Origin: Piedraia hortae CBS 480.64
Lineage: Eukaryota
Direction: 5' to 3'
Assembly: GCA_010093745.1 (NCBI GenBank)
Contig: MU005986.1
Location: forward strand, 186,001 to 207,168
Length of the DNA: 21,168 nucleotides
Positions 1-21,168 of this stretch are shown here, piece by piece (positions within the stretch are counted from its first letter, which is position 1; every line of letters starts with the position of its first letter). Below the pieces are notes generated by a model that searched no databases, was not told the origin of the DNA, and saw only the letters and a program-made list of their open reading frames with translations. The position numbers and the translations under genes are program-made.

Positions 1-250
1 GCAGATGGCGGGGATATGTTGCTTCGCGGGCGAACTTGGAGGATCGAAAATAAGTTTGGCTGCTGCGCGGAAGACACGTAGCTTCGCAAGCGACCCTGGA
101 TATGTGTTTATCCTTTTGCTGATGGTATGTAGCTTTGCAACTTGGTTCTGGTTCCCTAGTTCCGAGTGTTGAACGCGTACTTACAGCTATCGTGCAACGC
201 GAAAGAGACGAGGTGCGGTCGTTCGCCGAACCAGGGTCATCTTCCCTCCC

Positions 251-266
251 ATAGATATATACATAT
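251..266 (+). promoter_or_regulatory. TATA-like element about 30 nt upstream of the tRNA (possible TFIIIB/TBP site)
   Basis: ATAGATATATACATAT at the position where fungal tRNA genes often carry TA-rich boxes. Confidence 0.4.
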
Positions 267-291
267 TGCCCAATCATACCTGCATGAATAA

Positions 292-394
292 GGCAACGTA
301 GCAAAGTGGTTAATGCGATTGACTCGAATTTCTGAAACAGAAATTAAGTAATCAATTCCCTTCGGGGGCGTAGGTTCGAATCCTGCCGTTGTCG
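292..394 (+). tRNA. tRNA-Ser(CGA), type II, with a 22-nt intron (329-350)
   Basis: Acceptor stem GGCAACG(292-298)/CGTTGTC(387-393), discriminator G394. D arm GCA-AAGTGGTTAA-TGC. Anticodon stem ATTGA(318-322)/TCAAT(352-356) with loop CT-CGA-A, then an intron at the canonical 37/38 position. Long variable arm CCC-TTCG-GGG. T arm GTAGG-TTCGAAT-CCTGC. Confidence 0.95.
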
Positions 395-395
395 G

Positions 396-406
396 TTTTT
401 TTTTTC
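396..406 (+). terminator. RNA polymerase III oligo-T terminator of the tRNA gene
   Basis: Run of about 11 T immediately after the tRNA 3' end. Confidence 0.85.
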
Positions 407-1868
407 TACGCACAGGAGTTTCGTTTTCGTTTTAAAATGACAGGAGATGGGAAATTGACAGATGTTGGAGGATGGGGGGATATGGACCTCGGGTTACAAT
501 TCAAATATGTGGAAGTGATCACCGAGTCTTAGCTATCGCTTTTTGAAAGTGCAGGGTTCAACTCCAGGGAGTGCTCAAATCCTCCATCCTTTTGCTTGAT
601 TGAATGGGGTTTCTTCTTTGCTTGGTTTTCGAGGGCGAAAAATTTCATTGCCGAGCGTGGTGTGTGGGAAATTGTGTGATAATGGTTGGGTTGTTGGACA
701 CTTGAGTTGAAATACAAAGAATTTGGAGGTTGCCAGATTCGTTAAAGGTGGAGGTGTCAATGGCTGGGCAAATTGCAGTGTGAGGAAGAAGTGAAGTAGG
801 GCGTGGTTGCCACGTTCGCTCTACATGCACTAATGATGTTGATGAGCAGGATTGATCTTAGGTTATTGTGGTGGGATTCTTGTGGGTTATTGATGGGGCG
901 AGGGTTAGCAGCTCTACTAATGGGGAAGCTAGAGGAAAAGCGTAAAGATTTAGGTCAAAACCATGAAGTTGAGCTTGTGTGTTGTGATGTGCTGCAGGAG
1001 GGAGGGCGGGTTGATAACATTGGAGATTTATCGTAGGGCCCTGCTCACTGGGGTGTCGAAGGTTTCGCTGCCTCGAGTGTTGGGTCTAATTAACGGGGTG
1101 GGATGTCCGATCTGCTGCTCTCTGCGGTCTGGATAACTTCCGTTTGACAGAATCTGTCAGTGGTGTGACTTTGGCAAGTTGGCGATGCATTTATTTCCAT
1201 GTTTCAATTTTGATTTTGATCTATGGGACAATTGCTGTTGAGTGCTTGTTAATTTGCACCGGTTGGTTTTTCGCCTTTTGGGCCGAATCGGGGAGTCGAC
1301 TTCTGCTCGGTCCTTGTTGATTTACATCTTTTCAATATGGGTCCCGCTGATTGATTCGACCGGTTTATGTAAGAGTCTTCATGTTGGTTTTGAAGATAAC
1401 TCAATATCGGAGATGTATTGACAATGTTCGATCAAGGAGGGGTATTCCGATTGATCAGTAGGTGTGGGATTGGCTGCCAAGAAGTGGGGCTGTGGACTGC
1501 CAAGCACTGCTAACCAGTAGCGCATCTTATGCGAAAACACAAACCTGGAATTCAATGAACGGTCTTCGGTGACTTCTGTCCTACTCAAAACACAGAACGG
1601 ACCCTACGCGGTAGGCATAAGTAGATGTGTTTATCCATCCCAGTTCGTATCTCAGAACCTTGAAAGGAACGAATATGTGAACAGAAAACCTTACTCCTTT
1701 CTAGTTTATCCGAACAACAATCTAAATCAAAACACCCGAAGCCCCAAAAGTAAACGAACTAACCCAGTCCATCTATCCACATTAAGCCCCATCCAATCCA
1801 AATGTACACACCCATATCTTGCCTCCTCCCCTCCTCTCCAAATGCACACACTCCCTCACACCCCCTGT

Positions 1869-2612
1869 CTAATCCCCCTTCAACCCTTCCCTAACCCCCT
1901 CCCTCACCGCCTCTTTAACCAAGACCCTCAACTCCTCAACCCCAATCACCACCATCCCCACCGAAGGGGGTCCAGGGGGTCCCGGGAGCGCAGCGGGCAA
2001 GGAGGCGGGTGGGACACTCCTCGGCGCCCCCCCGAACGCACTAAACGACGAGCTTGCGGGCGAGGGAAAAAACTCCCCACCCACAGTATCCCTCATGAAC
2101 TCGCCCCCCACAAATCCATTCCGCTCAATTCCCAAAGAATTCGTCGCGGGGGAGTGAGGATGCCGCGGGGGATGAAATTTTTCTTTCGGCGAAGCCCTCT
2201 GATACGGATGGACCTTCCTCTGTAGATGTTTCGGCTTCGTCCGCGGCGTCGCAGCTGGTGGACCGAGGAAGTGTCCACTCCTCGTAAACGTTACCGTATT
2301 TTCCTGCGCACCGACCCCCTCTGATGGCGAGAACCCCGCGTGTGGATGTTGCTGGAGAGGAGACATCCCCCCCGAGGACCCCACGGGAGGCTCGGAGACA
2401 GATCTCCTCCTCCGCGTTGTGGCGAAAGGGTAGGGCGATTCGCGGGGGAGGGTGTATAGCGAGTCGAGCAGCACTTCCTGCTGGTGGAGGTCCATATTAT
2501 TCTCCGTGGTGGGAAAAGGCGAGGGATCAGCAAGCTGGAGATCTGTCGTTTCGAAGTGTGTTAGGTTTTCGAAGACGATGGTCTTCTCCTCTTCGTTTTG
2601 TATGGATTCCAT
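1869..2612 (-). CDS. Hypothetical 247-aa Pro/Ser/Gly-rich protein, probably disordered, with a short C-terminal helix
   Basis: Uninterrupted ATG-to-TAG ORF with a pyrimidine-rich leader. The sense strand is G-rich at the 3' end, like the confirmed genes here. Contains an RRRRSVSEPP basophilic-kinase-type motif and C-terminal VIGVEELRVLVKEAVREGVREG. No family recognised. Confidence 0.6.
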   Translation of the reverse strand: MESIQNEEEKTIVFENLTHFETTDLQLADPSPFPTTENNMDLHQQEVLLDSLYTLPRESPYPFATTRRRRSVSEPPVGSSGGMSPLQQHPHAGFSPSEGVGAQENTVTFTRSGHFLGPPAATPRTKPKHLQRKVHPYQRASPKEKFHPPRHPHSPATNSLGIERNGFVGGEFMRDTVGGEFFPSPASSSFSAFGGAPRSVPPASLPAALPGPPGPPSVGMVVIGVEELRVLVKEAVREGVREGLKGD

Positions 2613-2955
2613 GTCCGAGAAGGGAAAGGTAAAGGAAGGAGGGGAAAAGGAAAGGGATCACATCAATTTGTTAAGAGTGAGACAGGTAAGGGTTCAGATG
2701 TCCCCTATTCCATTCACACTGCATTTGTGAGGCGGTAGGTTAGTGTGGCGAGAGCCAGACGGCAAAAGCTATCGATCGGCACATGGAGGAAATGCCGTCC
2801 AAAGGTTGCTGGGGATTTGACAGATGGAATGGTATACTGAATGAACAGACGCTGGAATTTGTAAGATGACCAGTCTCAGCGACATGCACGCACCCGTAGA
2901 AGGAAAAAAAGTGTACTTAGAACTGCGTTACTACGTAATATGGAAAAAATAGCAA

Positions 2956-5574
2956 TCAAGGCGTGATTCCTCTTCGTTGGAGAAAGCCTTGAAGCAAACC
3001 GTCCAGATCGTCCATTATTCTCGCCGCGGTCTTGCGTTCTTCGGAATACAAGTCTGCGATTAGGGGATGGTCGTGGGGGACGGGTTTGACGTCCGTGTCG
3101 TCGTAGACGAGGGTTAAAAGGTCCCGGACTTCGCTGCCGTCATCGTACCAGGCGCGAAGGTTGGCATCAGACCATTCCTGTGGTGGCGTTGGGGGAGTTT
3201 CGATGGGGTCGTTTCTTGCCACTTCTTCTGTTGGATGTGTTTGGTGTTCTGCTTGTTGAATGGGTTCTTCCTCCTGCCCTTCTTCCTCCTGCTCTCTGCC
3301 CTCTTGCTCCCTAAACGGATTCGGCCCTTCCTCCTCGGTCGGCGAGTCGAAATCGTCAAGCTCTACCCTACGTTTGGCCCGCTTGGCTTTTTTGGGTCTC
3401 TCCTGATCGGGTGATAGGGTTGTTTTGATGGTGGAGAGGATGCCTTCTTTGGGCTGTTCGGATACCGGCGCTGCGGCTGGAGCTGCTAGTGGAACTTTGC
3501 TCTTTCCAGCTGCTGGCTGCACCACGCGGATATCGGTCGGGGATGGCTTCTCAACAGGAGAGGAAATTTGACCAATGACCGGACTTGATCGTGGCGAATC
3601 GCGTGAATCACGACCGACATCTGTCACAATCTTATCGATCCCTTCATCCTTCATCTTCTTGTCCTTTCTCTTGAACAAACCGCTGAGCATGCCAGACTTG
3701 GGTTTATCTTTTTTCTTGGTTTCCTTTGGATTGACTCGAATTGGAGCCGGTTCCGGGCCTGATATGACTGTGTTGAGGTTCTCTGCACTGCCAGTGTGGA
3801 CGCCCTCGGGCATTCCGGCCGGAGAAGCAGATCCCTCACGCAGCAGACCGGGTGTCAGAGTGATCCTGCGAGGCTCCGCTGCATCATCCCGCAGAAAAGA
3901 GTCGGAATTGCGCGATGTGCCTTTGCGAGATTAAGTGGCGCCGCTTCTGTCTTGTCAATAAGTCGCTGTGTTTCGTGAAGTGAAGGAGTGTGAGTGGCAG
4001 CCTGTTCTCGATCAAAGGAAGCACGCTTCGCAGAGATGGTCGTCTTAGGCTCATCTTCCGAGTTGCGTGGAGTGTTCTCCGGAGCCGAGGGCTCGACATG
4101 GCCGTTTCGCTGAACCGTCTGCGCTGCAACGGCGGGTTCACTCATCGGCTCAGCTTCGTCATCCTCATCAGACGAATACTCCCGATCAGAGGCCTCTACA
4201 TAGGTAGGAGGAGCAAACTGCACAGTTTTAGCATTGCGTCTGCGCATTGCCTTTTTCAAGGGATTGCGAGTTTTCTCTGAATTGTCGCTGAGCATGGTTG
4301 CAGCAAGCTGTGGCATTTGTCAGAGGAATTACAATAGTTTAACACAGACTTACATCAATGTTTCTGTGCTTGTTCAACCGGGCCAGCCGCTCTGTCGGTG
4401 TTTCGATGTGTTCTGCTGGGAGGTAGCCTAAGCTGTCAGTTTGAATTGTCATTTTAATTCAGATTTCCTACCGATGCTGCTGTCCTTGACCAGCCGGACG
4501 AGCCACCAATAACTGTTGCTGTCGTCGAGCAGAATCATGGTGTCGCCCTTTGTGGCGTTGGCCTGGCCCTCGACGGTCGCGACAAACGTGTGCAGGGCGT
4601 ATACGAACTCGAGGTCGATGTCATCTGTATCATGTAAGCTTCCGCCCTCAGAAGACGACGAAAAATCATAAATAAAAGCGTCAGATGCATCATCTTGTGT
4701 TTCCTGCGGATTTTCGGTCAGGAGCGGGTCGTTTTCAGGCAGGAAGCATTCGGAAATGTCGACGCTTTCGAGGCTGATGAGGCTGGGGGATTGGCCAAAC
4801 GTGGGCATGTAGATGCCGAGGCCGCTTGTAGTCGGAGCTGACGGAGACGGCGGCTCCTCTATGGGAAATTCATCTGGACTGGCAGCCTCATCCGGATGAG
4901 GAGTGGCCGGGCGGGAAACTTGTTCTGGACAGCTTCCCCTCCCAAAGAGATCCTCCCACGAGGGGCGACCCACGCTTCTAGCCCGATCCGCAGACTTACC
5001 CCGATGACGCACTGGTGGGGATTTGGTCAACTTTGCCCTGTCGGGAGGACGTTTGGATTCCTAATCCAAAGCCTTCGACGGCAAAGAAGTCCGGGGGGAT
5101 GCGGAACTGTTGAAGTTCTCGCGCGATAACTTGCGACTGAGCCTTGACGGCCAGACTTTGAAGGGGTTCTTGCTTGCTTTGGGGCGGGACCCACCATCAT
5201 CGATGCTTGGCGAACTCGAGATTCGATCCATCAATTCCTCGTCACTGTCTCCGTCTCCGTCTTGGTATTCGGGTTCAGCGCTGCCATTGGCTCCGTGGCC
5301 GTTAGCGCGCATGTCTTCGGGCTCATCCTTGCGACCGGCAGCTGCCCAGGCATTAACCAGCAGCTGTTCCTCCGACTGTCGCTCGTGGATGACATGTTGC
5401 AGCTGCGAGACCTGGTGCGGGCCAAGTCCGTCGCGGCCGAATGCGGGATCGGGGTGTTCGGCGGCCGACGGGCTGTCTTGATCTTGCAAATCGAGCGTAT
5501 CTGTCTTCATGAGCGCTGGCGACCGCCTTGGGCAAAATGTACGAACCTGCGCGCACAATTCCTGGTCGAGCCAT
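2956..5574 (-). CDS. TEA4: SH3-domain cell-end marker/polarity protein, Tea4/Bud14 (TeaC) family; carries an apparent 1-nt frameshift at about 3931
   Basis: Exons (minus): 5574-5547, 5500-5195, 4624-4472, 4427-4354, 4307-2956. Introns: 5546-5501 (GTTCGT..CAG), 5194-4625 (GTGGGT..CAG), 4471-4428 (GTAGGA..CTGAC..TAG), 4353-4308 (GTAAGT..CTGAC..CAG). The spliced product reads MARPGIVRADTLDLQD...ISSSPSIDDDDIDLEFVYALHTFVATVEGQANATKGDTMILLDDSNSYWWLVRLVKDSSIGYLPAEHIETPTERLARLNKHRN (SH3 plus family motif), then KTVQF (RVxF-type PP1 docking) and C-terminal WSDANLRAWYDD...HPLIADLY. About 637 aa if one base is restored at 3931. Confidence 0.88.
4625..5194 (-). other. 570-nt in-frame intron (exitron-like) of the SH3 gene
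   Basis: GTGGGT donor after ...GATGATG. CTTAC branch-like site plus CAG acceptor before ATGACATCGAC. Length is 190 codons with one in-frame stop (5061-5063). Confidence 0.75.
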
Positions 5575-6162
5575 GGTCTCTCCACAAAATTTGGCGGGCC
5601 TCGAGGGCGCGACCCTAGCAAACACGCTGATGGGCGCGTCGCATACCAGTGGAGAATCGAGTCGGACGGTTGCAGGGAAGAATTTGCCACTTTTGGTCGC
5701 GACGACGTTCAAATCCGGTTGTTGGAGGTCTGATCGTCGCAGACCTCAAACACGGAGGCGCGCTCTGATTGGTGCATCGCTTCGGGTTTGAAACCCTGAC
5801 AGCGACGCCCCGCATGTGCGCCATCCAATGACTCGCCGACCCCATGATTTAAGGCGGGGGAGCCCCTATGGCGACATGTAGATCCACCCATTAGTGTTTG
5901 ATGTTCAACCACAAGTGGGTACATCGAGTTCATAAGCAATTCCTCGCATTACCGTCGTAGATGAGCTCGACAGCGGCCTATAGAAATTTGTGCATCGCGT
6001 CTTCTCACAGGACAATGGCGAATGCCGTCCTGCCAAGCAGAATCGCAACTAGAAGCCGTTCTAGACAATGTAGTTGTTATAGGCCAGCTATATAGAGCCT
6101 CGACTTTTGTCCCATCACACCTCCACAACACCAATGAACCCCCCCAAGATGATACCGTAGCC

Positions 6163-7272
6163 ATGCTCGAGTTCATGGACACGGTCCTCGCCGCCTTCCA
6201 TGTGCAAACGCGCTGGGATGTGGACCAGAGCTATGCGACGCTGACGGCTACGGCCCACAACGTTCTAGACTTTCACATTCCAAACGGTGTCAAGATTCAT
6301 GCATCGTCCCTGTCATCTCCCAATTTTGCCACAAGCTACACGCTCGGCAGTCGAGGCGTTGTCGACGGCAGTTTATCCTTTTTATACTCTAGCCTGGGCT
6401 TGCATCTCGACAGCCAGAGCGCAAGAGTGCCGTTGGAGAGCGTAGTAAAAGGCTACAGACAGTTGCGTCGACGGCAGCCGTTGGAGGAGGGTAATTCACC
6501 GAGATCTGACCATAAGAAAGACTCATTACTTTACGGACGCGTCTACCTACCAGGTAATTCATTAGAAGCACTATATCTCCGCCGGATATCCGCAAGACGA
6601 CTGCTGCGACTGAATTGCGTTTCAGACGGACAGATACCCAACAGCAGCACCTTGCTGGCTGTGCTGCAAAACGATAATGGCAGATACAGCACTGAATATC
6701 TCTACTCTACCGACTCTTCCCTTCTTGGGGTGAGAGGTCTCTACAACTTTGGCTATAATGAACGAAGCGGAAGGCTGAGTGCCGGAGCAGAGGCTTACTT
6801 TAGTCCTGTTAACAAGAGTGGTGGGATGAGCTGCGGACTGCGATTTACCACTCTCCCAGCCCATGGAGCTTTTCCGTATACCATGACTTTAACAGTCAAT
6901 CCACTAATGGGCAATCTGAGCTCTGCTTATGCGGTCAAGGCAGGCCCAGATCTTGCATTTTGTTCCCGCTTTGACTTTAATGTATACAGCTATGAGAGTC
7001 AAGTGACTGTGGGAATGGAACTATGGAAACGAGGCTGGGCGTCTCCGGAGACGGCATGGATGCGGCAGATGATCCGGCCAGGGTGGAAGCGGAATGAAGA
7101 AGACATTACCGGCGTGTTCAAGGCGCGAATGGACACTCATGGAAAGTTTGGCCTCTTGTGGGAGACCAAATATAAAGATTTGCTGGTAAGCATGGGAACA
7201 GGTCTTGATTTGAAATCAGAGGAGCGAATGGTAATGGGTAATGTTGGTTTGGAAGTCAGCTATTCCAACTAG
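6163..7272 (+). CDS. MDM10: Mitochondrial outer-membrane beta-barrel Mdm10 (ERMES/SAM subunit), 369 aa, intronless
   Basis: Typical N-terminus MLEFMDTVLAAF...W..DQSY. Motifs SSLSSPNFATSYTLG, VDGSLSFLYSS, LLYGRVYLP, LEALYLRR, GRLSAGAEAYF, TLTVNPLMGNLS, SRFDFNVYSYES and C-terminal GLEVSYS. The start ATG has GCC context. Confidence 0.95.
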   Translation: MLEFMDTVLAAFHVQTRWDVDQSYATLTATAHNVLDFHIPNGVKIHASSLSSPNFATSYTLGSRGVVDGSLSFLYSSLGLHLDSQSARVPLESVVKGYRQLRRRQPLEEGNSPRSDHKKDSLLYGRVYLPGNSLEALYLRRISARRLLRLNCVSDGQIPNSSTLLAVLQNDNGRYSTEYLYSTDSSLLGVRGLYNFGYNERSGRLSAGAEAYFSPVNKSGGMSCGLRFTTLPAHGAFPYTMTLTVNPLMGNLSSAYAVKAGPDLAFCSRFDFNVYSYESQVTVGMELWKRGWASPETAWMRQMIRPGWKRNEEDITGVFKARMDTHGKFGLLWETKYKDLLVSMGTGLDLKSEERMVMGNVGLEVSYSN

Positions 7273-7353
7273 CCTGGATGTAATTATAAGCTGTCACCGA
7301 GTCGTAAAGAGCCATAAGTGGGCCTAAATGATTACTAAGAGGCCCAAATAAGA

Positions 7354-7404
7354 CCGCGTCAGGGCGCGTGGCGTATAAACGCGGTCTATAAACGCGCCCG
7401 CGTC
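7354..7404 (+). promoter_or_regulatory. Cluster of MCB-like (CGCG-core) cell-cycle boxes in the RNR2 promoter
   Basis: Five CGCG cores (7355, 7365, 7380, 7393, 7399) about 40-90 nt upstream of the RNR2 ATG, including a TATAAACGCG direct repeat. MBF control of RNR genes through such elements is established in yeasts. Confidence 0.7.
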
Positions 7405-7441
7405 TTTGAACTTTTGTTGCCACATAGCAATCTCTGCAAAA

Positions 7442-8769
7442 ATGAGCATCCCAACTTCCGTGGTCAGCTTGCAGCTACCATCGTTACGAACGAAGCTAAC
7501 AATTGATCCAGACTTCTGAGCTCAACGGCCTCAAAATGGATTCGCCACCCCACGCGGCCGTGAATGGCCACAAGGGCAGCGTAGCCGCTCTCTACGAAAA
7601 TGACGAACTCGCCGTGCCAATTAAAGGCATTCCCACACTTCCAGAAGAGCCAAAATCCAAAAACGAACCAACCGTAGCCAAAGGCCTCAACAAAGAAGAA
7701 GCTTCCGAACCACTTTTGCAAGAAAATCCGCACCGTTTCGTCCTCTTTCCCATCAAATACCATGAGGTCAGTGTAAAAATTCCTTAATACTAAATACCCA
7801 CTGATGGCAAAGATCTGGCAAATGTACAAAAAAGCCGAAGCCTCGTTCTGGACGGCCGAAGAAATCGATTTATCCAAAGACCTCCACGACTGGAACAAAC
7901 GTCTCACCGACGACGAACGCTTCTTCATATCCCACGTATTAGCCTTCTTCGCCGCCTCCGACGGGATCGTAAACGAAAACCTCGTTGAGCGTTTCAGCGC
8001 AGAGGTCCAAATCCCCGAAGCACGCTGCTTCTACGGCTTCCAAATCATGATGGAAAACATCCATTCGGAAACCTACTCCCTCCTAATCGACACTTACATC
8101 TCCGACCCAAAACAGCGCAGCTATCTCTTCAATGCAATCGACAACATACCCTGTATTCGTCAAAAAGCAGACTGGGCTCTGCGCTGGATCAGCGATAAAA
8201 ACTCTACTTTTGGCTGCCGACTAGTCGCATTTGCGGCTGTAGAGGGGATCTTCTTCTCCGGCTCATTCGCATCAATTTTCTGGCTCAAGAAACGCGGTCT
8301 AATGGCTGGACTGACCTTTTCCAACGAACTCATCTCCCGCGACGAGGGGATGCACACTGATTTCGCGTGTCTTCTCTTCTCGCACCTGAACCATAAACCC
8401 TCACAGGCTACAATCGAAAAAATCATCACAGAGGCGGTGGCGATTGAGCAGGAATTCCTCTCCGAAGCTCTGCCTGTTGCCCTCTTAGGCATGAACGCAA
8501 AGCTAATGTGTCAGTACATTGAATTCGTCGCAGACAGACTGCTCCTCGCGCTGGGGAACCAGAAGTACTATAAAGCTACGAATCCGTTTGATTTCATGGA
8601 GAACATCTCCCTCGCAGGGAAGACGAATTTCTTTGAGAAGAGGGTCGGCGATTATCAGAAGGCTGGGGTTATGGAGAAGAGTCGAAGACATCAGGAAAAG
8701 AGGGAAGGAGATCAGCCTGGGGCTACGGGGGCGGTTAGTGGCGATTTTGCGTTTGATGAGGATTTTTAG
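7442..8769 (+). CDS. RNR2: Ribonucleotide reductase class Ia small (R2) subunit, about 410 aa
   Basis: Exons 7442-7462, 7512-7766, 7813-8769. Introns GTCAGC..GCTAAC..CAG and GTCAGT..CTGAT..AAG. Motifs [53 protein letters not shown] (radical Tyr), [24 protein letters not shown] and C-terminal FDEDF. The exon 1 donor could alternatively be at 7460. Confidence 0.97.
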
Positions 8770-8984
8770 ATTGGATGAGATGAGACGAGGTGTTGGGGGT
8801 TGTAGGTTATGGATATTCTACTCTGTTTCGGTTAGAAGGGTTGTATGCGTGTGTGAAATTTTATTTCCCCGATGCGGTTGTATGCACTAAGTGATGTCTT
8901 GGCAGTCCACACGGGGAAATATCCGCCTCAATTAGGGAGAATGTGATATGCATACATCCCTCGAAACGAACGAAATATCATACA

Positions 8985-11329
8985 TCAATGATGTTCCACC
9001 GCATCGTCAAATTCTTCATCATCACTCTCACTTGCATCCTGCGCGCCAGCAGTCGTCGTCATAGTCATCATGGTCGTTGGACGACCTCCCTCCCTCGCAC
9101 TAGTCCTCCTACTCCTCGGTGGACTCTCCCTCAACGATGAACCCCCACTCCCACTTCCCCCCGTCCCGGTCCCATCACTCTCCCACATCTCGGTCCAAAA
9201 TCTCCTGGACCCGGACGCGGTCGTATCCACGGACCTCTTCCTAGGCGAAGCATCCCTACTCCCCAAACCCGAAAGCCCCTGTCTCCAGGAAAGAGCCCTG
9301 TCCGGCGGCCCCATACTCCTCAAACTGCGCACGCTCGCCTTGGTAGCCAAAGACCCCGCCCGACTACCCGTGCGGCGGGCACTGAAAATCGACGCGGGGC
9401 GATCCAGGATTTTATTCCTGATGGAAAACGCGCAGTCCTGGCGGAAGACTTTAATACTCCCGCTATAAGAGGCTGTTACGATGATGTTCCCATCTGGGTG
9501 GGTTGAGCGGGGAGGAGTTCCGTTTGTCGTTGCGGGGCGGGAGAGGGTTTCTGATCTGCTAAGCAGGGTGATGGGTTGTGGGGAGCACAGGTCATATATA
9601 GGGTCGTCGGATTGGGAGAGTAAGTGTTTGGTTTTGGCTGGGGCGAGGCAGACGGCGGTTGTGGCGCTGTTGTGGGCTTTGAAGAGCTCTAAAGGACGTT
9701 TGTCGCGTTTTTCGTTTTCGAGGAGGGGGAGAGACCAGATGTAGGCTTTTTGGTCTTCGCTGCCGCAGACGAGGAAGCGGGAATCGTCGGAGATGCTGGC
9801 GCGGATTTGGCTGCTGTCGTTTACGTTGCCTTTGAATTTTAGTTCAAGGGATTTGTCGCGGAAGTTGTACTGTCGGATGCGGGAGTCGTTGCTTGTGATG
9901 AGGAGTTTGGTTTCGTTGGTGAGGGGGGAGACGAAGGTGCGTATGCCGGTGATTTTGCTTCCCTTGGAGTTTTGCCCGCGCGTGCTGCGGGCGTGGACGG
10001 AAGTTTGGTAGCGCAAGCCGTCGGTTTCGAAGATGGAACAGAGTCCGGTTACGTCGCCGGCGATGGAGTGTTTTCCGTCTGGAGTGAAGGATACGGCGGT
10101 GATCATGTGGGAGAGTTGGGTGGAGTAGGCTACGCTTTTGTCCGGAATGCTCCAAAGGCGGAGTTTACAGTCTAGAGAGCCGGCGAGGAAGAAGCGATCG
10201 TCCTTGGGATGGAAGGCTATAGATGGGACAAAGTCTTTGTGCTTGAACGTGCAGAGACATTCTGGGCGGTGGACATGCCAGAGACGGACGGTTTTGTCCA
10301 TTGAGGAGGATAATAGGAAGCCGTTTTTGCTCCAGCTGAGGTCCAATATTGTAGATGTGTGGCCTGTGTATTCTCGTACAGGATTGCTCTGGAATACAGG
10401 TGCTGAGAGATGGCTAGAGGCTGATGGGTCCATGGCTTCTTGGTTCTCGTGATCACATCGATCCCGTAGACTGGACAGAACCGCCCATATGCGGATGATC
10501 TTGTCAGAACCAGCGGCAGCCAAGTACTTGCCGTCTTGACTGAAACTCATGGCCCAAACAGTGGGCGGTTGCTGGGAAACCTGACCCTTTTTACGGAGTT
10601 TATAGCCATTGAATATCGAAGGCGAATTTGGCTGGCGACATTCCAACTCTTGGGCCAGAAACAGACGGTCAAAGTCCCGCTTCTTCTTGTGTCTGGACTG
10701 CACCTTGATGTATGCCGGCGGCTGTGCATGTTGGGGGCTGAACCCCAGGCTATCAAGTGGTTGGGCAAACAGCGCTGCTTCAGTTCCTTCGGGCCTATTC
10801 TCTACCTCTTCGTCTTCAGCCGCGACGACTTCCTCGTCGGTCTCTTTCTTCCTAGCGCTGCCCATCAGCTTAGTTAGAAACGACACAGCCTTGCCGCCTT
10901 TTCGCAATTCCTTGGAGGCATTGGTGTCTGTCCATTGCGCTGAAAGTCCATTACCTGGAGCAGTGGTCGGACGGGGTGTTTCACGGGTAGATTCATCGTC
11001 GGACGCCAACGTCATAATGTGCTGTCGCCGTCAGCAGGCCAATAGCCAACGTGCCCAGACATACGTGGGACAAGGGATCCATGGCGCGAGATTCTGCAGG
11101 TCGGTTCGCGTGGCTTATCTGTTGCTTTTTGAGCCAGCTGGAAGCCGCCGCGTTGGCCGACGACGTGGGCCGGCCTGTCCTGGTTAGCTAGATAGATTCT
11201 ACACTTCTTCTACCTACTGGATGTCCTCTCCGGCCATGGCGCCGTGCTGCGCGTCTTGACCGGGCTGGACGGCGCCGCTTCGACGTTGTTGGCGTCGGTC
11301 AGGGTAATGGATGGAATATGATCGCTCAT
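8985..11329 (-). CDS. WD40-repeat protein, WDR44 / yeast Dgr2-YMR102C-like, about 752 aa
   Basis: Exons 11329-11218, 11174-11065, 11021-8985. Two 43-nt introns (GTAGGT..GCTAAC..CAG; GTATGT..GCTGAC..CAG) give a continuous frame MSDHIPSITL...AMDPLSHHIMTL. WD repeats VWAMSFSQDGKYLAAAGSDKIIRIW, GHTSTILDLSWSKNGFLLSSSMDKTVRLW, FHPKDDRFFLAGSLDCKLRLW, LLITSNDSRIR. Confidence 0.9.
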
Positions 11330-11424
11330 TGCCGAATCCCACTCGGTCCGGGCGGCTCTCTTGCCATTGCCCCGGTCCCCCCCCGTAGGCGTCGAATCTA
11401 CTCCGTTGCTCGACCGCTTCCCCG

Positions 11425-11464
11425 CACGTGACTACCTGTCGTCAATCAATCACGCGTCAATCAA
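11425..11464. promoter_or_regulatory. Motifs in the 210-nt divergent WD40/NIPSNAP promoter: CACGTGAC E-box, ACGCGT MCB and GTCAATCAA direct repeat
   Basis: CACGTGAC 11425-11432 (Cbf1-type bHLH consensus). ACGCGT 11452-11457. GTCAATCAA at 11441 and 11456. Confidence 0.45.
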
Positions 11465-11539
11465 AATGTTAATTGACTGTCACCCAAACATCTTTCCTCT
11501 GCGTCTCAAAACAACCTGCGGTACCTAATCACTTCACAA

Positions 11540-12656
11540 ATGCTCTCCCAGCGTCTGTCTGCCCGTACAGCGGCCCGGCTCTTCAGCACCACGCAATGCG
11601 TGCAGAAGACGCCCGCCTTGTCCGATGTCCAAACTGGACACGGCGCCGTATTCGACCAAAAGCAGAAACAGTTTAGACAGGAGCTTAGTGAAAGGAGCAG
11701 GAGAGAGAAGGAAAGACAACGTAGGTTCTTATCCATTAAAACGAACTGCACTAAGAACATAGGCGAGGAAATGCGCAAGCGTGAGGAACAGCAGAAAGAC
11801 GGCAAGAAGAAGGGAGCTCTGTCGAACCTCATCTACGGCACCGAAGAGGCGCGGGAGATGGACAGAGACATCGAACGCAGCTTCTCGCAGCTTCTGGCGC
11901 GCGGAAAGTACATGCACAGCATCGTCTTCCATTCCGTGAAGCCTGACAAGGTGGATGAGTACGTCGAGCTCGTCAGCAACTGGTACCCGCGCATGGCCAA
12001 AATGCCGGAGAACAAGGTGCATTTAGTTGGCAGCTGGAGGACCGAAGTAGGCGACTGCGACACGTTTGGTATGTTCTATGGACAGAATGATGGCAGTTTG
12101 CTGACGGGATAGTGCACATTTGGGAATATCAGCGCTATTCCGGCTACCACGCCTCCCTTCACGCCATTCAGAACCATGCAGACTTTGCCGAATTTGACCG
12201 CAAGCTCAAGAAGCTCATCACCAGCAAGAAGACGTCGTTGATGCAAGAGTTTCGCTTCTGGCAGACCAGTCCGCCACGACAACTCGGCGGCGTCTTTGAA
12301 CTCCGCTCCTACACGCTTCATCCGGGAAATCTCCTTGAATGGGAACAGCACTGGCAAAAGGGCATTGCCGCCCGCCGCGAGGTCATGGAGGGTGAGTTTA
12401 GTATAAAAAAAAGAAAAAAAAAAAAGTAAGACCGAAGCTAACATCACCAGGCGTCGGAGCGTGGTTCGTTCAAATTGGCGACCTTAACGTAGTCCACCAT
12501 CTCTGGCAGTTTCCCGATCTGGAGGAACGTCGTGCCCGTCGTGAGATGAGCTGGAACCAGCCCGGCTGGGGCGATACCGTGCACAAGACTGTCCCACTGA
12601 TCCAGACAATGAAGAGCAGCATCCTGGTACCGATGCCGTGGAGCCCAATCGGGTAG
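11540..12656 (+). CDS. NIPSNAP: Mitochondrial NIPSNAP-family protein, about 323 aa
   Basis: Exons 11540-11720, 11763-12068, 12113-12391, 12451-12656. Arg/Ser-rich presequence MLSQRLSARTAARLFSTT. Motifs HLVGSWRTEVGDCDTFVHIWEY, VFELRSYTLHPGNLLEWE, VGAWFVQIGDLNVVHHLWQF and C-terminal LVPMPWSP. Confidence 0.93.
12405..12425 (+). repeat. Poly-A tract (A8-G-A12) inside NIPSNAP intron 3
   Basis: Seen directly. It accounts for this intron being longer (59 nt) than the 42-46 nt norm. Confidence 0.9.
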
Positions 12657-12669
12657 ATAATAATCTTCA

Positions 12670-13425
12670 TTACTTCCCCGAGATGAGGTCTAAAAATCCC
12701 TTTTTACTCATCTCGTTAACCATTTCCTCCCTCTGCTTCATACCCACCACCCCCTCAGCAACAGCGACTTTATTCCCCTCCTCGGCTTTCACCTGCGCAG
12801 CTCTAATTGCATTAAAAAGGGTAATCACCCCCCGTTGCGCCATCTTCCTCAACCTCTTCTCCTCTTGCTGTATCGCCCCCGAATCAACAATACTATCCCC
12901 CAACCCCATCACATCCCTAACCCGCCCTTTCTCCAACGCCATTTTCCTCTCCGCCCGTAACTGCGCCTTGGCGCGATTATCAAGTCGTTGGCTCGCCATT
13001 GAAAGACTCGCCGCTTTCGCCGCCTTACTCCTCGATAAAACCGGATCGGCGCGTTTTGAAGTTGATAACTTCGTCCCCAAAACCTTCGCCATCGATCTCG
13101 CGAATGCATCGGGATCGTTGCGCTTCTTGACCTTGCGGGTGGAGATGTCCGAGTCGGTGTCGATTATGTCGTCTCCGTCGTCATTGTCATCATCGCTGTC
13201 GGAGGGGGAAGAGGGGTGTTGTGGACGGGTGTTGAGTGCGGTGTTCACCGCAAGGTCGTCAGTCTCGCCGCCCTCCAAGACGGGAGGTTCGATGCCACGC
13301 TTTTTGAGGATGGATCTTGGCGCCTCGTCTTCAGAAGAGCTGTGGTAGACTTTTTGCTTGATTCTGATTTTCTTCTTGGGCTTGCGCTCGGAGTGGGTGG
13401 GGCGGGGGCGCTTTTCTCCTGCCAT
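12670..13425 (-). CDS. RRP15: Pre-60S ribosome biogenesis protein Rrp15, 251 aa
   Basis: Basic/acidic N-terminus, then AFARSMAKVLGTKL, DPVLSRS, EKRLRKMAQRGVITLFNAIRAAQ and MSKKGFLDLI (Rrp15 domain motifs). The ORF-track start is upstream of the likely ATG at 13425. Confidence 0.92.
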   Translation of the reverse strand: MAGEKRPRPTHSERKPKKKIRIKQKVYHSSSEDEAPRSILKKRGIEPPVLEGGETDDLAVNTALNTRPQHPSSPSDSDDDNDDGDDIIDTDSDISTRKVKKRNDPDAFARSMAKVLGTKLSTSKRADPVLSRSKAAKAASLSMASQRLDNRAKAQLRAERKMALEKGRVRDVMGLGDSIVDSGAIQQEEKRLRKMAQRGVITLFNAIRAAQVKAEEGNKVAVAEGVVGMKQREEMVNEMSKKGFLDLISGK

Positions 13426-13530
13426 GTTGTATGTAGAAAGAATTATTCCAGCGCACGACTTCATGCGGTTTAGTGGGGCACCATAACCTTTTATGGTCTA
13501 GTGCAAATGTGGGGCCACACCGCACCTCAC

Positions 13531-13538
13531 CTCATCTC
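13531..13538 (-). promoter_or_regulatory. PAC-like ribosome-biogenesis element (GAGATGAG) upstream of RRP15
   Basis: Plus-strand CTCATCTC reads GAGATGAG on the minus strand, matching the G[A/C]GATGAG PAC consensus about 105 nt upstream of a Ribi gene. It lies in the 240-nt promoter shared with SRP54. Confidence 0.5.
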
Positions 13539-13665
13539 ACAACGGTGGCACGGCCAAAACCCACGCAACCAACGCAACCCACCAAGTCCACGCACGACGG
13601 AGCAACACAGCCTAAATCCAGCATAGCTGGCAGCCCATCCACCCCGCCCCAAGTGAACACAGAAA

Positions 13666-15132
13666 ATGGTCCTCCAAGATCTTAGCGCCCGTCTCAGCGG
13701 TGCCCTAAGCACCCTAACCCACGCCCCCACCCTCACCGAAAGCACCTTCGAAACCCTCCTGAAAGACCTCTCCAACGCCCTAATTTCCTCCGACATAAAC
13801 ATCTCCCTCGTAACCTCTCTCCGCAAACGCATCAAATCAACTGTAAAACTCTCCCAACTCCCCCCCCACGCGAACAAAAAGCGCATAATCCAAAAAGCCG
13901 TCTTCGATGCTCTCGTCGAAATCGTGAATCCCGGGGTGAAACCCTTCGAGCCAAAACGTGGCCGTCGGAACGTGATAATGCTGGTAGGACTCCAAGGCGC
14001 AGGAAAGACAACCACCGCGACGAAGTTGGCGAAATTCTACCAGACGAGGGGTTTCAAGACTGGACTGGTGTGTGCGGATACGTTTCGCGCGGGGGCGTTT
14101 GATCAGTTGAAGCAGAATGCTATCAAGGCAAAAATTCCGTATTATGGGTCCCTGACGGAATTGGATCCGGTTGCTGTGGCTAGGGAGGGGGTTGAGAGGT
14201 TTAAAAGGGAGAAGTTTGAGGTTATCATTGTTGATACTTCGGGAAGACATAGACAGGAGGAGGCGCTGTTTGAGGAGATGAAGGATATTGGACAGGCGGT
14301 CAAGCCGGATACGACGATTATGGTGCTGGACGGGAGTATCGGACAGGCTGCGCAGGAGCAGAGTCGCGCTTTCAAGGCTGCAGCGGGGTTTGGAGGGATT
14401 GTGATCACCAAGATGGATGGGGCGGCTGCGGGGGGAGGGGCGGTTTCCGCCGTTGCTGCGACCCACACGCCGATTGTGTTTGTCGGAACCGGGGAGCATG
14501 TGCATGATCTTGAGAAGTTCAAGCCTGAGGCGTTTGTGAGTAAGCTGCTGGGCATGGGGGATCTGAGTGGACTGGTGGAACATGTTTCGAGTTTGAGGCT
14601 GGAGCAGAAGGATACGATGAGGAATATGGCCGAGGGGAAGTTTACGGTTAGGAATTTGAGGGATCAGCTTACGAATGTGATGAAGATGGGTCCACTTTCG
14701 AAGATGGCGGGGATGATCCCCGGACTGCAGGCGGCGACTGCCGGGATGGATGATGCGCAGGGTTCTGAGAAACTCAAGAGGATGGTTATGATTATGGATT
14801 CGATGACTGCGAAGGAATTGGATTCGGACGGGAGGATTTTAACAGAACAGCCGGGGAGGGTGATTAGGGTGGCACGCGGGGCAGGGACGTCAGTGCAAGA
14901 GGTGGAGGATTTGCTGGCGCAACAGAGATTAATGGCTGGTATGGCGAAGAAGTTTAAGGGGATGGGTGCCCAGCAGAATATGCCGGGGAACAAACAGCAG
15001 ATGGCTGCGATGCAGAAACGGATGCAGAGTCTTGGTATGGGCGGTGGGAGGGGGATGCCGGATATGAGTTCTCTCATGGGTGGGGGAATGGATATGGGTA
15101 AGATTATGCAAATGATGAGTGGTATGAGATGA
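13666..15132 (+). CDS. SRP54: Signal recognition particle 54 kDa GTPase subunit, 488 aa, intronless
   Basis: MVLQDL N-terminus. G1 GLQGAGKTT, DTFRAGAFDQLKQNA, G3 DTSGRH, G4 TKMD, GTGE. Met-rich M domain with IMDSMTAKELD and RVARGAG. Confidence 0.98.
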   Translation: MVLQDLSARLSGALSTLTHAPTLTESTFETLLKDLSNALISSDINISLVTSLRKRIKSTVKLSQLPPHANKKRIIQKAVFDALVEIVNPGVKPFEPKRGRRNVIMLVGLQGAGKTTTATKLAKFYQTRGFKTGLVCADTFRAGAFDQLKQNAIKAKIPYYGSLTELDPVAVAREGVERFKREKFEVIIVDTSGRHRQEEALFEEMKDIGQAVKPDTTIMVLDGSIGQAAQEQSRAFKAAAGFGGIVITKMDGAAAGGGAVSAVAATHTPIVFVGTGEHVHDLEKFKPEAFVSKLLGMGDLSGLVEHVSSLRLEQKDTMRNMAEGKFTVRNLRDQLTNVMKMGPLSKMAGMIPGLQAATAGMDDAQGSEKLKRMVMIMDSMTAKELDSDGRILTEQPGRVIRVARGAGTSVQEVEDLLAQQRLMAGMAKKFKGMGAQQNMPGNKQQMAAMQKRMQSLGMGGGRGMPDMSSLMGGGMDMGKIMQMMSGMR

Positions 15133-15141
15133 TATGTACTT

Positions 15142-16896
15142 CTATCCTTCGAACTCGCTCTCGGCAATGCTCTCTATCCGACTCAATGTATCCGCGTCTT
15201 TGCGGAATTCGTTTTGTACTCGCTTGCCCTGGATCTTGACGAATATGACGAGAGCGGTGCCGACGACGAACCCCAATGCTGCCAGCACGGCGTTAACGAG
15301 GATCGGATTACCAGTCTCGCTGATCGCTTCGTCGAGAAATGGCTGCATGAGATTAATCACCCCAGAGAGGAAGATTATCGTCCCGTAAATCTGCCCAAAC
15401 GTCGCAAAACCAAACACCTTGGTCGCATAATCCGACATGGCAGAGTAGTAAAGCGGCCTCAGCAGGACGAAGAGGACGACATTCCCGTATCCCGCTACCA
15501 TGGACGGAATGGACCCCAGAACACCTACCAGAGTGGTCAAAGTGACCAACACCGCGAGAACGTTCCCCGTGCTGACCCCATCGAGAAGCATGCCTATAAA
15601 CGGCGTGGCAGCCAGTCCGCCCACCGGCAAAGCCACGTCGAAGAACGAATTGATTTTACGTGCCGCCTCTTCCGAACCAAGCATGAATTCATATTGTCGC
15701 CGGATGGTAGCGATGAAGAAATTCATGCGAAGCATCTGCAGCACCGTCATGGCACATATGAGGATGAACCAGGGAGAACGCATTTGGATATAGGCAGGCT
15801 GGCCGTGTAGTGCGCCCCAGACGCCGCTCGATTCGTGTCTTTCTTCCTCACGAGCGACTCTCTCCTCAGAATCCCCGAGGAGGTCTTCGATTTGAGCGAG
15901 TTTCGACTCTCGTCGTTCGCGTCTTCGAGCTCTTAGTTTACGAACTTCGGAATCACTCAGCTCGTCGTCCGAATCATGCACGTCGAGCATTGGGTTTTCA
16001 TGCTTCACGGTTTTCGCTTCTAGCTGGGGAACAGTCATGTATCCGTCTCGTAGCATCAGAGTCATATTGGTTATGACCAAGAGAACGGGCACGATGAGGT
16101 AATAAGCAAAGAACAGATCCGGCGTGAATTTCCCTTTTGATCGTTCATATAGCAGTCTGTAGATCAAAAACACAGCAGCAGAAGCATCAAAAGCGCTTGT
16201 CACGGCTGCAATGATACTCCCCGCTGCTTTGGGAAACGCGTTGGCAATGGAAAATGCGGGCAAGAAGACGAATGTCCCTCCAAGGGCGAGAAACATGTTT
16301 GCCCAGACCAGGCCGTGGTCACGCTTGTAGTGAAAGGCGAGTGCCATTAGAAGACTGCCCAAGGCGAGGAAAAAGCTGCCCATGATTGCACAGGCTCTTG
16401 GACCACGTCTGTCGAGCATTGCTCCCACGATCAAGGCGGAAACGTTGCTAGTGGTGGAAGCAATGGCAAAGAAGAAATTAAGACGCAGGTCCTGGCCTTT
16501 GCAGAGACGGACATCATCCTCCAGCTCGGATTGCGTGCACTTGTCACGGTACACGCCTTCGCTGATTAGCACAGGTTTGAGAGCTGCAAAGCCAAAGACA
16601 ATTCCAGATGCCAGCCAGCAGAAGATGACGGTTGCTATGACTTGGGCAACACGTCTGGTCGTAGACACCGTGAATGCATATTGACGACTGTTAGCCGTCT
16701 CAGGCTCCTCTTTGCTGATGGCTGGAAGTGCATCATAGCTGATGGGTCGACGTAGGGGTCTTCCCCCGGTTAACAATGACTGCTGGTCTGGTTCGCGGCT
16801 CAGCGTTCCATAACCAGGGCCCCATCCGTCAGGCAGCTGTCGAAGGGGCTGTCTGTCGGTGCCTTCAATAGGAGCAACTCGCTGGATGAGCGACAT
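15142..16896 (-). CDS. FMP42: MFS transporter, FMP42 / SLC43 (LAT3)-like, 584 aa
   Basis: About 12 hydrophobic segments with a charged central loop. Motifs CWLASGIVFGFAALKPVL, QDLRLN, LDRRGPR, SAFDASAAVF, LQMLRMNFFIATI, RPLYYSAMSDYATKVFGFATFG. Confidence 0.85.
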   Translation of the reverse strand: MSLIQRVAPIEGTDRQPLRQLPDGWGPGYGTLSREPDQQSLLTGGRPLRRPISYDALPAISKEEPETANSRQYAFTVSTTRRVAQVIATVIFCWLASGIVFGFAALKPVLISEGVYRDKCTQSELEDDVRLCKGQDLRLNFFFAIASTTSNVSALIVGAMLDRRGPRACAIMGSFFLALGSLLMALAFHYKRDHGLVWANMFLALGGTFVFLPAFSIANAFPKAAGSIIAAVTSAFDASAAVFLIYRLLYERSKGKFTPDLFFAYYLIVPVLLVITNMTLMLRDGYMTVPQLEAKTVKHENPMLDVHDSDDELSDSEVRKLRARRRERRESKLAQIEDLLGDSEERVAREEERHESSGVWGALHGQPAYIQMRSPWFILICAMTVLQMLRMNFFIATIRRQYEFMLGSEEAARKINSFFDVALPVGGLAATPFIGMLLDGVSTGNVLAVLVTLTTLVGVLGSIPSMVAGYGNVVLFVLLRPLYYSAMSDYATKVFGFATFGQIYGTIIFLSGVINLMQPFLDEAISETGNPILVNAVLAALGFVVGTALVIFVKIQGKRVQNEFRKDADTLSRIESIAESEFEG

Positions 16897-17092
16897 GCTC
16901 CTTGACGTCTGGCCAAAACGTTGGGCTCGTTCACTGTGATTAGCGTAAAATATTTTCCGGGCGGAAATCGACCGCCGGGGCTGCAGAACCGTGCTCTCAT
17001 GATAATGATGATGCTAATGCGAAGGAAGAAACTTTTAAAGAGAGTGGTTGTGGGTCGTGGGTATTTCAGATTTCAAAATCTACATCATACAC

Positions 17093-18092
17093 TCAGACGT
17101 CCGTCCCATCAACCACAACTCCCTTCTTCCATTCATGACAAATCTTGCGTGCCGTTTCCTCGGCCGCATCGTCCGATACAAGGGCGCCAACCAAATACAA
17201 CGCTCCGTCAACGCCAGAAGTAACGCCGCTTGAAGTCAAAACCCTCAACCCACCCAGACGCAATTCGGCACGCTTGAGCACGCTCTCGCGGCGCATGTTG
17301 CTAATCTTGAAGCTCATGCTACCCTTGCGGGCGTTGCTCTGGCGTCTGGTGCCAGTCGCTCCATTTGTGCCTTCTTCAATCGGAGACGAAAGACTAGTAG
17401 CCGACTTTCTACGCTGATGGGCCTGGTATTCTTTCTTGGTCATGATATAGGGATTCTTCTCCTCTTCATTGCCCAGATCAAAGCGGAGATTGTTGACCAC
17501 GTACCGAGCGTCCATGACGTCGGTGCGGTCAGACATATCACGCTGGGCTACGTTGGAACAGATGATTTCCAGTCGAGCCATAAAGTCAGGATGAGTGGTA
17601 GCCGTGAGACCGCTGAGAATGCCAGTCTCGGCAAGAAAGAGGGAGCCCGTGCAAACGGACATCAGAGTCCGCTCGCGAGACGGGTTACGTTTCTGCAATT
17701 CGGCAAAAGCCTTGATAATAGGCAAAGGCTGACCTTTCGACTTGATGATCGCGTCAGTGCCACCGCCGGGAATGACCAGTAGATCGAAGTCTCCGAGGCG
17801 CTTCGTAGCATCGTCATAGGACGTATTGGCTGCGATTCCAATGCCCTGCGAAGTTGTTACCTTGCCCGAAGGTCCGCAAATGGTGATGTTGAACGCCTTG
17901 GAATCTGATATCATTAGCAGTATATCCAACAACACTGGCCTACATACCCGGGTTGTTCTTGTCATGCAAGGCATTGGAGAACACCTCCATGGGGCCGGTG
18001 GCATCCAACATGTCCATGCCATCAAAGGCAGCGACGAGGACCTTGACAGTCTCAGGAGCACTCTCATGGCCCTCCTCTACGATTGCACTCAT
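17093..18092 (-). CDS. DJ-1/PfpI (ThiJ) superfamily protein, isocyanide-hydratase-like signature, about 318 aa
   Basis: Exons 18092-17948 and 17904-17093, with a 43-nt intron GTATGT..GCTAAT..CAG. Product MSAIVEEG...KVLVAAFDGMDMLDATGPMEVF...DLLVIPGGG...SVCTGSLFLA...ATTH...TSSGVTSGVDGALYLV. The nucleophile-elbow Cys is present. The N-terminus in the ORF track is in the wrong frame. Confidence 0.9.
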
Positions 18093-18462
18093 TGTGACGG
18101 TATTGTATGGAAAGATAGCTGATTGTGTGGTAAGATGGGAATGTGGAAGGAAAGTGTACAGACGTGAAGCTTTGTAACCCCGCTGCGGTCACGCGAGTGG
18201 TTCGAGCCAGTCGGAATGCGCGCGGCCCTGGCTAGCCGTCTCACTGTCAGGGTCCAGTTGTTGCGCGGGGCATGCGGGGATGGCGGGGTCCCAACCACCT
18301 GAATGTCAACCCCGCATCAGCAGCAGCCTCAGTGCTTGGTAGGTTGTCAAAAGAGCTTGTCTCAATGCTTCCGATTGATTGTCAAACAAGTTGAAGAGTT
18401 ACATAGCCGTAGGGCAGGAGAGTTATGTACAAGACTAATCACACAACAAATCAGACAACCTC

Positions 18463-19644
18463 TCACGACCAGAACCACCCCTTCTTCTTCTTCATCTTCG
18501 AGACATCGCTGATTTGCTTTGGCTCCTGCACATCATCCTCGCCAAACGACGGCTGCTCCTTGTAGGTGTGATTCTCCTCCTTTGTCTCCTCCCTTCCATC
18601 CGCAAACCTCTGCTTAAGAATGGTTTTCGTAGTGACCGTCCCGTCAGCCGAACGAGTAGTGTAGGACGTAGTCAACGACGACAAAACATCCACCCTCTCT
18701 GGTCCTTTAACATGCCTTGGCTTCTGGTCAACCAACCCCAAAGCTTCAGCTTCCTCATCCTCAGGTTCACTCTCATACCACGGAACCTGCCTCTCAGCAG
18801 GCATCTCCACCACCTTCCGCTCTTGTGCCTTCAACAGAGGAGTCAACGGTCTAGTAGGCCTGACCAACTCTTCAACCAGCTCGCTCAGCTCCAAAGGGCC
18901 ATCCCCCGACCCCTCATCATCATCAAGAAGTCCCTCATCGCACGCCTCCCTTATCCTCTTCACAGATTCAGTCCCAACATCCCTCCTCACCCTCCGCATC
19001 ACTACACTCGGCGGGGACGCAATCGGCAGGACACCCCTCCTCATCAACCCCACCATCCAACTCAACCCCGGCTCCGTCAAGTCACCCCTCCCGCGCACAC
19101 CCATCTGCCTCCCCAGACTCGCCGAAATCAAATCCTCAAACGCCCCCCTCCAGTCCCTCTGCACCGTCGTCTCAAGCGCAACAGGGGAGTAAGCGCTATA
19201 CTTGAACCAATTCAGACTAAGCCATTGCGGCTGCCATCCAAACAAATGCAGTACCGAACCAAACCCATCACCCCCGTGCCGCCCAAATTGCGGTAGCGGT
19301 AATCCATCATCATATAGTGCCTGAATTTTACTCCGCGCGACGTCGCGACTTCGCACCCTGTTCTCCCTCAGCAGAGCAAGGGCGAGGGAAACGCCGCGTT
19401 CCCGTTGCGCAGTAGAAATCTCGTCCCAGTCAGCGTCTTTATCGTCGTTGCCAGTCCACTGATGTCTCATCGCGCGCGAATGCTCCGTTGCCCGGTCTTG
19501 AACCGCGCGCCACCCCGTCGTAAGGTCGCTGATCCCGCTGTCGACAAACTCCCTCATCCCCTCGAAGAAGCCGTCGTAGCTGCGCTGGATGCGTTTACCG
19601 AGACAGTCCCTCTCCTGATCACCACCGTTCCGGTTTCTGCACAT
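18463..19644 (-). CDS. Uncharacterised fungal protein, 393 aa
   Basis: Long ORF, ACC-ATG start at 19644. Motif-like blocks MREFVD, WFKYSAYSPVALE, WRGAFEDL, LSSLTTSYTTRSADGTVTTKTILKQRFADGREE and terminal KKGWFWS resemble hypothetical Pezizomycotina proteins (from recollection, not searched). Confidence 0.8.
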   Translation of the reverse strand: MCRNRNGGDQERDCLGKRIQRSYDGFFEGMREFVDSGISDLTTGWRAVQDRATEHSRAMRHQWTGNDDKDADWDEISTAQRERGVSLALALLRENRVRSRDVARSKIQALYDDGLPLPQFGRHGGDGFGSVLHLFGWQPQWLSLNWFKYSAYSPVALETTVQRDWRGAFEDLISASLGRQMGVRGRGDLTEPGLSWMVGLMRRGVLPIASPPSVVMRRVRRDVGTESVKRIREACDEGLLDDDEGSGDGPLELSELVEELVRPTRPLTPLLKAQERKVVEMPAERQVPWYESEPEDEEAEALGLVDQKPRHVKGPERVDVLSSLTTSYTTRSADGTVTTKTILKQRFADGREETKEENHTYKEQPSFGEDDVQEPKQISDVSKMKKKKGWFWS

Positions 19645-19803
19645 GGTTGTCAAAGTTGGGGGTTGGAGCGCTTATGGATACACGATACACCATCCCCGCA
19701 CAGCCGCCCTACAGTACCACCAAAATCCTACCGCGGCTGCACTCCTTGATAGCACTCCTCACCCGTAGGCACCTCCGACGGATCCCCAAACACCAAACCG
19801 TCG

Positions 19804-21024
19804 CTATCTATTCCTATTCAAAACCCATCTCCTAACAACAAACTCCCTAACCCTATACCCCCTCAACAATCCCCCCACCCTCCCCTTTACAGCCTGGAGT
19901 GGGGGGACATCCACATACACAAGCACAAGCGCCTTCTTAACCTGACCCTGCACTCTATTAACCGCGTGGAGCCACCACCAATCCTTATTTTTCCCCACAC
20001 TCCTCTCTTTCTGTCCCTGTTCGCTCTTCCAGTAGGGATGTGTATAAGAGGGGATTATGATACATGCGAATTCTGCATGGCTGAAGACTGGACCGCGGTT
20101 GTAGAGGAGATAGTCAACTGCGAACTTTACGCCGGGGCGGACGACCCATCCGAGGGAACGGAAGTGGTGGTACGTGACGTAATTGAGGAGGAAGGGGGCG
20201 TCGGGTTGGAAGGTCGGGGATGGGGATGGGGGGAAGGTTGAGTTTGTGGTGAAGATGGTTAGGAGATCCCAAGGGGTGGGGTGCGCGAGGTTTGCGACCT
20301 TGATGGTGAGTGCGCCGAGGGCGTAGGACAGAAAAAAGGCTTCTTCGAGGGTTAGGGTGAGGTGTTCGTGGTTTACGATTTCGGGGTCTGGTGACCCAGG
20401 GGTGTTGGGTGAGTTGTTTGTTGGCTGTTCGGGGGCCGGGGCAGCTACTGTCTGCTCTGACTTTGACTCGGTGGGTTCTTCTCCCTCCTTTGTAAGGATA
20501 TCGCTTTCAAATTTCTCCCCCCTCTCAACCGCCCTCTGCGCTTCAATCTTCAGTCTCTCCAGTCTTGCCCTCTCGAGTTTAAACTTCCTCCTCTCTTGTC
20601 GTCTAGCTTCCGTAACTTCTTCCGCTGTGCGAGTCCCATCCCGTTGCGCTTTTAACCGCGCCTTCTCGCGATCCAGCCAGCTTGGTTCACTGCGTGATAG
20701 GCTCCCCTTGCCGAAAAATCCCATCTCCCAGAGCTTGCGCACTTGGTTCGGTTCGGTGACGTGTACTGAACGGGTTTCTGGGGAGAAATAGCCGATACAG
20801 TGTGGTGGAGGTTGAGGTGGTGGGGAGATGAAATGGGAGATCCACGTGTAGCAGAGTTTTAGGATAGAAAGTGGCTGTGAAGGATAGAAGTCTGGGAGGG
20901 GAAAAACCTCCACGGGCAAGGGTTTGCTGTGGACTTGGTTGTAGTTTGGTCTTTTGGGTCTTGTGGGTTTGGGTCGTGGGGGATTCTCGATTGTGGGATT
21001 CAATTGGTCGTTTGAAGTAGACAT
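19804..21024 (-). CDS. SEN2: tRNA-splicing endonuclease catalytic subunit Sen2, 406 aa, intronless
   Basis: LWEMGFFGKGSLSRSEPSW, EHLTLTLEEAFFLSYALG, YHHFRSLGWVVRPGVKFAVDYLLYNRGPVFSHAEF (catalytic Tyr/His), RVQGQVKK (catalytic Lys), RRWVLNRNR. The likely start is ACC-ATG at 21024. Confidence 0.95.
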   Translation of the reverse strand: MSTSNDQLNPTIENPPRPKPTRPKRPNYNQVHSKPLPVEVFPLPDFYPSQPLSILKLCYTWISHFISPPPQPPPHCIGYFSPETRSVHVTEPNQVRKLWEMGFFGKGSLSRSEPSWLDREKARLKAQRDGTRTAEEVTEARRQERRKFKLERARLERLKIEAQRAVERGEKFESDILTKEGEEPTESKSEQTVAAPAPEQPTNNSPNTPGSPDPEIVNHEHLTLTLEEAFFLSYALGALTIKVANLAHPTPWDLLTIFTTNSTFPPSPSPTFQPDAPFLLNYVTYHHFRSLGWVVRPGVKFAVDYLLYNRGPVFSHAEFACIIIPSYTHPYWKSEQGQKERSVGKNKDWWWLHAVNRVQGQVKKALVLVYVDVPPLQAVKGRVGGLLRGYRVREFVVRRWVLNRNR

Positions 21025-21027
21025 GGT

Positions 21028-21076
21028 TTCTTCTTCTTCTTCTTCTTCTTCTTCTTCTTCTTTTTTTTTTTTTTTT
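21028..21076. repeat. (TTC)11 microsatellite plus T16 tract, i.e. A16(GAA)11 directly upstream of the SEN2 start codon
   Basis: TTC x11 at 21028-21060 and T x16 at 21061-21076. Confidence 0.95.
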
Positions 21077-21168
21077 GAAAGAATGTGCGCGCGTGCGTGC
21101 AACCGAAATTGTTGTGCGGAAATGTATTATAATTGTGAGCAGATGTGTACCTGCATACAAATCTCTAC

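Follow-up and report, generated by a model that had tools for sequence, protein, structure and literature searches.

Restorative A-to-I editing of mRNA is described in Sordariomycetes, where Tad2/Tad3, acting with Ame1, restores 'pseudogenes' interrupted by premature stop codons (PSCs); according to the passages that deal with it, such editing originated in Sordariomycetes, and no case is reported from Leotiomycetes (PMC10776026, PMC11087585, PMC9600606, PMC11156358). The edited adenosine is preferably preceded by U (−1), followed by G or A (+1) and placed in a stable hairpin loop (PMC9600606, PMC11156358), and published PSC sites are described as descending mostly, but not always, from TGG ancestors. 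Fungal mRNA editing as a whole is placed by these passages in Sordariomycetes, with Pyronema probably separate, and is tied to a cofactor function that evolved in Sordariomycetes. At such sites A-to-G appears in RNA and is absent from DNA, typically in sexual structures, and the machinery comprises short Tad2/Tad3 isoforms and an Ame1 able to bind Tad3. The Ame1–Tad3 interaction, too, is reported as having evolved there, and for this reason editing in a Dothideomycete would need another route; the literature passages on A-to-I editing contain no report of mRNA editing in that class. The tRNA substrates of Tad2/Tad3 present A34 after U33, in a 7-nt anticodon loop on a 5-bp stem (PMC11156358). 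In FgBUD14 of Fusarium graminearum, PSC editing (UA1334G to UGG) is described together with alternative splicing of intron 2 (PMC11156358, PMC11050156 and PMC10962958, citing Liang et al. 2021 Environ Microbiol).

We describe here a locus of Piedraia hortae CBS 480.64 that resembles FgBUD14. The stretch of DNA analysed, 'the window', is 21,168 nt long (contig MU005986.1, positions 186,001 to 207,168), and positions below are those of the window. Both genes belong to the Bud14/Tea4 family and both have a single in-frame UAG in an alternatively retained intron 2. They differ in fungal class, and editing is documented in Fusarium whereas in Piedraia it is a candidate only. Like the PSC sites of Sordariomycetes in general, the UAG of the window interrupts an otherwise intact frame, has U at −1 and G at +1, occupies a stable hairpin loop, is conserved among relatives, and falls in a disordered region ahead of a conserved domain. 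Unlike them, it belongs to a Dothideomycete lineage and shows no evident ancestral Trp. A preliminary description of the window, made without knowledge of its source, had thought the site noteworthy if the organism fell outside the lineages with reported fungal mRNA editing, and as a Dothideomycete it does.

Exitrons, a second term of comparison, are coding introns of a multiple of three nucleotides that lie inside exons and have been described in plants and humans. Titles and abstract openings of the listed literature hold no fungal case. Intron 2 resembles plant and human exitrons in being internal to the coding sequence, and in the occurrence of both spliced and retained RNA in the window organism. 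It differs from them in keeping the same boundaries over several ascomycete classes, and in being apparently gated by UAG in two lineages.

Gene structure and splicing

The gene lies on the minus strand at 2956..5574, from an ATG at 5574-5572 to a TGA at 2958-2956, and encodes a Tea4/Bud14-type SH3 'protein phosphatase regulator'. Its top match in a protein search is P0001, the 762-aa protein deposited for Piedraia hortae CBS 480.64, which carries a precomputed PF00018 SH3 domain and whose exon-encoded residues are identical to those of the window; matching proteins of relatives bear the names Tea4 or protein phosphatase regulator. Reading along the minus strand, intron 1 (5501..5546; 46 nt, GTTCGT..CAG) is followed by exon 2 (5195..5500), which ends in ...SSSPSIDD and the first base of a codon. 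Intron 2 (4625..5194; GTGGGT..ACAG) is 570 nt, or 190 codons, long, is in frame with both flanking exons, and is homologous to coding sequence of relatives. The SH3 domain starts in exon 3 (4472..4624; DDIDLEFVYALHTF...DSSIG). Intron 3 (4428..4471; 44 nt, GTAGGA..TTAG), whose cut can be moved one base either way, and intron 4 (4308..4353; 46 nt, GTAAGT..CAG) complete the set. An apparent 1-nt frameshift lies further on in the gene, near 3933.

Contigs of two runs were compared with positions 4200-5800 of the window. One run, X2, is labelled 'RNA?', and is taken as RNA-derived because its contigs hold four GT..AG joints, one for each intron. One of these contigs joins 5195 to 4624 at a depth of 341, omitting 570 nt bounded by GT..AG on the minus strand; another, at a depth of 33.9, is colinear with the window from 4596 to 5224, with 0 differences, and retains the intron. 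Both spliced and retained mRNAs thus occur in the window organism; in the RNA-derived contigs intron 2 is mostly spliced, and the retained form amounts to about a tenth of the depth. For the other three introns (44-46 nt) X2 shows spliced joints alone, and its depth falls to 0 upstream of 5658; carry-over of DNA is therefore not the source of the retained contig. The 190-codon intron that the preliminary description had read into this Tea4/Bud14 gene is therefore real (joint 5195|4624), and retained in a minority of transcripts. The route by which the deposited model P0001 passes round the TAG, with 26-nt and 22-nt 'introns' and a change of frame, is rejected: the retained contig is colinear and has no such joints.

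Exitron conservation across fungi

We assembled 80 copies of the exitron, from 79 loci and the window; 73 were evaluable, and these fall into 54 distinct sequence clusters, taken as 54 distinct fungi. Length is divisible by three in all 73, the first bases are GT in 72, and the last are YAG in all 73. The exitron frame has no stop in 68 copies and exactly one in the remaining five, where it is always TAG. Among annotated proteins, 116 of 120 have both flanking anchors; 16 of these are spliced forms, all with the same junction, and 100 are long forms. Gly (G|GT) follows the 5' anchor directly in 94 of the long forms, and in every one of them a residue with a Y-second-base codon stands before the Glu or Asp that precedes DIDF.

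Being in frame, mostly stop-free and conserved at the protein level, with dN/dS of 0.14-0.47, intron 2 has the properties of an exitron. It appears to be an ancient one, whose boundaries are the same in filamentous ascomycetes of several classes. The 16 spliced-form and 100 long-form gene models suggest that both isoforms are made in other fungi as well. The context, a Tea4/Bud14 exitron with 73/73 copies in frame, is new; as an alternative coding intron of deep conservation in fungi, this exitron makes a clean example. It accounts, too, for public models of the gene that differ by about 250-290 residues, or that contain frame-hopping micro-introns.

The lone TAG and the frame behind it

The only stop in the coding frame of intron 2 is the TAG at 5061..5063 (minus strand, 5063-5061), codon 45 of the exitron frame, whose A at 5062 is the candidate for editing; the other two frames have 3 and 10 stops. 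One stop or fewer was found in only 0.8% of 20,000 shuffles, and no stop in the 145 codons 3' of the TAG in only 0.5%. The UAG is thus a lone in-frame stop in a transcribed frame that is otherwise intact, and open on both sides. Among the window's open frames of at least 100 codons, the sole pair split by a TAG is that of the exitron; two others are split by TGA. Reassignment of TAG was rejected as an explanation: four long open frames in the neighbourhood were checked, as frames rather than verified gene models, and three of them terminate in TAG.

The TAG is covered with 0 differences by contigs of two runs from two studies, one of which (X1) may be the assembly's own source. The two agree at the site, so an assembly error limited to one data set, a possibility that the preliminary description had allowed for, does not account for the TAG. 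The sole RNA-derived contig across the site, that of the retained intron, has A and not G at 5062, and among the RNA-derived contigs none bearing G is listed. Contigs hide minority variants, and the growth stage is unstated; the A argues against editing of the majority of transcripts in that sample.

The same TAG recurs in four divergent, Teratosphaeriaceae-like metagenome contigs, L001, L002, L012 and L005. The motif is LPSKALD*ESK in the window, PLSKALD*EFS in L001, PLSRALD*EST in L002, PLSMAVN*ESS in L012 and PLSKAVG*EST in L005. First alignments paired the window stop with the Thr of SSPFxQTPQHLP; inspection of the motifs led us to reject that pairing in favour of SKALD*ES. The stop, at codon 45 in the window, lies at about codon 82 in the relatives. 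All five taxa, distant black-yeast relatives, place in the Capnodiales/Teratosphaeriaceae, in a quick version of the tree in which the window has a long branch (1.51) and its exact sister is unsure.

Synonymous sites are near saturation among the taxa with TAG. The frame 3' of the stop nevertheless stays open for 145-197 codons in all of them, and is under purifying selection (dN/dS about 0.15). Between L001 and L002, pN is 0.245 and pS 0.682, giving dN/dS of 0.165; the value is 0.137 between L002 and L012, and 0.26-0.47 between the window and the others. Retention of the TAG in relatives thus goes with selection on the frame downstream, and the GAG/GAA U that comes directly after the stop hardly varies. 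The window lineage has a shorter exitron, has lost some motifs and shows a higher dN/dS; constraint on its long isoform may have relaxed.

At this site or close to it, relatives without the TAG have S, M, E, D or T, and not Trp. A protein search with L002, its TAG read as W, scored on residues 120-300, gave only four matches (P0003, P0022, P0008 and P0018), none with Trp at the site. The preliminary description had looked to relatives for TGG, or else for a conserved TAG with compensatory changes in its stem. The second is what the taxa with TAG display, as described below, whereas those without it carry residues other than Trp.

A hairpin with UAG at its apex

On the minus strand, UUUGGAUU (5070-5063) pairs with AAUCCAAA (5059-5052) across the loop AGG (5062-5060), forming a perfect 8-bp stem, the inner hairpin (5052..5070), in which the A of the TAG is the first loop base. 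Outer GUCG/CGAC arms lie at 5079-5076 and 5043-5040. These elements, and the TAG as sole stop, are as the preliminary description gave them: the coordinates were re-read and RNAfold reproduces the hairpin. A fragment of 40 nt folds at −13.0 kcal/mol, with a z of −2.14 and 5 of 200 shuffles as good; one of 75 nt has a z of −2.36 (4/200). Folding of the 5000-5120 region, also suggested in that description, returns the hairpin, but at 121 nt z is only −1.23 and 21 of 200 shuffles do as well. Opening of its two apical pairs turns the inner hairpin into a 6-bp stem capped by a loop of 7 nt, UUAGGAA. The context, UU-A-GGA, has the U at −1, the G at +1 and the stable hairpin loop of known PSC sites. 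The 75-nt fold, in both its minimum free energy (MFE) and its centroid structure, the consensus structure of the five taxa, and pair counts predict an extended, irregular helix of ~20 bp (5031..5086, minus strand), with UAG at its apex.

The window contains three hairpins with a perfect 8-bp stem and a loop of 3-8 nt, as against 2.46 ± 1.76 in 100 dinucleotide shuffles, of which 42 held at least three. By itself, then, the hairpin is within chance; its coincidence with the sole stop and its conservation in relatives are not. ARAGORN detected 0 tRNAs, and Rfam gave 0 matches at E up to 1 within 4500-5600.

The MFE fold places UAG in the apical loop in all five TAG sequences, and the RNAalifold consensus is a helix of 20 pairs. 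Paired cells make up 90.7% of this helix. The figure is 85.1% for shuffles, none of 500 reaching the real value, and 29-50% for the structure slid along the alignment; six of the 20 pairs are changed on both sides (2/500 shuffles). The covariation rests on five sequences, and the structure tested was derived from those same sequences. Synonymous-codon identity is 44/68 in the hairpin and 338/707 outside it (Fisher p 0.011). The four relatives have ordinary folding z-scores (−0.83 to −1.49), a hairpin at the matching codons is absent from the three nearest loci without TAG, and a covariance model (R1) matched only its five training sequences in 520,430 bases, with the next best at E 0.47. Taken together, the comparisons indicate that a hairpin of ~20 bp with UAG at its apex has been kept, with compensatory changes.

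Proposed recoding and its alternatives

The reading we favour, to which we attach a probability of roughly one-half, is that the UAG and its hairpin form a conserved recoding switch, most likely operated by A-to-I editing; we infer both the recoding and the editing. According to this model, splicing of the exitron yields a short isoform, the major form here, and retention would yield a long one, in which some 190-290 disordered residues are added ahead of the SH3 domain. A single conserved UAG, at the apex of the conserved stem-loop, would gate the retained form in the Teratosphaeriaceae/Piedraia lineage. With two of its pairs opened, this stem-loop would take the shape of a tRNA anticodon arm: a 7-nt loop, YUAGGAR, with U at −1, A at the place of A34 and a purine at 37. 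Tad2/Tad3, or a stage-specific form of it, would then deaminate the A, converting UAG to UIG, to be read as Trp. Retained mRNA would give the full long protein only when or where editing is active; elsewhere, translation would end 45 codons into the exitron. L005 is predicted to fold with the YUAGGAR loop outright. The resemblance to an anticodon arm has its limits: this is an mRNA, its irregular helix is much longer, and the predicted loop is only 3 nt in three of the taxa. The proposal of an editing switch, made first in the preliminary description, gains from the retained intron, the conserved TAG and the precedent of the Fusarium orthologue, and loses by the lack of an A-to-G change in the sole RNA-derived contig.

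The most serious alternative, unlikely in our estimation, is that the UAG is a genuine, selected stop. Retention would then produce a truncated protein without the SH3 domain, or a target of NMD (regulated unproductive splicing), and the downstream frame would be translated from an isoform that avoids the TAG. Such a stop requires no unknown enzyme activity and agrees with the unedited TAG of the retained contig; moreover, the annotated model P0022 (Meristemomyces) splices from the exitron donor to beyond the TAG region. But none of the four joints in X2 bypasses the TAG, and the 75 codons 3' of it contain no in-phase YAG acceptor conserved among the five taxa. Gene models of the named relatives conflict with each other, with skips and frame hops, as expected of software dodging a stop. 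The base-paired presentation of the UAG and the compensatory changes would also be left unexplained.

Programmed translational readthrough, in which a near-cognate tRNA (Gln, Tyr or Lys) sometimes decodes the UAG and the RNA is unchanged, would account for a conserved TAG ahead of a conserved frame, and for the unedited contig; the near-invariant GAG/GAA U after the stop is in its favour. Leaky stop contexts include UAG-CARYYA and UGA-CUAG, and known stimulators of readthrough lie about 8 nt downstream of the stop. By these definitions the site appears to have neither a leaky 3' context nor a nearby downstream structure: its UAG is followed by GAA/GAG U and stands in the apical loop, so that the 5' arm of the helix would already be melted when the stop reached the A site. 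We consider readthrough improbable here.

Little weight, too, attaches to the hairpin as a splicing-control element that sets exitron retention, its UAG being incidental or a protein-binding motif. This role is compatible with the other readings, and suits a conserved structure within an alternatively spliced intron. It does not explain why an in-frame stop is the loop triplet in 5/5 taxa, or why the downstream frame is kept; and 68 of 73 exitrons have no TAG, among them the three nearest loci, which also lack the hairpin yet use the same splice sites.

A recent chance nonsense mutation, or an assembly error confined to this genome, tolerated since the intron is usually spliced, is a very improbable source of the TAG. 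Among 101 Dothideomycetes P. hortae does rank lowest in genome size and number of genes (PMC7082219), and the gene is a long branch with an apparent 1-nt frameshift, but this mundane reading in the preliminary description is contradicted by four divergent taxa with the same TAG, motif and hairpin, by purifying selection downstream, by contigs of two studies that agree, and by a 145-codon open frame matched in 0.5% of shuffles.

Returning to the recoding switch, a conserved UAG on display in a hairpin and followed by a translated frame would, in the largest fungal class, have one of three meanings: that editing is older than supposed, that it has arisen again, or that an ordinary tRNA deaminase can be drawn to a sufficiently close mimic of an anticodon. 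We propose, more tentatively than the switch itself, that Dothideomycetes (Teratosphaeriaceae, including Piedraia) possess restorative A-to-I editing (UAG to UIG, Trp) independent of the Ame1-dependent system of Sordariomycetes. It would act on an anticodon-arm mimic kept since synonymous sites neared saturation, and would have converged on the same Tea4/Bud14 exitron that Fusarium gates by editing. A Fusarium-like locus, L034, has a single exitron TAG of its own, at codon 119, where a loop of 7 nt, CUAGCAU, caps a 5-bp stem; it may correspond to published position 1334 of FgBUD14, and the exitron to its 'intron 2'. The TAG of the window and its relatives occupies a different exitron site (codon 45, or about 82), and an independent origin is therefore indicated. 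The loops of both lineages, YUAGGAR and CUAGCAU, have A at position 3, after U, and a purine at position 6.

A retained, coding intron in the Tea4/Bud14 gene

The reading frame on the minus strand encodes a Tea4/Bud14-type SH3 protein. Its top match among 929 in a protein search is a 762-aa protein of Piedraia hortae CBS 480.64, the exon-encoded residues of which are identical to those of the window. Contigs of two public runs cover the stretch; one run, X2, is labelled only ‘RNA?’. X2 contigs contain four GT..AG joints on the minus strand, which skip introns at 5501–5546, 4625–5194, 4428–4471 and 4308–4353. The second intron, 570 nt long, is present both spliced (joined contig, depth 341) and, as the preliminary description held, retained (colinear contig 4596–5224, depth 33.9, with zero differences from the window). 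For the three small introns X2 has joints and no colinear contig, and 5658–5800 has zero X2 contig coverage; the colinear contig therefore represents retained-intron RNA rather than DNA. The retained fraction is about a tenth, contig depths being crude and good for an order of magnitude only. The intron comprises 190 codons in frame with both flanking exons, and its coding frame holds a single stop, as had been claimed, versus 3 and 10 in the other two frames. One stop or none in the coding frame occurs in 0.8% of 20,000 shuffles, and zero stops in the 145 codons past the TAG in 0.5%. The intron is real, alternatively retained and coding, i.e. an exitron.

It is also widespread. Between the anchors SSSPSIDD and DIDFEFVYALHTF, relatives annotate either 100–294 residues of protein or an intron with the window's junction. 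Among the best 120 of the 929 matches, 116 have both anchors and the other 4 are without one. Sixteen of the 116 are spliced forms (Baudoinia, Zymoseptoria, Dothistroma, Peltaster, Pseudocercospora, Elsinoe, Macrophomina, Aureobasidium and others). The remaining 100 are longer; Gly directly follows the 5′ anchor in 94 of these, as a G|GT donor demands, and the residue ahead of the Glu/Asp preceding DIDF is T, A, I, S, L, P or V in every one, as an NYA-G acceptor demands. At the DNA level, 79 fungal metagenome loci plus the window gave 80 copies, 7 of them cut off at the 5′ side. The 73 evaluable copies form 54 distinct sequence clusters and, in a quick tree, reach Dothideomycetes, Sordariomycetes, Leotiomycetes and Chaetothyriales-like rows. 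All 73 are divisible by three in length (420–882 nt) and end in YAG; 72 start with GT, the exception probably being a mis-anchored match. No in-frame stop occurs in 68, and exactly one, always TAG, in 5.

The UAG and the frame behind it

The window's motif at the TAG, LPSKALD*ESK, recurs as PLSKALD*EFS, PLSRALD*EST and PLSMAVN*ESS in metagenome loci L001, L002 and L012, and as PLSKAVG*EST in L005, a partial contig. In a quick tree, L001, L002 and L012 cluster with support (SH-aLRT 96) with Meristemomyces, Friedmanniomyces, Teratosphaeria and Hortaea. The window falls in the 31-row clade that surrounds this cluster (SH-aLRT 97); its branch there is long (1.51), and its nearest neighbour is Meristemomyces. 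Because of this grouping, and because rDNA trees put Piedraiaceae inside Teratosphaeriaceae according to PMC2816965, a single origin of the TAG in Teratosphaeriaceae is the simplest reading. Synonymous differences among the TAG taxa amount to 0.55–0.76 per site, so these taxa are old relative to each other. Past the TAG their frame is open for 145–197 codons, with dN/dS of 0.165 between L001 and L002 (pN 0.245, pS 0.682), 0.137 between L002 and L012, and 0.26–0.47 between the window and the others. The frame past the TAG is under purifying selection. Five divergent taxa keep the UAG at a single site, with a translated frame behind it. In the window's lineage the exitron is shorter and less constrained, and the long isoform may carry less weight there than in its relatives.

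The sister groups Vermiconidia, Saxophila and Mycosphaerellaceae read straight through the site with S, M, E, D or T, not the Trp (TGG) proposed beforehand as a sign of editing. Named members of the clade, compared by annotated protein models, disagree at the spot (skips, an alternative acceptor, unrelated residues). The deposited P. hortae model has two micro-introns, of 26 nt (5169–5194) and 22 nt (4998–5019), and a frame change past the TAG; RNA contigs give these no support. Similar inconsistencies occur in models of Friedmanniomyces, Hortaea, Meristemomyces and Teratosphaeria.

A conserved helix around the UAG

Minus-strand positions 5079–5040 read GUCGAAGGC-UUUGGAUU-AGG-AAUCCAAA-CGUCCUCCCGAC, exactly as first described: a perfect 8-bp stem (5070–5063 with 5059–5052) and an in-frame TAG (5063–5061) whose A (5062) starts the loop. 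RNAfold recovers the hairpin at 40 nt (−13.0 kcal/mol, z −2.14; equal stability in 5/200 shuffles), 75 nt (z −2.36; 4/200) and 121 nt (z −1.23; 21/200). By itself such a hairpin is unremarkable. Perfect 8-bp hairpins with 3–8 nt loops are not in excess, the window holding 3 versus 2.46 ± 1.76 in 100 dinucleotide shuffles, 42 of which have at least 3. The two further perfect inverted repeats lie at 327–345 and at 5725–5747, the latter ∼150 nt upstream of the Tea4 start codon and past the last RNA contig (end 5642). The element has no tRNA match and no Rfam family match.

In single-sequence folds of all five, the UAG lies in the loop that caps a long irregular helix; the fold of L005 goes straight to a 6-bp stem with a 7-nt loop, UUAGGAG. 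Around the loop AGG, the RNAalifold consensus forms 20 pairs, the closing one an invariant U-A. Paired cells on this consensus make up 90.7% of 97, versus 85.1 ± 2.0% when shuffled (0/500 as high) and 29–50% with partners slid, in a small sample of five from which the structure itself was derived. Two-sided changes affect 6 of the 20 pairs (2/500 shuffles) and the TAG is kept in the four other taxa, the pattern of a conserved stop with compensatory stem changes that had been named beforehand as support. The window is without the downstream peptide motif SPFDE, yet a different sequence rebuilds its outer helix. The three nearest non-TAG loci (L006, L003 and L004) have no such helix at the matching codon, and a covariance model of the element found only its own five sequences in 520 kb of loci. 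A conserved helix presents the UAG at its tip. Synonymous-codon identity gives a modest signal: 44/68 across the 16 codons that surround the TAG versus 338/707 elsewhere (Fisher p 0.011; as high in 20/244 other windows).

Probable recoding of the UAG

We infer strongly that the UAG is recoded, since a frame that is never translated past its stop would have decayed before synonymous sites came near saturation. That the recoding is A-to-I editing of 5062, giving UGG, has a probability of about one half. Published accounts of fungal A-to-I mRNA editing describe a strong preference for U at −1, followed by +1 and +3, and for stable hairpin loops (PMC11156358, PMC9600606); the editor is the tRNA deaminase Tad2/Tad3, the natural target of which is A34, after U33, in the anticodon loop (PMC11156358); and ∼70 F. 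graminearum genes require UAG-to-UGG correction. FgBUD14, for which UAG-to-UGG editing is reported in combination with alternative splicing of intron 2, is the orthologue of the window's gene. L034, a Fusarium oxysporum-like locus placed with Fusarium odoratissimum (support 100), carries one TAG of its own (743–745, exitron codon 119); the loop that holds it, CUAGCAU, has 7 nt and the stem below, GAAGG/CCUUC, 5 bp. This TAG probably corresponds to the editing site published for FgBUD14 (position 1334), and the annotated Fusarium proteins P0049, P0093 and P0120 diverge from each other exactly there. Context, structure, likeness to an anticodon arm and the Fusarium precedent thus argue for editing. 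Two points count against editing: the retained contig is unedited, and the machinery has phylogenetic limits in the published record. The retained X2 contig has A at 5062, and the A-to-G change sought there is absent among the contigs listed for X2. Published work describes an Ame1–Tad3 interaction that evolved in Sordariomycetes and on which fungal editing relies, and a probably independent origin in Pyronema; the searched portions of the literature report no A-to-I mRNA editing in Dothideomycetes, a class that figures in them only as an outgroup.

Were the UAG a true stop, the distal part might be expressed via another splice; among the five taxa, no in-phase YAG acceptor is conserved in the 75 codons past the TAG, and X2 has no such joint. 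Translational readthrough would also explain the open frame, but it is a poor match to the stop context, judged by known readthrough motifs, and to the position of the structure. A hairpin that controls splicing would leave the stop and the open frame unexplained. The mundane alternative of the preliminary description, a private, chance nonsense mutation, is contradicted by the homologous TAG in L001, L002, L012 and L005.

Other sites

In the same gene, the conserved motif EAAPL-K-SRKG seems to have lost 1 nt at 3925–3945 (minus strand): the frame ...TEAAPLN hits a stop and SRKGTSRNSDSFLRDD goes on in another frame. The deposited model removes ∼150 nt here, from a weak GTGCTT donor. Possible explanations are a true frameshift, an unusual intron and an error in the sequence. 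In the Pleosporales-like contig L042, a TAG (181–183) replaces the conserved Ser of SSSP-S-IDD, within the constitutive exon, immediately ahead of the exitron donor. Folding there is weak (z +2.8); the TAG may reflect an error or be a further case of this kind. Elsewhere in the window, single TGAs split two pairs of long same-frame open frames, at 15130–15132 (plus strand, 491 + 225 codons) and 14664–14666 (minus strand, 169 + 173 codons); in-frame introns or an overlap of GC-rich frames are the probable cause. The long neighbouring open frames at 5965–7272 and 7777–8769, both on the plus strand, are TAG-terminated; the second looks, by eye only, like a ribonucleotide reductase small subunit.
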